64,000 bases of DNA from an uncultured Dokdonella sp. (lineage in GTDB: Bacteria; Pseudomonadota; Gammaproteobacteria; Xanthomonadales; Rhodanobacteraceae), in the NCBI GenBank assembly GCA_964390215.1, contig CAYMHF010000006.1, positions 2,509 through 66,508 on the forward strand, read 5' to 3'. Position 1 is the first letter of the stretch; each line of letters opens with the position of its first letter. Shown here in pieces: positions 1 through 64,000 of the stretch. The notes beneath the pieces are model-generated. The model made no database searches. It saw only the letters and a list, made by a program, of their open reading frames with translations, and was not told where the DNA came from. Position numbers and translations under genes: made by a program.

Positions 1-58
1 GGTGCGGAATCGATCTGGGCCAAAGGCGTGTTCGGAAACTTCACTCTGACCTCGGTTT
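1..58. repeat. Intergenic repeat block B, copy 1 (truncated by window edge)
   Basis: Positions 1-38 match 1751-1788 at 35/38 nt; ends in CACTCTGACCTCGGTTT, similar to CACTTTGCCCCCGCTTT at 1791-1807. Confidence 0.85.
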
Positions 59-549
59 AGCCTTCTGTTTTGGAAGGGGCGATCAAGACTGGTCAGATCA
101 GAACTCCGAGGCTCTGCGGCAGTCGCCGAACCGGCGTCGGCATGACATCCGCCGAATTCCCCGCTGCTCATCTGCTGTCGGCAGCCGGAGAATTTGCACA
201 CCCGTGCTGATTCCAGTCGCCAGTATCCCGGCATATCCGGACGCGCGAGTGACTGCAGTGAACTTCCACGCCTTCGCGGCCGTATTCTTTGCCAGCGGAA
301 GTTCTCGCGTTGGGCATTGATTCCTTGGGGATTTTCGAATTTCCGGGGGCTGAATTCGCCTTTCCTCACGGTGGCCCGTTTCTTGCTGTGCAACAACGAG
401 TTGCTGTAAAGCTCGAAAAAGCTCGGGGTCTTGGCATCATGCCTCTCCAAACAGGGGTTAAATTGGAATGGCACTGACACCTTTTCCCGGGTACTTGCGG
501 GAATGGCCATAACAGAGTGACGTGGAGGCGAGACGGCCAGAGTTGGGCT

Positions 550-568
550 GAACTCCCGCCGGGAGTTC
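550..568. repeat. Perfect 8-bp hairpin upstream of the GGDEF gene
   Basis: GAACTCCC-GCC-GGGAGTTC; function unknown. Confidence 0.6.
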
Positions 569-604
569 GTAAATGGACGATCAGCTTGAACTTGGGGGTC
601 AGCA

Positions 605-1618
605 GTGGCCGATGGATCGAATACTCCGAGCGTGATGAAAGCCGATCATCCCCTGCGCGATCGTTATGATTTTCGCCCCAAGGCGACGTTCGGCGTCGCC
701 TTTACCGGCTTCCTCGCGCTCACGCCGTTTTCGATCAACCACATGCTGCAGGGCAATTTCACGCTGGCGGCGAGCTCGCTCGGCGTAATCCTGCTGCTTG
801 CCGCCAACGCGTTCGTCATAGCGCGCGGCCGCTATGTACCCATGCTCACCCTGTTGACCCTGGTTCCTACAATCACATTCGAACTGGTGATTGTGCTTCA
901 TCTTCAGGGAATCATTGGCGCACTCTGGTGTTATCCGTCATTGATCCTGTTCTACTTCATGCTACCCGAGCGGAAGGCTTGGATTGCCAATGGCGCGCTT
1001 TTGGCGCTGGTTGTTCCGCAATTCTGGTGGCTGCTCGACAACTCGATTGCGGCGCGACTGACGGCCACCCTGCTGACAGTGAGTGTCATGGCGGCGTTGT
1101 TCATACGGGTCATTTCGAATCAGCAGAAGCAACTTAAGTCGCAGGCGGTGACCGACTCCCTGACCGGTTTGCTCAACCGGATGCTGCTGCACGAAACGCT
1201 GGAACAGGCGACTGAGCTGGGCCGTCGCGGTGGCCTGCCAATGACGCTCCTTGCCATCGACGTTGATCATTTCAAGGATATCAATGACCAGTTGGGTCAC
1301 GCCATCGGTGACGACGTGCTTCGCGGCATCGCTGCGCTGATTCGCGATCGCATGCGCCGATCCGACCGCGTATTTCGAACCGGCGGCGAGGAATTCCTTG
1401 TCGTGTTGTTCAATACGCCGCTAGATCTGGCGCAGAGAGTGGCGCAGGATCTGATCAACGCTATCGGGTCAAGCCGGTTCGTTCCCGGGCGAGCGGTCAC
1501 GGCCAGCATCGGGATGGCGCAATGGGCAGCCGGTGAAAGCTACAGTGGCTGGCTCAAGCGCGCCGACGAGTGCCTCTATCAGGCCAAGACATCGGGCCGC
1601 AATCGGGCGGTTGGCTGA
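605..1618 (+). CDS. Membrane-bound diguanylate cyclase
   Basis: N-terminal TM helices; DSLTGLLNR, DVDHFKDINDQLGHAIGD, I-site RRSD five residues before GGEEF, KTSGRNR; start may be ATG 635. Confidence 0.92.
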   Translation: MADGSNTPSVMKADHPLRDRYDFRPKATFGVAFTGFLALTPFSINHMLQGNFTLAASSLGVILLLAANAFVIARGRYVPMLTLLTLVPTITFELVIVLHLQGIIGALWCYPSLILFYFMLPERKAWIANGALLALVVPQFWWLLDNSIAARLTATLLTVSVMAALFIRVISNQQKQLKSQAVTDSLTGLLNRMLLHETLEQATELGRRGGLPMTLLAIDVDHFKDINDQLGHAIGDDVLRGIAALIRDRMRRSDRVFRTGGEEFLVVLFNTPLDLAQRVAQDLINAIGSSRFVPGRAVTASIGMAQWAAGESYSGWLKRADECLYQAKTSGRNRAVG

Positions 1619-1667
1619 TGCAGAGCTATCAGTCAGATCCGCAAAATTGGGGCCATGGCCTAACCTT

Positions 1668-1807
1668 GCTTGCACTTCAGCTTGGCACGATTTCCGTGGG
1701 TGTCCGATCTTTGCTGGCCCCGCGTGGATCGATAGCTGCGCTTTGATACGGGTGCGGAATCGATCTGGGCCCAAGACGTGTCCGGAAATACACTTTGCCC
1801 CCGCTTT
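1668..1807. repeat. Composite intergenic repeat (block A 1668-1720 plus block B 1751-1807)
   Basis: Block A matches 2864-2916 at 43/53 nt; block B matches 1-58. Confidence 0.85.
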
Positions 1808-1930
1808 CGTCCCCCATGGATTGACGATGAGCGTCGACTGGTCGCATGCTCAGCGAACCATTCTGCGGGTTCCTCTGGCCTGCTGCGCAGCGAAGAATCC
1901 GCATCGTTTCACCCCAAACGAGGTCGTCAC

Positions 1931-2725
1931 ATGCGCATGAAATCTGGAATGTTTGGTTTGCAGGCCGTGGCAGCGACACTCTTGCTCACGTGCATGGGGG
2001 CGCAAGCCATCGGGGTCAATGGGATCAACGCCGGGATGCCCAACCGGATTTCGATGAACGTCACCGTGCCGAAGCAGACCCAGGGGGCGACGTTTGGCGA
2101 AAAAGTCGTTCAAGACGGGGTGGTGTCACCCAGCAAGCAGCCGGAGGGCAAGACGGGGCCAGGTGGCACGTCCACCATCACGATTGTCTGTGGAGCGCAG
2201 GGGTGCGGGTTGGCTTTTCCGGGCGGGCAAGGCGTACGTGTCGACTTTGACGGTACGTTGCTGGCACCACTCTCAGCCGCCAGCGTTGAAATAGTGCGCT
2301 CTGGCACCCTGGCCCAAGGCGCCTCTCTGCTTGGCGGCGCGCTGCCGGGCGGAGCAGTCATTTCCGCCGCGGTGTCTTCGGTATCGTCCCTGCCCGGGGG
2401 TGCGGGCGGCGGTGCGGCCGCGGCGAGTTATGCCAGGGCCGGACATGCTTCCACGTCGAACGAGCCCACGTTGCTGCGCAGCGAACGTCATGCTGATGGA
2501 GTCGTCGACGTGCTGGACTCGCTGGTGGATGGCAAATACTCCCTGACGGTCATGGTGGATGGCGCAACCAACGGCTCCGACGAGGCATCGGCGAGCTCCG
2601 CAAACAGGCCGGGGAAAGTCCGTGTGGGTAGAGTGGTGATCAAGTTCACCGTGGAGTCTGGGGTAATCATTCCCTTGTTCGAGGATGCAGGGAAAAGCGA
2701 AAGCAACCCGATGCCAGAATCCTGA
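1931..2725 (+). CDS. Exported hypothetical protein with Gly/Ala-rich hydrophobic segment
   Basis: GAGG before ATG 1931; signal-peptide-like N-terminus; segments PNRISMNVTVPKQTQGATFGEKV and GASLLGGALPGGAVISAAVSSVSSL. Confidence 0.75.
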   Translation: MRMKSGMFGLQAVAATLLLTCMGAQAIGVNGINAGMPNRISMNVTVPKQTQGATFGEKVVQDGVVSPSKQPEGKTGPGGTSTITIVCGAQGCGLAFPGGQGVRVDFDGTLLAPLSAASVEIVRSGTLAQGASLLGGALPGGAVISAAVSSVSSLPGGAGGGAAAASYARAGHASTSNEPTLLRSERHADGVVDVLDSLVDGKYSLTVMVDGATNGSDEASASSANRPGKVRVGRVVIKFTVESGVIIPLFEDAGKSESNPMPES

Positions 2726-2863
2726 TTGCAACGTCGGCTTGGCAGGCGCGGCGATCGCGACGCGGATTTCGGAAAAATGTGTTCGGTGCATGGCCTCCGA
2801 CGATCACGATTTCCGCAGGCCTGCGCGAAAGCAGGGACGAAAACAGACAAAACCAAAATGGGA

Positions 2864-2932
2864 GCTTGCTCTTCAGGCTGGCATGATTTCTGTGGGAGGC
2901 CGATCGTCGCTGACCCGAATGGCATTGGCCCC
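2864..2932. repeat. Intergenic repeat block A, copy 2, followed by GAATGGCA junction motif
   Basis: 43/53 identity to 1668-1720; GAATGGCATTGGCCCC (2917-2932) vs GAATGGCACTGACACC (466-481), 13/16. Confidence 0.8.
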
Positions 2933-3010
2933 GGCCTCGGATGGATCTTCGCCTGACCCGGGTTGCGCTCGTTGATCCAGCGGTTGAAAGCGTTGCACGA
3001 TTTCGATCGC

Positions 3011-3280
3011 CTAGATTTCCGGCCCGGCATCGCCCTCGATACGCTGCACGCGCTGGCGGTACTCGCGCACGTTGTCGCCACGAATGCGCGTCTCCTGCGT
3101 GCCTTTCACCTCGTCGACTTTCTGCTCCGAGCCGGTCACCGGCTTGGCATCGACGGCCGTTTCGCGCTCGAAGGCGTGCGATTTGTCGGTGTTGCGGTAG
3201 TACCGATACAGCAACCAATACAGCCCCGTTGCGCCGGCTGGGCCCATCGCAAGCAGCCATAGTCCGCCATCATCGCTCAT
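3011..3280 (-). CDS. Small single-TM hypothetical protein (89 aa)
   Basis: MSDDGGLWLLAMGPAGATGLYWLLYRYYRN; ATG overlaps the stop of the upstream gene (ATGA coupling). Confidence 0.8.
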   Translation of the reverse strand: MSDDGGLWLLAMGPAGATGLYWLLYRYYRNTDKSHAFERETAVDAKPVTGSEQKVDEVKGTQETRIRGDNVREYRQRVQRIEGDAGPEI

Positions 3281-4587
3281 GACGTGCTCCCAAGTATCCA
3301 GAGTGCAATCCCTTCGAGAAAGGTACCGACGGTGAGCGCGGCCGTGAGCAGCTTCCACTGCTGCACCGGCACGCTGCCCATGGTCTCGCCGGTGCGGCCG
3401 TTGACCGCAATGTAGTGCAGCATGCCGCCGTTGCCGCCGGTCTCGTGGTAGGAATAGAGCCAGACCGGCAGGTACATCGACACCCAGCGCGTGCCGTGGA
3501 CATTGAGGCCTTCCTGCTCCCAGCGCACACCGCGATCGTAGCGTTCCACCGATTCCTCGACCTGGGCGCGGGCGATCGACAGCAACTGCTCCTCCAGACG
3601 TGGGCGCAGCTGCTCCACATCCTGATTGCGTTTTTCCGTGCTGAAGCCCGCCAGGAAGGACGCATTCCACTTCACCGCGTTCTTGGTGTCGAATGGCAGG
3701 ATCGTGTTGATGATGTTGTTGGTGTTGGTGCGCGTATCCAGGTTGCCGCGTTCGCGGGAGGATTCCAGCGGCAGATCGTCCACGGTGAAATCCACGTGCC
3801 GTCGAACCTGGTACACATCGGCATCGTAGTAGGTCTTCTTCTTGTCGCCGCTGCCCCTCGTGTACTCGCGGGTCTTGATCTCGCCCTTGCCGGCGACGTC
3901 GGCACTCGCGTTGCCATCGACGATCATGTACGGCAGGTACACGCCGATGACGTTCTCGGGCGTGAATTCTTCCTTGAATTCCTTCAGTGCGAATAGCCGC
4001 CGCTTGTCCACGAACTGGCGAATGCGCGCGACCGCGTCGTCCTTCTTGATGTGGAAGGGCAGTACCGCGTCGGGCACCGCGCCGTTCGCCACCTGCTCGT
4101 TGACGCCGAAGACGTGGCGGCACCAGTGGCAGCGCGCCGTCATCGCGTTTTCGATATTGACCGTTACCTCGGCGCCGCAGCCGGTGCACTTGAAGCTCAT
4201 CAGACTGGCGGTGTCGGTGGCGATGTCCCGCGCGCCGGAGGCAATGATCGTGCCCTTGAGCTGGTCGATGCCTGCGCCGAGACCGAATTCCTCCTCGATG
4301 CGCATGCCCTGCCATTCGTTGCGGCAGTACAGGCAGATCAGCAGATCGCTGCCCGGCTTCTGCCGGATTTCGGTTGAGCCGCATTTCGGGCAGCGGTTGA
4401 GACCGTCCTTGAGCTCCTTGGCGGACGTGTCGATGGCGACCGGGTCGGGCGCCAGCAATTCATCGCGGATCGGTTCGGGCAGGGTGGCCGGATCGATGGG
4501 AAAACTGCCCGGCACGGGTGGCACGTCCTGAGGAGAACCAGGGCCGGTGTAGGGCGGCACTGGCGGCGGATTGTTGGCATTCGACAT
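3277..4587 (-). CDS. Multi-zinc-ribbon protein with C-terminal TM (YdjG-like)
   Basis: CPKC/CLYC/CTGC/CHWC pairs; GVYLPY, YLPVW and VNGRTGE motifs; C-terminal TM. Confidence 0.85.
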   Translation of the reverse strand: MSNANNPPPVPPYTGPGSPQDVPPVPGSFPIDPATLPEPIRDELLAPDPVAIDTSAKELKDGLNRCPKCGSTEIRQKPGSDLLICLYCRNEWQGMRIEEEFGLGAGIDQLKGTIIASGARDIATDTASLMSFKCTGCGAEVTVNIENAMTARCHWCRHVFGVNEQVANGAVPDAVLPFHIKKDDAVARIRQFVDKRRLFALKEFKEEFTPENVIGVYLPYMIVDGNASADVAGKGEIKTREYTRGSGDKKKTYYDADVYQVRRHVDFTVDDLPLESSRERGNLDTRTNTNNIINTILPFDTKNAVKWNASFLAGFSTEKRNQDVEQLRPRLEEQLLSIARAQVEESVERYDRGVRWEQEGLNVHGTRWVSMYLPVWLYSYHETGGNGGMLHYIAVNGRTGETMGSVPVQQWKLLTAALTVGTFLEGIALWILGSTS

Positions 4588-4608
4588 GGTCGTTCCGCGG
4601 TTGGTGGC

Positions 4609-5760
4609 TTACAGACCCAGTGCCTTGGCTTTGGCCGTGTCGTAGTCGGCCTGCGTGATCAGGCCGAGATCGAGCATTTCCTTGGCCTTCTTCAATTTCG
4701 CGATCGGGTCTTCGGCGGCCGGCGCGGCCGGTGCAACCGGTTGCTGCAAGCTGCCAATGCCGCCCATCATGCCCGAGGCCATGCCCAGGCCCATCATGCC
4801 CGCCGCGCCGGTGTTTTCGCCGGCCGACTGCATGCCTTGTGCGACGCTGGCCTGCAGATTGGAATTGCCACGCGCACCCGACAGCGCGTCGGCGCGTTGC
4901 ACGGTCTTGAGCAGTTCGCGCGTGTTTGCGTCGTACTCGATGGAAACGATGGCGGTCTTGACGATGGCCAGGCCACGATCGGACTTCCACTGATAGGCAT
5001 TCTCCACCGCTTCGGACAGGCTCCTGGCAAAGCCGATCGAATCCTGCTGCAGCTTGGTAATGCGATTGCCCTTGCTCGGGTCGTTCGAGTACAGGCTGAA
5101 CGCCGGTGCGAGTGACCCCACCACTTCATTGAAGAGTTGGCTGGCGGCGGCATTGTCGATGTCGGTGAAATCGAAGACCTGTCCGGGCTGAAGATACTTG
5201 GCCGGCACGAAGTTCTTCACGAACAGGATCGGATCGACGATCTTCATCGTGTAGGAGCCGCGCGTTACCGCGCCGACCTGGGTGCCGAGGAAGCCGTCAT
5301 CCCAGTAGATTTCCGATTGCGTTCCGAAGCGGTTGTCCGGCAGTTCCTTCAGCGAGACAAAGAAAGCGGCCTGCTGCGAGCCCGGCTGGCCGCCGAACTT
5401 GAAACGCTCCCAGCTCTGCATGAGGAGCGAATCGACCAGACCGCCGCCCGAGAAGATCGACTTCGAGTTGAGGTCGTCCGATCGCCACTCGTACCCGCCA
5501 GGCTCGGCCGCGAAGCCGGTGATCGCGCCATCCTGGAACAGCAGCAACCCGTAACCTTCGGGAACGACGATCTTCGAACCATTGGTAATGATGTTCGAGG
5601 AGCTCTTTGTATTCGATCCGCGTCCGGCATTGGTGCCTTGTGGAACTGCAGCGAACAGTGCCGCCGTCCCCGCCAAACCAGCCGGAACCGTGTAGAAATC
5701 CTTCCACTGGTCGGCGAGTGCGCCGCCAATCGAACCCACCACTGCCTGAACAAGACCCAT
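4609..5760 (-). CDS. SPFH-domain protein with C-terminal SHOCT (YdjI-like)
   Basis: ADQWKDF, IITNGSKIVVPEG, ERFKFGG; C-terminal KLKKAKEMLDLGLITQADYDTAKAKAL; GGAGAG before ATG 5760. Confidence 0.88.
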   Translation of the reverse strand: MGLVQAVVGSIGGALADQWKDFYTVPAGLAGTAALFAAVPQGTNAGRGSNTKSSSNIITNGSKIVVPEGYGLLLFQDGAITGFAAEPGGYEWRSDDLNSKSIFSGGGLVDSLLMQSWERFKFGGQPGSQQAAFFVSLKELPDNRFGTQSEIYWDDGFLGTQVGAVTRGSYTMKIVDPILFVKNFVPAKYLQPGQVFDFTDIDNAAASQLFNEVVGSLAPAFSLYSNDPSKGNRITKLQQDSIGFARSLSEAVENAYQWKSDRGLAIVKTAIVSIEYDANTRELLKTVQRADALSGARGNSNLQASVAQGMQSAGENTGAAGMMGLGMASGMMGGIGSLQQPVAPAAPAAEDPIAKLKKAKEMLDLGLITQADYDTAKAKALGL

Positions 5761-6116
5761 GACATCTCTCCGCGATTCGTGGCTGGGCACCGCGCCCACC
5801 ATGCCGGGCGCACTATACATTCCCTGACAAAAACAGGGGCAGTCGCCTCGATGTCTGGCGCAAGGGGAATGGCGGCAACTTACGGCCTTGACTGCCGGAA
5901 CGCCGACAATTTCTGGCGGGCAATGGGTCGCCGGAATCGTTGCCGTGCGGGTTTTGTGCGGATGCAAGCATGGGTTTGTCTTCTGATTCTTGCAGCCGTC
6001 GAGGCTGGCGCGGACTGGATCAGTTGCGAACCCTCCCTGGGCAGTGAATGCGCATGAATCGGCCGCAGCCAGCGAGTATAGTTGAGCGCAACATGGCCAC
6101 CTTTGGATAAAGCGCG

Positions 6117-6860
6117 ATGCAACGCATGCTGACTATCGTGATCTGCCTTCTCTCCGCAGTCGTGACCGTTTTTCCGGCTGCCGTCAGCGCAAAGCCGGTA
6201 TCGCCGGTATTGCCACTGACCGCACGGGTCGAGGGCCGTGGCTATGCGGATCTGAGCGCGGATTGGTGGAAATGGGCCTTCGCCCAGCTAATTCCACCTT
6301 ACAAGGATCCGGATGGTCGCCTCTGCGACGTCGGCCAGGCTGGCCCGGTCTGGTTCCTGGCAGGTACCGACGGCAGCTTCGATGCCAAGCGCGAATGTGT
6401 CGTGCCGAAGGGCAAGTATCTGTTCCTTCCGGTCATCAATCTGATCCAGCATTCGCCGAGAACCCGGGACAAGAATCGAATTCCAAGCTGCAAGGAAATG
6501 CAGGACGGCACGGCAGTCATCAACGACAATCTCGTCAGCGCGATCGTTTTCATCGACGACGTCCAGGTCGATAAGGTCATGCGGTTCAGGGTGCGCAGCA
6601 AGGGCTGCTTCCAGCTGTTTGCCGATGAGCCCAACGACGACAGCAACCAGAAAATCATGGCGGCGAGTGATGGCTACTGGCTGCTGATCGCGCCATTGGC
6701 CGGGGGCCGACACACGATTCGCGTCGGCGCCAACTACGGTTCAAAGGAAGTGGCCTACGGACACATGATCCAGAATTTCGAATATGAGATTTGGGTTGGA
6801 GGCGAGGGGCGCGTCACCTTCGTTTCGCCCGTGCCTGCGCGGCAATTTCTGGCGCCGTAG
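6117..6860 (+). CDS. Exported conserved hypothetical protein
   Basis: Signal peptide; LSADWWKWA, GPVWFLAGT and DGYWLLIAPL motifs of a recurrent uncharacterised family. Confidence 0.8.
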   Translation: MQRMLTIVICLLSAVVTVFPAAVSAKPVSPVLPLTARVEGRGYADLSADWWKWAFAQLIPPYKDPDGRLCDVGQAGPVWFLAGTDGSFDAKRECVVPKGKYLFLPVINLIQHSPRTRDKNRIPSCKEMQDGTAVINDNLVSAIVFIDDVQVDKVMRFRVRSKGCFQLFADEPNDDSNQKIMAASDGYWLLIAPLAGGRHTIRVGANYGSKEVAYGHMIQNFEYEIWVGGEGRVTFVSPVPARQFLAP

Positions 6861-7013
6861 TCGCTGTTTGTGCGAGAAGCGGGGCCAGTCGGCCTGCTGC
6901 CGTTTGCGAGTCGTCCCGGGGGCACCCCCCCCAGATTCTGGTTTGTGCAGGCGGCGAACACTGCAAGGCATGTGAGATAGTGGGTTATTCGCCATTCGCA
7001 GGTAACAGGATCG

Positions 7014-8639
7014 ATGCCAGCCGCCAAACGCCCCGTTGGAATGCTCGTGTCGCAGTTGGGTGCGCTGATGGCGCTACTGGCATCGCCACTGTGGGCCGCG
7101 GGTGCGTCGCTGCCTTCCTCGCCCGAGTCGTACTTGAGTCAGTCGGCACGCGTGCGCCAGTCGACCGATCGACCCTGGGCGCCTGAAGCGGGGCAGTTGG
7201 GCAATCTCCGACATCTGCAGATCACCGCGGCGGACTGCGTCGTGCGTGTCGTTTCCGGCAGCGAGAATCGCGTGTTTCCGGGTACGCGCGAGGTTATCGT
7301 GGTCGAGCGCTCGCGCGTGCTCGACGCCAATCCGAACGAGCAGCCGGCGCCGCGCGACGTGGTCCTGGCCACCGATCATGCTCAGGCCTGTCCGGGTCTC
7401 GGCTCGTGCGGCGTGTCGATCACGCCGGTGCGGCGGTCGTCGGACAATGTCGTCACGGGCGCGGCGTGCTTCACCGTGCAGCTCGCCACCGGGCACGATT
7501 TGCTGCTGGGTGGCGATGGTCTTTCCCTGCTTGTCGATCAGGTGCGCCAGCCGACGCTGCGGATCACACTCAATCCGAGTGCCGGCCTGCGCGTGTGGCT
7601 GGAGCAGGTCAACATCGGGCTGCTTTCGATCCACGCCAACGCGCCGGCGCGCGTGGGCGGCAGCGGCCAGGTTGATTTTCTGCAAGTGGGCAGCTCAGAC
7701 AGCGGAAGTGCGATGTTCCTTCAGGGTTTCCATGCGTCCCAAGTCGGTGTTTCGGCGACAACGACGGGTACCCAGTGGGCAATCCGCATCGATGCCGATA
7801 CCAAGGCGGGCTACTACCAGCCGGCGCGCGCGCCCGGAGCGGTTGCCAAACGATACCCTATCGAAATCGAAGGATCGATCAATCGCCTCGAGGTGCCGGT
7901 GGGTCAGGTGGATCCGCAGCCATTAAGTGAGGCCACGCGAGTCGCGACGCGTGCGCTGCGTGACGAGGTACTTCGGCGTGCAGGCCCAGCGCCGGTACTC
8001 CCGACTTCCGACTCGAGCTTGCCTTCGGCCACGGTCGCCGCAGAGGCGCTCGCACAGGATCCGAGCGAACGGGTCGCCGACGTCGTCGCACGGTATCTGC
8101 CGGCATCGATCCGCATCACCAAGGTTGCATTGTGGAAAAAGGGTGCGCGTCTTGAAGGCATGGCACCTGATCCTGCTTCGGCGCGTGAAGTCGCGCGTCT
8201 GCTCAATGAATCCGGCGAGTTCACCTATGTTGACGGCGGAAGCTCGCTACCCCGCGATGGCGGCCACAAGTTCTCCGTGCAACTGCGCTTCGCGTGCGAG
8301 ATTCCGGGTCAGCGCAGCGTATGTCCGGCCGGCGATCCGGCCGCATCAGGCGCCTACAGCGAGGTGCAGGTGCGTGGTGTGATCGACAACTTGCTAGGTC
8401 CGCTGGTGATCGTGCACGAAGTACGCCTGGACGGTGACAAGATTCATTTGAAAGCCGTCGCGCCAAACGAAGTGGAGGCCCGCCAAGCCTTGGAACGTCT
8501 GGGCCAGCGCAAGGATTTCATCCGCCTGTCGACGTCGATGCACGGACCCTCCGCCAGCGGCTCGTCCGTGAACATCAGCGCAGTACTGAACCTCTACTGC
8601 GCAATTCCGCCAAAGGCCGATGGCATTTGCATCCCTTGA
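7014..8639 (+). CDS. Exported hypothetical protein with two C-terminal PilN-like repeats
   Basis: 541-aa ORF with signal-like N-terminus (start may be 7041 or 7068); duplicated C-terminal domain, each copy ending in a Cys pair. Confidence 0.7.
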   Translation: MPAAKRPVGMLVSQLGALMALLASPLWAAGASLPSSPESYLSQSARVRQSTDRPWAPEAGQLGNLRHLQITAADCVVRVVSGSENRVFPGTREVIVVERSRVLDANPNEQPAPRDVVLATDHAQACPGLGSCGVSITPVRRSSDNVVTGAACFTVQLATGHDLLLGGDGLSLLVDQVRQPTLRITLNPSAGLRVWLEQVNIGLLSIHANAPARVGGSGQVDFLQVGSSDSGSAMFLQGFHASQVGVSATTTGTQWAIRIDADTKAGYYQPARAPGAVAKRYPIEIEGSINRLEVPVGQVDPQPLSEATRVATRALRDEVLRRAGPAPVLPTSDSSLPSATVAAEALAQDPSERVADVVARYLPASIRITKVALWKKGARLEGMAPDPASAREVARLLNESGEFTYVDGGSSLPRDGGHKFSVQLRFACEIPGQRSVCPAGDPAASGAYSEVQVRGVIDNLLGPLVIVHEVRLDGDKIHLKAVAPNEVEARQALERLGQRKDFIRLSTSMHGPSASGSSVNISAVLNLYCAIPPKADGICIP

Positions 8640-8747
8640 ACAACACCCGTGCAGAGTGCGGGTTTGGCATCGGAGTAGTGCGTGTTGAGGTTCGCGACCC
8701 GCAGTTCCACTGGCGAACCGCCAAAATGGAATTCACGGCTACTCCGC

Positions 8748-8776
8748 CCCCGATTTCCGTGACCCCGATTTCCGTG
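8748..8776. repeat. Tandem 14-mer overlapping a GGGGTCAC motif (minus strand)
   Basis: CCCCGATTTCCGTG at 8748-8761 and 8763-8776. Confidence 0.8.
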
Positions 8777-8854
8777 CGAATCGTGGGTGCTTTGCGCCTG
8801 ACAAGATCAGGAACCGGGTGAGACGCCCCGACTCCGTGGCCCCGATTCCAGGAC

Positions 8855-9688
8855 TCAGTAGCCGCTGCCTGCACCCGGGCGCTCGCGCAGCATCTTGAAG
8901 CGGGAGAATCCCAGGGCGCCGAGCTGGTCGAGATCGAAGTCGATCATGCCGATTGCCTCGCGCGCCTTGAACGGCACCGAACACAGCAACTTCGCGGGAC
9001 TTCCGATCTTGTTTGCCTTGGACACCGAGGGGTAGCAGATCTTGGACGGGCAGGTCAGCGCGCAGCCGGCGTTGGCAAACAGGGTGATGCGCGACTTGTC
9101 GCCGATTGCGCGCAGAAACTCCTCATCCTGGTTGATGCGCATTGGCAGCACGATGGTGTCGTACAGCTCCATCGCGCGGTCGATTTTCTCGTGGCTGTCG
9201 ATCTCCTTGATGACGCTGGCCTCGATGCGGTAGTGCGGAAAATCGCGCCGGATCCAGCGCGCGAGCTTGTCGTTGGTGACGATGACCGCGTTGCCTGGCA
9301 GGTGGTACTTTTCGAACATCCAGGCATAGCTGGCGTATTCGTCCTCATCCACGGTGTGGTTGGTCAGCGGGATACGCACGCCAATGTGGTGCGCGTACAT
9401 CGCCTGCACATCGGCATCGGTAAGTTGAGGGACGCGAAAGAAACGTCCGCCATACAGCGTGCAGCGCTCGACGAAACCAAACAGGCTGTCCACCTGCGCC
9501 AGCGGCATGCTCGGATACGAAGTGCGCAGGAATGCCATTACCGGCAGCTCAGTCGGTTTGCCGCGCACCGACAGCGTGAAGTCGAAATGAGGCTGATAGC
9601 GCACGCCTGCAGCCGGCGAACGAGCCAGGGCAGGGCCGGTGTGGATCGTCGGCCCGGGCGGGACGAGCTTCGGCGTGTTGGCGTTCAT
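8855..9688 (-). CDS. Peptidase U32-like putative Fe-S protein (277 aa)
   Basis: YGGR near N-terminus, NAVIVTNDKLARWIRRDFP, ANAGCALTC...C...C cysteine cluster, GFSRFKM; ATG 9688. Confidence 0.7.
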   Translation of the reverse strand: MNANTPKLVPPGPTIHTGPALARSPAAGVRYQPHFDFTLSVRGKPTELPVMAFLRTSYPSMPLAQVDSLFGFVERCTLYGGRFFRVPQLTDADVQAMYAHHIGVRIPLTNHTVDEDEYASYAWMFEKYHLPGNAVIVTNDKLARWIRRDFPHYRIEASVIKEIDSHEKIDRAMELYDTIVLPMRINQDEEFLRAIGDKSRITLFANAGCALTCPSKICYPSVSKANKIGSPAKLLCSVPFKAREAIGMIDFDLDQLGALGFSRFKMLRERPGAGSGY

Positions 9689-9760
9689 CGAGGTACCGCG
9701 AGGCGATCGGGGGCGGGCAATCGGTGACGGCGAGTCTGCATCGCCGGCACTGGCCCGGCC

Positions 9761-9774
9761 TTGATCGAGGTCAA
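9761..9774. promoter_or_regulatory. FNR/Anr-type box upstream of the U32-like gene
   Basis: TTGAT-CGAG-GTCAA, extended palindrome CCTTGA...TCAAGG, 73 bp upstream of ATG 9688. Confidence 0.75.
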
Positions 9775-10041
9775 GGCGCACAACTCCCGCGCGTTGGGAA
9801 CCCGCGGGTCGCCCAACCCGGACATTTTGCTGCTGCCATGTGGATGCGGGGCGGAATACTTGTCTCCGGGGTTTTGGTCTCGGCACAAGCCGGGTTGTCG
9901 GTCATGTGGGACATTTCGCAACGCGGATAGCGGCTGATCAAGGAACACTGCTCAGAGTACGCGTTGATGCGCCTGGAAAATCGGCTCCAGCTTTGGTTCC
10001 CGTGATTCGAGTGACACGGCACACGGTCGGGAATGCTGGTT

Positions 10042-10437
10042 TCAGGTCAACCAGGCTTCAAGGCCCTTGAGCGCCGCGGCCTGCGGGTATTCGAGCTTGC
10101 CTTTCGCATCGTGCCGGCAGCCTTCATAGGCAACCACCAGTTCGCCGAACGGATCGTCGATTTCTTCGGTTTCCTCGATAACCAGTTCCAGATCTTCGAG
10201 TGCTTCGTCGAGGTCGTTGACCTCGAGCGGCATGCGCAGGATCAACAGCCAGGTGATGAAGCTGGCCTCGGGTGTCTCTGTGCGTGCGACGGTGATCGCT
10301 GCGTCAAGCTGTGCTGAACGCCTTGCAAAATGAGCGCGCGCGGACGCTTCGGACTCAAACAAGTTGATCGATTCTCCTTGTGATTGCATGTCGCCGGTTT
10401 CGACGTTTTCGAAACTGGAGATGACGATGTGATTCAT
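10042..10437 (-). CDS. Acidic hypothetical protein (131 aa)
   Basis: GGAG before ATG 10437; MNHIVISSFENVETGD; coding-like composition. Confidence 0.75.
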   Translation of the reverse strand: MNHIVISSFENVETGDMQSQGESINLFESEASARAHFARRSAQLDAAITVARTETPEASFITWLLILRMPLEVNDLDEALEDLELVIEETEEIDDPFGELVVAYEGCRHDAKGKLEYPQAAALKGLEAWLT

Positions 10438-10513
10438 GGGGTGCTCCGTGGGTGTTCGGTGGCGCGAAGGGCGGAGTTGCAATGCGGCCATATTCCGCCT
10501 GGGATCATGCGCG

Positions 10514-11356
10514 TCAACGGCGTGTCGCCAGCACGCCGTCGAGGGCAAGCTGGGCTTTGAAGCCTGCATTTTCCAGGCGCTTGCTGACCTCGCGCGGCAC
10601 ATCGCGTCCGCTGGTCAGCTTGTTCGGGCTGCCGGTGTAGTGGAACAGCTTGCCGCCGCGACGCAGGACGCGCGCGAGCTGATCGTAGAAGGCCAGCGAA
10701 TAGAGTTCGCCGGCGATGCCGAATCGGGGTGGATCATGCAGCAGGGCATCGACCGATGCATCGGCAATGCCGGCAATCGCTGCGGACACGTCGGCATGGT
10801 CGAGATACAGTCGGCCGCTGTTGGCGGGTGAATCCGGATCGGGTGACCATGGATTGAGCGTGCGCAGCCAAAGCACGTCGGCATTCTTCTCGTATGAGTC
10901 GATCCGGGCGACGCCGGCTTCGAGGCAACAGGCCGCGAAGTAGCCGAGTCCGCCACAGGTATCGAGCACGCGCTTTCCGCGTGGATCGATCAGGGCCACC
11001 TTGCGCCGCGCATCCTCGAATGGTGATTGCTTCGAGGTCGGCAGCATCTTGATGCCGTCGATCTCGAACGTTGGCGCGCCCCATTCGGTCGGCACGAGTT
11101 TGATCAGCGAACCGGAAAACCGCGACACCGCGACAAACCCATCGGCGTCGCAGTAATAGATGGTTCGATCCTTCAGCTTGCCGGGATACGGTTGTTGCTG
11201 GCCTTGCCAGCTCCAGTAATCCTCGGCCAGGCGCGCGGATGTGGTCGACATTCCGAGATCGAGCGAACCGCTCCATTCCGACGCACCGGAATCGCGCGCC
11301 GCCAGCAATGATTCGCCCACGGCGCAAACGAGCAGCGGACCGGTATAACGAGGCAC
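10514..11356 (-). CDS. SAM-dependent methyltransferase (COG2521-like)
   Basis: PTFEIDGIKM, VLDTCGGLGY, LLHDPPRF; GGAG before GTG 11356. Confidence 0.85.
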   Translation of the reverse strand: MPRYTGPLLVCAVGESLLAARDSGASEWSGSLDLGMSTTSARLAEDYWSWQGQQQPYPGKLKDRTIYYCDADGFVAVSRFSGSLIKLVPTEWGAPTFEIDGIKMLPTSKQSPFEDARRKVALIDPRGKRVLDTCGGLGYFAACCLEAGVARIDSYEKNADVLWLRTLNPWSPDPDSPANSGRLYLDHADVSAAIAGIADASVDALLHDPPRFGIAGELYSLAFYDQLARVLRRGGKLFHYTGSPNKLTSGRDVPREVSKRLENAGFKAQLALDGVLATRR

Positions 11357-11524
11357 GTCGGACAATCTCCTGCAGCGACCAAGGCAAGCGTGATGCATCA
11401 AAGCGCGGCATCGTAACCCAGCCCGAAGCGATCGCGGATCATCGCGTGATTGATCTCTGACGAAATCGCGGGGATCCTTGGTCGGTACTCAAGCAGCATG
11501 ATGCAACGTCCGCGGAGATTTCCA

Positions 11525-12697
11525 ATGTCTGAAATCCGTCCCCGATTCCTGCAGCCCGCGTCGGTATCGGATTACCGCGAGCTGGCACGCCGCCGTTTGC
11601 CACGGCAGTTGTTCGACTATGTCGATGGCGGTGCCTACGATGAATGCAGCTTGCGCGCGAACGTGGCGGATCTGCAGCGCGTGCGCTTGCGCCAGCGCGT
11701 CCTGCGCGATGTGTCGAACATCGATCTGCGTACCGAGCTGATCGGCCAAGCCATGCAATTGCCTGTGGTGCTCGGGCCGGTTGGCCTAGCTGGCATGTTC
11801 GCGCGGCGTGGCGAGGTGCAGGCGGCAAGGGCGGCCAGGGATGCCGGCATCGCGTTCTGCGAATCAACCGTTTCAATCTGTTCGATGGACGAGGTTCACG
11901 CGGCGGTCGGATCAGCGTTCTGGTATCAGCTTTATGTGCTGCGCGATCGCGGCTATGCCCGCGAATTGCTCCGGCGCGCGCAATCGCTCGGCTGCGAAGT
12001 GCTGATGTTCACCGTCGATCTGGCCGTGATGGGTGCGCGCTATCGCGATACGCGCAACGGCATGAGCGGGGGCAACAATGCCCGGGCCCGCATGGTCCGC
12101 GCCTGGGATCTGCTTTCGCACCCGCGTTGGCTGGTCGATGTCGGCCTGCGCGGCAAGCCGCTGGTATTCGGAAACCTGCACGGCGCCTTGCCCGAGGCGC
12201 AGGATCTGGCCGAGTTCCGCAGCTGGGTCGATGCGCAGTTTGATCCGTCGGTGCGCTGGCAGGATCTCGACTGGCTGCGCGAGAACTGGTCCGGGAAGAT
12301 CGTCATCAAGGGCGTACTCGATGTCGAGGACGCACGCACGGCGGCCGACATGGGTTTCGATGGTCTCGTTGTCTCCAATCACGGCGGCCGTCAGCTCGAT
12401 GGCGTGGCGTCGACGATTTCGGTTCTGCCGGAGATTGCCGCTGCCGTTGACGGTCGCATGCAGATCCTGTTCGACGGCGGCATCCGCAGCGGGCTCGACG
12501 TGGTCAAGGCGCTCGCGCTCGGTGCCGATGGTTGTTTGCTGGGCCGCGCCTGGGCCTACGCGCTTGCAGCCGGTGGCGAAGCCGGCGTTGCGCACATGCT
12601 GGATATCCTGCGCAAGGAAATGCAGGTCGCCATGGCCCTGACCGGTTGCACGCGTCTGTCGGACTTGCGCGAATCGAAGGTCATCCATTCGATGTAA
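11525..12697 (+). CDS. lldD: FMN-dependent L-lactate dehydrogenase / alpha-hydroxy acid oxidase
   Basis: FDYVDGGA, SNHGGRQLD, DGGIRSGLDVVKALALGA. Confidence 0.88.
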   Translation: MSEIRPRFLQPASVSDYRELARRRLPRQLFDYVDGGAYDECSLRANVADLQRVRLRQRVLRDVSNIDLRTELIGQAMQLPVVLGPVGLAGMFARRGEVQAARAARDAGIAFCESTVSICSMDEVHAAVGSAFWYQLYVLRDRGYARELLRRAQSLGCEVLMFTVDLAVMGARYRDTRNGMSGGNNARARMVRAWDLLSHPRWLVDVGLRGKPLVFGNLHGALPEAQDLAEFRSWVDAQFDPSVRWQDLDWLRENWSGKIVIKGVLDVEDARTAADMGFDGLVVSNHGGRQLDGVASTISVLPEIAAAVDGRMQILFDGGIRSGLDVVKALALGADGCLLGRAWAYALAAGGEAGVAHMLDILRKEMQVAMALTGCTRLSDLRESKVIHSM

Positions 12698-12813
12698 TTT
12701 CTGCGTGGTTGAGCCGGGAACATCCGCCCGCCCTTGCGCTTTGTGTCATGACATCCGGGCGCGGAATACAAAGAGCGGCTAAAATGGTCGCTCCCACAAA
12801 TCGCAGAAGTCCG

Positions 12814-13155
12814 ATGTCCGATATTCCCGCGTGCCCCGTTTGCTCGATGGAAAACACCTATCCCGATGCGGAGAACTACGTCTGTGCCGATTGCGGACAT
12901 GAGTGGCTGATCGCCGCCGTTGAAGCGTCGGGTGATGACGATTCGGTGGTCATCAAGGATTCCAATGGCAATGTGCTTGCCGACGGCGATGATGTCGTGC
13001 TGATCAAGGATCTCAAGGTGCGCGGTTCATCACAGGTGATCAAGCAGGGCACCAAGGTGCGCGGCATCCGCGTGGTGGGTGGCGATCACGATGTGGAAGG
13101 CAAGGTCAACGGTGGCGCGATGATGCTGAAATCGGAATTTCTGAAGAAAGTCTGA
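12814..13155 (+). CDS. yjdM: Zinc-ribbon protein YjdM/PhnA
   Basis: CPVC...CADCGHEW, KDSNGNVLADGD, IKDLKVRG, LKSEFLKK. Confidence 0.9.
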   Translation: MSDIPACPVCSMENTYPDAENYVCADCGHEWLIAAVEASGDDDSVVIKDSNGNVLADGDDVVLIKDLKVRGSSQVIKQGTKVRGIRVVGGDHDVEGKVNGGAMMLKSEFLKKV

Positions 13156-13286
13156 CAAGCCGGATGCTGGCGGCTGGCGATCTCTCGTGTGGATCGATCA
13201 CGCCAAGCGAAGGTCATTCCGTTGTCGTGTCATGTTGTGCGCCAGCGGTGACAATGACGTCACATGGCGCAACGTGGAGGCAACCT

Positions 13287-14441
13287 ATGAACCCATCAAT
13301 CCATGCATTCGGCTCCGGCCTGATCGTGCTTGGCAGTCTGCTTGCTGCAATCGCAGCACCCGCCTATTCAAGGGATTTGCCGCTGATCGAGAGACTGCGT
13401 GTGCCGGCGGGCTTCCGGGTCGCGATCTATTCGGCCGATGTGCCGAATGCGCGGGCACTTGCGATCGGGGCGAACGGCACGGTTTTTGTCGGCTCGCGCA
13501 GCGCGGGCAAGGTCTATGCGTTGACCGATGTCGATCATGACGGGCGTGCGGACAAGGTGCGCGTGATCGCGAATGGTCTGAACATGCCAGTTGGTGTTGC
13601 CTTCCGAGATGGCGATCTGTATGTATCGGCGGTCAGCCAGATGCTGGTCCTGCGCGACATCGAAAATCGACTTGAGCATCCGCCGAAAGCCGAGGTCGTG
13701 GTCTCCGACCTGCCGACCGAGACCCATCACGGCTGGAAGTTCATCGCGTTCGGCCCCGATGGCAAGCTCTACGTGCCCATCGGTGCGCCGTGCAATATCT
13801 GCGATCGTGACGGCTACGCGAAGATCCTGCGCATGAATGCGGATGGCAGTGGGCGCGAGGATGTCGCCTTCGGCATTCGCAACACGGTCGGCTTCGATTG
13901 GCAACCGGCCACAAGACAACTCTGGTTCACCGACAACGGCCGCGACATGCTCGGCGACGAGTTGCCGTCCGACGAACTCAACCAGGTCATCCGCAGGGGT
14001 GAGCATTTCGGTTTTCCGTATTGCCATCAGGGCGATACGCTGGATCCGGAATTCGGCAAGGGCAGGGACTGCGCGGACTACACCCCTCCCGTGCTCAAGC
14101 TCGGGGCACATGTCGCCGCGCTCGGCATGCGTTTCTACGCCGGCACGATGTTCCCCTCCGCGTATCGCGGCGCGGCAATAATTGCCGAACATGGTTCGTG
14201 GAATCGTTCGAAGAAATCCGGCTATCGGGTGATGGCGGCGCGAATCGACGGCTCCCGCGTTATCGGCTATGAGCCGCTGATCGAAGGATTCATGGCGGAT
14301 GAGAAGAGTTGGGGTCGACCCGTCGACGTACTGGTCATGCCAGACGGCGCACTGCTTGTCTCCGACGATCAGGCCGGCGCGGTGTATCGGCTGAGTTATT
14401 CCAGCAAACCTGCCAACGGCGGCGTCAAGCCGACTCGGTAA
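13287..14441 (+). CDS. Sorbosone/PQQ-dependent sugar dehydrogenase family protein
   Basis: Signal peptide; HHGWKFIAFGPDGKLY, GAPCNIC, GIRNTVG, EHGSWNR, GRPVDV. Confidence 0.9.
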   Translation: MNPSIHAFGSGLIVLGSLLAAIAAPAYSRDLPLIERLRVPAGFRVAIYSADVPNARALAIGANGTVFVGSRSAGKVYALTDVDHDGRADKVRVIANGLNMPVGVAFRDGDLYVSAVSQMLVLRDIENRLEHPPKAEVVVSDLPTETHHGWKFIAFGPDGKLYVPIGAPCNICDRDGYAKILRMNADGSGREDVAFGIRNTVGFDWQPATRQLWFTDNGRDMLGDELPSDELNQVIRRGEHFGFPYCHQGDTLDPEFGKGRDCADYTPPVLKLGAHVAALGMRFYAGTMFPSAYRGAAIIAEHGSWNRSKKSGYRVMAARIDGSRVIGYEPLIEGFMADEKSWGRPVDVLVMPDGALLVSDDQAGAVYRLSYSSKPANGGVKPTR

Positions 14442-14521
14442 ACTGCGCAAGCGGCGCAGTGCCGAAACCTGCCGATGAAACATCACCCGGCGAGTCGGGA
14501 ATCGTGGCGAGGCGAGCGGCC

Positions 14522-14535
14522 TTGATCGCATTCAA
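14522..14535. promoter_or_regulatory. Possible FNR-type box
   Basis: TTGAT-CGCA-TTCAA (9/10), about 170 bp upstream of the DUF1345 gene. Confidence 0.35.
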
Positions 14536-14707
14536 AGCCAAGCTTGCAAGGATCAGGAGCAAGGCGGATTGCTTGGTTCAATCTTCCTGTATCCGCAAAC
14601 TGGCACCAGCGCCACAAGGGAACCTGGCAAGTCGGGAGAAGAAAGCTGGGCCGAAGTGCCGCACCGGGTATGATCGACACACCTGTTTCCAGTCAGGATT
14701 AATCCGT

Positions 14708-15388
14708 ATGACGATACCGGAATCCGGAGAATCCAGCGGCCGCGCGCCGAACAGGCGTTGGCGTCTGATGCGCCGACATCCGCGCCTGAGCGCATGCGCG
14801 GTGATTTTTGTCGTGCTCCTGAGCGCCTTTGTGCTGGGTGGCATTCGACCCGTGCTCGGCATCCTGCTTGCGTTCGATATTGCTGCCGTGATCTTTCTCG
14901 GCGCGACCCTGCACATGATCGTTCGCGCCGAAACCCAATCGATGCGGCGACGCGCGCGCAAGGAGGATGAGAGCTATTGGAGCTTCCTGATCAGCGGCGC
15001 GGCGGTCGCTGCCGTCGCGCTGATCGCCCTGGCCATCGAGCTGCATGCGAGCCGCAGCGGCGGCATGATCGAAGTTGTGCTGGCCGCCTGCAGCCTGCTG
15101 TTGACCTGGATGTTCCTCAACACACTTTTCGCGCTGCATTACGCGCATGAGTATTACGGCGACGGCAGTGGCAAGAACAGTGGACTCGAATTCCCGGGCA
15201 CGAAGGAACCGGACTACTGGGATTTCATCTATTTCGCCTTCGTCATCGGCATGACCTTTCAGGTTTCTGATGTGCAGATCAGCGAGCGCAGCATCCGCCG
15301 CGTGGCACTGGCCCACGCCGTGATCGCCTTCTTCTTCAATGTCATCATCATCGCGCTGAGTGTCAACGTGCTCGCCAGCAGCGCGTAA
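14708..15388 (+). CDS. DUF1345 membrane protein
   Basis: FALHYAHEYY, FPGTKEPDYWDFIYFAFVIGMTFQVSDV. Confidence 0.9.
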   Translation: MTIPESGESSGRAPNRRWRLMRRHPRLSACAVIFVVLLSAFVLGGIRPVLGILLAFDIAAVIFLGATLHMIVRAETQSMRRRARKEDESYWSFLISGAAVAAVALIALAIELHASRSGGMIEVVLAACSLLLTWMFLNTLFALHYAHEYYGDGSGKNSGLEFPGTKEPDYWDFIYFAFVIGMTFQVSDVQISERSIRRVALAHAVIAFFFNVIIIALSVNVLASSA

Positions 15389-15391
15389 GCG

Positions 15392-15409
15392 ATGCCGCAA
15401 CGGCGGCAT
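15392..15409 (+). terminator. Hairpin after the DUF1345 gene
   Basis: ATGCCGC-AACG-GCGGCAT; no clear U-tract. Confidence 0.4.
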
Positions 15410-15668
15410 GCAGGGATGTGATACCTGATTGTGGCGGCTGGAAGAAGAAATGCCGGCAACTTCGTTCCGGTCTCCTGCGCCTGTCGGGCTGATCACTCGC
15501 TCACGTGTCAGGCCCTGCTGTGCCGATGTACACGCCGGAATCCCCTTCGCGGGTTTCACGTTGTGGACGTCGCAGGTGCATGCCACGGTTGATTGGCTGA
15601 CCCGGATATTCGATTTTCATGGTAGAAAGTGCCAGGCGACCGTCGTCGCAACCGGGGAAGCGCAACGC

Positions 15669-16043
15669 ATGTTCTGTCCGAAATGTGGTTCAGAGAATAC
15701 CGATACCGCTGTCCATTGCATTCGCTGCGGCACGGCGATGCCAAAGATCGAGCGGGAGTACGGACTCGGCGCGTCGGCGCCTGCGTCGCAACGCGTGGCG
15801 GTCAGCAACAATCTGGTCTGGGCCATCCTTGCAACCTTGTTCTGCTGCCTGCCGACCGGCATCGTCGCGATCGTCTACGCCGCCCAGGTCGACAGCAAGC
15901 TCGGTGCCGGTGACGTCGCCGGTGCCCAGGCTTCCTCGCGCAGTGCGGCGACTTGGAGCTGGGTCTCGTTTGGCATCGGTGTGCTGTTTGTCGTTGGTTA
16001 TGTCGCACTGGTGATTGTCGGTGCGACCCTGGGTCATCGATAG
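15669..16043 (+). CDS. Zinc-ribbon plus CD225/dispanin protein
   Basis: MFCPKCG...CIRCG; NNLVWAILATLFCCLPTGIVAIVYAAQV. Confidence 0.92.
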   Translation: MFCPKCGSENTDTAVHCIRCGTAMPKIEREYGLGASAPASQRVAVSNNLVWAILATLFCCLPTGIVAIVYAAQVDSKLGAGDVAGAQASSRSAATWSWVSFGIGVLFVVGYVALVIVGATLGHR

Positions 16044-16072
16044 CTCGGAAATCGACGGCGTTGCACGTTCGC

Positions 16073-16480
16073 ATGATCAGCCAGACCTGCCTGCGGCATC
16101 CCCGCTGGCCGGCGATTGTGCTTGCCGTGGTGGCTTTGGTCATCGCCGGAATCCTGCTCCTGTTCGATCCGTTTTCCGCAACGAGTGTGCTGCCGCCGTG
16201 TTTCTTTCACGCGCTGACCCATCTGTATTGCCCGGGTTGCGGAACCACACGGGCGCTGCATGCGCTGCTGCATGGGAATCTCATGCTGGCGATGCAAATG
16301 AACCCGCTGGCCGTTGTCGCGCTTGCGCTGCTTCCATTGATACTTTGGAACAGTCCGAATCCGCATCGGGCATGGATAACCAGAGTGTCGGATGCACGAC
16401 TTTGGCTACCGCTGATCGTTGCCTTTGCCGTTTTGCGCAATCTGCCGTGGGAGCCATTCGTCTGGTTGGCGCCGGGCTAG
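16073..16480 (+). CDS. DUF2752 membrane protein
   Basis: PPCFFHALTHLYCPGCGTTRALHALLHG; terminal LRNLP. Confidence 0.9.
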   Translation: MISQTCLRHPRWPAIVLAVVALVIAGILLLFDPFSATSVLPPCFFHALTHLYCPGCGTTRALHALLHGNLMLAMQMNPLAVVALALLPLILWNSPNPHRAWITRVSDARLWLPLIVAFAVLRNLPWEPFVWLAPG

Positions 16481-16642
16481 TGTGGTGCCCCACAAATAAC
16501 GAGGCAAACTCGCTTGGTCTTCGGCCCCGATCCTGCGTTGCTGGTCGTCACCATAGCCCCACTATGCCTCTTCCTCGCGCCTTGTCTCGGAACCGAATCC
16601 GCGGCGCGATTCCACCCAGCTATTTGCGGGACACCACTCCAG
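16477..16642. mobile_element. MITE-like element (about 165 bp)
   Basis: Inverted termini 16482-16498 vs 16621-16637 (15/17); left flank CTAG contains the DUF2752 stop; right flank CCAG. Confidence 0.65.
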
Positions 16643-16883
16643 GAGATTGGAGGGGTTTTTCGACTGGTCTGCGAATTCGTGTGTGCGGCGCAAATAGCCT
16701 CTGATTCGCGACCCATGAATTCGCGAGGAGCCTGCAAAAGGCCGCTGCCAGTGCCCAGCCGGCCAAGGTCTCGTTTCAACCGGCAGTGCGCAACATGCTC
16801 ACGGATGTTTTAGGCAGTTTCGGTATTCATTGCTCGGAGACTTTCAGGTGCCGCATAATCTTTGTAATTATGGAAAGAGAATC

Positions 16884-17846
16884 ATGATGAATCCGCGAAA
16901 GCCGCGATTGAGCTTCGCATGGATCGCGGCCATCAGCCTGTTTCTTGTCGGATTGGGTATCACCGCGATTCTGACGACAATGTCGGTGTTCGCGACCGCC
17001 ACGATCGAGTTCGCCGGGCCGATGCACGACCGCATGCTGGAAGAACAGAATGGCGGTGTGCCGGTCGCCGTCGTTCGCCGCCGTACGGCGGTCATGCAAG
17101 CGCTTCAATCTCCGCAGGCAGTCGAGTGGGCGGGTGAGTATTACGAAGGTGACGGGCTCGGTGAGAATGTTGTCATGGCCATTGCGCCGGATGCGGGCGT
17201 TGCTGCGACCTGGCTGGGTTGCGTCGGCGTATACGGTTCAAACGAAGGCGATATCGATGACCTTGGCGGCGGGCGGCTCGCCTTTCGATTCAGTCGTCGC
17301 AACGGGAACGATGCCGGGATTTTGATCGGGACTTTTCCGTCGAGCGTAACTCTGGTGCGATGGGGTGCACGCCGCTACCTGCTCGCGGATGACGAGATGA
17401 TCAAGTTCGTCAATGCCATCCATCAGGGATCAGAACCAAGAAAGGAAGGCCATGGTTCTTTCCTGCTGGCCAGAGATGATGAGAAATTGCCGGCCTCAGG
17501 ACTGCCGACATTGCCGGCCGAGTATCTCGCCTATCTGCGTTCGACGCCGCTGGACGTGCGCCTGACGTCGGTTGAGCAGGTCGGCAATGTTGGACGTGCG
17601 GAGTATCCGGGGTGCAAATACCGGGTTCACTTCAACGCGCCCATCGACGAACAATTACCGATCGGTCTCGAATTTTCGGTCAAGAGTCAAGAGTATGTTT
17701 CCGAGGACTTCACCGTCGTGGCCTCGTCTGCTGGCGAGGTATCGGCGGAGGCAACATTTTTCGATGACTGCTTGACTGTGGAGGAGCGACCCACGACTGA
17801 TTGGGTGCTGACCAGTGGCGCTTATCCGGCCAAGACGTTGCGTTGA
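16884..17846 (+). CDS. Membrane-anchored hypothetical protein
   Basis: N-terminal TM; WAGEYYEGDGLG, WLGCVG, VRWGARRYLL. Confidence 0.75.
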   Translation: MMNPRKPRLSFAWIAAISLFLVGLGITAILTTMSVFATATIEFAGPMHDRMLEEQNGGVPVAVVRRRTAVMQALQSPQAVEWAGEYYEGDGLGENVVMAIAPDAGVAATWLGCVGVYGSNEGDIDDLGGGRLAFRFSRRNGNDAGILIGTFPSSVTLVRWGARRYLLADDEMIKFVNAIHQGSEPRKEGHGSFLLARDDEKLPASGLPTLPAEYLAYLRSTPLDVRLTSVEQVGNVGRAEYPGCKYRVHFNAPIDEQLPIGLEFSVKSQEYVSEDFTVVASSAGEVSAEATFFDDCLTVEERPTTDWVLTSGAYPAKTLR

Positions 17847-17929
17847 ATCAATGCGTATTGGGATGCCAGGATGCTTGCGCGCATCGTTAGCTGTTGCCTG
17901 AAGTGCGTATTGCTCGAATTCGGGTCGAA

Positions 17930-18988
17930 TCAGCTGTGCAGGATTGACCTATCCATCTGATCCCGTCGAGCAGGTCCGGCTTCGGCGACTTTCAGCACAA
18001 GCTTGCCGGTGTTCTCGCCCTTGAACAGCTTGAGCAGGGTTTCCGGAAAGGTTTCGAGACCTTCGACGATATCCTCGCGGGTTTTCAGCCTGCCTTGCTG
18101 CATCCAGTTGGCCATCACGCTGGCTGCTTCGGCGTAGCGCGAGGCGTAGTCGAAAACGACCATGCCTTTCATCGATGCGCGATTGACGAGCAGGGACAGA
18201 TAGTTGCTCGGGCCTTTCACGGCTTCGGTGTTGTTGTATTGCGAGATGGCACCGCAGATGACAATGCGCGCGTGCATGGCGAGGCGTGACAGTGCCGCAT
18301 CAAGAATCTCGCCGCCGACATTGTCGAAATAGACATCGATGCCTTTCGGGCAATGCTGCTTGAGGGCTTCCTTGACGTCCTCGTTCTTGTAGTCGATGGC
18401 GGCGTCGAAGCCGAGCTCATCGGTGATGTAGCGGCACTTGTCGGCACCGCCGGCGATGCCGACAACATGGCAGCCCTTGATCTTCGCGATCTGGCCGACA
18501 ACCTGGCCGACAGCGCCGGCTGCGCCCGAGACGACCACGGTTTCACCCTCCTTGAGTTGGCCGACTTCGAGAATGCCGAAGTAGGCGGTCATGCCCGGCA
18601 TGCCGAGTGTGCCGAGATAGACCGGCAAGGGTGCGAGCTTCGGATCGATCTTGATCAATCCCTTGCCGTTGGAAACCGCATAGTCCTGCACGCCAAGTGC
18701 ACCGGTCACATGCTCGCCGACGGTGAACGCCGGGTTGTTCGAGGCGACGACCACGCCAGCAGCGCCGGCGCGCATGACTTCGCCGATACCGACCGGCGGG
18801 ATATACGATTTGCCCTCATTCATCCAGCCGCGCATCGCCGGATCAATCGAGATATACAACACCTTGACGAGGATCTCGCCATCAACGGCACTCGGCATCG
18901 GCGCTTCGACGAAATCGAAATCGCTGCGCTTGACCATGCCAATCGGGCGCCTGGCCAGTTTGAACTGGCGGTTGATGGCATTGCTCAT
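17930..18988 (-). CDS. NADP-dependent oxidoreductase (CurA/PTGR1-like MDR)
   Basis: DPAMRGWM, GMPGMTAYFG, SGAAGAVG, YFDNVGG, CGAISQYN. Confidence 0.93.
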   Translation of the reverse strand: MSNAINRQFKLARRPIGMVKRSDFDFVEAPMPSAVDGEILVKVLYISIDPAMRGWMNEGKSYIPPVGIGEVMRAGAAGVVVASNNPAFTVGEHVTGALGVQDYAVSNGKGLIKIDPKLAPLPVYLGTLGMPGMTAYFGILEVGQLKEGETVVVSGAAGAVGQVVGQIAKIKGCHVVGIAGGADKCRYITDELGFDAAIDYKNEDVKEALKQHCPKGIDVYFDNVGGEILDAALSRLAMHARIVICGAISQYNNTEAVKGPSNYLSLLVNRASMKGMVVFDYASRYAEAASVMANWMQQGRLKTREDIVEGLETFPETLLKLFKGENTGKLVLKVAEAGPARRDQMDRSILHS

Positions 18989-19146
18989 GATTGTCTCCGG
19001 GACGATGGCGGACGAACCACACACAATAGCCGGGAATACCGATCGCTGTCCGATCGGTCGTATCAAGTTCCGGACTGCGAATGCGCTGGTGGCCATCCGC
19101 ACGGCGAAATCACCTCGGGTGGGGCTGCCGTGAGGCAGAGCAATCC

Positions 19147-21117
19147 TTAGTGCAACGTCCAGTTCAAATTGACGCCGACCGAACGCTCCGGTGCAAACGT
19201 CGACAGCTCGTCGGCGGTAGCGAAGTACTGCTTGTCGAGCAAGTTGCGCACGTAGAGCTGGACGTTGAGCGACGGTGTGAAGTGGTAGCGCGCATCTGCA
19301 TCGACGATATCGACGGCATTGCGTTCGCGTTCTTCGAATCCCGGGCGATCGACCTTCCAGCGATGGTTGTAGCGCGCGCCCAACTCGATCTTGGTCGACT
19401 GATAGCGTGCTTCGAGATCGGCGCTGAGTGGTGGAATTCCATACAGCGTCTGGCCGGTGTTGTCCTCGCCGCGAACCACGGAAAGGCTGCTGCGAAGCGT
19501 GAATTCACTGTTCGGCGACCAGCCGAGCGCGGCCTCAGCGCCGTGCAATCGGGCCTTGCCGACGTTCGTATAGCCGTTGACATCGGGACTCAGGTCGACC
19601 AGCTGGATGAGCTCTTTGACCTCGGTGCGCCAGACATGGATTTCACCGCCCCAATTGCCTGCATTGAGCGCGTAGCCAAGATCAATGCCTTCGGAATGTT
19701 CGGCGCCAAGGCTGGGGTTGCCGACGATTTCACCTTGTGCGGTGACGCCGGTGAAGAAGCGCTCCTCGAGGGTGGGAAAGCGGTAGCCCGAGGCGAGATT
19801 CAGCGTCCAGCGACTCCAGTCGTTCGCTGTCCAGATCGCCCCGCCGGTGAATGCCTGATCGTTGTTGCTTGAGTGTGCGCCGGCCTGTTTCTGCTTGATC
19901 GAGGTTGTGCGTGCGCCGAGTTCGAAGCCTAGCTGTCCGGTCGCACGCCAATCGGTCACGGCGAACAGTGACCACGCATCCTCCTGGCCATCACGCAGAC
20001 TGTAGACACGATTGAGCACCGAACCGCGTGCGTCGTAGCCATTGACGTTGCGCCGGCCGAGGTATTCAACGCCGATGTTGCTGATGAAATTGCCGGACTG
20101 AAAGGTTCGTTGTGCGGTGCCGCCGACATCCGTGCTGCTGATCGCGGCGAAGGAGTCGGGTGAGCCCGGTCTCTGGTTGTACGTTCCGAGGTACTGGTCG
20201 TGTGCATGCAGGGTTGCCTCGAAACCATCGGCATTGCGCAGGCGCACGCGGCCGAGCGCGTGGCTGTCCTCCGGGTAGGTCGTGTCGCGCGTCGGATAAC
20301 GCGAGTTCGACTTGCCGATGTTCTCGGTGCGCGAAGGCAGCAGGAGCATGTCGAGATCGAAATCGCCAAGCTTCGTACGGTACTGCAGCGAGGCGCTTTC
20401 CCTTTCGAAACTGGTGTTCAATGGGGTGCCGTTCGGGGCTTTGCTGTCTCCTGCCTGATGCCGCGATGCGGCCACCGAGAAGTTTTCCGAACCGGTGCCA
20501 GCGGTCAGCGTGCCCTCGTTGCCCGAGCTGGCATACCCCGCCTGGAAAAAGGGCGACTCAAACCAGCGTGGCTCTATCGAGATTGCACCGCCGAGGGCGC
20601 CGGCACCGAAATGCACGACCGCCGGGCCGCGGGTGACGGTGATGTCACCAAGCAGGGACGGTTCGACAAAGGCGACCGGCACGCCAGCACGCCGTTGCGC
20701 CGTGATCGGCATGCCGCCGACCAGGATCAGGATGCCATTGGCGCCACTGCCGCGGATCGAGAAGGTCTCGAAAATGCCGTTCTGGCCGGTTGCGCCAACG
20801 CCCGGCACACGCGTGATCAGATCCTGGAAATCGGAAGGTGCTGCGATGGCATCGGCGTAGGTCACGACATCGGTTGCCAGTGCCGAGGGCCAGTCGTTCG
20901 CGGTTCCGCGTGCGGTCACGTGAATCGCGTCGGTTTGCCAGGGTGTTTCGCCGTCACCTGGAATGCGCGCCTGGTGATCCGATCCGGTTGATGCGCCGCT
21001 GTAATGCCTGGACTCGTCCTGGCTTTCAAGAAGGTCGTCGGCGAGCGCAACAGGTGAGCTGAAGGCGGCAATGTTGAATGCCGCTGCGATGGCGGTACGT
21101 CGGAGCAATCGAGACAT
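19147..21117 (-). CDS. TonB-dependent receptor
   Basis: Signal peptide; plug motifs FSIRG and RGPAVVHFGAGALGGAI; YRFPTLEERF; NLLDKQY; terminal beta-strand. Confidence 0.9.
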   Translation of the reverse strand: MSRLLRRTAIAAAFNIAAFSSPVALADDLLESQDESRHYSGASTGSDHQARIPGDGETPWQTDAIHVTARGTANDWPSALATDVVTYADAIAAPSDFQDLITRVPGVGATGQNGIFETFSIRGSGANGILILVGGMPITAQRRAGVPVAFVEPSLLGDITVTRGPAVVHFGAGALGGAISIEPRWFESPFFQAGYASSGNEGTLTAGTGSENFSVAASRHQAGDSKAPNGTPLNTSFERESASLQYRTKLGDFDLDMLLLPSRTENIGKSNSRYPTRDTTYPEDSHALGRVRLRNADGFEATLHAHDQYLGTYNQRPGSPDSFAAISSTDVGGTAQRTFQSGNFISNIGVEYLGRRNVNGYDARGSVLNRVYSLRDGQEDAWSLFAVTDWRATGQLGFELGARTTSIKQKQAGAHSSNNDQAFTGGAIWTANDWSRWTLNLASGYRFPTLEERFFTGVTAQGEIVGNPSLGAEHSEGIDLGYALNAGNWGGEIHVWRTEVKELIQLVDLSPDVNGYTNVGKARLHGAEAALGWSPNSEFTLRSSLSVVRGEDNTGQTLYGIPPLSADLEARYQSTKIELGARYNHRWKVDRPGFEERERNAVDIVDADARYHFTPSLNVQLYVRNLLDKQYFATADELSTFAPERSVGVNLNWTLH

Positions 21118-21441
21118 GGTTTTTTTCCTGGATGCCCCGTTTCGATCTCGAAGCGGGGAATGCTGCAGTCTAGATAACTCGAGCAGACGGGATAATCCGT
21201 CTACAGGCGGAGTGGCACCCGATCATGGCCGATGGCCCGAAGCGAACCGGGGTGCACAGCGTTGGCCGGCGAAGTGCTGTTCGGCGATCAATACATGTCG
21301 TCGAACAATTCGCTGACGCCTGCCTTGCGCGGCGCCCGGCTTGTCAGCTTGCCGTTCGCTGATCCTCGCGGTCGCCATCGGAATTCTGATGCGCCGATGC
21401 GGTAGTCTTCATCCTCTCCGGAATCCTGCAGGAGCGCGCAC

Positions 21442-22176
21442 GTGAACCGAATCAATTCCAGGGCCATCGCGCTCGCCGTTTTTGGCATTTTCCTGCTGGC
21501 TTTGCCGATGCTTGCCGCTGCTGGCGATCCAGCTGCAAGTCATGTGCGCAACATTTTTCTCGTTCGACATGGCAATTACGTGTCTGATCCGACCGCAGAC
21601 AAGAAGCTCGGCCCCGGGCTTTCGCCGATCGGGGTTGCCCAGGCGCATCTGGTCGGAACACGACTGGCTTCCATGCCGATTCATTTCGATGCCCTGTATG
21701 CCAGTCCTCTGCAGCGCGCCCGCGACACAGCGGCGATCATTGGCGAAGATTTTCCGGGGCGGACGTTCAGCGTGCTCGATGATCTGGAGGAGTGCACCCC
21801 ACCGACGCGTCGCACCGAAATCACCCGGGATGACAAGCCCGAGCAACTGGCCGCGTGCAAGGCCCAGCTCGATCGGCTGTTCGACGCACATTTCAAACCG
21901 GCCGAAGCTGCCGAGCGCAACGAAATGTATGTCTGCCACGGCAACGTGATCCGTTATCTGACCACCCGTGTGCTAGGCGTGGATACCCGGGCCTGGCTGG
22001 AAATGTCGGTTCATCACGCCAGCATCACCCAGATCCGCGTTGAGGCAGATGGCAGCTTCAAGGTTATTGCGGTCGGCGATTCCGGGTACATGCCGGCCAA
22101 CATGTTGACCGGGGCTAGTGGTGATGCCGATCGCAGTCTGGCGATTCCCGTGTTGCCGGTGAAACCGGCTGACTGA
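21442..22176 (+). CDS. Exported histidine phosphatase (PGAM5-like)
   Basis: Signal peptide; LVRHG, SPLQRARDTA, VCHGNVIRY. Confidence 0.88.
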   Translation: MNRINSRAIALAVFGIFLLALPMLAAAGDPAASHVRNIFLVRHGNYVSDPTADKKLGPGLSPIGVAQAHLVGTRLASMPIHFDALYASPLQRARDTAAIIGEDFPGRTFSVLDDLEECTPPTRRTEITRDDKPEQLAACKAQLDRLFDAHFKPAEAAERNEMYVCHGNVIRYLTTRVLGVDTRAWLEMSVHHASITQIRVEADGSFKVIAVGDSGYMPANMLTGASGDADRSLAIPVLPVKPAD

Positions 22177-22375
22177 GCCTCGGCACCTCGTTGCCGGACG
22201 CGCCTGAAGGCTCTTTGCCTGCACGCGATCGCGGTTGCGCAACCCGTCAATCGACAAGTCCACAGGATCTCCATGATTCTTGCGCACCGTCTGCACAAGG
22301 TGGTCGCAGAGTGCCTGTCGATCAGGGCTTGCCGCGCTGTCGGCAAGTTCAATTTCACATGCGCAGGAGATTCCC

Positions 22376-23581
22376 GTGGCATTCATCCATCCATGCGTGC
22401 GGTTGCTTGTTGGCTGCCTGATTTTCGGCAATGTCCACGCTGACCAGGGTGCGCCGGTTCTACCGTCACCGCCGTATGACTATTTCGTGCCGCTGCCAGG
22501 CTATTTCTTTGTGCCGGCAGTGCCCGGATCACCGACCCAGATCGCGGTGATTGATCATGACAACACGCCGTCCGACAACCCGACCACCAATACCGGAGCA
22601 ACGCTGGGGCGGGTGCTCTTCTATGACAAGAGCCTCAGCTTCAATGGAACGGTGTCCTGTGGTTCATGCCATCAGCCGATGCATGGGTTTTCGGATGCAA
22701 GCACCTTGAGCACGGGGTTTGATGGCGGTCATACGCGACGTCATTCGATGGGACTGACCAATGCGCGCTTCTACCAGCGAGGCCGGGCATTCTGGGACGA
22801 GCGCGCGCAGACCATGGAAATTCAGGCATTGATGCCTATTCAGGATCCGATCGAGATGGGCATGACACTGGTCGATCTGGAAACCCGGCTTGCGCAGAAG
22901 AGCTATTACCCGGCGCTGTTCGACGCCGCGTTCGGCGATCCGGCGATCAGCGCCGATCGCATTGGCAAGGCGATCGCGCAATTCGTGCGCAGCCTGGTAT
23001 CGATCACCAGCCGCTACGATCAGGGCCGCGCCATGGTCAACAACGTCAACCAGCCTTTCCCCAATTTCACGATGCAGGAGAATCAGGGCAAGTCCCTGTT
23101 CCTTACCGCACCTCAGGCAGGTGGTGCCGGCTGCGGCGGCTGTCACGCCACGGAAGCCTTCGTCAACGAGCAGAACGGTCCGTTGAACAACGGACTTGAT
23201 CTTGATACGAGCGCCGATCAGGGGGCGTTTGAAACGTTTGCCACGCCAAATTTTCTCGGCTCGTTCAAGACGCCATCGTTGCGAAATATCGCGGTACGGG
23301 CCCCGTACATGCATGACGGGCGCTTCGCCACGCTTGAGCAGGTCGTCGAGCACTACAACTCGGGCGTCAAGGCGCATGCAAACCTCGATAACCGCTTGCG
23401 CCTGCCGAACGGAAATCCGATTCGGTTGAATTTGAGCGTTGCGCAGAAGCAGGCGCTGGTCGTTTTCATGGGCACACTGACCGATGTCGCTTTCCTTGGT
23501 GATGTGCGCTATTCCGATCCGTTCCCGGGTTCCGGCTGTGGCGAACCGGGCGAATGCGTTTTCGCAAATGGATTCGAGTAG
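22376..23581 (+). CDS. Di-haem cytochrome c peroxidase (bCCP/MauG family)
   Basis: CGSCH and CGGCH; LGRVLFYD; FKTPSLRNIAVRAPYMHDG; ends VFANGFE; GGAGA before GTG 22376. Confidence 0.9.
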   Translation: MAFIHPCVRLLVGCLIFGNVHADQGAPVLPSPPYDYFVPLPGYFFVPAVPGSPTQIAVIDHDNTPSDNPTTNTGATLGRVLFYDKSLSFNGTVSCGSCHQPMHGFSDASTLSTGFDGGHTRRHSMGLTNARFYQRGRAFWDERAQTMEIQALMPIQDPIEMGMTLVDLETRLAQKSYYPALFDAAFGDPAISADRIGKAIAQFVRSLVSITSRYDQGRAMVNNVNQPFPNFTMQENQGKSLFLTAPQAGGAGCGGCHATEAFVNEQNGPLNNGLDLDTSADQGAFETFATPNFLGSFKTPSLRNIAVRAPYMHDGRFATLEQVVEHYNSGVKAHANLDNRLRLPNGNPIRLNLSVAQKQALVVFMGTLTDVAFLGDVRYSDPFPGSGCGEPGECVFANGFE

Positions 23582-23712
23582 CGCGGGAAGGATCCGGCAT
23601 CCACTCCGACCTGGTTTGTGGTCAGTCGACAGCGATCCGAGCCATCCACGGTTTCGGTTGTCGGTACGGAATCGGGTTGAAGATGCTTGGATCGATCCTG
23701 TTGCCGGTATAT

Positions 23713-23731
23713 GATAATGATTCGCATTACC
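23713..23731. promoter_or_regulatory. Fur-type box
   Basis: GATAATGATTCGCATTACC, 15/19 to GATAATGATAATCATTATC, 49 bp before ATG 23780. Confidence 0.7.
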
Positions 23732-23779
23732 GAATCTTGCCGAGCGCTGACGCGCCGCATGTCCACCGGAGACATTTCG

Positions 23780-24397
23780 ATGAATTTTCCAGACTTCTAC
23801 AATCAGGCGCCTGTAGTCCGCACGTTTGACCGGCTGGCACAGCTGCTCGGCGCGTCCGATGGTGGATTGCTCGATTATTGCTACGCCGATGCCGTGCGTC
23901 TGGCCGGGCATTCCTGTCCAACGGTTGCCGGCGCCTTCCTCAGTGGACGTGCCGCGCTGCGCGTGCTGTATCCCGACGGGCCAGCCGAGCGCGGCATGAT
24001 CGAGGTGGCGATGCCGGCACCCGCACACCACGGAACCACAGGGGTGGTCGCCCAGGTGCTGACCTTGCTGACCGGTGCGGCTGGTGAGAATGGCTTCCAG
24101 GGACTCGGCGGACGCCATGCCCGCGATGGCCTGTTGAGCTTCGCCGGGCGCCACGAATCCGATGCGATCGGTTTCCGTCGCCGCGACACTGGCGACAGCG
24201 TCGCCGTGGAACTGGATACCGCACCGGTGCCCGGTGACCCGCAGATGCGCCCCCTGCTCACCGCGATCATGCAGGATTCCGCCAGCGAGGCGCAGAAGCG
24301 GGACTTTGCCCGCGTCTGGCAGGAACGCGTGCGGCGCATGTTGCTCGATTTCGCTGACGACGTGCGCGTGATCAAGGTAACCCGTTTGGCCGCCTGA
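23780..24397 (+). CDS. FmdE-domain metal-binding protein
   Basis: DAVRLAGHSCPTVAGA motif; GFQGLGG. Confidence 0.8.
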   Translation: MNFPDFYNQAPVVRTFDRLAQLLGASDGGLLDYCYADAVRLAGHSCPTVAGAFLSGRAALRVLYPDGPAERGMIEVAMPAPAHHGTTGVVAQVLTLLTGAAGENGFQGLGGRHARDGLLSFAGRHESDAIGFRRRDTGDSVAVELDTAPVPGDPQMRPLLTAIMQDSASEAQKRDFARVWQERVRRMLLDFADDVRVIKVTRLAA

Positions 24398-24438
24398 GTA
24401 CGGGTTTGTCATATCCGGTTTGGTCAGGCGCCCGCGCT

Positions 24439-24452
24439 TTGACTCGAATCAA
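24439..24452. promoter_or_regulatory. FNR-type box upstream of moeA
   Basis: TTGAC-TCGA-ATCAA. Confidence 0.65.
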
Positions 24453-24633
24453 TGCCGATATTGCGGCGGGCGTCGAACATGGCGTCGCTGGCCGCCAACC
24501 TGGCGCGCAGCGGATCCGGAGGATGCATGGAATTCGGCAACAGGCTATCGCGCGCCGCCCCCGGGTTTCGTTGTGCGCATGTTTTTAGCGTGCCTGCAGA
24601 TGACGTCAGCAATGCGTCGGGGCAGGGTGATTC

Positions 24634-25947
24634 GTGATCCGCTATGGCGCTGCTCTGCAGCAGATTCTCGCGCAATGTGCGCCGCTGCCGCCGCATGAAC
24701 TACCTCTGGCGCAGGCGCTTGGAGGCATTCTTGCCGAGAATGTGCGCGCAGCGGCGGATCTGCCGCCGTTCGACAACTCGGCCATGGATGGTTTCGCCCT
24801 CGTCTGCGCTGGCAAGACGCTGCCGGCCGGGAGCGAATTCACGGTAGTCGGATCACAGGCCGCGGGTGACGGCAGCAATCGCGCGCCGATACCGCCGGCG
24901 GGCGGCGACGCCTGCGAGATCATGACCGGGGCCAGCCTGCCAGCTGGTTTCGATGCGGTTATTCCGATCGAGCAGGTATGCATTCTCGAACAGATCGAGG
25001 AGCGTCCCTGGCGCATCCGTCTCGATGCGCCGGTGCAGCCGGGCGCGCATGTGCGTCGCCATGGCCAGGATGTGCCCAGGGGACAGTGCGTATTGCACGC
25101 GGGTTCAACAGTCACGCCTGCCGCGCACATGCTGCTGGCCGCGCTGGGCATGGCCTCGGTCGCTGTTCGCGGACCTGTTCCGGTGGCCCTGCTCAGCACC
25201 GGGCGTGAACTGATCGATGATCCTGGCCAGCCACTTGCCGCGGGCCAGATTCGCAACAGCAACGGGCCTTACCTTTCCGATCGCCTGCGTGAAGCCGGCG
25301 CGCGGGTCGTGCATGCGCAGACTGTCAGCGACGTTCCTGCGGAATTCCTTGCCGCGCTTGAGCGCAGCCTGGCCGCGGGCGCACGGGTGCTGCTGAGCAC
25401 AGGTGCGGTGTCGATGGGACGCCATGATTTCATTGCCGATGCATTGCGCGGGATCGGTGCGCAGATCGTGTTTCACAAGGTTGCGATCCGGCCTGGCAAA
25501 CCGCTGCTTTTCGGGCAACTCCGGGGAGGCCAGTTGTATTTCGGGCTGCCCGGAAACCCGGTCGCCGGTGCGGTCGGCATGCGCTTCTTCGTCGAGCCGG
25601 CGCTGCGTGCCCTGCTTGGCCAGCCATCCGAACAGCCCTTGCGACTGCCGCTGGCCGAAGGCGTGCAGAAGAAAGCAGGCTTTCGCTTTCTGCAGAAGGC
25701 CTGCGTGCAGATCGATGCGGATGCGCGACTCAGCGTACGTCTGCTGCAAGGGCAGGAATCGTTTCGCATCCTGCCGCTGCTGCTTGCCAATGCCTGGGCG
25801 GTGCTTGCGGAAGATGCCCGGTATCTGCCCGCCGGCACCCTGATCGAGGTGCATGGGCTGGAGGGTCGCGGCGTGCTTCTTGATGCCGCACAAGCGCGTG
25901 CTCGCGGCGAGGGCGCGGAGACCGCCAGGACAACGAAGGAAGCGTGA
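24634..25947 (+). CDS. moeA: Molybdopterin molybdotransferase
   Basis: PPFDNSAMDGFA, IMTGA, STGAVSMG, RPGKP, GLPGNP. Confidence 0.95.
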   Translation: MIRYGAALQQILAQCAPLPPHELPLAQALGGILAENVRAAADLPPFDNSAMDGFALVCAGKTLPAGSEFTVVGSQAAGDGSNRAPIPPAGGDACEIMTGASLPAGFDAVIPIEQVCILEQIEERPWRIRLDAPVQPGAHVRRHGQDVPRGQCVLHAGSTVTPAAHMLLAALGMASVAVRGPVPVALLSTGRELIDDPGQPLAAGQIRNSNGPYLSDRLREAGARVVHAQTVSDVPAEFLAALERSLAAGARVLLSTGAVSMGRHDFIADALRGIGAQIVFHKVAIRPGKPLLFGQLRGGQLYFGLPGNPVAGAVGMRFFVEPALRALLGQPSEQPLRLPLAEGVQKKAGFRFLQKACVQIDADARLSVRLLQGQESFRILPLLLANAWAVLAEDARYLPAGTLIEVHGLEGRGVLLDAAQARARGEGAETARTTKEA

Positions 25948-26342
25948 TGAAACTGCAGATTCAGGGCCAATCCCTGCGCTTTCGTATCGATGAAGCCGAG
26001 CTTTCGTGTCTGCTCGCTGGCGAGATGCTTGAGGGTCGAACACAAATCACGGCCGATCGGTACTTCTCGCAGGCCATCGGCTTGCATGCGGGCAAGCAGG
26101 TGATGCTGGAAGTTCTTCCTGACCGCTGGCGCGTGCTGCTTCCCGAGGGACGCTTGCGCGACTATGTGGCTCGATTGCCTTGCCGGGATGCCCTGGCCTT
26201 TGCGGTGACCGTGGCCGAGGGCGTCGGACTGAGTGTTCAGTTCGAGGTCGATGTGCGCGACAGCCTGCAAGTGCGCGGACCGCGGCGACGTGGCGAATCG
26301 CCGCAAGCCTCGCCGCTGCCGGGTGCCACAGACGATTCCTGA
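25944..26342 (+). CDS. Hypothetical protein coupled to moeA
   Basis: GTGA overlap with moeA stop; MKLQIQGQSLRFRIDEAEL. Confidence 0.75.
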   Translation: MMKLQIQGQSLRFRIDEAELSCLLAGEMLEGRTQITADRYFSQAIGLHAGKQVMLEVLPDRWRVLLPEGRLRDYVARLPCRDALAFAVTVAEGVGLSVQFEVDVRDSLQVRGPRRRGESPQASPLPGATDDS

Positions 26343-26610
26343 TCACCGAGCCGGGAGTCCGCGTGAGTTGCCTGCCGAGCTTCGGATCGACTCGCAAAGG
26401 CACCCTTCACTGCACTGTTGAATGCGCTGAAAATGAGGCGGCGCGAGCCTTTGCGGGCAGCTGCCTGCTCCCATCGAGACGGTTTCCAGGCTAGCTTCAT
26501 GGGCCAGGATCGCCCCACGGATCTGAATCTCCCGGGTCATTGGCGATCTCGCTACTTGCGCTTTTTTCGATGAATCAGGTTTGCCACCCGCAACGGCTGC
26601 GAGACGGCGA

Positions 26611-26624
26611 TTGACCGAGGTCAA
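26611..26624. promoter_or_regulatory. FNR-type box upstream of narK-narG
   Basis: Palindrome TTGAC-CGAG-GTCAA, about 100 bp before narK. Confidence 0.75.
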
Positions 26625-26726
26625 AGCTTCGCTGGATGACAGTGCCTACGCTATCGGCTGATGCAGCGCCGCAATCATCGACGCGGCGCTGCCTGCAATC
26701 GTTGACCCCCCAAACGAGGCGACACA

Positions 26727-28133
26727 ATGGCAAGCACCGGGCAGGAATCGAGGCACGGCCGCAAGGTTCTGCATGACTGGCACCCCGAGGATCCCGCGTT
26801 CTGGTCCGCCAAGGGCAGCAGGATCGCCAATCGCAACCTGGCCATCTCCATTCCCGCGCTGCTGCTCGCATTCGCCATCTGGATGGTGTTTTCGGTGGTC
26901 GTGGTCAGCCTGCCGAAGATCGGTTTCCAGTTCGATACCGATCAGCTGTTCTGGCTGACCGCGCTGCCCGGCCTTTCCGGCGCAACCTTGCGCATCTTCT
27001 ACGCATTCCTGGTGCCGATCTTCGGTGGTCGGCGCTGGACAGCGATTTCTACCGCGTTGTTGATGATTCCCGCGCTGTGGCTGGGCTTTGCCGTGCAGGA
27101 CACGGCGACACCGTTCTGGCACTTCATGGCGATTGCCATCCTGTGTGGCCTGGGTGGTGGCAACTTTGCCTCGTCGATGTCGAATATCTCGTTCTTCTTT
27201 CCCAAGGCGAAGCAGGGCTATGCGCTGGGCATGAACGCCGGTCTCGGCAATGTCGGTGTATCGGTCACCCAGTTCTTCATTCCGCTGGTGATCACGGCGG
27301 GTGTGTTCGGGACGCTGGTCGGTGCGCCGCAAACCACCGCCGATGGCGGCACGCTGTATCTGCAGAACGCGGGCTTCATATGGCTGCCATTCCTGTTCGT
27401 GTGCACGCTGGCGGCATGGTTCGGCATGAACGACCTGGAGGCCGCGCGCTCCAGTTTCGCCGAGCAGTCGGTGATCTTCCGGCGCAAGCACAACTGGCTG
27501 ATCTGCTGGCTTTACACCGGCACCTTCGGCAGCTTCATCGGTTATTCGGCCGGCTTCCCGATGCTGATCAAGACCCAGTTCCCCGACATCAATGCGCTCA
27601 GCTACGCCTTTCTCGGGCCGCTGGTTGGCGCGCTGGCCCGGCCACTCGGCGGCTGGCTGGCGGACAAGCTCGGCGGCGCGATGCTGACGTTCTGGGTATT
27701 CGTGTTGATGACGGTATCGGTTTTCGGCGTCTTGCACTTCCTGCCAGGTAATGGTTCAGCGGGCAACTTCGTCGGCTTCCTGGTCATTTTCATGGTCTTG
27801 TTTGTGTTGACCGGCATCGGCAACGCATCGACTTTCCGCATGATTCCGGTGATCTTTCGCAGCATGCGCGAACGTGAGCTGGGGCCGCAGCCGAGTGCCG
27901 AGGACAAGGCCCTGGCCGCACGCCGCGCTGGAATAGAATCGGCCGCGGTCATCGGATTCTCCTCGGCAGTGGGTGCCTACGGCGGCTTCTTCATTCCCAA
28001 GAGCTACGGTTCGTCGATCGCCCTGACCGGCGGGCCGGAATTCGCGCTTTATGGATTTATTGGCTTTTATTTCACCTGTATCGCGATCACCTGGTGGTGG
28101 TACTTCCGCCGGGGTGCGGAAGCACCTTGCTGA
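26727..28133 (+). CDS. narK: Nitrate/nitrite transporter (NarK2-type)
   Basis: WHPEDPAFW, GGGNFASSMSNIS, FGSFIGYSAGFP, GAYGGFFIP. Confidence 0.95.
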   Translation: MASTGQESRHGRKVLHDWHPEDPAFWSAKGSRIANRNLAISIPALLLAFAIWMVFSVVVVSLPKIGFQFDTDQLFWLTALPGLSGATLRIFYAFLVPIFGGRRWTAISTALLMIPALWLGFAVQDTATPFWHFMAIAILCGLGGGNFASSMSNISFFFPKAKQGYALGMNAGLGNVGVSVTQFFIPLVITAGVFGTLVGAPQTTADGGTLYLQNAGFIWLPFLFVCTLAAWFGMNDLEAARSSFAEQSVIFRRKHNWLICWLYTGTFGSFIGYSAGFPMLIKTQFPDINALSYAFLGPLVGALARPLGGWLADKLGGAMLTFWVFVLMTVSVFGVLHFLPGNGSAGNFVGFLVIFMVLFVLTGIGNASTFRMIPVIFRSMRERELGPQPSAEDKALAARRAGIESAAVIGFSSAVGAYGGFFIPKSYGSSIALTGGPEFALYGFIGFYFTCIAITWWWYFRRGAEAPC

Positions 28134-28206
28134 ACTTTGATATGGTTTTCCGCGTCGAACCGGCCGCAGTGCCTGTTCAACCCGATAATTGCAAGAGGAC
28201 GTCACG

Positions 28207-31200
28207 ATGAGCTATTTCCTTGATCGCCTGCAGTTTTTCAAGCGCGAGCGCACGACTTTCGCCGATGGCCATGGCACCACGCGCAGCGAGGATCGCGACT
28301 GGGAGGATGGCTATCGAGCGCGCTGGCAGTACGACAAGGTCGTGCGTTCCACGCATGGCGTGAACTGCACCGGTTCGTGCAGCTGGAAGATCTACGTCAA
28401 GAACGGCCTGGTCACCTGGGAGACCCAGCAGACCGACTATCCGCGCACGCGCCCGGATCTGCCCAATCACGAACCGCGTGGTTGCCCGCGCGGTGCCAGC
28501 TACTCCTGGTATCTGTACAGCGCCAACCGGCTGAAGTATCCGCTGGTGCGCGGCGCGCTGCTGCGCATGTGGCGCGCGGCGCGCAAGTCGATGTCGCCGG
28601 TCGAGGCCTGGGCCAGCATCGTCGAGGATCCGGTCAAGGCCAGGGAATACAAGACCCGTCGCGGCATGGGCGGCTTCGCCCGCGTGCGCTGGGATGAAGC
28701 CAACGAGATCATCGCCGCCTCGAATCTTTATACGACCAAGCAGTACGGTCCGGATCGCGTGATCGGCTTTTCGCCGATCCCGGCGATGTCGATGATTTCC
28801 TATGCCGCTGGCGCACGCTATTTGTCCTTGCTCGGCGGTGCCTGCCTGTCGTTCTATGACTGGTATTGCGATCTGCCGCCATCCTCGCCGCAGGTCTGGG
28901 GCGAGCAGACCGATGTGCCGGAATCGGCCGACTGGTACAACAGCCGCTACATCATCGCGTGGGGTTCCAATGTGCCGCAGACGCGCACCCCCGACGCCCA
29001 CTTCTTCACCGAGGCACGTTACAACGGCACCAAGACCGTTTCGGTGTGTCCCGACTATTCCGAAGTCGCCAAACTGACCGATCACTGGCTGCATCCCAAG
29101 CAGGGCACCGATGCCGCGCTGGCGTTCGCCTTCGGCCATGTGATCCTGAAAGAATTCCACGTCGACAAGCCCTCGCAGTATTTCACCGACTACTGCCGCC
29201 AGTATTCGGACATGCCGCTGCTGGTGCGTCTGGAAAAGCGCGCTGATGGTCGCCTGGTGCCGGAGCGCTTCCTGCGCGCCAGCGATCTCGGCGGTCTCGG
29301 CGAGGCGAACAATCCCGAGTGGAAGACCCTGGCCTTTGACGAGAACAGCGGTGAGCTGGCGATTCCGAACGGCTCGGTCGGTTTTCGCTGGGGCGAGAAG
29401 GGCAAATGGAACATTGAGCAAAAAGACAGTGCCGGTCGCGAAACCCGCCTGCGTCTAAGCCTCAAGGATTTCGCCCAGGGCATCGAGTCGGTCAGCTTTC
29501 CGTACTTCGGTGGCATCGAGCACGATCACTGGACGTCTTCGAAGTTCGAGGATGTGTTGGAGCGCAATATCCCGGTGCGCAAGCTGCAACTCGCCGATGG
29601 CAAGGAGTGGGCGGTGGCCACCGTCTACGATCTGCTGCTGGCGCAGTACGGAGTCGATCGCGGTTTCGGCGGTGGCAACGTCGCCGCCAGTTTCGATGAC
29701 AATGTGCCGGGCACACCGGCCTGGCAGGAAAAAATCACCGGCGTGCCGCGTCTCGACGTGATCGAAGTCGCCCGCGAGTTCGCCCGTACCGCCGACAAGA
29801 CTCACGGCCGCAGCATGATCATCGTCGGCGCCGGCATGAACCACTGGTTCCACAACGACATGAACTACCGCGGCCTGATCAACATGCTGATCATGTGCGG
29901 TTGCGTCGGTCAGACCGGTGGTGGCTGGGCGCACTACGTCGGCCAGGAAAAATTGCGTCCGCAGACTGGCTGGCAGCCGCTGGCATTTGGCCTGGACTGG
30001 AGCCGTCCGCCACGCCAGATGAACGGCACCTCCTACTACTATTTCAATACCGACCAGTGGCGCTACGAGAAGGTCAGGGTCGAGGAATTGCTGTCGCCGC
30101 TGGCCGACCCGAAGAAATACTCGGGTTCGCTGGCCGACTTCAACCTGCGTGCTGTGCGCATGGGCTGGTTGCCTTGCGCGCCTCAGCTCGACCGCAATCC
30201 GTTGCAGGTCGCCCGCGATGCCGCGAAGTCCGGGCAGTCGGCCGCCGATTACGTGGTCGCCAAGCTGAAGTCGGGTGATCTCGATTTTGCCTTTGCCGAT
30301 CCGGATTCGCCGCAGAACTTCCCGCGTGCCATGTTTGTCTGGCGCTCGAATCTGCTCGGTTCCTCGGGCAAGGGCCACGAGTACATGATGCGGCACATGC
30401 TCGGCACCAAGCATGGTTTGCAGGGCAAGGATCTCGGTGAAATGGGCGAGGTCAAGCCCGAGGAGATCAAATGGCGTGACGAGGCGCCCGAAGGCAAGCT
30501 CGATCTGCTGGTCACCCTCGATTTCCGCATGTGCACCACCGCGCTCTACTCCGATGTGGTGCTGCCGACTGCAACCTGGTACGAGAAGAACGACCTCAAT
30601 ACCTCGGACATGCATCCGTTCATCCATCCGCTGACCCAGGCGGTGGATCCGGCTTGGGAATCACGCAGCGACTGGGACATTTTCAAGGGCATCGCACGCG
30701 CGGTCAGCGAGATGGCGCCCGGCGTGCTTGGCGTCGAACAGGATGTGGTGCTGGTGCCGACCCTGCATGACACCCCGGGCGAACTGGCTATGCCGTTCGA
30801 CGTGCGCGACTGGAAAAAAGGCGAGTGCGAGCCGATTCCGGGCCGAACCATGCCATCGATCAGCGTGGTCGAGCGTGACTATCCCAATCTGTACAAGAAG
30901 TTCACCTCACTCGGGCCCTTGCTCGACAAGCTCGGTAATGGTGGCAAGGGTATCAACTGGGATACCCAGGACGAAGTCGACTTCCTCGGCAAGCTCAACC
31001 GCAGCGTGCGTGAGGAGGGCGTCAGCAAGGGCCGACCGCAGATCGAATCGGCAATCGATGCTTGTGAAGTGGTTCTGCATCTGGCCCCGGAAACCAACGG
31101 TCACGTCGCGGTCAAGGCCTGGGAGTCACTCGGCATCTTCACCGGCCGTGACCACACCCATCTGGCCAAGGGCAAGGAACACGAGGCGATCCGCTTCCGC

Positions 31201-31950
31201 GACATCGTCGCGCAGCCACGCAAGATCATTTCTTCGCCGATCTGGTCGGGTCTTGAGGACGACCACGTCAGCTACAACGCCGGCTACACCAATGTCCACG
31301 AGTTCATTCCATGGCGCACGCTGACCGGTCGTCAGCAGTTCTACCAGGATCACGAGTGGATGGTTGCCTTTGGCGAAGGCTTCATGCAGTACCGGCCACC
31401 GGTCGACACGAAGACCATCAAGCCGCTGCTCGACAAACGCGGCAACGGCAACAAGGAGATCGTGCTCAACTGGATCACGCCGCATCAGAAGTGGGGTATC
31501 CACAGCACCTACAGCGACAATCTGATCATGCAGACACTGTCGCGTGGCGGGCCGATTGTGTGGGTCAGCGAGGACGATGCGCGCGCGGCCGGTATTGTCG
31601 ACAACGACTGGATCGAGCTGTTCAATGTCAATGGCGCGATCACCGCACGCGCGGTGGTCAGTCAGCGCGTGATGCCGGGCATGGCGATGATGTATCACGC
31701 CCAGGAACGCATCATCAATATTCCCGGTTCGGAAATTACCGGTACCCGTGGCGGCATCCACAACTCGGTGACCCGCACCGTGGTCAAGCCGACGCACATG
31801 ATCGGTGGCTACGCGCAGTTGTCCTACGGGTTCAACTACTACGGTACCTGCGGCACCAACCGCGATGAGTTCGTCATCGTGCGCAAGATGAAGATGATCG
31901 ACTGGCTGGATGGCGAAGCCCCAGCGAAGACCGCCGAGGAGATTGCGTAA
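28207..31950 (+). CDS. narG: Respiratory nitrate reductase alpha subunit
   Basis: RSTHGVNCTGSCSW, FYDWYCDLPP, TPHQKWGIHSTY. Confidence 0.99.
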   Translation: MSYFLDRLQFFKRERTTFADGHGTTRSEDRDWEDGYRARWQYDKVVRSTHGVNCTGSCSWKIYVKNGLVTWETQQTDYPRTRPDLPNHEPRGCPRGASYSWYLYSANRLKYPLVRGALLRMWRAARKSMSPVEAWASIVEDPVKAREYKTRRGMGGFARVRWDEANEIIAASNLYTTKQYGPDRVIGFSPIPAMSMISYAAGARYLSLLGGACLSFYDWYCDLPPSSPQVWGEQTDVPESADWYNSRYIIAWGSNVPQTRTPDAHFFTEARYNGTKTVSVCPDYSEVAKLTDHWLHPKQGTDAALAFAFGHVILKEFHVDKPSQYFTDYCRQYSDMPLLVRLEKRADGRLVPERFLRASDLGGLGEANNPEWKTLAFDENSGELAIPNGSVGFRWGEKGKWNIEQKDSAGRETRLRLSLKDFAQGIESVSFPYFGGIEHDHWTSSKFEDVLERNIPVRKLQLADGKEWAVATVYDLLLAQYGVDRGFGGGNVAASFDDNVPGTPAWQEKITGVPRLDVIEVAREFARTADKTHGRSMIIVGAGMNHWFHNDMNYRGLINMLIMCGCVGQTGGGWAHYVGQEKLRPQTGWQPLAFGLDWSRPPRQMNGTSYYYFNTDQWRYEKVRVEELLSPLADPKKYSGSLADFNLRAVRMGWLPCAPQLDRNPLQVARDAAKSGQSAADYVVAKLKSGDLDFAFADPDSPQNFPRAMFVWRSNLLGSSGKGHEYMMRHMLGTKHGLQGKDLGEMGEVKPEEIKWRDEAPEGKLDLLVTLDFRMCTTALYSDVVLPTATWYEKNDLNTSDMHPFIHPLTQAVDPAWESRSDWDIFKGIARAVSEMAPGVLGVEQDVVLVPTLHDTPGELAMPFDVRDWKKGECEPIPGRTMPSISVVERDYPNLYKKFTSLGPLLDKLGNGGKGINWDTQDEVDFLGKLNRSVREEGVSKGRPQIESAIDACEVVLHLAPETNGHVAVKAWESLGIFTGRDHTHLAKGKEHEAIRFRDIVAQPRKIISSPIWSGLEDDHVSYNAGYTNVHEFIPWRTLTGRQQFYQDHEWMVAFGEGFMQYRPPVDTKTIKPLLDKRGNGNKEIVLNWITPHQKWGIHSTYSDNLIMQTLSRGGPIVWVSEDDARAAGIVDNDWIELFNVNGAITARAVVSQRVMPGMAMMYHAQERIINIPGSEITGTRGGIHNSVTRTVVKPTHMIGGYAQLSYGFNYYGTCGTNRDEFVIVRKMKMIDWLDGEAPAKTAEEIA

Positions 31951-33497
31951 TGAAAGTCCGCGCACAGATAGCCATGGTCTTGAACCTCGACAAGTGCATC
32001 GGTTGCCACACTTGCTCGATCACCTGCAAGAACGTCTGGACCTCACGCGAAGGGGTCGAATACGCCTGGTTCAACAATGTCGAGACCAAGCCCGGCGTCG
32101 GCTATCCGAAGGAATGGGAAAATCAGGAAAAATGGAACGGCGGCTGGGTGCGTACCCGCGCCGGCAAACTGGTGCCCAAGGCCGGTGGTCGCTGGCGCAT
32201 GCTGGCGAAGATCTTCGCCAACCCGGATCTGCCGCAGATCGACGACTACTACGAGCCGTTCGATTTCGACTATCAGCATCTGCATGAGGCACCCGACCTC
32301 AAGCACCAGCCCACCGCGCGGCCGCGTTCGCAGATCACCGGCCAGCGCATGCAGAAGATCCATTGGGGTCCGAACTGGGAGGAAATTCTCGGTACCGAGT
32401 TCGCCAAGCGCGCCAAGGATGTCAACTTCAATGGCGTGCAGAAGGAAATCTACGGCGCGTTCGAGAAGACCTTCATGATGTACCTGCCGCGCCTGTGCGA
32501 GCACTGCCTGAATCCGGCCTGCGTGTCAGCCTGTCCATCGGGTGCGATCTACAAGCGCGAGGAAGACGGCATCGTCCTCATCGACCAGGACAAGTGCCGC
32601 GGCTGGCGCATGTGCGTATCGGCGTGCCCGTACAAGAAGATCTACTACAACTGGAAGAGCGGCAAGTCGGAAAAATGCATTTTCTGTTATCCGCGCATCG
32701 AGATGGGCGAGCCGACGGTCTGCTCGGAAACCTGTGTCGGACGCATCCGCTATCTCGGTGTGATGCTGTACGACGCCGATCGCATCCAGGAAGCGGCGTC
32801 GGTGCCGGCCGAGAAGGATCTGTATCAGGCCCATCTCGACATTTTCCTCGATCCGTTCGATCCCAAGGTGATCGAGGCGGCGCGCAAGGAAGGCATTCCG
32901 GATAGCTGGCTGGAAGGTGCCAAGGCATCGCCGGTGTACAAGCTGGCGATCGACTGGAAGCTGGCACTGCCGCTGCATCCGGAATACCGCACCTTGCCGA
33001 TGGTCTGGTACGTGCCGCCACTGTCACCGATCCAGTCGGCTGCCGAGCGAGGCCGTATCGGCATGACGGGCGAGCTGCCGGATATTGCCTCGCTGCGCAT
33101 TCCGGTGCGCTATCTGGCCAACATGCTGACCGCCGGCGATGAAGCGCCGGTGATCCGCGCGCTGGAAAGGATGATGGCAATGCGCGCCTGGCGCCGGGCC
33201 AAGAACGTCGACGGCGTCGAAGACCTCAAGGTGCTTGAGCAGGCCGGTCTCACGGTCGCCCAGGCTGAAGACATGTATCGCTATCTTGCCATCGCCAATT
33301 ACGAAGATCGCTTCGTCATTCCCTCCGCGCATCGCGAATATGCCGATGATGCCTACGGCGAGCGCGGCGGCTGTGGCTTCACCTTTGGCAACGGCTGCAG
33401 CGGTGACAGCCCGGCCGACATCTTTGGTGAGCGGCGCATCACCACCTACAGCGTGCCGCCGAATCGCCAGGAGAAGAAAGAGGAGGTGACCTCGTGA
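31950..33497 (+). CDS. narH: Respiratory nitrate reductase beta subunit
   Basis: MKVRAQIAMVLNLDKCIGCHTCSITCK and further Fe-S motifs. Confidence 0.99.
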   Translation: MKVRAQIAMVLNLDKCIGCHTCSITCKNVWTSREGVEYAWFNNVETKPGVGYPKEWENQEKWNGGWVRTRAGKLVPKAGGRWRMLAKIFANPDLPQIDDYYEPFDFDYQHLHEAPDLKHQPTARPRSQITGQRMQKIHWGPNWEEILGTEFAKRAKDVNFNGVQKEIYGAFEKTFMMYLPRLCEHCLNPACVSACPSGAIYKREEDGIVLIDQDKCRGWRMCVSACPYKKIYYNWKSGKSEKCIFCYPRIEMGEPTVCSETCVGRIRYLGVMLYDADRIQEAASVPAEKDLYQAHLDIFLDPFDPKVIEAARKEGIPDSWLEGAKASPVYKLAIDWKLALPLHPEYRTLPMVWYVPPLSPIQSAAERGRIGMTGELPDIASLRIPVRYLANMLTAGDEAPVIRALERMMAMRAWRRAKNVDGVEDLKVLEQAGLTVAQAEDMYRYLAIANYEDRFVIPSAHREYADDAYGERGGCGFTFGNGCSGDSPADIFGERRITTYSVPPNRQEKKEEVTS

Positions 33498-34177
33498 AAG
33501 TGCTCAAGCTGATCGGTGTATTGATGGACTACCCGCAGGACGAGTTGTGGGGACATCGCGACGAACTCCTCGCGGCCGCTGAAGAAGCCGGTCTTTCCGC
33601 CAGTCGGCGACGCGACCTTGTGGCCTTCACAGGCGGCTTGCTCGACACCGACACGCTGACCGCCCAGGACGACTGGCTCAGCCTGTTTGATCGCGGTCGC
33701 TCGATGAGCCTGCTGCTGTTCGAGCATATCCACGGCGAGTCGCGTGATCGCGGCCAGGCGATGGTCGATCTGATCGAAACCTATCGCAAGAATGGTTTCG
33801 AGATGGCCGCCAAGGAGTTGCCCGACTATCTGCCGCTGCTGCTCGAATACCTCTCGCAGCGACCGGCCGAAGAGGCTCGCGACTGGCTGCATCACGTCAA
33901 CCATATTGTCGGCCTGCTGGCCGCGCGGGCCGGCGAGCGCAAGAGTCCCTATGCGGTGTTGTTCGAGATCCTCGTCGAGATGGCCGAAGGCAAGCTTGAG
34001 ATCGAACTTTTTCGCCGTCGTGCCAGCGAAGAGCCGCGTGACGACACGCCCGAGGCCATGGACAAGCTGTGGGAAGAAGAAGCGGTGCGCTTCGGCAGTG
34101 AAGCGCCGGATGAAAATTGTTCGCCTGGCGGCCGTCCCAAGCTGCGTGCCCAGGTCAACCAGGAGGTGCAGCCATGA
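33494..34177 (+). CDS. narJ: Nitrate reductase Mo-cofactor chaperone
   Basis: SLLLFEHIHGESRDRGQAMVDL, ELPDYLPLLLEYL. Confidence 0.97.
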   Translation: MKVLKLIGVLMDYPQDELWGHRDELLAAAEEAGLSASRRRDLVAFTGGLLDTDTLTAQDDWLSLFDRGRSMSLLLFEHIHGESRDRGQAMVDLIETYRKNGFEMAAKELPDYLPLLLEYLSQRPAEEARDWLHHVNHIVGLLAARAGERKSPYAVLFEILVEMAEGKLEIELFRRRASEEPRDDTPEAMDKLWEEEAVRFGSEAPDENCSPGGRPKLRAQVNQEVQP

Positions 34178-34881
34178 GTGATTCACTGAACCTGTTTGCG
34201 TTCCAGATCTATCCCTACATCGCACTGGCTGTGCTGTTCGTCGGCAGCTGGGCACGTTACGACCGGGCCATGTACACCTGGCGCACCGGATCCAGCCAGA
34301 TGCTTTCCAGCCGCGGCATGCGCATCGCCAGCAACCTGTTCCATTTGGGCATTCTGGCCATTCTCGGTGGTCACCTGATCGGTTTGCTGACCCCGCATTC
34401 GGTCTATGAACACATCATCACGGCGCCGCAAAAGCAACTCCTTGCCATGGTTGCCGGTGGTGTCTTCGGTGTGGTCTGCCTGATCGGCCTGCTCATGCTG
34501 CTGTGGCGGCGTCTGTTCAATCCACGCATTCGTGCCACCGGTACCACGGGTGACACCATCGTGCTGGTGTTGTTGCTGGCGCAGTTGCTGCTCGGTCTGT
34601 ACACGATCCTGCTTTCATCCCATCACCTGGATGGCAGCGTGATGATCCTGCTCAGTGAGTGGGCGCAGCGTATCGTCACCTTCCGTGGCGGTGCCGCCGA
34701 CTTCGTCGTCGGCGTGAGCTGGGTCTACAAGGCGCACATCTTCCTTGGCATGACGTTGTTCCTGGTCGCTCCGTTCACCCGCCTCGTGCATATCTGGAGC
34801 ATTCCGGTCAGCTACCTGTGGCGGCCATATCAGGTCGTGCGTCGGCGCCAGGCCGCCCTGCGTTACGGCTCGAAGGTTTAA
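34174..34881 (+). CDS. narI: Respiratory nitrate reductase gamma subunit
   Basis: IYPYIALAV, SNLFHLGIL, PFTRLVHIWS. Confidence 0.97.
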   Translation: MSDSLNLFAFQIYPYIALAVLFVGSWARYDRAMYTWRTGSSQMLSSRGMRIASNLFHLGILAILGGHLIGLLTPHSVYEHIITAPQKQLLAMVAGGVFGVVCLIGLLMLLWRRLFNPRIRATGTTGDTIVLVLLLAQLLLGLYTILLSSHHLDGSVMILLSEWAQRIVTFRGGAADFVVGVSWVYKAHIFLGMTLFLVAPFTRLVHIWSIPVSYLWRPYQVVRRRQAALRYGSKV

Positions 34882-34884
34882 GCC

Positions 34885-35790
34885 ATGACCGAGCCCAAGC
34901 GCATGCCACGCAGCTTGCCGATTACGGTGATCGATTCACGGAATTCGGTTACCGAGGATGCCCACGCACACGACGCGGATACCGGTGAGGGCCCGCGCAG
35001 TCTTGGGCGTCCGTCGCCGTGCCTGCTGTTCGTCGCCGACACGCCGATCAGTGAGTCCGACATCGCCCAGGAAATGCAACATCACCGCGCGATCAAGCCC
35101 GAGCAGTCGCGTGCCGATGCGGCGCGCGCGCTGGTCGTGCGCGAGTTGCTGTGCCGTGAGGTTGAGCGCCTGGGTCTGGCCGAGACGCTTGAGCCAGTCG
35201 GTCGCGAAACACTGGAGGAGGCGGCGATCCGCAGCCTGCTGGAAACCGAGGTCGAGCAGCGTGTACCGAGCGAAGACGATTGCCGGCGTTACTTCGAGCA
35301 GAACCGCGAACGCTTCCATACGCCGGACCGGGTCCGCATCCGCCACATCCTGCTCGCGGCAGCTCCTGATGATGTCGGTTCTCGCCTGGCCATGCGTTCC
35401 GAAGGCGAGCGTCTGATCGCCGAGTTGCAGGCCGCCCCGGTGCTGTTCACCGATTTCGCGGCACGCTTTTCGGATTGCCCGTCGAAAGAGCAGGGTGGAG
35501 AGCTGGGCTGGCTTGAGCGCGGCCAGACCACGCCGGAGTTTGATCGCCAGATATTCCGCCTGCGCGCCGGCTTGGCCGGCTTTCCGGTGGAATCACGCTG
35601 GGGCTATCACGTGGTCAGCGTCGATGAGATCGAGGCCGGCGTCGCCCAGGAGTTCGTCGAGGCGCATGCGCAAATCGCCGACTACCTCGAACTACAGGTA
35701 CGCCAGCGCGAGCTGCAGCACTACCTGCTGATCCTGCAGGAGCGCTACGAAGTGCGTGGCCTGGATGAGATCGAGGCCGCCGCCGCTTGA
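34885..35790 (+). CDS. PpiC/NifM-type peptidyl-prolyl isomerase of nar operons
   Basis: RHILL, FSDCPSKEQGGELG, SRWGYHVV. Confidence 0.9.
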   Translation: MTEPKRMPRSLPITVIDSRNSVTEDAHAHDADTGEGPRSLGRPSPCLLFVADTPISESDIAQEMQHHRAIKPEQSRADAARALVVRELLCREVERLGLAETLEPVGRETLEEAAIRSLLETEVEQRVPSEDDCRRYFEQNRERFHTPDRVRIRHILLAAAPDDVGSRLAMRSEGERLIAELQAAPVLFTDFAARFSDCPSKEQGGELGWLERGQTTPEFDRQIFRLRAGLAGFPVESRWGYHVVSVDEIEAGVAQEFVEAHAQIADYLELQVRQRELQHYLLILQERYEVRGLDEIEAAAA

Positions 35791-35848
35791 TTGCGAGCTG
35801 CATCCTTCGAATCGGATCCCGCGACCCTTTACTCCCGGAAACAACGGC

Positions 35849-37186
35849 ATGTACGACATCGAGCAGGTTTCCAACGCGCAGCAGCAGCGCGCAATGTGGC
35901 TCAGCACCTTCGCCTTCACCGTGTGTTTTGCGGTGTGGACGATCTTTTCGATCATCGGCATCCAGATCAAGAAGGATCTCGGCCTCAATGAGACGGCGTT
36001 CGGCCTGCTCATTGCCACGCCCATCCTGACCGGCTCGCTGACCCGGTTGTTCCTTGGTATCTGGGCCGATCAGTATGGTGGTCGCATCGTGCTGACCGCG
36101 GTCATGTTGTGCGCTGCGGCGGCAACCTGGATGCTGACCTGGGCACACAGCTATCCGCAATTCATCATTGCCGCGCTGTTTGTCGGCCTTGCCGGCGGCT
36201 CGTTCTCGGTCGGCGTGGCCTATGTCTCGAAATGGTTTCCGACCAACCGTCAGGGCACCGCACTGGGGATCTTTGGCGCCGGCAACGTCGGCGCAGCGGT
36301 GACCAAGTTGCTGGCACCGATGGTGATGGTCGCCGCGGGCTGGATCATGGTGGCCAGGATCTGGTCAGTCGGCATTGCCGTTACCGCCGTGCTGTTCTAC
36401 CTGTTCAGCCAGGATGATCCGTCGCTGGCCGAGCGGCGCAAGTCCGGAGCCAGGCCGATGTCGTTCCGTCAACAGATGGAGCCGCTGGGGAACATCCAGG
36501 TCTGGCGTTTCTCGCTTTACTATTTTTTCGTATTCGGTGGATTTGTCGCGCTGGCCTTGTGGCTGCCGCACTTCCTCACCGGCGCCTACGGGCTTGATGT
36601 ACGCACTGCCGGCCTGTTCGCAGCGGCCTATTCGATCCCGGCCAGCCTGTTTCGCATCGTCGGTGGCTGGCTGTCGGACAAGGTCGGCGCGCGCAGCGTC
36701 ATGTACTGGACGTTCGGCGTATCCACCCTGTGCACCTTCATCCTCGCCTATCCGGATACCCAGTACATCGTCAAAGGCATCAACGGAGACATCAGCTTTC
36801 GTCTGGCCATCGGCCTGATCCCGTTCACCGTGCTGGTATTCGTGCTGGGGTTCTTCATGTCGCTCGGCAAGGCCGCCGTATACAAGCACATCCCGGTCTA
36901 CTACCCGTCGCACGTCGGTTCGGTCGGCGGTGTGGTCGGCATGATCGGTGGTCTCGGCGGTTTCATCCTGCCGATTGCCTTTGGTGTGATGAATGATCTG
37001 ACCGGCGTGTGGACCAGTTGCTTCATGCTGCTGTTCGTGGTGGTCGCGGCCGCACTGGCCTGGATGCACTTCGCCATCCGCCGCATGGAGCGCGCGCACT
37101 TCCCGCAGATCGGCCGCGAAACCGACCTTCCGGAAATCATCGATGCTGCCCAAATCGACCAGGCTTCAGCCAGCGCGAAGCGCTGA
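35849..37186 (+). CDS. narK: Nitrate transporter (NarK1-type)
   Basis: AFTVCFAVWTIFSIIG, GIFGAGNVG, FGGFVALALWLP. Confidence 0.93.
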   Translation: MYDIEQVSNAQQQRAMWLSTFAFTVCFAVWTIFSIIGIQIKKDLGLNETAFGLLIATPILTGSLTRLFLGIWADQYGGRIVLTAVMLCAAAATWMLTWAHSYPQFIIAALFVGLAGGSFSVGVAYVSKWFPTNRQGTALGIFGAGNVGAAVTKLLAPMVMVAAGWIMVARIWSVGIAVTAVLFYLFSQDDPSLAERRKSGARPMSFRQQMEPLGNIQVWRFSLYYFFVFGGFVALALWLPHFLTGAYGLDVRTAGLFAAAYSIPASLFRIVGGWLSDKVGARSVMYWTFGVSTLCTFILAYPDTQYIVKGINGDISFRLAIGLIPFTVLVFVLGFFMSLGKAAVYKHIPVYYPSHVGSVGGVVGMIGGLGGFILPIAFGVMNDLTGVWTSCFMLLFVVVAAALAWMHFAIRRMERAHFPQIGRETDLPEIIDAAQIDQASASAKR

Positions 37187-37203
37187 AGCGGCATCGTTCG
37201 ACG

Positions 37204-37229
37204 GCGAACCCGGCTCTAGCCGGGTTCGC
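37204..37229. terminator. Hairpin between convergent genes
   Basis: GCGAACCCGGC-TCTA-GCCGGGTTCGC, perfect 11-bp stem. Confidence 0.75.
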
Positions 37230-37254
37230 AACGCGATCCATGTCGCGGGGTGAT

Positions 37255-37692
37255 TCAGGCCATCGTTGGCGTCGGCGACGACAGTCGTGCGAAGGCGAGC
37301 ACATGGCCGTCCGGATCGAGCACGTAGCTCACTGTGTGTCCCCAGTCGCGCGCCATCAGCGGAGCCAATTCGGTTGCGCCTGCAGCGAGCGCACGCCGAT
37401 GAAGCACGTTCGGGTGGGCGACGAGCAGGTAGAGCTCGGCTCTCGGAATGCCGCGCGCGAGTGCAGGATCGGGCAGGCTCGAACCAAGCAACCGACGAAT
37501 GCCTGATTCCGGCATCAGCCCGAGAATGGCTCCGCCGGGCAGGCTGAACTCGGACATGCCAGGGACATCCAGACGTGGCTCGAAGCCCAGCACGAGGCGA
37601 TAGAACGCCACGCTGGCAGGCTGATCCGAAACATAGAAAACCAGATGCGCCGCAGCGGAGTGGCCGAACGCGTCAGAGTAACCGACTTGCAT
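37255..37692 (-). CDS. VOC/glyoxalase-family protein
   Basis: YVSDQPASVAFY, RDWGHTVSYVLDPDGHVLAF. Confidence 0.85.
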   Translation of the reverse strand: MQVGYSDAFGHSAAAHLVFYVSDQPASVAFYRLVLGFEPRLDVPGMSEFSLPGGAILGLMPESGIRRLLGSSLPDPALARGIPRAELYLLVAHPNVLHRRALAAGATELAPLMARDWGHTVSYVLDPDGHVLAFARLSSPTPTMA

Positions 37693-37871
37693 GGTGTATT
37701 TCCCTGCTTTGCCGCTGTGTGGACATTCGACAACTTATGTACTCCGGTGCTGTCTGTCCAGCCATATCTGTGTGGCGGATGCGACAGTCCACCACAGGCG
37801 ATTCAGTGCCGCCGATTGGCCTTTGCTGGCCGCATCGGCTATGGTCAAGTGCGACCCTGCAACGGGGCCAC

Positions 37872-38369
37872 ATGATGAATCGAAATGTTTCCGCTGATCT
37901 CGCTGCGCTGTATCCGGCGCTCAAGCAGTACAGCTTGGAGGTGCGCAAGGATCGGCGACTGTCGGTACCCCCTGCGGACTCGGTAACGATCCATAGCACG
38001 GAGTGTGGGAGTCAGTTGACTCTCGATGCGCGAATAGAGAACGCGCGGGTCAGCGAGATCGGCTATCGCGTGCGAGCCTGTTCGTTGGGACAGGCCTCGA
38101 CGGCCATCTTCGCCAGGCATGCATTGGATTTGGATCTGGCCACTCTGCGGCGCCTGGAAGAACAGGTGCAGGCCATTCTTGATGGCAATGCGACTTACTG
38201 CGAGTGGAGAGAAATGGAAATATTCTCATTGATCAAGGGCGTTCCTTTGCGTCATGGGTCGATTCTGCTGCCGTTTCAGGCAATGCGGAAACTCTTCAAT
38301 CGGGCTGGCCAGGCGCTACCCGAGACTATGGAAAATCCGCTTCAATCACCGTCTACTACGGGAGTATAG
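37872..38369 (+). CDS. NifU/IscU-like scaffold-family protein
   Basis: STECGSQLTLD, RACSLGQAS, RHGSILLPF. Confidence 0.75.
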   Translation: MMNRNVSADLAALYPALKQYSLEVRKDRRLSVPPADSVTIHSTECGSQLTLDARIENARVSEIGYRVRACSLGQASTAIFARHALDLDLATLRRLEEQVQAILDGNATYCEWREMEIFSLIKGVPLRHGSILLPFQAMRKLFNRAGQALPETMENPLQSPSTTGV

Positions 38370-38374
38370 GAATA

Positions 38375-39568
38375 ATGAGCATCCAGGACATCGTCGTTGT
38401 CGGCGGAGGAATTGGCGGCACCATGACCGCCAACAACCTTGTCGCCAAACTGCTGCCGGAGATTCGTGCCGGCAAGGCACGCGTCAGTCTGATCTCCAAC
38501 AGTCCATGGCACTACTACAAGCCGGCCTTCATGTACGTGGCGTTCGGCATGTTCTACAAGAACGAACTGCGTCGACGCTTGCACACGCTGCTGCGACCGG
38601 AAGTGAACCTGCTGCTGGACGAGGTGCAGGGGTTTGATTTCAAGGACAGCCGTCTGCGCCTGGCTTCGGGCAAGGATCACCGTTACGACTATCTGGTCGT
38701 CTCAACCGGCTGCATTCCCTCGCCCGAGCGCATTCCCGGGTTGAAGGAAGCCGGTGATCATTTCTATCAACACGATCCGGCCATGCAGCTTTATCACAAG
38801 CTGCGCACCATCGAGAAAGGCCGCATCTTCATCGGCGTGACCTTTCCGCAGACGCCCAACGTGCCGCACCAGTGCGGCATCGCGCCGATGGAAACCACGC
38901 TGATGCTGGATGATTTCCTGCGCAAGCGCGGTGTGCGCGACCAGATCGAGATCGTCTATACCTATCCGACCGTCTCGCAACTGTTGCGCAACTGCCTGTT
39001 CCTGCAACGACCGGTTGGCGAAGTGCTGCCGACCGTGTTCGAGTCGAAGGGCATCAAGCACCAGCGCGGCTTCACCCTTTCGCGGGTCGATGCCGAAGCC
39101 AAGGTGGCCTACTCGGAAGAGGGCGAGTCCACTGAATTCGACATCCTCATGCAGACCCCGCCGATCCGTGCGGTCGACGCGGTGCTCAACTCGGGCATCT
39201 CCCAGGCCCCCAACAACGAGGGCTGGTTGCCGACGGATCGCGAGAGCCTGCAGTTGGAAGGATTCGCCAACGTGTTCGTGATGGGCGATACCGTCGATCT
39301 GCCGATCAGCAAAGCTGGCGGCAGTTGCCACAACCAGTCGCCGGTGATCTGCGACAACATTGCCGGATTGATGCGCGTGGGCAATACCGTGGCCGCGTAT
39401 GACGGCAAGGTGCAGGCAATCGCGCAGATGGGTCTCGATGCCGGCATGCCACTCTGGTACGACTACGATTCCGATGTGATACCGACACCGGCGACCAAGA
39501 TTGGCGGCCTGATGCGCAAGGCATTCAATCGCGGCGTGTATTGGTCCGTAGCCCGCGGCGTGGTTTGA
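38375..39568 (+). CDS. Sulfide:quinone oxidoreductase-like flavoprotein (type III-like)
   Basis: VVVGGGIGG, HYYKPAF, HQCGIAPME, GDTVDLPISKAG, YDGK. Confidence 0.8.
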   Translation: MSIQDIVVVGGGIGGTMTANNLVAKLLPEIRAGKARVSLISNSPWHYYKPAFMYVAFGMFYKNELRRRLHTLLRPEVNLLLDEVQGFDFKDSRLRLASGKDHRYDYLVVSTGCIPSPERIPGLKEAGDHFYQHDPAMQLYHKLRTIEKGRIFIGVTFPQTPNVPHQCGIAPMETTLMLDDFLRKRGVRDQIEIVYTYPTVSQLLRNCLFLQRPVGEVLPTVFESKGIKHQRGFTLSRVDAEAKVAYSEEGESTEFDILMQTPPIRAVDAVLNSGISQAPNNEGWLPTDRESLQLEGFANVFVMGDTVDLPISKAGGSCHNQSPVICDNIAGLMRVGNTVAAYDGKVQAIAQMGLDAGMPLWYDYDSDVIPTPATKIGGLMRKAFNRGVYWSVARGVV

Positions 39569-39582
39569 ACAAGGAGAACAAC

Positions 39583-40023
39583 ATGACTACCGAAATGACC
39601 CAGAACACGTCGTTTGATGCGCTGCTGCGCAGCAACCCGCAGTTGAATGATCCGGCTACGGTGCAAGGCATTGCCGATCTGGTCGGCAAGCTTGCGCCAC
39701 TGCTGCAAGGCCAGCGCTTGCACAATCTGGTTGATCTGCTGTCGGCAGTATCGGATGTCGTCGACATGGCCGATGACGCGATGATCCAGAAGTTGATGAA
39801 GGGCTACGAAAACGTCGTCGCAGGCGCATTCAACATCAGTAATGCGATGGACTATGCCATTGCCCAGGCGGGTGCGGAAAAAGAGCCGCCCACCTTGTGG
39901 CAGGCGCTGCGGCGACTCAATCGCGATGACGATGCACGCCGTGGGCTGGCGATGGCGCTGTCCATGCTTGGCCTGCTCGGCCGACAGGCGCGCGAGGGAG
40001 CAGCCGTCCTGCCGGACGATTGA
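39583..40023 (+). CDS. DUF1641-like helical protein
   Basis: PPTLWQALRRLNRDDDARRGL; AAGGAG RBS; usual partner of SQR-like genes. Confidence 0.75.
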   Translation: MTTEMTQNTSFDALLRSNPQLNDPATVQGIADLVGKLAPLLQGQRLHNLVDLLSAVSDVVDMADDAMIQKLMKGYENVVAGAFNISNAMDYAIAQAGAEKEPPTLWQALRRLNRDDDARRGLAMALSMLGLLGRQAREGAAVLPDD

Positions 40024-40165
40024 AGACAAGGTTATCCGGCCCGGTCGCACACGGTTGCGGCCGGTGCCGGGTGCCGCCAATCGATAGCGGTTCGAATTCC
40101 ATTGAGCGCCTTGCTTCGACGCACACGATGCGCGGAGCAGGCGGCGGTCGGCAATTGGCGCGTTG

Positions 40166-41032
40166 TCAGCGGTCGGCGCGGGGCGTTGCGGGGAACGCCA
40201 GGGCCAACTCTTCCCATCCCAGTCGACGCGTACGGTTCAGGATCCAGAGCACGTCATGGCTGGCCCGGTCGACCGCTTCGAACAGCGGCTTGCCGGCAAG
40301 GATCCAGCCGGTCAAATGGGCGCTGAACAGGTCACCGCCGCCCTTGACCTCGCAGGCGACGCGCGGGTGGGTGAAGACTTTGTGCTGATCGCGGCTCACG
40401 GCGAGCACATGCATCTCGCTGGCACTCCAGATGCGCGGTGCGGCACTGGTCACCACGACCCACTCGGTGGCGCCGGTCAACAGGCTGCGGGCGGCGTCGA
40501 TGCAGTCATCGAGGCTGGACAGCGTGCACTCGCTGAGTTGCTCAAGTTCGAAATGATTGGGGGTCAAGCCATGCGCATGCGGCAGCAGCCGGCGCCAGGC
40601 GGAGGTCATGCGCGGGTCGACGTAGATGCCATGGTCGAAGTCGCCGATGACCGGATCGACTTGCACGCGCAACGCGGGCTGCACTACCAATGCACGCCCA
40701 AGCCAGCGGGTGATCAGTTCGATTTGTTCCGGATTGCCGAGATAGCCGACCAGAACGGTTCTGGCCCGAGCCAGTGCGTCACGTGCAATAAGGTCATCGA
40801 GATAGCCCGCGAACCAGTCCAGCGGCAGCGCTCCACCATGGATGCTGGGATAGTGCGGAGTTTTGCTCAGGATGACGCTGGGCACGGCCGCCACGCGAAG
40901 TCCAAAACCCTGCAGAGTCGGCACAGCCACGCTGTTGCCGACATGCCAGTAGAACAATTGCGACTGGATCGAGACGATGTCTATCGGCAAGCTGGCGGCT
41001 GTGTCTTGGCTAACGGATCGGGTCGTCATCAC
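40166..41032 (-). CDS. pdxK: Pyridoxal/pyridoxine kinase
   Basis: IDIVSIQSQ..HVGNS, TPHY, VDPVIGD, LTPNHFEL, KGGGDLF; some conserved residues substituted. Confidence 0.82.
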   Translation of the reverse strand: MMTTRSVSQDTAASLPIDIVSIQSQLFYWHVGNSVAVPTLQGFGLRVAAVPSVILSKTPHYPSIHGGALPLDWFAGYLDDLIARDALARARTVLVGYLGNPEQIELITRWLGRALVVQPALRVQVDPVIGDFDHGIYVDPRMTSAWRRLLPHAHGLTPNHFELEQLSECTLSSLDDCIDAARSLLTGATEWVVVTSAAPRIWSASEMHVLAVSRDQHKVFTHPRVACEVKGGGDLFSAHLTGWILAGKPLFEAVDRASHDVLWILNRTRRLGWEELALAFPATPRADR

Positions 41033-41145
41033 CAGCGATGGATCATGATGGGGTCAATGCTCAGCCTGATCCAGGGCGCAAATGGAAACAGGCGATTTCG
41101 CGCCACGCGCAAAATACCATGACGCGATCCCTGTCAATGGAAATA

Positions 41146-41728
41146 TCAGAACCACTGAATTGCCGCCAGCCCGCTCTGGGTCGGCACGCGTTCGGCTGGC
41201 ACGATCGCCACTTCGCCTCCATTGCGCAAGACCAGCTCGCCCAGATCATCGAGCACGTCGTCGGAAAGACTGACGTTGCCGTGTTGCATCGCCTGAGCGG
41301 CAGAAAATGCATTGATCAGCCGCCAGCCGATCGAGGTGGCTAGGTTGCACCAACGGCCTGGCTCGCTTACACAGTTCATCCAGTGACAATGCGGCGGAGT
41401 CGAGGTCAATGGCCACATCCAGCAGGGTCGGGTTGACCCCGACCTTGCGCAGCAGACTATGGTGCTTGGGCAGAGTCGCCAACTACAGAGGCAGGCCGCT
41501 CAATCTTGCATGATGTTCGAGAACCGCGCGATCCACGACGCGGGAGAAGTGCTCGGTGTCTGCGCTGAAGGCCGCGGGCTTCGTGCTTGCCAAGGATCTT
41601 TTCGGGGTAGTCGTTGGCGAGGATATCCATTTCTTGAAAATCCTGGGCGGTCGGGAAGCGGTGGATGGCTCATCCTCATGTCCGCGCGCGGCGTGGTGTT
41701 TCAAGCAAGACAAGAGAAGGTTGTTCAT
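41146..41728 (-). pseudogene. Fragmented eRF1-like (baeRF3-type) gene
   Basis: DTEHFSRVVDRAVLEHHARLSGLPL*LATLPKHH with in-frame stop at 41483-41485; DDVLDDLGELVLRNGGEVAIVPAERVP in another frame. Confidence 0.75.
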
Positions 41729-41833
41729 CGGGTATCCACAAGCCGCATTCAGGCGCTGCCCGCCACCTGTTCATCACCAGCGATGCGATGCTACGACCGG
41801 CTTGCCTGCACGTGCAGTGATGCGCGGTAGCGC

Positions 41834-43294
41834 TCAAGCAGCAACCAATTGCGAGTTGGGTCTGGTTGCCGTGTTGTCGTCACGCCAGTGCGCGCCGATA
41901 CTGGTCGTTCGCCGCAATGCCGCAGCAAGCAGTTGTTGTCCCAGCCGGGCCTGCCAGCCACGCGCCTGCAGGGGAGAGAGAATATCGATGCCGTGCTGCA
42001 TGCCGTGTGCCGTGCGCATCGGGCCGGCGGCGCGCCACATTACTTCGCGCAGTACCTGCAGATCTTCACGACCCAACCCCGCGCCACGCTCGACGATCAA
42101 GGGTTCGCCACCCTGGCGAATGGATTCCTGTGCGCTCAGATGGGCGCCCAGGCGACGCCCGAACACGACGCATTCGAGCAACGAATTGCTGGCCAGTCGA
42201 TTGGCGCCATGCAGTCCATTGCAGGCCACTTCGCCGACCGCGTGGAGGCCGTCAAGGCTGGTTCTTCCAAGATCGTCGGCATGCAATCCGCCCATGTGGA
42301 AATGGGCAGCCGCGCTGACCGGAATGGGCATCTGGCGCGGATCGATGCCATGACTCTGGCAAGTGGCGAACACGGTCGGGAAGGCCTGCTCCCAGTCGAT
42401 GTTCAGTCCGCGCGCATCGAGTAGGACGGAACCACCGGCCTGACTTGCCTGCCATACGCGGCGGGCGACGATGTCGCGTGGCGCGAGATCGACGAGTGGA
42501 TGCAGACCGTCCATGATCGCCTTGCCATTGCCATCGCGCAGGCGTGCGCCAGCCCCGCGCAACGCTTCGGTGACCAGCGGCAGCGAGCCTGCATCCAGAT
42601 CCAGCGCCGTGGGATGAAACTGCATGAATTCCAGATCCTGCAGACGTGCGCCGGCGGCCACCGCCAGGGCGAGGCCCGAGCCATCCGCGCCAGGTGGATT
42701 GGTAGTGCGGGCGAACAATGCGCCGATGCCGCCGGTGGCCAGCACGACCGCCGATGCCATCAGGATCTCGTTGTGTCCGCCCTGATCAAGGCGCACACCG
42801 GCAACGTGGCCATCGCGCAAGAGCAAGGCATCCACCTCGACGCCACTGCGCCAGTCGATATGCGTGGCCACGCGGACTGCGGCGCTCAGTGCGCCCATCA
42901 CGCGTGCGCCGCTGGCGTCGCCTCCGGCATGCACGATGCGGGCGCGACGATGGCCGCCTTCGCGTCCCAATTGCAGGTGCTTGCCGGCACGATCGAATTC
43001 GACGCCGTGCTCCTGCAACCATTCAATGGCCCCGGCTGCCGCAGCGGCGAGCATGCGCACGCGGCGAGGATCGTTGTGCCTGGCTCCGGCAATCAGAGTA
43101 TCCGCCACATGCGCATCGATGCTGTCACCGACGCCGATCGCGGCGGCAATGCCGCCCTGGGCCAGTGCGCTGGCACAACCAGTACCATCGGCGGCGCGGC
43201 TGAGCAGCACAACCGGTCGCGGTGCGGCCGCCAGTGCCGTGCACAGCCCGGCCATGCCGCCACCGACCACGACGATCGGCGTGTCGCTCTTCAT
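41834..43294 (-). CDS. nadB: L-aspartate oxidase
   Basis: SALAQGGIAAA, REGGH, QFHPT, TEALRG, AAHFHMGG, GLHGANRLASNSLLE. Confidence 0.95.
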   Translation of the reverse strand: MKSDTPIVVVGGGMAGLCTALAAAPRPVVLLSRAADGTGCASALAQGGIAAAIGVGDSIDAHVADTLIAGARHNDPRRVRMLAAAAAGAIEWLQEHGVEFDRAGKHLQLGREGGHRRARIVHAGGDASGARVMGALSAAVRVATHIDWRSGVEVDALLLRDGHVAGVRLDQGGHNEILMASAVVLATGGIGALFARTTNPPGADGSGLALAVAAGARLQDLEFMQFHPTALDLDAGSLPLVTEALRGAGARLRDGNGKAIMDGLHPLVDLAPRDIVARRVWQASQAGGSVLLDARGLNIDWEQAFPTVFATCQSHGIDPRQMPIPVSAAAHFHMGGLHADDLGRTSLDGLHAVGEVACNGLHGANRLASNSLLECVVFGRRLGAHLSAQESIRQGGEPLIVERGAGLGREDLQVLREVMWRAAGPMRTAHGMQHGIDILSPLQARGWQARLGQQLLAAALRRTTSIGAHWRDDNTATRPNSQLVAA

Positions 43295-44352
43295 CAAACG
43301 GATTCCTGACGGCCAATCGCCAGCATGCGTTCCAGGCTGGCGCGGGCGCGGGCGGCCACCGCTGGTGCGATGCTGATTTCGTGGCGCAGGTCGCGCAGGC
43401 AGGCGTAAATGTTCGGCAAGGTGATGCGCTTCATGTGCGGACACAGATTGCACGGCTTGATGAACTCAATTTGTGGAAACTGGTTGCGCAGGTTGTCGGC
43501 CATCGAACATTCGGTGATCATGGCCACGCGTTCGGGCCGCTCGCGCTCGAGCCAGCGTCCCATCGCCGTGGTCGAGCCGACGAAGTCCGCTTCGGCGAGT
43601 ACCTCGGGCGCACATTCCGGATGCGCCACCAGTTTTGCCTTGAACTGTTCACGTGTATGCCGGGCCTGGCGCGCGGTGAAGGTTTCGTGGACTTCGCAGG
43701 TGCCGTTCCACAGTACCAGTTCGACCCGTGTCTGCGTCGCCACCCATTGGCCGAGATAGCGATCCGGCAGAAATATCACCTTGTCGGCACCCATCGCCTC
43801 GACCACCTGGACGGCATTCGCCGACGTGCAGCAGGCATCGGACTCGGCTTTGACTTCGGCGGTGGTGTTGACATAGCTGACCACCGGTACGCCGGGGTGA
43901 CGTTCGCGCAGGCCACGCACATCGGCGGCATTGATTGACCTCGCCAGCGAACAGCCCGCTTCGGGGTCGGGAATCAGCACGCGTTTTTGCGGAGCCAGCA
44001 GCTTGGCACTTTCGGCCATGAAGTGGACTCCGCAGAGAACGATCAGCTCGCTGTCGCAATCGGTGGCGGCCTGGGCCAGGGCCAGCGAATCGCCGGTGAT
44101 GTCGGCCACGCCGTGGAAGATCTCCGGTGACTGGTAGCTGTGCGCCATGATTAGCGCACCGCGCTGGTGCTTCAGGCGCTGGATGGCATCGATCCATGGC
44201 AGGTGCATGGGAATCTCAAGGCACGGAACCATCGATTCCAGCCGATCCGACAGTGCCGCGTATTGTTCTTCAAGGCCGGGGTGCCACTGCGGTGCAGGGC
44301 AGGTGTCTGCGTCGTTCATCATCGCCATTGGATTCAGGGGCGGGGGATTCAC
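43294..44352 (-). CDS. nadA: Quinolinate synthase
   Basis: AHSYQ, CGVHFMAE, AGCSLA, YVNT, CEVH, AHPEC, CPHMKRITL; TGATG coupling to nadB; start may be 44328. Confidence 0.96.
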   Translation of the reverse strand: MNPPPLNPMAMMNDADTCPAPQWHPGLEEQYAALSDRLESMVPCLEIPMHLPWIDAIQRLKHQRGALIMAHSYQSPEIFHGVADITGDSLALAQAATDCDSELIVLCGVHFMAESAKLLAPQKRVLIPDPEAGCSLARSINAADVRGLRERHPGVPVVSYVNTTAEVKAESDACCTSANAVQVVEAMGADKVIFLPDRYLGQWVATQTRVELVLWNGTCEVHETFTARQARHTREQFKAKLVAHPECAPEVLAEADFVGSTTAMGRWLERERPERVAMITECSMADNLRNQFPQIEFIKPCNLCPHMKRITLPNIYACLRDLRHEISIAPAVAARARASLERMLAIGRQESV

Positions 44353-44454
44353 CCAGGCAGTCGTACAAGTGGGTAAAACGTAGAATTGTCAGCTCGACCA
44401 GGATGCCCAGGCCAAGCGGCGGGAAATGATGCCTTCAGCCGCAAGCGCCTGTCC

Positions 44455-44468
44455 TTGATGCAGGTCAA
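44455..44468. promoter_or_regulatory. FNR-type box upstream of nadA
   Basis: TTGAT-GCAG-GTCAA. Confidence 0.72.
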
Positions 44469-44619
44469 CAGTACTCGGTCGCTGCACGGGTGAGGGTCAT
44501 TGCTCGCGCCTGAGTTCGATCGCGTTCAGCCCGAGCACATGACGTCGATCAACTGAATTCTCGCCTCGCCCGACGACATCCGGCCGCTTGCCCAAGCCGC
44601 TGGCCACGCTTCCCCGGTG

Positions 44620-45726
44620 TCAGCCATCCGGGATAGCGAGTGACGGCTGCCGACGCAAGGCATGCCACAGCGCACGCAGCATGCCGACAAATGTCGTCAG
44701 CCAGGCACAGGCCGCCAGCAGCAGAAATACCTGCGGCAGCCAGGCGAGGAAATCAAAGCCCATTGCCAGGCGCATTTCATGGGTGCAGGCGGCGTACATG
44801 CCGAGTGGAAACACCGCACCCCAGTACAACGGATCGTAGCTGAGCGGAAAGCGCTTGTAGATGTGACGCCAGACGCCAAGCACCAGCAGCATCGGTATCC
44901 ACCAGGTGCCGGTTGCCCAGTAGAACACGGTGAATCCTTTCAGGAACGGCACCAGTGATTCGAGGAACGGGGCGTCCCTGGTGTTGACGAGCAGCAGCGA
45001 TCCGGCCAGGGTCGAGATTGCCATCGCGCCCATGTTGATCCAGTACGGCGGCGACAGATCGGCTGGCGAGAAGCGAAAGAAGGTGTAGCGATAGAAAATC
45101 AGTGACATCATCCAGATGTAGAGCATGCCGCCCCAAAGCCACATCGACAGGGCGAAGAAATTGAGCTCAAGCTTGCCGGGTTGGCCGATTCGCGCCGCCA
45201 GCAGCGCACTCAGCACAGCCAGTGACTGGGTTGCGACTACCGCCAGCAACCAGCCTCCGTTGATGCCTTCGTTGAGTGGCGGCTTGTGTTCCTTGACGGT
45301 GAGCAAGGTGAAGAACGTATAGGTCAGGGTCAGCCAGAGCAGCACGGCCAGGCCCCACAGAACCGTTGCCGCGGGGATGCTGTCGGCGAGCAGGAGCGCC
45401 TGACTGCCGAGCAGGCTGGTGGCCGCGACCAGGGTAAAGAAACCGGGACCACGCAGATGGTCGGCCATGTCGCCGAAAAAAACCTTGCGGTACCGAGCAA
45501 GGCGCAGGCCATAAAGCGTCCACAGCACTCCGTAGAACACGATATTCAGCGCAAACAGGATGCGCGCCGGCACGCCGAAGCCGAGCAGGTTGGCGGCCAA
45601 CGAGACGATGCCGGTCGACATGACCAGGCCGAAATACGCGGGCGAAAGATGCTTCAGTGCGGCCATGAAGCGCGTGGCGGATGCATCGTTGGCAGCCATG
45701 TCGTCGCTTGTGTGCCGGGTTGCCAC
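44620..45726 (-). CDS. TDT/SLAC1-family anion transporter
   Basis: PAYFGLVMSTGIVS, GGWLLAVVATQS, PPYWINMGAMAI, WGAVFPLGMY. Confidence 0.9.
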   Translation of the reverse strand: MATRHTSDDMAANDASATRFMAALKHLSPAYFGLVMSTGIVSLAANLLGFGVPARILFALNIVFYGVLWTLYGLRLARYRKVFFGDMADHLRGPGFFTLVAATSLLGSQALLLADSIPAATVLWGLAVLLWLTLTYTFFTLLTVKEHKPPLNEGINGGWLLAVVATQSLAVLSALLAARIGQPGKLELNFFALSMWLWGGMLYIWMMSLIFYRYTFFRFSPADLSPPYWINMGAMAISTLAGSLLLVNTRDAPFLESLVPFLKGFTVFYWATGTWWIPMLLVLGVWRHIYKRFPLSYDPLYWGAVFPLGMYAACTHEMRLAMGFDFLAWLPQVFLLLAACAWLTTFVGMLRALWHALRRQPSLAIPDG

Positions 45727-45739
45727 AGGCGATCCCCGT

Positions 45740-46075
45740 TCAGAATGGCAGGGTGACCTTGCCGATGTGGCCGAGGAAGAGGAAGCCCGATACGAGCACC
45801 GCGTTGAGCGCCCAGGCCACGGTCAGCCAGCGGGCGAGATAGCCCCAAGTCTCGTTCCTGACATTGAGGGCATCGATCCAGATCGTGTGCATGATCCACG
45901 CCGTGTAGAGCAGGAAGGCCAGGAACAGCCCGGCCAGCATCGGCGTGCTTGTGTCCCGGTAGAAGTACAGGATCGCACCGAAGAACAAATGGCTGAAGAC
46001 CACGCCGTAGATCCAGAATGCGACCCAAAGAGGGGTGCGCCCGCGCGGCTCGACAGGTAGCGATTGCGTATTCAT
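45740..46075 (-). CDS. Small 3-TM hypothetical protein
   Basis: GGAGG before ATG 46075; PLWVAFWIYGV, WGYLAR. Confidence 0.8.
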   Translation of the reverse strand: MNTQSLPVEPRGRTPLWVAFWIYGVVFSHLFFGAILYFYRDTSTPMLAGLFLAFLLYTAWIMHTIWIDALNVRNETWGYLARWLTVAWALNAVLVSGFLFLGHIGKVTLPF

Positions 46076-46157
46076 GGGTTCCTCCAGAAGCGCCGAAGTA
46101 ACGGATCCTGCAAATGACCGGGAAGCATGGCCGCGTGCGATTTGATGGGCGGTCTGA

Positions 46158-46571
46158 TCATGCGCGCGCCAGTTGAACCAGCTCACCTTCGCGGTTGACC
46201 GCAAGGAAACTCGCGATGCGACCTCCCTTGATCGCCTCGACCATCAGGCGCAGCGGTTGCACCGCCTCATCCGCACTGGGCGGATGACCCCCATGGCCGG
46301 GAAGCGCTGCGACAAACAGGATGTCCCAGCCGATGCCGGTATGTGCTGATTCCGCGGCGAGCGAGGCAAAATCGTGGACATCGGCGGCTGCCTTGTCGAC
46401 GCAAAGAGTCGGTGTCAGAGTGCCGCCTTCGCCTCGTTCAAAGGCCAGCTTCTCCTCGCTGCTGGCATCGCGCGGCAATTCGGCGGCGGCAAACACGAAC
46501 AGCAGGCGTTGCGGCTCGGCCTGCTCGCGCGCAGCCTTCAACAATCCTGAAAAGTCCTGCAGTGAGATCAA
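46158..46571 (-). CDS. Conserved hypothetical protein
   Basis: AAREQAEPQRLLFVFAAAELP, GEGGTLTPTLCVDK; likely TTG start at 46571. Confidence 0.8.
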   Translation of the reverse strand: MISLQDFSGLLKAAREQAEPQRLLFVFAAAELPRDASSEEKLAFERGEGGTLTPTLCVDKAAADVHDFASLAAESAHTGIGWDILFVAALPGHGGHPPSADEAVQPLRLMVEAIKGGRIASFLAVNREGELVQLARA

Positions 46572-46637
46572 GGGATCTTCCGTACTGGCAATGCGGATGA
46601 CAGAAAAGCCTGGCGCAATCAGCCGAAGCCATTCTGC

Positions 46638-46682
46638 TTGATCATGATACATCCGCTCGGAACCCGCTTTGATCTGAATCAG
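46638..46682. promoter_or_regulatory. One or two FNR-type boxes
   Basis: TTGAT-CTGA-ATCAG (46669-46682, 9/10) and TTGAT-CATG-ATACA (46638-46651, 8/10). Confidence 0.6.
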
Positions 46683-46937
46683 ATAGCCACGGCCCGCAAC
46701 AACATAGGGGATTCGCGTTCAACGCCGCATCGAATATCCCGATGGCGAAATCGCTGCGAGTGGCCGGCGCGCTGCAGGTATCGAACGAGCGGGAATCGGT
46801 GTGTGAAGCGGGCGACGGCGGCTTGCGCGCGCAAGCGCCAGCCATCTGCCTGGCGCACCAGCACAAGGATCCGCTTGCGGCATTCGCCAGGACTTGGCAG
46901 GCTGAATTCGATGGTGGCGGCAAGCCATTGTTTCAGA

Positions 46938-47014
46938 TGGCGACCCCGGCCCGATTCGAACGGGCGACCTTCCCCTTAGGAGGGGGACGCTCTATCCAGC
47001 TGAGCTACGGGGCC
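46938..47014 (-). tRNA. tRNA-Arg (CCT)
   Basis: GGCCCCG/CGGGGTC acceptor stem, TAGCTCAGCTGGATAGAGC D-arm, loop CTCCTAA, GTTCGAATC, encoded CCA; 77 nt. Confidence 0.97.
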
Positions 47015-47078
47015 GCAGCGTTGCCGCGGCCCCGGATTGTCCCATAACACCACTCGGAATCCGAGTCGTGGAATGACC

Positions 47079-47519
47079 TTACTTGAGAGTGACCGTGCCC
47101 TTCATCAGCGCCCAATGACCCGGGAACGAGCAGAAGAACGAGTACTTGCCGTCCGCAGCCAGTTTGCTGACCGGGAAGGTGATCGACGCGGTTTCGCCGG
47201 CACCAATGACCTTGGTGTGGGCAAGCACGCGTGCGTCGTCGGACTTGACGTAATCCTTGGCCAGTCCGGCCGTTGCACCGTCATTGGCGACGGCCTGCAT
47301 GTCGGCGGTCTTGGTCAGCACCCAGTTGTGGCCCATGGCCGCCTTGGGCATCTTGCCGGAATGGGTCAGGTTGACAGTGAAATCCTTGCAGGTACTTGGG
47401 ATCTCGATGGCCTTGACGTCGAACTGCATGGCGTCGTTGCCGTCGACGTCGACCGAGCACGCGGCGAATGCCGAGGACGAGGCGAGCAGAAATGAGGCCG
47501 CTATGAGTAGGTTGCGCAT
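47079..47519 (-). CDS. azu: Azurin
   Basis: Signal peptide; [26 protein letters not shown]. Confidence 0.97.
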
Positions 47520-47649
47520 GGGGTTGATCTCCTTGAGGGTAGGGTTTGATCGCCAGGCACCACGGCTGGTGCGGATGTCGATTCGACCATCAAGGTAGTT
47601 CCGTTCTGCTGAATCTAAAGGGAAAAGGCAGTGACGGGTTGTCGCAGGT

Positions 47650-48690
47650 TCACGGTTCAGCGGCCAGGCGCCAATTGAGGGTCAGGGCGACATCGGACGA
47701 ATGCAATGCGGGCAGGTCTTCAGCCATGGTGAGCTGAAACTCGGAGCGCTTGCCGATGCGTCGGCTCAAGCCGAAATTGAGTTGATTGCTGGTGCTGCCG
47801 AGGAAATCCGGAAGCTGCCGGTAGAGCGCGCCATGCGCGTCGGATTGCAACAGTGCGCTCCAGTTTTCGCCGAGCCGATAGCGCAGCAGAATGCTGGCGA
47901 ACGGCACCAGACTGCGGGCATGCTCATCGAGCAGGTCGTTGCCGGTTCGCAGCAGGGCTCCTGCGCGTGCACCGAAGGCCGTGCGTTCGCCGACCTGGAT
48001 CAGGGTGAAGGCGGACAATGAAACATCCGTGCTGCCACTGTCGGTCAATCGGCTCACGCTGCCGGTCGCAAATTTGGTGCCGAGCGAAATGCCGGCCATG
48101 TCCTGGTTGTCGAACGTCCACCGGCGGGTCAGGTCAACCAGCAACGGTGCAACCCCTGATGTGGCGTGCTCCAGCGAGTAAGGCGCCGCGCCGCTGCCGC
48201 GCACCTCGATCGCCGGTGCCGAGGTGCCGAGTCGACCACGATCGCCATTGTCGAATCCGAATGTGCGGTGGAAGCGTTCGATCGGCCCGTCCAGAAACCC
48301 GTCGCCGACCGACAGATGGCCAAGCGATGCGCGCAGGCTCCATTGGTCGTTGAACGCGTAGGCCGCGCTGATCCGGGATTCGTGAGTCTCCGCGTCAAAC
48401 AGCAGCGATGAATTGCCGCCGAATTGTTCGAGTTCGGTGTTGGCAATGTTGAACGTGGCATCGACCTGCCAGCGCTGCGCGGACGGAATCGAAGGCGCCA
48501 GCGGAAGTCCGCTGGCAAGCACGAACGGGTTCTGGTCGCGGGTTTGCAGCCATGCCGCCATCGGCTCGCTCGCTTCGGCGACCATCGGCATCCAGAAAAT
48601 GATCGCCAGGGAACTGGCGACAACACGAGAACGATTCGAGAAATATCGCATAACCAATTGAATACAAGGATTTTTGCTACCAATTATCAC
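47650..48690 (-). CDS. DUF3187-like outer-membrane protein
   Basis: [21 protein letters not shown]; beta-strand pattern; true start probably downstream of 48690. Confidence 0.7.
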
Positions 48691-50294
48691 ATGCGGAAGA
48701 CGCCGTAGCGGCCGGCTTCGATCGGCGCATTGAGCGAGGCGGAGATCGCAAGTCCAAGCACGCGACGGGTATCGACCGGATCAATGATGCCGTCGTCCCA
48801 GAGTCGGGCGCTGGCATAGTAGGGATGCCCCTGATGTTCGTATTGCTCGCGGATCGGTGTCTTGAATTCGGCTTCCGCCTCGGCCGACCAGGTCTTGCCT
48901 GCGCCTTCGAGACCATCGCGCTTGACCGTGGCCAGCACGCTGGCCGCCTGCTCGCCACCCATTACGCTGATGCGCGAGTTCGGCCACATCCAGAGAAACC
49001 GCGCGCCGTAGGCGCGACCGCACATCGCGTAGTTGCCGGCACCGAAACTGCCGCCGATGACAACCGTGAATTTCGGTACGTGCGAGCAGGCCACGGCGGT
49101 GACCATTTTCGCACCGTCCCTGGCGATACCGGCATTTTCGTACTTGCGCCCGACCATGAAGCCGGTGATGTTCTGCAGGAACACGAGCGGAATGTTGCGC
49201 TGGTTGCACAGCTCGATGAAGTGCGCGCCCTTGAGCGCCGATTCGGCAAACAGGATGCCGTTGTTGGCAACGATGCCGATGGGATAGCCATGGATATGCG
49301 CGAAGCCGGTGATCAGGGTCTTCGCGTAGCGTGCCTTGAATTCGGTGAATTCCGAACCATCGACGATGCGCGCGATCAGTTCGCGGATATCGAACGGGAT
49401 GCGCGTCTCGCGCGGCACAATGCCGTAAATCTCGTCGGCGGCATACGCTGGTTCGCGGGGTTCGACAAGCGCAAGCGGCATGGCCTTGCTGCGATTGAGG
49501 TTGCCAACCAGCTCACGCGCGATGCTCAGCGCGTGCGTGTCGTTTTCGGCGAAATGATCGGCCACGCCGGAAACCGAGGTATGCACGTCGGCGCCACCAA
49601 GGGATTCGGCATCGACAATTTCACCGGTGGCAGCCTTGACCAGAGGCGGGCCGCCGAGAAAGATCGTGCCCTGTTCCTTGACGATGATGGTCTCGTCGCT
49701 CATCGCCGGAACATAAGCGCCGCCGGCGGTGCACGAGCCCATGACCACGGCGATCTGGGCAATGCCAAGCGCGCTCATGCGTGCCTGGTTGTAGAAGATG
49801 CGCCCGAAATGCTCCTTGTCCGGAAACACATCGTCCTGCAGCGGCAGATAGGCGCCGCCTGAATCGACCAGATAGATGCACGGAAGGCGATTTTCCAGCG
49901 CAACTTCCTGAGCGCGCAGATGCTTCTTCACGGTGATCGGGAAATAGGTGCCGCCCTTGACCGTCGCGTCATTGGCGACCACCAGCACTTCCTGTCCCCT
50001 GACCCGACCGATGCCGGTAATCAGGCCCGCGCACGGTGCGGCGTCGCCATACATGCCGTGCGCGGCAAGTGGCGAAAGTTCGAGGAAGGGCGAGCCGGGA
50101 TCGAGCAGGGCACGGATACGCTCGCGTGGCAGCAACTTGCCGCGCTCGGTGTGCTTGCTGCGGGCCTTCTCGCCGCCGCCCTGGGAGGTTGTGCGGAGTT
50201 GCTGCTTGAGATCATCGACCAGGCCGCGCAGATGCTCGGCGTTGGCAAGGAAATCGGGTGAGCGAGGATCAATCCGGGATTGAATGCAGGGCAT
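48687..50294 (-). CDS. liuB: 3-methylcrotonyl-CoA carboxylase beta subunit
   Basis: [42 protein letters not shown]. Confidence 0.93.
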
Positions 50295-50366
50295 GGCGGT
50301 CGTGCTTCGAAGAAAACCGTTGGATCAGATCACAGCGAGTCGTGGTTTGCCAGCAACGAATCCGGC

Positions 50367-50395
50367 AAACGAAACCGGCCGCACAGGGCGGCCGG
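50367..50395 (-). terminator. Rho-independent terminator
   Basis: Minus strand CCGGCCGC-CCTGT-GCGGCCGG followed by TTTCGTTT. Confidence 0.85.
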
Positions 50396-50419
50396 CGAAT
50401 CGTGACTCTGGAAGCAGAA

Positions 50420-50770
50420 TCAATGCTTGGCGTCGTCGTCCTTCTTCTCTTCGACGGCTTCCTTCGCCGTGTCTGCGGCCTTGCTTGCTGCATCAGCAGC
50501 ATCGCCAGCCGCCTGCTTGGCGCTGTCAGCGGCATCGGCAGCCGCATCCATGGTTGCCGTGGCGGCGCCGTCAACGGCGGCGCTAGTGGCGTCAGCAGCA
50601 GTCTTGGCGGCCATGGCGGCCTCGTCGGCAGCTTTCTGTGTCGCAGCTGCCGCTTCCTGAGCTGCCTTCGCTGCGGCATCCGCAGCCTGCTGAGCGTCCT
50701 TCTGGGAGTTGTCGCAAGCGGCCAGCCCGAGAGCCAGTGCCGAAGCCAGGAGAATACGGGTGAATTTCAT
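50420..50770 (-). CDS. Ala-rich lipoprotein
   Basis: Lipobox LAAC; low-complexity A/D/K helix. Confidence 0.85.
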   Translation of the reverse strand: MKFTRILLASALALGLAACDNSQKDAQQAADAAAKAAQEAAAATQKAADEAAMAAKTAADATSAAVDGAATATMDAAADAADSAKQAAGDAADAASKAADTAKEAVEEKKDDDAKH

Positions 50771-50924
50771 GGTGTCCCCTCAAGTTGAAGCGGCGCATCA
50801 GGGTGTTCGGTGGGCTGCCCGCCGCATTGGCAACTTCCGTGACCAGGCACACAACTGCTTGGCTTATCTGGTGTCGATGACAAGCTGCTGAGCATACTGT
50901 ATCTGCTGAAACAGCAACAAATCG

Positions 50925-52103
50925 TTACGCAACTTCGATTGCGATCGCGGTTGCCTCGCCACCGCCGATGCACAGGCTGGCCACTCCGCGCTTGCCGCCA
51001 CGGGCTTTTAGCGCGTTGATCAGGGTGACAACCAGGCGTGCGCCGGATGCGCCGATCGGATGGCCCAATGCACAGGCGCCGCCGTTGACGTTGATCTTCT
51101 CGTGCGGAATGCCGAGTTCTCGAATTGGAGCCATCGCAACCACTGCAAACGCCTCGTTGATCTCAAACAAATCGACATTCTCGATCTTCCAGCCGACCTG
51201 TTCGAGCACGCGCTTGATGGCACCGACTGGCGCGGTGGTGAACCATTCCGGTTCCTGCGAATTGGTCGCATGGCCGACGATCGTGGCGAGTGGCTTGTAG
51301 CCACGCCTGGCTGCTTCATCCGTCGACATGACGATGGTCGCGGCCGCGCCATCGGAGATGCTCGATGAGCTGGCCGCCGTGACCGTGCCGCCATCCTTGC
51401 GGAAGGCCGGTTTCAGGGTCGGAACCTTGCTGATGTCGGATTTGCCCGGTTGTTCGTCCGTGGTGAACTCGACATCGCCCTTGCGCGTCGACACGGTGAC
51501 CGCAGCGATCTCGTCGGTGAACGCGCCGGATGCGATCGCGGCCTGCGCGCGTTTGACCGATTCGATCGCGAATGCATCCTGCTCTGCCCGCGTGAACTTG
51601 TACTTGTCGGCGGTGGCTTCGGCGAACACACCCATCGACTGGCCGTCGTAGGGGTTGGTCAGACCGTCCCAGGCCATGTGGTCGACCGCATTGAAATTGC
51701 CGTAGCGATTGCCGGTACGCGAATTCGGCAGCATGTGCGGCGCATTGGTCATCGACTCCATGCCGCCGGCGACCACGATATGGGCTGAACCGGCCTTGAT
51801 CAGGTCATGTGCCAGCATGATCGCCTTCATGCCCGAGCCGCAGACCTTGTTGATCGTGGTGCAACCGGTCGACGCAGGCAGACCGGCGGCGAGCGCGGCC
51901 TGACGTGCGGGTGCCTGGCCCAGATTGGCGGGCAGCACACAGCCCATGATGACTTCGGAGACATCGGCGGCCGGAACGCCGGATTGCGCCAGCGCGGCCT
52001 TGATGGCGGTGGCGCCGAGGCTCGTGGTGGGGACGCCAGTGAACTGGCCGAGGAAGGAACCAATGGCGGTGCGCTTGGCTCCGACGATGACGATACCGGA
52101 CAT
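50925..52103 (-). CDS. Acetyl-CoA C-acyltransferase (thiolase)
   Basis: NKVCGSG, EINEAFA, GHPIGASG, LCIGGG. Confidence 0.96.
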   Translation of the reverse strand: MSGIVIVGAKRTAIGSFLGQFTGVPTTSLGATAIKAALAQSGVPAADVSEVIMGCVLPANLGQAPARQAALAAGLPASTGCTTINKVCGSGMKAIMLAHDLIKAGSAHIVVAGGMESMTNAPHMLPNSRTGNRYGNFNAVDHMAWDGLTNPYDGQSMGVFAEATADKYKFTRAEQDAFAIESVKRAQAAIASGAFTDEIAAVTVSTRKGDVEFTTDEQPGKSDISKVPTLKPAFRKDGGTVTAASSSSISDGAAATIVMSTDEAARRGYKPLATIVGHATNSQEPEWFTTAPVGAIKRVLEQVGWKIENVDLFEINEAFAVVAMAPIRELGIPHEKINVNGGACALGHPIGASGARLVVTLINALKARGGKRGVASLCIGGGEATAIAIEVA

Positions 52104-52264
52104 GGAAAAGCCTCCAGGAAGATATGCGGCGCGATGCGGGTAAGACCGTGCCGGAAAGGAATTGATTATCGCACGATGGCCACAAGCAACGACACGCGAA
52201 GGTCTTGCCCGCCGTGCCTGGACACAAACTTGACCTCGAACGCAAAGAATTCAAGGATGTGTGC

Positions 52265-53491
52265 ATGAAAACAGCAAATTTCACCCCGCGGCTGACGGCA
52301 TCGTTGTTGCCTGCCATTCTGGCCGGAAATGCCTTTGCAGCCACAATCGCCGTGACGACAACTGCCGATTCAATCGCCGACGATGGCCAATGCGGTTTGC
52401 GCGAAGCGATCACTGCGGCAAATACCGATTCCGCGTTCATGGGCTGCACAGGCGGCAACGGTGCAGACGAGATCATGCTGGCGGCAGGGGAATACCGCCT
52501 CGAGTTGGCCGGCGCCGGCGAGGACGCGAATGCCAGCGGCGACCTTGACGTGCGCAGCAGCCTGGTTCTGCGCGGTGCCGGCGCCGACGTCACGCGCATC
52601 CGTGGCGACCGTGACGACCGCGTATTCGACCTGGCCTTGCCCGGCGCGGGACAGCCAATCAGCGTGACCTTGCAAGGCGTGACCGTGCGCAATGGCGCCG
52701 GATTGCTCGGCGGCGCCATTCTGAACAATGCCGGCGTGATCCTGCTGGTCACGGATTGCTCGTTCACCGGCAACGGCGCAGACCAGGGTGCCGCCATAGC
52801 CTCAATGGGTACGCTGGACGTCGAGAACTCGGTGTTCCATGCCAACGACGCTTCCGAAGGTGGTGCGATCTGGACATCCGGCACGGGCGTCAGCTCGATA
52901 CGCAACGTCACCTTCGATTCCAATACCAGCACCGGCTCGGGCTCGGTCGCCGTGCTCAATGCCGCGGCTTCGTTCAACAACGTGACCCTGAGCCAGAATA
53001 TTGCCGACAGCGACCTCGACGACATTGGCGACGGCGCCCTCGTCGCCAACGCCAGCGTTTCGATATCCAACAGCATCATCGCGCGCAACGTCGATCTCAG
53101 CCTTGGCGGCAACGCGCTGGTGAATCCTGATTGTGCGGTCGGGCCTGGCGGCACCCTGGATTCCGCAGGTTACAACCTGATCGGCAATATCGGACATGCC
53201 TGCACATTGAGCAATGCGCAGACCGGTGATCAGGTCGGCAATTCAGCGCAGCCGATCAACCCCCTGTTGCAACCATTCGCGAACTATGGCGGTACCGTCG
53301 AGGTATTCCTGCCAACCGTCAACAGCCCTGCCATCGAGCGCGGCAGTCCCGCCCCGGTTGGCGACCCTGGCGCTTGTGAAGCAACCGATGCGCGCGGAAT
53401 CACGCGCCCGCAGGCGATGCGCTGTGACATCGGTGCAGCTGAACTCGACGACCTGATTTACCGCGACGGTTTCGATCCGCCATTGCCCTGA
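52265..53491 (+). CDS. Exported CSLREA / choice-of-anchor Q beta-helix protein
   Basis: Signal peptide; CGLREAITAAN, GDLDV, SPAIERG, CDIGAAE; tail DDLIYRDGFD. Confidence 0.88.
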   Translation: MKTANFTPRLTASLLPAILAGNAFAATIAVTTTADSIADDGQCGLREAITAANTDSAFMGCTGGNGADEIMLAAGEYRLELAGAGEDANASGDLDVRSSLVLRGAGADVTRIRGDRDDRVFDLALPGAGQPISVTLQGVTVRNGAGLLGGAILNNAGVILLVTDCSFTGNGADQGAAIASMGTLDVENSVFHANDASEGGAIWTSGTGVSSIRNVTFDSNTSTGSGSVAVLNAAASFNNVTLSQNIADSDLDDIGDGALVANASVSISNSIIARNVDLSLGGNALVNPDCAVGPGGTLDSAGYNLIGNIGHACTLSNAQTGDQVGNSAQPINPLLQPFANYGGTVEVFLPTVNSPAIERGSPAPVGDPGACEATDARGITRPQAMRCDIGAAELDDLIYRDGFDPPLP

Positions 53492-53520
53492 GCTCGGCAG
53501 ATTCGCATCTTGCGTGCATC

Positions 53521-54780
53521 ATGAGTACTTTCCGCGAATGCTTGCCCAGCCTCAGCGCACAGCAGGCGCGCAACCTGCACCTCGATATCCAGGGTCTGCT
53601 GCGCAGGCCGCCCGCACGGGTGGGCCGGGCCGATCTGCTGGCAACAATCGAGCGCATGCGCTTGTTGCAGATCGACACCATCCACGTTGTCGCACGCAGT
53701 CCATACCTGGTGCTGTTCTCACGGCTTGGGCACTACCCGGCCGACTGGCTCGATCAGGCCCTGGCGCAGGGCAGGATCTTTGAAGGATGGTCGCATGAAG
53801 CCTGTTTCATGCCGGTTTCGGCGTTTGCCCTGCATCGCGCGCATCAGGCCTGCGGCGCACGTGACAATCATTGGGCGAGCAAACATGCCGCACGCGCCCA
53901 AGGTGCGCAGCGCGCCGGCATGGATGCGGTGCTTGCCCGCATCCGCGAGCAAGGCCCGGCCAAGGCTTCCGATTTCGGGACAAGCAAGCGGGTCAAGACT
54001 GGCTGGTGGGGCTGGAAGGACGAAAAACGCTGGCTTGAGGCCCTGTTCGTCCGCGGCGAATTGATGGTCTCGCGACGCGAACGATTCCAGCGCGTCTACG
54101 ATCTCAGCGAGCGTGTCATCGCGCGCATGGATGCGGAACCCGGCACCGACACGCTCAACGTGGCCGACATCGAGCGTCGCCTGATCGTGGATTCGGTCAA
54201 GGCACTCGGCATCACCCAGGCGCGCTGGATCGCCGACTATTACCGCACGCGACCACGGCACAAGGATGGCGATCTGGATGACCTGGTCAACGCAGGCGAG
54301 TTGCTGCGCCTCAAGGTTCTTGGCTGGGAAAATCCGGCCTACGTGCATCGTGAACATGCCGCACGCGCGCAACAGGCCATCGCCGGCAAGCTGCGTGCAA
54401 CCCACACGACCTTGTTGTCACCATTCGATCCGGTGGTCTGGGATCGTGCCCGCGCCAGCACGATGTTCGGTTTCAACTACACCATCGAATGCTATGTGCC
54501 CGAGGCGAAACGTCGTTACGGGTATTTCGTCCTGCCGATCCTGCATCGCGGTGAGCTGGTCGGGCGTCTCGACGCCAAGGCACATCGCAGCGAAGGTGTG
54601 TTCGAGGTCAAGAGTATCCACCTCGAAGTCGGCATCAAGCCTGCAGACAGCATGACCGAGGCGATCGCCAAAGCGATTCAGGCCTGCGCCGACTGGCACG
54701 AAACCCCCGATGTCAGCGTGCGCCGCAGTGAGCCGCGGTCATTTGCGACCGCACTCCGCCAAAGTCTGCGTTTCGCATAG
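53521..54780 (+). CDS. ycaQ: YcaQ/AlkZ-family crosslink-repair DNA glycosylase
   Basis: LLQIDTIHVVARSPY, LLSPFDPVVWDR, KRRYGYFVLP. Confidence 0.9.
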   Translation: MSTFRECLPSLSAQQARNLHLDIQGLLRRPPARVGRADLLATIERMRLLQIDTIHVVARSPYLVLFSRLGHYPADWLDQALAQGRIFEGWSHEACFMPVSAFALHRAHQACGARDNHWASKHAARAQGAQRAGMDAVLARIREQGPAKASDFGTSKRVKTGWWGWKDEKRWLEALFVRGELMVSRRERFQRVYDLSERVIARMDAEPGTDTLNVADIERRLIVDSVKALGITQARWIADYYRTRPRHKDGDLDDLVNAGELLRLKVLGWENPAYVHREHAARAQQAIAGKLRATHTTLLSPFDPVVWDRARASTMFGFNYTIECYVPEAKRRYGYFVLPILHRGELVGRLDAKAHRSEGVFEVKSIHLEVGIKPADSMTEAIAKAIQACADWHETPDVSVRRSEPRSFATALRQSLRFA

Positions 54781-54951
54781 GGCTGCAACGCTCGCGAATC
54801 CCGGGGTCAAGGGGATTTCGCTCGTCAGATTCCGTCAGCTGCGGTTCTTTCTGGCAGCATGCCGGGGTCTGCTCGGCCGGGTTGCCGCGTTTCCCTTCGC
54901 CGCTCGCTCTGCGATCATGGGCGGCCAACCGACACTCGCAGCGACGCACTC

Positions 54952-55884
54952 ATGGATTTCGAACACGGCATCACGGCGATCGACACCGGCTTCCATCGCC
55001 CGTGCTTCGATGCCAGCCACCTGATCGTCGAGCGCGGGCGTGCGGCCTTCATCGATGTCGGCACCAATTACTCGATTCCATTCCTGCTCGCCGAGCTTGA
55101 TGCCAAAGGCATCTCCCGCGAAGCGGTCGACTACGTGATCGTTACCCACGTGCATCTCGACCATGCCGGCGGCGCCGGCGAGATCATCCGGCAGTTGCCA
55201 AATGCCCGACTGGCCGTGCATCCGCGCGGCGCGCCGCACATGATCAATCCGGCGCGGCTGGTGGCCAGCGCATCATCGGTCTACGGCGCCGACGAAGTGC
55301 AACGAACCTATGGCGAGCTTGTTCCGGTTCCGGCAGAACGGGTTGTCGAAATTCGCGATGAGGCGATCATCGATTTCGCTGGCCGGCCGCTGCGCTGCCT
55401 CGATACACCGGGTCATGCGCGACATCATTTTTCGGTCTGGGATGAGCGCAGCCGTTCGTTCTTCTGCGGCGACACCTTCGGCCTGTCCTATCGCGAATTC
55501 GATACTGCAAACGGAGCCTTCATCCTGCCGACCACGACACCGGTGCAGTTTGATCCCGTCGCGCTGAAGGGCTCGATTGCACGCATGCTGCTGTTCAAGC
55601 CGGATGCGATGTTCCTGACCCATTACAGCCGGGTCAGCAATGTCGAGCGTCTGGGCCGGGAGTTGTTCGAGCAGATTGATGCGATGGTCGTGATCGCTGA
55701 ATCAAGCGCCGGACAACCGGATCGACACGGATTCCTGAAGGAAAAACTGGCGGAACTCTATCTTGGTCGTGCCAGGGACCATGGTTGCTCGTTGCCGCAC
55801 CATCGCATGATGGAACTGCTTGCTTCGGATATTGAATTGAATGCGCAGGGTTTGGAGATCTGGCTGGATCACGGACGTCGTTGA
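54952..55884 (+). CDS. MBL-fold metallohydrolase
   Basis: THVHLDHAGG, TPGHARHH, LPTTTPVQFDP. Confidence 0.92.
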   Translation: MDFEHGITAIDTGFHRPCFDASHLIVERGRAAFIDVGTNYSIPFLLAELDAKGISREAVDYVIVTHVHLDHAGGAGEIIRQLPNARLAVHPRGAPHMINPARLVASASSVYGADEVQRTYGELVPVPAERVVEIRDEAIIDFAGRPLRCLDTPGHARHHFSVWDERSRSFFCGDTFGLSYREFDTANGAFILPTTTPVQFDPVALKGSIARMLLFKPDAMFLTHYSRVSNVERLGRELFEQIDAMVVIAESSAGQPDRHGFLKEKLAELYLGRARDHGCSLPHHRMMELLASDIELNAQGLEIWLDHGRR

Positions 55885-56246
55885 CGTACGGACTTCGATT
55901 CCGCCACGATCGGCGGCGCGGGCTTCGATCACTCCCATGCGTTGCCGCTTCGTAGTTGGCTGGATCACGGGCGTCGTCGAATTGAGCTGGCTGGAGAATA
56001 GGCCCTCATGTGACGCCGGAGTGAGCAGGTTTGTCGCAGAGTGAATGCGGCGGCGATTGGTTTCCCCTCACTCTGTTCGAAATGCATCGCGGCTAAAGCT
56101 GCCTCCTACAACGAAGCGGCAAGCGAAACCCGCCATTGAAGCCCGCGCCGCCGTTCGCCCGCTCTTTGTAGGAAGCAGCTTTAGCCACGATGCTTTTCTT
56201 CTCGTAGTCCAATCGAAGGACATCGCCCATGAAGGGCCTCCTGCGA
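55861..56246. repeat. GTAG-family REP/REPIN cluster with local duplications
   Basis: Inverted REP pair 56084-56110 and 56167-56193 (25/27); degenerate third copy 56222-56246; direct repeat 55861-55884 and 55957-55980. Confidence 0.85.
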
Positions 56247-56268
56247 AGAGTGCGTTCGGCAATAACGC

Positions 56269-57156
56269 TCACTCCTGCTTCGGCCACTCCACCACGCCAC
56301 TGACCACGGTCTGCGTCGGCCCACCGACCCAGACGGTTGCATCGAGGTCGATGCGCAGGGTCAGTTCGGCATCGTGACCGATCTCGCGGCCCTGACTGAC
56401 GGTATAGCCGCGAGCCAGTGGCCCTTGCGGTTCAGCATGCGCGATGTAGGCCGCAACGAGTCCGTTTGCCGCGCCCGATGCGGGATCTTCGATGATGCCG
56501 ACACCGGCCGGAAAAGCGCGTACCACGAGGTCGTGACCCGGCTCGTCGCAGCGCGCGAAGACGCAGAGGCCGAGACTGTCGCTATCGAGCGCGATCTTGC
56601 GAATCGAGGCGTGATCGGGTTGCCAGGCGCGCAGCACCGCGACATCGGCGAATTCGGCCAGCCACCAGCGACGACCACCTTCGACAAAGGCCGGTGGCAA
56701 TTTGCCGAGTTTGACCTTCTTCAGCGTTGTCGCCAGCAGGCTATTCGGTTCGATCCTGGTCTTGAGCACGCTCGCCTTCGGAACCTGGATGAAAAGCCGG
56801 CGCTGATCCGATTCGCCTTCGACCCGGATTGGCAACAGGCCAGCCTGGCATTCCTGGATCAGAACGCCATCCGTTGCCTTGGAGAAACCGGAAAGCAGGG
56901 CGACATGCGCGCTGCCGATCGAAGGATGGCCGGCAAATGCGATCTCGCAGCTCGGCGTGAAGATGCGCAGTCGATAGCTTGCCGCGATCGTGGTCGGACG
57001 CAGCAAGAACGTCGTTTCGACGATGCCCGTCCACTTTGCGAATGCCTGCATGGCTGCATCGCTCCAGCCATCGGCGCCGACGACCACGCCAAGCGGATTG
57101 CCGCCACCGGGGCGACGCGTGAAGACATCAAGCTGGAAGAAGCGGTGCGATGACAT
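56269..57156 (-). CDS. PhzF-family epimerase
   Basis: QLDVF, GGNPL, EIAFAGHPSIG, EDPASGAAN. Confidence 0.92.
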   Translation of the reverse strand: MSSHRFFQLDVFTRRPGGGNPLGVVVGADGWSDAAMQAFAKWTGIVETTFLLRPTTIAASYRLRIFTPSCEIAFAGHPSIGSAHVALLSGFSKATDGVLIQECQAGLLPIRVEGESDQRRLFIQVPKASVLKTRIEPNSLLATTLKKVKLGKLPPAFVEGGRRWWLAEFADVAVLRAWQPDHASIRKIALDSDSLGLCVFARCDEPGHDLVVRAFPAGVGIIEDPASGAANGLVAAYIAHAEPQGPLARGYTVSQGREIGHDAELTLRIDLDATVWVGGPTQTVVSGVVEWPKQE

Positions 57157-57326
57157 GGAGGCAGGTAGGCAGTGGGAAATTCGGGATTCCGCGGCCGATC
57201 TCCGGCATCGGCAAGCGAGGAAACCGGGCATGTGCAGGGATCGGTCGGGTCGGAAGCTTGCCACGTCTGCCTTCGAACCGACATGCTCTGCGCGACAATC
57301 CGCATCCACCCGGCGACGAGACTGCC

Positions 57327-57998
57327 ATGATCACGGTTCACCACCTCAACAATTCCCGTTCGCAGCGCGTGCTCTGGCTGCTCGAGGAACTTGGACTCGA
57401 TTACCAGGTGATCCGCTACGAGCGTGACGCCAAGACCATGCTTGCACCGCCTGCATTGCGCAAGGTGCACCCGCTCGGCAAGTCTCCGGTGATCAGCGAC
57501 GGCGACATCACCGTGGCGGAATCCGGTGCAATCGTCGAATACCTTGTTGATCAGTATGGCCAGGGCAAGCTCAAGCCGCGCGCCGGCTCCGCCGAACAGC
57601 GCCGGTACACCTATTGGCTGCACTACGCCGAGGGCTCGGCGATGCCTCCCTTGCTGATGAGTCTGGTGTTTGCCCGCATGCCGACACAGCCCATGCCGTT
57701 CTTCGTGCGTCCAGTCGCCAAGGGCATTGCCGACAAGGTGTTGACCAGCTACATCGAGCCCCAGCTCAAGCAGCATCTTGACTACCTCGAAAGTGAACTC
57801 AAGGATCGCGACTGGTTCGCCGGCAGGAAATTCACGGCCGCCGATATCCAGATGAGCTTCCCGGTCGAGGCATTCGCCGCGCGTGGCGGGCTGGGTCGGA
57901 AACACGCCAGGCTGGCGGACTGGCTCGAGCGCATGCATGCCCGCCCGGCCTATCAGCGTGCGCTCAAGCGCGGCGGCCCGTACGATCTCTTGCGCTGA
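57327..57998 (+). CDS. Glutathione S-transferase
   Basis: HHLNNSRSQRVLWLLEE, HPLGKSP, ESGAI. Confidence 0.95.
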   Translation: MITVHHLNNSRSQRVLWLLEELGLDYQVIRYERDAKTMLAPPALRKVHPLGKSPVISDGDITVAESGAIVEYLVDQYGQGKLKPRAGSAEQRRYTYWLHYAEGSAMPPLLMSLVFARMPTQPMPFFVRPVAKGIADKVLTSYIEPQLKQHLDYLESELKDRDWFAGRKFTAADIQMSFPVEAFAARGGLGRKHARLADWLERMHARPAYQRALKRGGPYDLLR

Positions 57999-58051
57999 CC
58001 ACCCTTTCCAGAAACTGCCATTCAGTTGCGCCGCAGGGGAAAAGAAAGATC

Positions 58052-59143
58052 GTGACATCGACCGAGTTCTGGCCAGCCCTGGTGGCGCCCTTGCTCAATG
58101 GCATTGCCTTGCTGCTCGCGCTTGGTTTTCGCCGCAATCGCGCGGTCTTGGTGCTGGCGATACTGACCAGTGCATCCCTGGCCCTGACCGGCATCGGGCA
58201 TTCGGTGCTCGCAATTCGGGGCGAGGACGCAATCCGCATGTTCGCACCGTGGCTGCTGCTGGCATCCGCCGCCGTGCCCGAGCGCCGCCTGCTTGCTCGA
58301 CGCAATCTGGCCGTGCTGACAACGCTCGCGGTTGCGCTCTGGCTGACCCTGGCCGCGCCTGCGCACATCTGGCCGCTGTTGCGCGATGCCCTGCCACTCG
58401 GCTGGCTTGACTTGAAAGCCGGACTGGTCGGTGCCGGCCTGGTGTTTGTTGGCGCGATCGTGTGCTGGACACGTTGGCTGGCAGCGCGGACTGCCATGGA
58501 GTCTGCGCTGGGTTTCGCGCTGATCCTGGTCGCGATTGCCTTGCTGCCGACGATGCGCGCAGGCGCGATCAGTGACCTGCTCGCAGTCGCCGGCGCAATC
58601 ATGGTCGCGGCGATCCTGCTCACCTCGTACCGGATGGCCTTTGTCGATGGGCTCGCCGGATTGCCGAACCGACGCGCACTTGACGAGGCATTGGTGCGAC
58701 TGTCCGGGGACTTCATGCTGGCCATGGTCGATGTCGACCATTTCAAGGCCTTCAATGATCGTCACGGCCATGCGGCCGGGGATCGCGTGCTTCAGGCGGT
58801 TGCCGGGCAGTTGAAGGCAACTCGCGGTGCCAGCGCCTATCGCTACGGTGGCGAGGAGTTCTGTCTGGTTTTCACTGGCGCAGGTAGGCGACAGGCTGAA
58901 GAATCCTGCGAGGAATTGCGCGAGCGGATCGAGTCGATGCGTGTCAAGGTTCGATCCACGCCGGTGCGAAAGCGGACTTCATCTAGGCCAAACAGGGATT
59001 CGAGCATGGTCAGTGTCACGATCAGCATCGGTCTGGCCACACGCAGCGGGCGCGAGCGCAGCGGCGCCGAGGTTCTCAAGGCAGCCGACAAGGCGCTGTA
59101 TGCCGCCAAGGCGAAGGGACGCAATCGGGTGGTCGCGCGCTGA
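58052..59143 (+). CDS. Membrane-bound diguanylate cyclase
   Basis: Multiple TMs; DVDHFKAFND, RYGGEEF, KAKGRNR; no RxxD I-site. Confidence 0.9.
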   Translation: MTSTEFWPALVAPLLNGIALLLALGFRRNRAVLVLAILTSASLALTGIGHSVLAIRGEDAIRMFAPWLLLASAAVPERRLLARRNLAVLTTLAVALWLTLAAPAHIWPLLRDALPLGWLDLKAGLVGAGLVFVGAIVCWTRWLAARTAMESALGFALILVAIALLPTMRAGAISDLLAVAGAIMVAAILLTSYRMAFVDGLAGLPNRRALDEALVRLSGDFMLAMVDVDHFKAFNDRHGHAAGDRVLQAVAGQLKATRGASAYRYGGEEFCLVFTGAGRRQAEESCEELRERIESMRVKVRSTPVRKRTSSRPNRDSSMVSVTISIGLATRSGRERSGAEVLKAADKALYAAKAKGRNRVVAR

Positions 59144-59174
59144 TCCGATCATGGTCATGGTTCCGCACTGCGTT

Positions 59175-59510
59175 TCACAGCACCGCGATCGCGAGCTCGC
59201 GGTCGATTGCGCGCACCTGGCGGCAATCCGCGCTGCCCATGCCGAAGTCGCGACATACCTGTGGGCGCAGCACGTAGATCGTGCAGCGCATCGTCTCGCG
59301 ATCCAGCGCAGTGCACCACCCGTCATCAAGTCGACGCATGACTTCCATGCCGTGTTCATCCTGGTCGATCAGGTAATCGGGGGTCGGATCGTCGGCCATC
59401 ACGTACACGGTCAATCGGCAGCACGTCGCTTCACAGTGACTGCACTGGATTGACGGATCAATATCCGCAACATTGGCGTCGATCGGGGATTGCGCGGCGG
59501 GAATGTTCAT
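59175..59510 (-). CDS. YkgJ-family cysteine-cluster protein
   Basis: CSHCEATCC, GWCTALD, CTIYVLRPQVCRDF. Confidence 0.88.
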   Translation of the reverse strand: MNIPAAQSPIDANVADIDPSIQCSHCEATCCRLTVYVMADDPTPDYLIDQDEHGMEVMRRLDDGWCTALDRETMRCTIYVLRPQVCRDFGMGSADCRQVRAIDRELAIAVL

Positions 59511-59777
59511 GGATTGACGGCAAGTTCCTGCGGCGGAAGGATCATGCTTGCTAGAATCACCCGGGCGGATCGGCATGAAAGATCCGACGGCACGGCGCAG
59601 GCCGATCCCGGTTGGATACGGAATCACAGTCTAGCGCGTCGCCAATTCCGGATTTCCGCGTGAGCCGGAATCTGCGCATTCGCTGCATCCCAGTCATGGC
59701 CGTTGGACGAATACGCGAACGTATTCGCTCGACGTCGACGACTCCTGACCAACCCCAACATTTCGCTGGCGAACCTC

Positions 59778-61664
59778 ATGGCCTTGATTGAATTGCGCAA
59801 ACTCGACTACAGCATTGGCGGGCCCTTGTTGCTCGATGATGTCGAATTTGCGCTGGAACCGCGCGAGAGAGTTTGCGTGGTCGGACGCAATGGCGCCGGC
59901 AAGTCGACCTTGCTCAAGCTGATCGACCGCGAAATTCGCCCGGACGACGGCGAGGTACGCGTATCTCCGGGTGTCGTCGTCACACGTCTGGCCCAGGAGG
60001 TGCCGCAGGGCACGGCAGGCACGATCTTCGATGTGGTCGCCGAGGCGCTTGGCGATATCGGCAAGCTGCTTGCCCAGTACCATCACCTGATCCATCACCT
60101 TGTCGACGACAGCGACATGCGCGTGTTGGCCGAGGTGCAGGCGCGCATCGAGACCGCCAATGGCTGGGATCTCGATCGCCGCGTCACCCAGGTTCTGAGC
60201 AAGCTCGAATTGCCGGAGGATGAGGAATTTTCGGCGCAATCGGGCGGCATGAAGCGCCGCGTCCTGCTCGCCCAGTCGCTCGTGCTTGAACCTGATGTGT
60301 TGCTGCTCGACGAGCCGACCAATCATCTCGACATCGAGGCGATCGCCTGGCTTGAGGAGTTCCTGAAGAACTTCGCTGGCAGCGTGATCTTTATCACTCA
60401 TGACCGGCGCTTCGTGCGCTCGCTGGCCACGCGCATCATCGAGATCGACCGCGGCAAGCTGACCAGCTGGCCAGGCGACTACGAGAATTACCTTCGCCGA
60501 CGCGAAGAACGCCTGCATGCCGAGACCCAGGCGAACGCGTTGTTCGACAAGAAGCTCGCCCAGGAGGAAGTCTGGATTCGCCAGGGCATCAAGGCGCGCC
60601 GGACTCGCGACGAAGGCCGCGTGCGTCGACTCGAAGCCATGCGCCGCGAACGCAGTGAACGCAGGAACCAGGCCGGCAACGTGCGCATGCAGGCCGGCGG
60701 TGCGCAGAACTCCGGACGCAAGGTCATCGAGGCCAGGGAAATCTCGTATTCAATTCCGGGGCGTACCTTGATCGCAAACTTCTCGACCACGATCATGCGT
60801 GGCGATCGCATCGGCCTGATCGGCCCGAATGGCTCGGGCAAGACGACCTTGATCCGCCTGCTCCTCGGCGATCTGCAGCCTGATGCGGGCGAGGTGCGCA
60901 TTGGCACCCAGCTCGAAATCGCCTACTTCGACCAGCATCGAACGCAATTGCGTGAGGACATGAGCGCACTCGACAACGTTGCCGATGGGCGCGAATTCAT
61001 CGAGATCAACGGCTCGCGCAAGCATGCGATCGGCTATCTGCAGGATTTCCTGTTTACTCCGGAACGCGCGCGTGCGCCGATTTCCGCCTTGTCAGGTGGC
61101 GAACGCAACCGCCTGCTGCTCGCGCGCTTGTTTGCCAAGCCATCCAATCTGCTGGTCATGGATGAGCCGACCAATGATCTTGATGTCGAGACGCTGGAGC
61201 TGCTGGAAGAACTGCTGGTCGATTACCCGGGCACCTTGTTGCTGGTCTCGCATGATCGCGAGTTCCTCGACAATGTCGTCACCAGCACACTCGCGCTGGA
61301 GGGCGAGGGCAGGGTTGGTGAATATGTGGGCGGCTATGCCGAGTGGCTGCGCCAGCGACCGCAGGCGATGTCAATGCGGACACGCAATGAAGCGGCGGCT
61401 GAAAAGGCCGAACCGTTGGCGCCGGTGCCGGTCAAACGCAAACTGGCCTACAAGGAAATGCGCGAGCTGGAAAGCCTGCCCGCCGTGATCGAAACCTTGG
61501 AAAAGCGCATTGCTGAACTGACTGCCGCGATGAATGATTCGGCCTTCTTCAAGCAGTCAGCCGATGCCATCGTCCGAGCCAACGAGACGATGGCCAAGAC
61601 CCAGGCCGAACTCGACGTCGCCTATGCACGCTGGCAGGAGCTCGAGGCGACGGCGACGAATTAG
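59778..61664 (+). CDS. uup: ABC-F ATPase Uup
   Basis: GRNGAGKST and GPNGSGKTT; QEEVWIRQGIKARRTR; C-terminal coiled coil. Confidence 0.95.
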   Translation: MALIELRKLDYSIGGPLLLDDVEFALEPRERVCVVGRNGAGKSTLLKLIDREIRPDDGEVRVSPGVVVTRLAQEVPQGTAGTIFDVVAEALGDIGKLLAQYHHLIHHLVDDSDMRVLAEVQARIETANGWDLDRRVTQVLSKLELPEDEEFSAQSGGMKRRVLLAQSLVLEPDVLLLDEPTNHLDIEAIAWLEEFLKNFAGSVIFITHDRRFVRSLATRIIEIDRGKLTSWPGDYENYLRRREERLHAETQANALFDKKLAQEEVWIRQGIKARRTRDEGRVRRLEAMRRERSERRNQAGNVRMQAGGAQNSGRKVIEAREISYSIPGRTLIANFSTTIMRGDRIGLIGPNGSGKTTLIRLLLGDLQPDAGEVRIGTQLEIAYFDQHRTQLREDMSALDNVADGREFIEINGSRKHAIGYLQDFLFTPERARAPISALSGGERNRLLLARLFAKPSNLLVMDEPTNDLDVETLELLEELLVDYPGTLLLVSHDREFLDNVVTSTLALEGEGRVGEYVGGYAEWLRQRPQAMSMRTRNEAAAEKAEPLAPVPVKRKLAYKEMRELESLPAVIETLEKRIAELTAAMNDSAFFKQSADAIVRANETMAKTQAELDVAYARWQELEATATN

Positions 61665-61817
61665 GGCCGGGAATGCCGTCAATGTGACGCGCTGACGTGC
61701 TCCGCAGCGGCAGCGTCCACGCCCTCGCAGGAGCTCCGTTGCGGGAGCGAGGCTCTTGCCCGGAATTGCGCAGCAGGGCATCGGGCATCATGGCGCTTCC
61801 TGCGACTCCTTCAGCGA

Positions 61818-62126
61818 TCAGGGCATGGCCGCCCAGTGCTGGTATTCGCGCTTCGAGATGCGGCCATCGCGGTTGCTGTCGGCCATGCGGAAATCATTGG
61901 CCAGCAATTTGTAGCCGGCGGCCTCGGTGCTGTCGATGAAACCATCCCCGTTGCTGTCAAGTTGGGCAAATTCCGGGGCGGGGCCAGAAGGCGTGTATCC
62001 GGTACCGGCACTTCGAATGATCAGCAGGCCATCGGCACTGCGGTATTCGCTTGCCGATTGCGCCATGACGGCTGTGCCGCAGACGGTCAGTGAGGCCAGG
62101 GTCAGACTCGCAAGGATCTTGTTCAT
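61818..62126 (-). CDS. Exported EF-hand protein
   Basis: Signal peptide; DSNGDGFIDSTE and DSNRDGRISKRE. Confidence 0.85.
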   Translation of the reverse strand: MNKILASLTLASLTVCGTAVMAQSASEYRSADGLLIIRSAGTGYTPSGPAPEFAQLDSNGDGFIDSTEAAGYKLLANDFRMADSNRDGRISKREYQHWAAMP

Positions 62127-62236
62127 GGGAGCCACTCCATCGGTTTTGAACAGGCGATTTTCACCCGCTCGCATTAACCCTGCCCGAATAGGGACTTGCT
62201 GTAGGCTATGCAACAACCAAGCGAATCGGGACTCCC

Positions 62237-62719
62237 ATGCCTACAGCCTACGATTTTTCCGCGCGCGATATCGACGGCAAGGAACAGGCGTTGTCGAAAT
62301 ACAAAGGCAAGGCCTTGCTGATCGTGAATGTCGCATCGAAGTGTGGATTCACGCCGCAGTACGCTGGCCTCGAAGCCTTGCACAAGGAATTTCACACCAA
62401 GGGCTTCGAGGTGCTTGGTTTTCCGTGCGACCAGTTCGGTCACCAGGAGCCGGGCGATGAAGCCGAGATCAAGAATTTCTGCTCACTGACCTATGACGTC
62501 ACGTTTCCGATGTTCGCCAAGATCGATGTCAATGGAAGCGACACGCATCCGCTCTACGTTTGGCTGAAGAAGGAAAAACCCGGCCTGCTCGGGATTGGCG
62601 CGATCAAATGGAATTTCACCAAATTCCTGGTAGATCGCGAGGGCAACGTGATCAAGCGCTATGCGCCGACCGACACGCCCGAGGCGATCGGCAAGGACGT
62701 GGCCAAACTGCTCGGTTGA
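62237..62719 (+). CDS. Glutathione peroxidase (Cys type)
   Basis: VNVASKCG, GFPCDQFG, KWNFTKFL. Confidence 0.96.
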   Translation: MPTAYDFSARDIDGKEQALSKYKGKALLIVNVASKCGFTPQYAGLEALHKEFHTKGFEVLGFPCDQFGHQEPGDEAEIKNFCSLTYDVTFPMFAKIDVNGSDTHPLYVWLKKEKPGLLGIGAIKWNFTKFLVDREGNVIKRYAPTDTPEAIGKDVAKLLG

Positions 62720-62736
62720 TCATTCGCTGGATCGAC

Positions 62737-64000
62737 TCAGGGTTTGGCTGAGACTGTCGGCGAGAACGGCAAAGGCACGCTCGCCGGAAGGCCCCGGCTC
62801 CACTTTTCGAGTTTGGCCTCGATGCTGCGCGAGCTTGCCATCTGGGGCTCGGATTGTTGCTCCTCGTGATCGCGCGCCTCCCATTCCGCCACCTTGTCGC
62901 GGGCAAGGGCGAAAGCGTCGGGAATCGAGGTGGTCTGGTTCAACGCTTCGGTCAGGAATGCCTTGCCAAAGTAGGTGATCTCCGATTCTGATCCGCATCC
63001 GAACGAAGTACGGTCACTGCGCGCCGCGGTGATGATCAGGGTCGAATCGTCGCGCAATGCATCGATGAATCCGCCTGAATAGCAGGCGTTTACGATGAGC
63101 ACCTTCCAGCGCACTGATGGCGTCGTGCGCAGTGCTTCAGCCAGATCCTCGGGTGCGATCTGATTGAGTGGCAACGGATCGAGCGCTACATACAGTTCGT
63201 GATCTTTCGATCCATGCGAGGTCAGATAGACCAGCAAGATGTCTTCAGATGGATTCATCTGCTCGGCGATTGCAGCCAGCGCGATGCGCAGATTCGTCAG
63301 CGTCGCCAGTGGCCGCATCTCAACGCTGGCCGGATTATTTTCGAGGACGAGGATATGCCCGCTGGCACCGAAGCGTTGCGCAAACAACTGCGCGGCATAT
63401 TCGACTTCATTGCGGAACACGTTTTCACCGCCGTCGCCAGCGAACGCGACCACATACAGATTGACCTTGTCTGGCGTACGCGGCTGCAGCGCGTTGATCG
63501 CCGAGCCGAGCAACTGCGGCTGATCGAACATGAGCTGTTCGGGATCGAAGCTGAGGCCCTCGTCCGCGATTTCGGCATCGAATCCGGTTTCGACGATCGC
63601 GTCGTTGTTGCTGGCATCGGTCGCGCTGCGGGCCTTGGCGACTTGATCATGCATGATCAGGGGCGCGCCAGGAATCCACCACCACGGCATTGCCGAGACG
63701 GCGAAAGCCAGCACGGCAGCAAGCAGGTTCATCGGTAGACGACGTGGCAGCAACCAGCGCGCAAGCGCAAACAGCACGAGCAACCACCACAGCTCGGAAA
63801 GCCAGGTCAACACCAGCGCTGGCCAACTGTGCCCCGCGTGGATCAACCACAACGCGGCGAATTGCAGGGGCCAGTGAACAAGCAATGCCGTTGTCGCCGT
63901 GGCCGCCAGGGCGATCGCGGCGACTGCCCAGCTGATGCCCGATCGCCCGGCCAGGCGTACCAGCAACCAGGCCGCAATCAGGGTCAGGCAGGCGTCGGCG
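62737..64000 (-). CDS. Peptidase C13 (legumain-like) membrane protein, 5' end beyond window
   Basis: LTSHGS, NACYSGGF, DRTSFGC; N-terminal TM segments; frame open to the window edge. Confidence 0.88.
   Translation of the reverse strand, partial: ADACLTLIAAWLLVRLAGRSGISWAVAAIALAATATTALLVHWPLQFAALWLIHAGHSWPALVLTWLSELWWLLVLFALARWLLPRRLPMNLLAAVLAFAVSAMPWWWIPGAPLIMHDQVAKARSATDASNNDAIVETGFDAEIADEGLSFDPEQLMFDQPQLLGSAINALQPRTPDKVNLYVVAFAGDGGENVFRNEVEYAAQLFAQRFGASGHILVLENNPASVEMRPLATLTNLRIALAAIAEQMNPSEDILLVYLTSHGSKDHELYVALDPLPLNQIAPEDLAEALRTTPSVRWKVLIVNACYSGGFIDALRDDSTLIITAARSDRTSFGCGSESEITYFGKAFLTEALNQTTSIPDAFALARDKVAEWEARDHEEQQSEPQMASSRSIEAKLEKWSRGLPASVPLPFSPTVSAKP

Follow-up and report, generated by a model that had tools for sequence, protein, structure and literature searches.

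The question raised by this locus is whether the spacers between its unrelated genes, which share the same sequences, are the junctions of a working gene-capture array, as a sequence-only reading had proposed, or have another origin. The window (the whole stretch of DNA that was analysed, 64,000 nt from an uncultured Dokdonella sp.) carries the repeats in its first 8,776 nt, where two recurrent blocks had been described. Block B at 1-58 agrees with 1751-1807 at 35 of the first 38 positions and block A at 1668-1720 agrees with 2864-2916 at 43/53. The repeats are therefore real, but their division into two blocks is wrong; at C6:2426-2508 of the contig, left of the window, A stands directly before B and the two form one unit. 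The unit is about 175 nt long and has two full copies (C6:2396-2573 and window 1638-1812) in addition to a 54-nt fragment at 2864-2917. The features of the region, in window positions unless a contig is named, are as follows.

C6:2403-2420, outside the window: left arm of repeat copy 0, 15/18 to the family consensus.
1-63, plus strand: right-hand portion of repeat copy 0, which in full spans C6:2396-2573 (window -112 to 65).
36-53, minus strand: right terminal inverted repeat of copy 0, GAGGTCAGAGTGAAGTTT, 15/18 to the family consensus.
605-1618, plus strand: GGDEF diguanylate cyclase gene, between copy 0 and copy 1.
1638-1812, plus strand: repeat copy 1, its spacer 88% identical to copy 0 over 140 nt.
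About 1640-1665: left arm of copy 1, barely recognisable, AAAATTGGGGCCATGG.
1785-1802, minus strand: right arm of copy 1, GGGGGCAAAGTGTATTTC, 13/18 to the family consensus.
1931-2725, plus strand: orphan gene for a predicted secreted protein of 264 aa, between copy 1 and copy 2.
2864-2917, plus strand: repeat copy 2, a 54-nt piece of the left part of the spacer, 43/53 to copy 1.
2949-2999, minus strand: 3'-end remnant of a gene that is intact in genome G003 (429-aa ORF, L016 6662-7951, minus strand).
3011-5760, minus strand: conserved three-gene operon for an 89-aa membrane protein, a 436-aa zinc-ribbon protein and an SPFH/Band_7 plus SHOCT protein.
8733-8752, plus strand: possible solo right-arm relic, a weak assignment; the tandem repeat follows.
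8748-8776, plus strand: tandem repeat with a period of 15 nt, CCCCGATTTCCGTGA x1.9.

Copy 0 straddles the start of the window and has inverted arms 141 nt apart. The stretch C6:2426-2566 is 88% identical to window 1668-1807 (E 1.6e-44), and the identity is complete over a 70-nt run at about 1703-1772 (P 3e-5, permutation). Copy 2 was detected genome-wide by nhmmer (E 4.9e-5); its right half is absent and it has no recognisable arms. The similarity between copies stops where the element stops, short of the flanking genes. The 3.99-Mb assembly contains no further copies of the unit besides these three.

The arms belong to a repeat that is found across the family. An arm with no more than 2 mismatches occurs in 211/401 Rhodanobacteraceae genomes, while the reversed control is near zero, and relatives hold up to 46+43 (89) arms per genome. 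The repeat family is present in at least 22/30 sampled Rhodanobacteraceae genera and also in some Lysobacteraceae. It appears chiefly as dimers that measure about 73 nt and vary in their spacers; the genome-contig collection has 103 exact arm dimers, mostly in records with Rhodanobacteraceae titles, and the spacers of 81 parsed dimers are 26-44 nt long and differ between copies. The arm variants change jointly in both arms (GTGCAC and GTCGAC forms), and the tips of the repeats are tandemly reiterated. AAC / GTT triplets are frequent just outside the arms. The genome of the window has 7 arms at no more than 3 mismatches, whereas the reversed pattern gives 0 and shuffled patterns give 2.0; two of the 7 bracket copy 0. 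No description of this repeat family was found in the literature by sequence or by family name together with RAYT.

A link to HUH/RAYT-like transposases had been suggested, and the repeat family bears it out. A Y1_Tnp (RAYT/TIRYT) gene is bracketed by the arms in inverted orientation in 8 related genomes (G578, G546, G461, G589, G646, G022, G264 and G023), with plus and minus arms about 810 nt apart in G578, G546 and G461. It is the sole gene between the left and the right arm in all 8 genomes. Two aligned transposases both show H-V-H and a later conserved tyrosine region. The association rests on the 8 genes found, because a protein query revealed no orthologue in three of five further high-copy genomes (G660, G681 and G688), which are drafts of 120-460 contigs. 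More distant RAYTs (up to 51% identity, G017) are not flanked by the arm repeat. The window itself has no transposase of this kind, and the best match to the cognate transposase in its genome is 45% identical (43% in another alignment); since the assembly consists of 81 contigs, the cognate gene could be hidden in unassembled repeats. The one clear RAYT of this genome, on C1, has a different inverted repeat, of 37 nt, on either side; 22 copies of that repeat are in the genome and none is on C6.

Among 400 genomes, the long spacer of the window copies is clear only in G264, a member of another genus, as a single copy (79% over 103 nt, E 7e-18), and weak in G048. The long-spacer unit itself is not a multi-copy family. 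The G264 element is a hairpin-forming dimer bounded by the inverted repeats GGGGTCAGAGTGCACTTT, with perfect arms of 18 nt, and sits in a context unrelated to that of the window. Its DNA fold has a z score of -6.1, compared with -8.4 for a typical 73-nt dimer and -1.2 for copy 0. The arms of copy 0 are still paired in the minimum-energy fold, but with at least 3-5 mismatches per arm the window copies have lost the hairpin signal. The tip of the family consensus, GGGGTCAG, fits GGGGWSAS, and the window copies carry the variants GAGGTCAG and GGGGGCAA with 1-2 mismatches.

The shared blocks are best explained, with a probability of roughly 0.8, as decayed copies of a small non-autonomous RAYT/TIRYT element and not as a working gene-capture array. 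This explanation is likely because intact relatives of the element flank an HUH transposase gene in related bacteria. The element would have had two GGGGTCAG-type inverted terminal repeats around a spacer of about 105 nt. Its past spread was likely due to a RAYT/TIRYT HUH tyrosine transposase that has apparently been lost from this genome; related systems and the end of similarity at the element ends both suggest such mobilisation. Copying may have had as intermediates hairpins of single-stranded DNA that were cut at the tip of the repeat, by analogy with IS200/IS605 and REPIN-RAYT. Because the similarity stops at the element ends, the two full copies seem to result from two insertions of the element. 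The identical 70-nt core may be the product of later gene conversion, or alternatively it could reflect selection for a function. Copy 2 was probably shortened by the same deletion that took most of the neighbouring gene, and the window copies are presumably inert now.

The proposal of a non-integron array, in which cargo genes are inserted or shuffled at HUH-processed junctions and the GGGGWSAS repeats are the junction sites, is quite unlikely for this window. The motif itself is published (Di Nocera et al. 2013, PMC3733652), but it is not enriched here: positions 1-8776 have 3 exact sites where the genome rate of 0.117 per kb predicts 1.03 (P about 0.09, a Poisson estimate), and one of the three is intragenic, at 5112. 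The exact sites GGGGTCAG at 595-602 and GTGACCCC at 8759-8766 are both present. However, only the minus-strand site near 45 is demonstrably the tip of a terminal repeat (the right arm of copy 0), and the sites at 595, 474 and 6881 have no arm context. Site 8759 is in a tail resembling the tip reiterations of relatives. The tandem repeat around it does exist, though with a period of 15 and not 14 nt, and it carries a GACCCCGATTTC tail as seen after the right arm of the G264 element. Reiterated tips of this type might be produced by repeated cutting and joining, which would suit an array. The sequence GAATGGCAYTGRCMCC is indeed present at 466 and 2917, but at chance level; pairs of 16-mers matching at 13/16 or better occur about 9 times in shuffled spacers. 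The pattern had been derived from its own two sites, and site 466 is within the DNA upstream of the GGDEF gene that is conserved in G003.

The gene order around the repeats gives the array one fitting junction. Genome-specific DNA at about 1630-2948 begins about 10 nt before copy 1, holds the orphan gene and closes with the truncated copy 2. The orphan gene has a GC3 of 0.71, and its protein has no Pfam hit and no homologue among 400 family genomes. The right end of this segment, however, is a deletion scar and not a clean junction: the remnant at 2949-2999 marks a deletion adjoining copy 2. The intact 429-aa gene in G003 is probably of EAL type, as judged by eye. The possible solo arm and the right junction of a further variable segment (5843-8852) are 50-80 nt apart, but the other variable junctions of the region carry no repeat, and the unit is present in just 3 of about 8 spacers. 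The surroundings of the GGDEF gene and the SPFH operon are also preserved in relatives without the repeat. The SPFH operon is a syntenic anchor with DNA matches of 81-91% to all or part of it in 30/36 other genomes of the genus among the matches listed. G003 and G047 have the GGDEF gene with 87% identity and G046 keeps a remnant of it, in each case without the repeat; in G003 and G046 it is adjacent to or near the SPFH operon. What the window holds is two and a half decayed copies and a possible solo relic, with no cognate transposase found in the genome, and a working array is not supported for it.

A weaker form of the capture idea is kept open by regions elsewhere in the genome, where the repeat of the genome's own RAYT is involved. 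This repeat is at 4/4 internal junctions of a 5.3-kb insert on C12, whose anchors are adjacent in G018, and C25 has a mosaic region with the repeat at several of its junctions. On C42 it stands at a breakpoint in the comparison with G003 and G016, and G016 has an inserted two-gene segment where the site of this genome is empty. On the other hand, most of the homologues that relatives have of the shuffled segments lack flanking repeats (1/8 flanked for one segment), and the closest relative, G017, is collinear across two C42 repeat sites. Since the repeats are intergenic, BLAST segments will in part end at them automatically. A broader version holds that RAYT/TIRYT repeats of Rhodanobacteraceae are junction sites where whole genes are cut out and stacked into cassette-like arrays without an integron. 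It is unlikely; its traces would be the orphan gene between the copies, the C12 insert, the C25 mosaic, the reiterated tips and arrays of transposase-end fragments.

It is very improbable that the copies lack a mobile origin and are scars of local segmental duplication, or duplicated regulatory or leader sequences in front of the GGDEF gene and the orphan gene. All three copies are inside one 5.5-kb stretch, both full copies are upstream of plus-strand genes, and the perfectly conserved 70-nt core would agree with such an origin. However, the similarity halts at the element ends and leaves out the flanking genes, inverted arms of a repeat found across the family enclose copy 0, and a homologue with perfect arms exists in an unrelated context of another genus. 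The unit also has no promoter-like site and no Rfam match, and its RNA folds are no better than those of shuffled sequence.

That the unit is a MITE with its source in an insertion sequence of the DDE type or in a Tn3-family transposon, unrelated to a tyrosine transposase, is hardly credible. Tn3-family ends start with GGGG, as do the inverted repeats here, and IS3 sequences are close by in two cases, as an IS3-family transposase gene 1.4 kb to the left and as a fragment abutting the G264 element. In the 8 genomes with flanking arms, however, Y1_Tnp is the only gene between arms about 810 nt apart and no DDE gene was seen there, and the dimer spacers are hypervariable, unlike those of typical MITEs.

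The reading of the repeats as attC sites of an integron cassette array can be dismissed: an integron integrase (TIGR02249, 484 bits) is encoded at the very end of contig C45, and inverted arms around a variable centre with AAC / GTT just outside recall attC, but the real attC sites of the genus are of a different, classical type (at least 12 beside intI in G017), this type occurs once in the assembly, on C13 and not in the window, the G264 arm clusters are distant from intI and on its wrong side, the transposase gene is between a left and a right arm and not between two whole elements, and the window genes are oriented both ways.

For the window, the probable decay of a RAYT/TIRYT element is mostly a clarification, as what looked like a cassette array is reduced to a few fossil repeats from a known hairpin class tied to a domesticated HUH transposase. 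The repeat family adds to the record, with clear specificity of arm to transposase and a repeat type that lineages have switched. The repeats could mark islands prone to rearrangement, and their clustering at mosaic junctions elsewhere in the genome gives a countable handle on whether host genes are moved by enzymes of the RAYT type.

Several known systems resemble the repeats in part. Integron arrays also have inverted arms around a variable centre, and elsewhere in this genome repeats of the same orientation stand between unrelated genes; however, the core differs from the real attC of the genus, no integrase is adjacent, and the enzyme is an HUH transposase and not a tyrosine recombinase. 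IS200/IS605 elements (IS608, ISDra2) have the same kind of HUH/Y1 transposase (Pfam Y1_Tnp), and their 'peel and paste' single-strand model, with cleavage beside a hairpin, may apply here by analogy. Their ends, in contrast, are not inverted repeats, and the elements are multi-copy with their own gene.

REPIN-RAYT systems share two inverted repeats around a spacer that form a hairpin, conserved arms with variable spacers, joint change of the variants in both arms, and a single-copy transposase flanked by repeats. The text of Bertels and Rainey 2011 (PMC3337134, PMC3116915) describes REPIN spacers that all differ and singlets as decaying remnants, which is also how singlets are read here. Classical REPs differ in being small imperfect palindromes themselves with a GTAG head; the text of PMC3733652 gives a short palindrome with a GTAG (or CGTC) tetranucleotide at one end, whereas the arms here begin GGGGTC. 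There are tens of copies per genome and not hundreds, with 7 recognisable arms in the genome of the window.

The TIRtrons of Di Nocera et al. 2013, with their TIR-associated tyrosine transposases (TIRYTs), are the closest. The Rhodanobacteraceae family is not named in the text of PMC3733652, although the exact repeat may stand in its Figure 9 or additional files, and the window copies differ in being decayed, in a conserved spacer that is unusually long, at about 105 nt, and in having no transposase. The repeat family falls in the GGGGWSAS-type TIRtron class and is REPIN-like in the sense of Bertels and Rainey. As that text describes, TIR-flanked tyrosine transposases have TIRs that share GGGGWSAS and also form dimers and clusters, and the largest families are in Stenotrophomonas maltophilia, of the same order as Rhodanobacteraceae. 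The same design is seen here, with a Y1/HUH gene flanked by long terminal inverted repeats whose tip, GGGGTCAG, fits the motif, and with moderately abundant repeats that also stand apart from the gene, singly, in dimers and in clusters.

The sequences shared between spacers at the left end of the window are parts of one repeat unit, which consists of inverted arms and a spacer of about 105 nt. The sequence-only reading had described two blocks, A and B. Both are present where it placed them, with 43/53 positions agreeing for block A and 35 of the first 38 for block B, but they are two halves of a single unit. Left of the window (C6:2426-2508) block A lies immediately 5' of block B, and C6:2426-2566 aligns with window 1668-1807 at 88% identity (E 1.6e-44). 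A profile from these two copies (copy 0, which straddles the window start, and copy 1) found a single further member in the subject genome, 54 nt long, at window 2864-2917 (copy 2; E 4.9e-5). This genome, G000, is a 3.99-Mb draft assembly with 61.7% G+C in 81 contigs, and the window covers C6:2509-66508 of it. The 2.5 kb left of the window form locus L001, and the comparison set holds one genome per species. Neither 40 relatives nor a 12-kb search across the genus yielded the unit, and its exact 40-nt core has 0 matches in genome_contigs. The genes of the region are as follows.

Start of contig C6, left of the window: IS3-family transposase fragment
Left of the window: DUF4034 gene
605-1618: GGDEF cyclase gene
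1931-2725: gene for an orphan 264-aa secreted protein
3011-5760, minus strand: conserved operon of a small membrane protein, a zinc-ribbon protein and an SPFH+SHOCT protein
6117-6860 and 7014-8639: two further secreted proteins

The SPFH operon has whole or partial DNA matches (81-91% identity) listed in 30/36 other genomes of the genus. The relatives G003 and G047 have the GGDEF gene (87%), and in G046 a remnant of it lies 67 nt away from the operon. The GGDEF gene and the operon are separated in G003 by other DNA and a 429-aa gene. G000 keeps the final 50 nt of this 429-aa gene at 2949-2999, 32 nt past the truncated copy 2, so it is likely that a deletion took most of the gene together with the right half of copy 2. 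DNA specific to G000 runs from about 1630 to 2948 and starts about 10 nt ahead of the decayed left end of copy 1. The orphan gene has a coding-like GC3 of 0.71 and no homologue among 400 family genomes. To the right of the operon there are 3 kb with two genes in G000 compared with 1-1.7 kb in G004 and G024, and no arm is found at the left junction of this 3-kb segment. The region also has a MITE-like dispersed repeat of 162 nt at window 16477-16638 (minus strand), which is bounded by terminal inverted repeats about 27 nt long and has no Rfam match. Its copies, which are 93-98% identical, occur also at C6:986-1066 (L001) and at about 17 other places in G000. The IS3-family copy at the start of C6 interrupts the middle of one of these repeats, of which the right 81 nt remain.

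The short motifs proposed for the spacers fared less well than the blocks. The pattern GAATGGCAYTGRCMCC, reported as a shared spacer motif, was derived from its own two sites; about 9 pairs as good occur in shuffled spacers, and the site at 466 is ordinary DNA upstream of the GGDEF gene that is conserved in G003. GGGGWSAS is not enriched, with 3 sites in 1-8776 compared with 1.03 expected; the 468 sites in G000 (0.117 per kb) are under the base-composition expectation. The one-mismatch site near 45 on the minus strand does belong to the unit and is the tip of the copy 0 right arm. The motif GATTTCCGTG (18 sites) seemed recurrent at first sight and led nowhere alone. Nothing relevant matched Rfam on C6:1-12000, neither copy on either strand folded as RNA any better than shuffles, and a promoter and terminator scan gave nothing noteworthy.

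The identity of the unit comes from an order-wide search, whose one hit was in a genome of another genus, G264 (E 7e-18, with 79% over 103 nt). In G264 the homologous spacer is framed by perfect inverted repeats GGGGTCAGAGTGCACTTT, and the whole element measures 144 nt. Because this element supplied the key, the arms of copy 0 could be recognized: it is bounded by arms of the G264 type, 141 nt apart in inverted orientation, each matching at 15/18 positions. Copy 1 retains its right arm at 13/18. The unit is best read as a Rhodanobacteraceae family with the GGGGTCAGAGTGCACTTT arm, new within the known TIRtron/REPIN-RAYT kind.

At ≤2 mismatches the arm occurs in 211/401 sampled genomes and 22/30 genera, and within the window's genus in 17/35. 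A single genome has up to 46+43 arms, and a reversed control pattern is almost absent. According to record titles, 103 exact dimers are mainly from Rhodanobacteraceae, with a few Lysobacteraceae genera and one Gemmatimonadales MAG. The arm is mostly present in dimers about 73 nt long, in the order (G)AAAACC, left arm, spacer, right arm, GGTTTT(C). The dimer spacers (26-44 nt) vary between copies, even inside one genome. Folding as DNA results in strong hairpins for a typical dimer (z -8.4) and for the G264 element (z -6.1). The arm has two forms, ...AGTGCACT... and ...AGTCGACT..., both perfect 8-nt palindromes, which were noted on contigs of four genomes (G023:C44, G022:C7, G578:C11 and G589:C52). 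Since both arms of an element usually share the same form, the central palindrome appears to be maintained. The GGGGTCAG-type arm has only 7 sites in G000 at ≤3 mismatches; the reversed pattern gives 0 and shuffled patterns average 2.0.

The link between these repeats and HUH tyrosine transposases, which had been proposed from the sequence alone, is borne out. In the high-copy genomes G578, G546 and G461 a plus arm and a minus arm, some 810 nt from each other, exactly enclose the best Y1_Tnp gene. With the G578 protein as query for ten further genomes, orthologues of 64-95% identity were found in G589, G646, G022, G264 and G023, and these are flanked by arms likewise. Arms flank neither the remoter RAYTs (≤51%, four of them in G017) nor a copy of 56% identity in G646, and this query found no orthologue in the fragmented drafts G660, G681 and G688. 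In these searches all 8/8 cognate Y1_Tnp genes found are therefore arm-flanked, and the gene was not recovered in every repeat-rich genome. G000 has two Y1_Tnp genes, neither of which is near the window. The clear one, on C1, has 43-45% identity to the cognate type. The repeat around the genome's own RAYT differs from the window arm and has 22 copies in G000 at ≤3 mismatches, clustered on C1, C12, C25, C42 and C48, with none on C6. In G000 the GGGGTCAGAGTGCACTTT-arm family probably survives only as fossils. The features outside of the region are as follows.

C1:47871-48605: own RAYT gene of G000, 243 aa
L002 1332-1368 and 2174-2210: 37-nt inverted repeat starting AAAAGGGGACGGAGG, around the own RAYT
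Loci L059-L138, G000 C48:22880-23080 and L022 1480-1520: tip reiteration
G000 C25:28308-28431: RAYT 3' end plus arm fragment, once in G000
G001:C1:145501-148182 (L195 2500-5200): five RAYT 3'-end plus arm fragments within 2.7 kb
C12:34800-40200 (L194 2816-8148): 5.3-kb insert
C45:24875-25816, minus strand, contig end at 26040: integron integrase (TIGR02249, 484 bits)

In both repeat types the arm is bordered on its outside by 1-4 tandem reiterations of its outer tip, as AAAACCGGGGTC(AG) in one type and AAAAAGGGGAC(C) in the other, which might be the trace of successive rounds of cleavage and joining at this point. The reiterated tail of the G264 element is directly followed by the truncated C-terminal part of an IS3-family transposase (L022 1223-1486), and the IS3 copy in G000 is 1.4 kb from copy 0. 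The repeated fragments of about 120 nt consist of the last ~30 codons of a RAYT gene and the right arm. This 120-nt repeat had been considered as an attC candidate and was rejected once recognized as a RAYT gene 3' end; the last of the G001 fragments adjoins a classical attC-like site.

The window copies are decayed. Their arms have 3 to 5 or more mismatches, the DNA fold of copy 0 (z -1.2) is no better than that of shuffled sequence, and copy 2 is without its right half and without arms. The likeness between copies 0 and 1 ends at the element boundaries, which argues for two separate element insertions and against a segmental duplication. Copies 0 and 1 have 16 differences in 136 aligned columns and share one run of 70 identical bases (window 1703-1772 and C6:2461-2530; permutation P 3e-5), while elsewhere about 1 position in 4 differs. 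The G264 copy has differences within this run. The alternative to gene conversion is that the run is a selected function or a selected core hairpin; we read it as probable gene conversion between copies 1.75 kb apart. At 8733-8776 a 15-nt tandem repeat comes after what may be a solo right arm; the tandem repeat contains GACCCCGATTTC, the unit reiterated after the G264 right arm. The solo-arm assignment is weak.

The boldest reading is that genes are shuffled at RAYT repeats. The capture array proposed for the window has a thin case, with one junction at a repeat and one orphan gene between copies, set against an unenriched motif, an absent transposase and neighbours that are conserved without repeats. 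The transposase link stands and the observation stands in part; the capture mechanism is not shown. Elsewhere in G000, the C12 insert sits between pyridoxal-dependent decarboxylase and beta-lactamase-family genes that are adjacent in G018. The own-RAYT repeat, in constant orientation, is at 4/4 internal junctions of this insert, its segments occur at unlinked loci in other species, and one two-gene segment is found in G016 at a site that is empty in G000. The 1.1-kb 'segment C' of the insert was tried as an IS110-type element and rejected, as Pfam gives a YgjP-like/WLM peptidase domain. A similar mosaic at C25:14-33 kb includes repeats of both types, a toxin-antitoxin-like pair and a fragment in which a RAYT 3' end is joined to an arm. 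On C42 a repeat is at a breakpoint relative to G003 and G016, but there is no breakpoint relative to the closest relative, G017. In addition, homologous segments in relatives are mostly without flanking repeats (1/8 flanked), and the repeats are intergenic, which is where alignment blocks end anyway. Therefore, on balance, shuffling at these repeats is considered improbable, although it is retained.

An integron array was rejected for the region, since intI is at the end of C45, the attC of the genus is of another type and the arms in G264 form clusters far from intI. The true attC is of the classical type and unlike the arms, with 12 or more beside intI in G017; G000 has only one such site in the assembly (C13:64694), beside a broken integrase fragment. 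No attC was found with a heuristic pattern (RYYYAAC ... GTTRRRY, paired arms) or by searching around the attI-like words of C45. The C45 integrase has attI-like direct repeats beside it, and the assembly shows no adjoining cassette array.

A literature search with 15 nt of the arm found no paper containing them; related repeats may be listed in the figures or supplements of Di Nocera et al. Of five papers that name both Rhodanobacter and RAYT, none turns to such repeats in its title or abstract opening. Di Nocera et al. 2013 (PMC3733652) describe tyrosine-transposase genes with long flanking inverted repeats, named 'TIRtrons' and 'TIRYT'. GGGGWSAS is common to some of the TIRtron repeats, whose families are of moderate abundance and include single units, dimers and clusters; the largest are in Stenotrophomonas maltophilia (PMC3733652). 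The GGGGWSAS motif of the sequence-only reading clearly comes from this work, and TIRtron/TIRYT is the closest known class for the unit. In the account of Bertels and Rainey 2011 (PMC3337134), REPIN spacers all differ yet still form hairpins, singlets are decaying remnants and REPINs flank RAYTs. The arm family matches the REPIN-RAYT system (PMC3337134) in all of these, with its variable hairpin spacers, decaying singlets and repeat-flanked RAYTs.

Follow-up and report, generated by a model that had tools for sequence, protein, structure and literature searches.

A solo gene for a 277-residue protein behind an FNR-type box

The gene under study lies on the minus strand at positions 8855..9688 of the window, by which we mean the whole 64,000-nucleotide stretch of DNA that was analysed. 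Translation from 9688 to 8855 on that strand yields the 277-amino-acid protein that had been described from its motifs in a first-pass annotation, with YGGR at residues 79–82 (9443..9454, minus strand), GCALTCPSKIC at residues 208–218, LLC at residues 234–236 and GFSRFKM at residues 260–266 (8891..8911, minus strand). It comprises a low-complexity, genus-specific N-terminal tail of about 33 residues followed by a 244-residue domain predicted to form a U32-type TIM barrel. The methionine start is the same, or falls at an aligned position, in 10 close homologues. A 343-residue version beginning at an in-frame GTG at 9886, which would place the box described below inside the gene, was ruled out by the starts and stops of the homologues. 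The annotation had also remarked on the lack of a ubiT, ubiU or ubiV partner, and indeed none was recognised among the ORFs adjoining the gene, the ubiU-ubiV pair of this genome being located on contig C26. The gene is real, solo and ordinary in appearance. Convergent with it, at 7014–8639 on the plus strand, runs a gene for a 541-residue secreted-looking orphan protein with a sub-threshold PilN-like stretch, which has a 67% identical neighbour in locus L001.

Upstream of the start codon, the sequence TTGATCGAGGTCAA at 9761–9774 forms an FNR-type box, TTGAT-N4-GTCAA, which has no strand of its own, differs by one mismatch from TTGAT-N4-ATCAA and is separated from the ATG by 72 nt; both the box and its extended palindrome CCTTGA...TCAAGG (9759–9776) are present as first reported. 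One-mismatch sites of this type occur 8 times in the 64-kb window as against 1.35 times in shuffled sequences, and 183 times in the genome, and judged apart from its homologues the box would be a weak candidate for an FNR site. A CAGACT hexamer at 9733..9738 on the minus strand is predicted to act as the −10 element in class II activation by FNR, with transcription predicted to start near 9726, and a (C/T)AGACT hexamer stands exactly 22 nt downstream of the box in this genus and in locus L006. A box-to-hexamer spacing of 22 nt corresponds to the geometry of class II FNR promoters. A scan for sigma-70 promoters found no −35/−10 pair. Because the upstream in-frame extension is stopped before it reaches the box in two of the three relatives checked, and because the spacing between box and hexamer is conserved, we regard the box as regulatory and not coding DNA.

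The protein has a predicted U32 fold and forms a separate subfamily

Sequence searches of Pfam, NCBIfam, PHROGs and the PDB with the 277-residue protein gave no match above threshold. The Peptidase_U32 profile PF01136 reached 10.8 bits (E 0.3) against a curated cut-off of 22.4 bits and was weakly matched by 17 of 40 family members, with a best E of 0.0075. The DUF3656 and U32_C domains were absent in the Pfam search, and the NCBIfam model for UbiU, NF047963, gave no match, while the true UbiU of this genome on C26 scores 531 bits. An AlphaFold model of residues 34–277 (pLDDT 96.8) found as its top match in Foldseek the structure 5D88 of the U32 protein Mk0906 (E 8.4e-8, TM 0.68; next match 1.2e-3), and the same structure came first in VIA (Z 17.4, rmsd 3.5, 218 aligned; next Z 11.3), so the U32/TIM-barrel similarity on which the original idea hinged was found by both methods. 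Mk0906 thus stands well clear of all other structures, but its identity to the protein is 12–14% and the sequence searches gave no match to it. In profile alignments, which were built from small alignments of genome-mined sequences, the protein aligned full-length and collinearly with RlhA-like proteins (E 3e-5), and less well with TrhP-like proteins (E 0.04), UbiU (E 0.08) and UbiV (E 0.7). As judged from its model, the 277-residue protein is a U32-fold protein; yet, given the structural match together with the failed sequence criteria, it is neither a PF01136 member by cut-off nor a UbiU, UbiV, TrhP or RlhA, and the earlier proposal of a separate U32 subfamily holds.

The family gathered around it numbers 1,488 hits among 2,451 candidates, falling into 412 clusters at 50% identity, with a typical member of about 242 amino acids. 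A search of plasmids gave no match and a search of annotated phages a single weak, unannotated hit. Three more distant U32-like proteins were noted in loci L175 (1396–2268), L176 (261–1220) and L089 (4893–5792). In the first two, C-x3-C-x6-H-Y replaces C-x3-C-x4-C-Y and a glutamate is retained before the first cysteine, and all three may, on their sequences, form a bridge between this family and canonical U32 proteins.

The predicted ligands of a [4Fe-4S] cluster are Cys209-x3-Cys213-x4-Cys218-x17-Cys236 (8981..9064, minus strand). All four cysteines, on whose conservation the first proposal had staked itself, are kept in 244 of the 247 members that cover them, and they align with the U32 cysteine region in the loop after a late barrel strand, so that they agree with U32 at the level of the fold. 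It is likely that they bind a [4Fe-4S] cluster. Arg42, Arg82, Ser158 and Lys265 are 99–100% conserved in the family; of these, Arg82 of YGGR (99%) aligns with a conserved arginine in the first barrel loop of RlhA, TrhP and UbiU, and Lys265 of GFSRFKM, which is essentially invariant, with the lysine of the U32 KIEGR motif. The spacing here is CX3CX4CX17C, and the CX6CX15CX3/4C of the RlhA/TrhP-type U32 hydroxylases was not found. The annotation had rightly noted that C-x6-C-x15-C-x3-C is absent, but had ascribed that spacing to UbiU, whereas it belongs to other U32 families and the motif reported for UbiU is CX6CX16CX38C (PMC6747719). Relative to UbiU and UbiV (CX6CX16CX38C and CXnCX12CX3C), the protein thus shares the U32 barrel, four conserved cysteines, FNR-type control sequences and, as proposed below, the substitution for an O2-dependent hydroxylase, but differs in motif, in its weak profile match and in having no UbiT or UbiV nearby. 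With RlhA (rRNA ho5C2501) and TrhP (tRNA ho5U34) it shares a collinear barrel, in which Cys218 aligns with the second cysteine of their C-x6-C and Cys236 with the third, but it lacks their Glu161/162 as well as DUF3656 and U32_C, the typical family member has a length of only about 242 residues, and the partners of its family are sulfotransferases, described below, not RNA-modification genes. The missing glutamate is described as essential both in RlhA (E161; PMC5727448) and in TrhP (E162; PMC6599085); in the register given by the profile alignment with RlhA-like proteins, its column is occupied in the family by Thr (53%), Arg (19%), Ile (18%) and Val (8%).

These residues bear on whether the protein is an enzyme of this type at all. 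A hydroxylase activity is likely, but a U32-fold protein might instead bind metal in another capacity, for instance by serving sulfotransferases in a redox or accessory function, or as a zinc-binding protein. Such a role would fit the absence of the essential glutamate, the low identity to 5D88 and the non-canonical cysteine motif, and direct in vitro hydroxylase activity is described as not yet shown even for RlhA and TrhP (PMC10990095). It would leave hard to explain the FNR-type control and the interchange with an oxygenase that are set out below, and the barrel-top Arg, Asn, Ser and Lys align with those of the hydroxylating U32 families. We consider a non-hydroxylase role quite unlikely.

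Conservation of the FNR-type box extends over more than one branch of the family

Boxes with at most one mismatch were sought in the stretch of 400 nt that precedes the conserved core of each homologue. A box was present in 24 of 83 rows when the window and the loci of this genus were included, and in 22 of 79 homologous loci when the window's own locus and three genus loci were excluded, two of which duplicate L001 and L002. Of the 80 GTDB loci, one had too little upstream DNA to be counted. Sixteen of the 22 boxes are perfect and located 47–77 nt upstream. The same search gave 0/82 downstream of the genes, 3/67 far upstream, 10/473 at neighbouring genes and 0/17 at PF05118 genes. Locus L182, found later, carries a 14-mer identical to that of the window directly upstream of its homologue. 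In a quick tree, in which the L075 row is almost empty and the long branches of fused proteins are unreliable, the box-bearing genes comprise a clade of 17 members that is mainly Caulobacterales, the genes of this genus and others scattered among gammaproteobacteria. A single clade of box-bearing genes was rejected (AU p 8e-6; 16 versus 29 rows), the group being defined by the trait but set after the first tree had been seen. The conservation that had been proposed as a check on the box is therefore borne out, at 22/79 loci against 10/473 neighbouring genes and on more than one branch; the box is absent from about 70% of loci, among them all loci of strict anaerobes. This genome encodes two FNR-type regulators with the cysteine motif, both on contig C13. 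The one run used to look for expression had coverage on the flanks and in 13 out of 30 bins, a pattern that carries no information on induction.

The control region recalls that of ubiUV, which in E. coli is reported to be Fnr-activated via a weaker site (PMC10470549), and a one-mismatch box also precedes the ubiU gene of this genome on C26. The resemblance would suit a function like that of UbiU/V, TrhP and RlhA, in making quinones anaerobically or in hydroxylating RNA. So would the finding that UbiU/V is present in 6 of 24 genomes of this genus and that these 6 include all three other carriers of the gene. Against such a function, the genome already has its own ubiU-ubiV pair, which accounts for its two PF01136 matches, and ten carriers with the FNR box or a solo gene (G042-44, G046, G053, G055, G060, G064, G082 and G089) have no PF01136 match. 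Moreover, no ubi or RNA-modification gene recurred among the 150 neighbour proteins scanned of 240 selected, and the absent DUF3656 and U32_C domains count against it too. We regard a quinone or RNA function as very improbable. The narrower idea of a partner role beside UbiU/V is likewise unlikely in view of the separate ubiU-ubiV pair and the carriers that have no PF01136 match.

The U32-like domain is fused to, and encoded beside, sulfotransferases

A domain scan covered the 22 representatives of at least 400 residues among the 150 listed, together with 12 shorter ones. Twenty of the 22 proved to be fusions with a sulfotransferase domain (Sulfotransfer_1, _2 or _3, on either side of the U32-like domain), one carried TPR and one DUF4915/TIGR03032, while the 12 shorter proteins gave no match above cut-off; a further search for longer proteins gave three hits, all three with sulfotransferase domains. 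Within about 6 kb of the gene, in the best 80 of 210 GTDB loci, a sulfotransferase was encoded in 30, a PF05118-type dioxygenase in 11 and CysD in 8, with some partner gene in 36 and none in 44; the neighbour profiles were built from fetched sequences, some with seeds from the same loci, and Pfam searches of representatives agreed with the assignments. The window itself has no such partner gene near the 277-residue gene. Sulfotransfer_3 matches number 0–19 per carrier genome, with at least one in 47 of 50 carriers versus 2 of 14 control genomes, and from this range we calculate by our own arithmetic that adjacency by chance would occur at a rate of roughly a few percent.

In Chlorobiaceae the gene order is an exported GLUG-repeat protein, a sulfotransferase, the U32-like gene and usually cysD-cysN, and five of the six genomes searched contain a single Sulfotransfer_3 match. 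The U32-like gene is accessory there, with two close and three distant matches in 81 genomes. Four viral loci were found and two were read; in our reading of their sequences the gene follows fibre-like structural genes. Accompanying it in these phage islands (L090:414-6748 and L093:297-8961) are an APS kinase gene, genes of the sulfotransferase type and several genes for 2OG-Fe(II) oxygenases, a content compatible with a possible cassette for modifying the virion surface. A metagenome scan with P0174 gave one locus, with a sulfotransferase only. The setting differs in L003, where the cluster is of the CoA-ligase/glycosyltransferase kind, and in L042, where it is of the radical-SAM/PqqD kind. 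Across loci, the neighbours that recur beside the U32-like gene encode exported proteins with a high content of Gly, Ser, Thr, Asn and Asp.

Several individual loci are also worth recording. In a Geobacter locus (L042:1281-9148) the U32-like gene stands amid radical SAM/SPASM genes and a gene for a PqqD-type chaperone, a composition that suggests peptide modification. In four Caulobacterales loci (L007, L014, L016 and L025, at about 3000–5900) two pentapeptide-repeat genes precede the U32-like gene, and L007 and L025 have curlin-repeat genes as well. In L088 (G000:C19:54506-55792) a stand-alone gene of the DUF4915/TIGR03032 type follows that of a 550-residue secreted-looking protein; P0157 joins the same domain to the U32-like one, and no paper on the DUF4915/TIGR03032 family was found in the literature searched.

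The U32-like gene and a PF05118 dioxygenase share partners and have complementary distributions

The PF05118 (Asp_Arg_Hydrox) 2OG-Fe(II) dioxygenases occupy the same slot in fusions and neighbourhoods, beside the same sulfotransferase subfamilies, as the U32-like domain, but they are O2-dependent and of unrelated fold. In this genome, a cluster on contig C27 (L087, G000:C27:33000-42000) encodes a TonB-receptor-like protein, a TPR-sulfotransferase, a Sulfotransfer_2 protein and a PF05118 dioxygenase, whose nearest solved relatives are proline 3-hydroxylase (1E5R) and proline cis-4-hydroxylase (4P7W); its Sulfotransfer_2 protein is 50% identical to the one that is fused with the U32-like domain in P0168. 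All nine other FNR-box genomes opened (L094-97, L100-104) contain a PF05118-Sulfotransfer_3 fusion, the sulfotransferase part of which is 35–49% identical (E 1e-48 to 1e-71) to those of the U32-like fusions P0174, P0199 and P0237. In L064 a sulfotransferase of the same type is encoded unfused, directly upstream of the U32-like gene, in a genome with no PF05118 match.

We surveyed PF05118 in 50 carrier genomes (50 of the 80 loci), one sub-cut-off match being scored as absent. It was present in 17 of 17 genomes with the FNR box, in 3 of 21 sulfotransferase-linked genomes that have no box and in 7 of 12 with neither feature, and in none of 11 genomes of Chlorobiaceae, Geobacter and Smithella/Syntrophaceae, which we take to be strict anaerobes. 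The Fisher test for the contrast (p 4e-8) treats kin as independent and most of the genomes are incomplete MAGs; the value is overstated because of this kinship and these gaps, because PF05118 occurs widely (in 33 of 40 relatives) and because anaerobes are without dioxygenases anyway. Of 121 evenly drawn Caulobacterales genomes, four carry the gene; these four, which are probably close kin and one of which is a seed, were all among the 12 genomes with that PF05118 subfamily. Within this genus the gene was found in 3 of 36 other genomes; among the 24 profiled, four have both UbiU/V and Sulfotransfer_2, and three of these four carry the gene versus none of the other 20. The distributions of the U32-like gene and PF05118 are complementary.

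A proposed role in a hydroxylate-then-sulfate pathway

The reading that we favour, and which strikes us as somewhat more probable than not, is that the 277-residue protein acts as an FNR-induced, O2-independent stand-in for the PF05118 dioxygenase in a pathway that hydroxylates and then sulfates its target, possibly exported proteins. In anoxia, FNR would bind at about −41.5 and induce the U32-like gene; the four cysteines would hold a [4Fe-4S] cluster in the U32 barrel, the oxygen atom would come from prephenate, as proposed for UbiU/V, and the new hydroxyl group would then be sulfated from PAPS by a sulfotransferase. In this genome the partners would act in trans from the C27 cluster. Facultative organisms would possess both enzymes, the U32-like one being encoded by a solo gene that FNR controls, and anaerobes together with some others the U32-like enzyme alone, inside the cluster. 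The weakest step is the target; exported proteins or peptides are the likeliest candidates, such as a TonB receptor, a two-partner-secretion exoprotein, an adhesin or a phage fibre, our guess being based on the composition of the recurring exported neighbours. Pairs of O2-independent and O2-dependent enzymes have precedents in UbiUV versus UbiIHF and in TrhP versus TrhO (PMC10990095; for the latter pair also PMC6599085). The link to sulfotransferases and PF05118 leads away from the quinone and RNA assays that the first-pass annotation had proposed.

Against a stand-in role speak the missing glutamate and the non-canonical cysteine spacing, the lack of any nearby partner gene in 44 of the 80 loci and in the window, and the different partners in L042 and L003. 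The gene also sits beside 2OG oxygenases at 11 of the 80 loci and at the two phage loci, an arrangement that would fit sequential steps as well. Moreover, characterised U32 enzymes are reported to hydroxylate aromatic rings, and the mechanism proposed for them to require one (PMC10990095), whereas proline hydroxylases act on aliphatic C-H bonds, so chemistry equal to that of PF05118 would be a real stretch. The boldest form of the proposal, in which a prephenate-using U32 Fe-S enzyme hydroxylates an unactivated aliphatic carbon of exported proteins prior to their sulfation, and so would be the first O2-independent counterpart of the Asp/Asn/Pro-type 2OG-Fe(II) enzymes, is in our opinion possible but doubtful.

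The aromatic chemistry of known U32 enzymes would sit more easily with an O2-independent hydroxylase of the sulfation module that has a substrate or site of its own, such as an aromatic residue, a small molecule or a glycan, and works alongside PF05118. The adjacency to PF05118 genes, the several 2OG oxygenases around the gene in phages and the fusions with three different sulfotransferase families all agree with that arrangement. It accords poorly with the lack of PF05118 in 18 of the 21 sulfotransferase-linked genomes that have no box, the 18 counting 9 of the 12 genomes outside the strict anaerobes, with the occurrence of FNR control where PF05118 is present, and with the exchange of partners by one sulfotransferase subfamily; on balance we judge a separate substrate unlikely.

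The substrates of U32 oxidases given in the literature consulted are ubiquinone and RNA only (PMC11574389, PMC10990095), and most U32 subfamilies are listed there as having no assigned function (PMC10990095). The present family lies below the Pfam cut-off and would thus be expected to be missing from the Pfam-based classification of U32 into 12 subfamilies. In the literature searched, which leaves most subscription journals outside, we found no description of this family or of a link to sulfation, nor of the product of the TonB receptor/TPR-sulfotransferase/PF05118 clusters. The interchange with a dioxygenase and the conserved FNR box were likewise not found in our look-ups. The family would offer a specific third arena for prephenate-type hydroxylation beyond quinones and RNA, and a handle on those widespread clusters. 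Being small, soluble and single-domain, under predicted FNR control and with named partners, an enzyme of this kind should be an easier target in vitro than UbiU/V. If the protein truly replaces a proline/Asp-type dioxygenase, an Fe-S barrel would carry out aliphatic C-H hydroxylation free of O2. In the boldest form of the proposal, bacteria and phages would modify proteins by an undescribed pathway whose first step exists in an aerobic and an anaerobic version that can replace each other.

Other features of the window

The organism had been called a nitrate respirer, which is upheld by the respiratory nitrate reductase genes narK-narG-narH at 26727–33497 on the plus strand of the window. They are preceded by moeA (24634–25947), upstream of which lies a one-mismatch FNR-type box at 24439–24452. 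Another one-mismatch box, at 44455–44468, is intergenic and lies beside a gene resembling tellurite-resistance/dicarboxylate transporters (44620–45726). At 38204–40023 on the plus strand, a gene resembling type III sulfide:quinone reductases, with a match below cut-off, is accompanied by a small downstream ORF.
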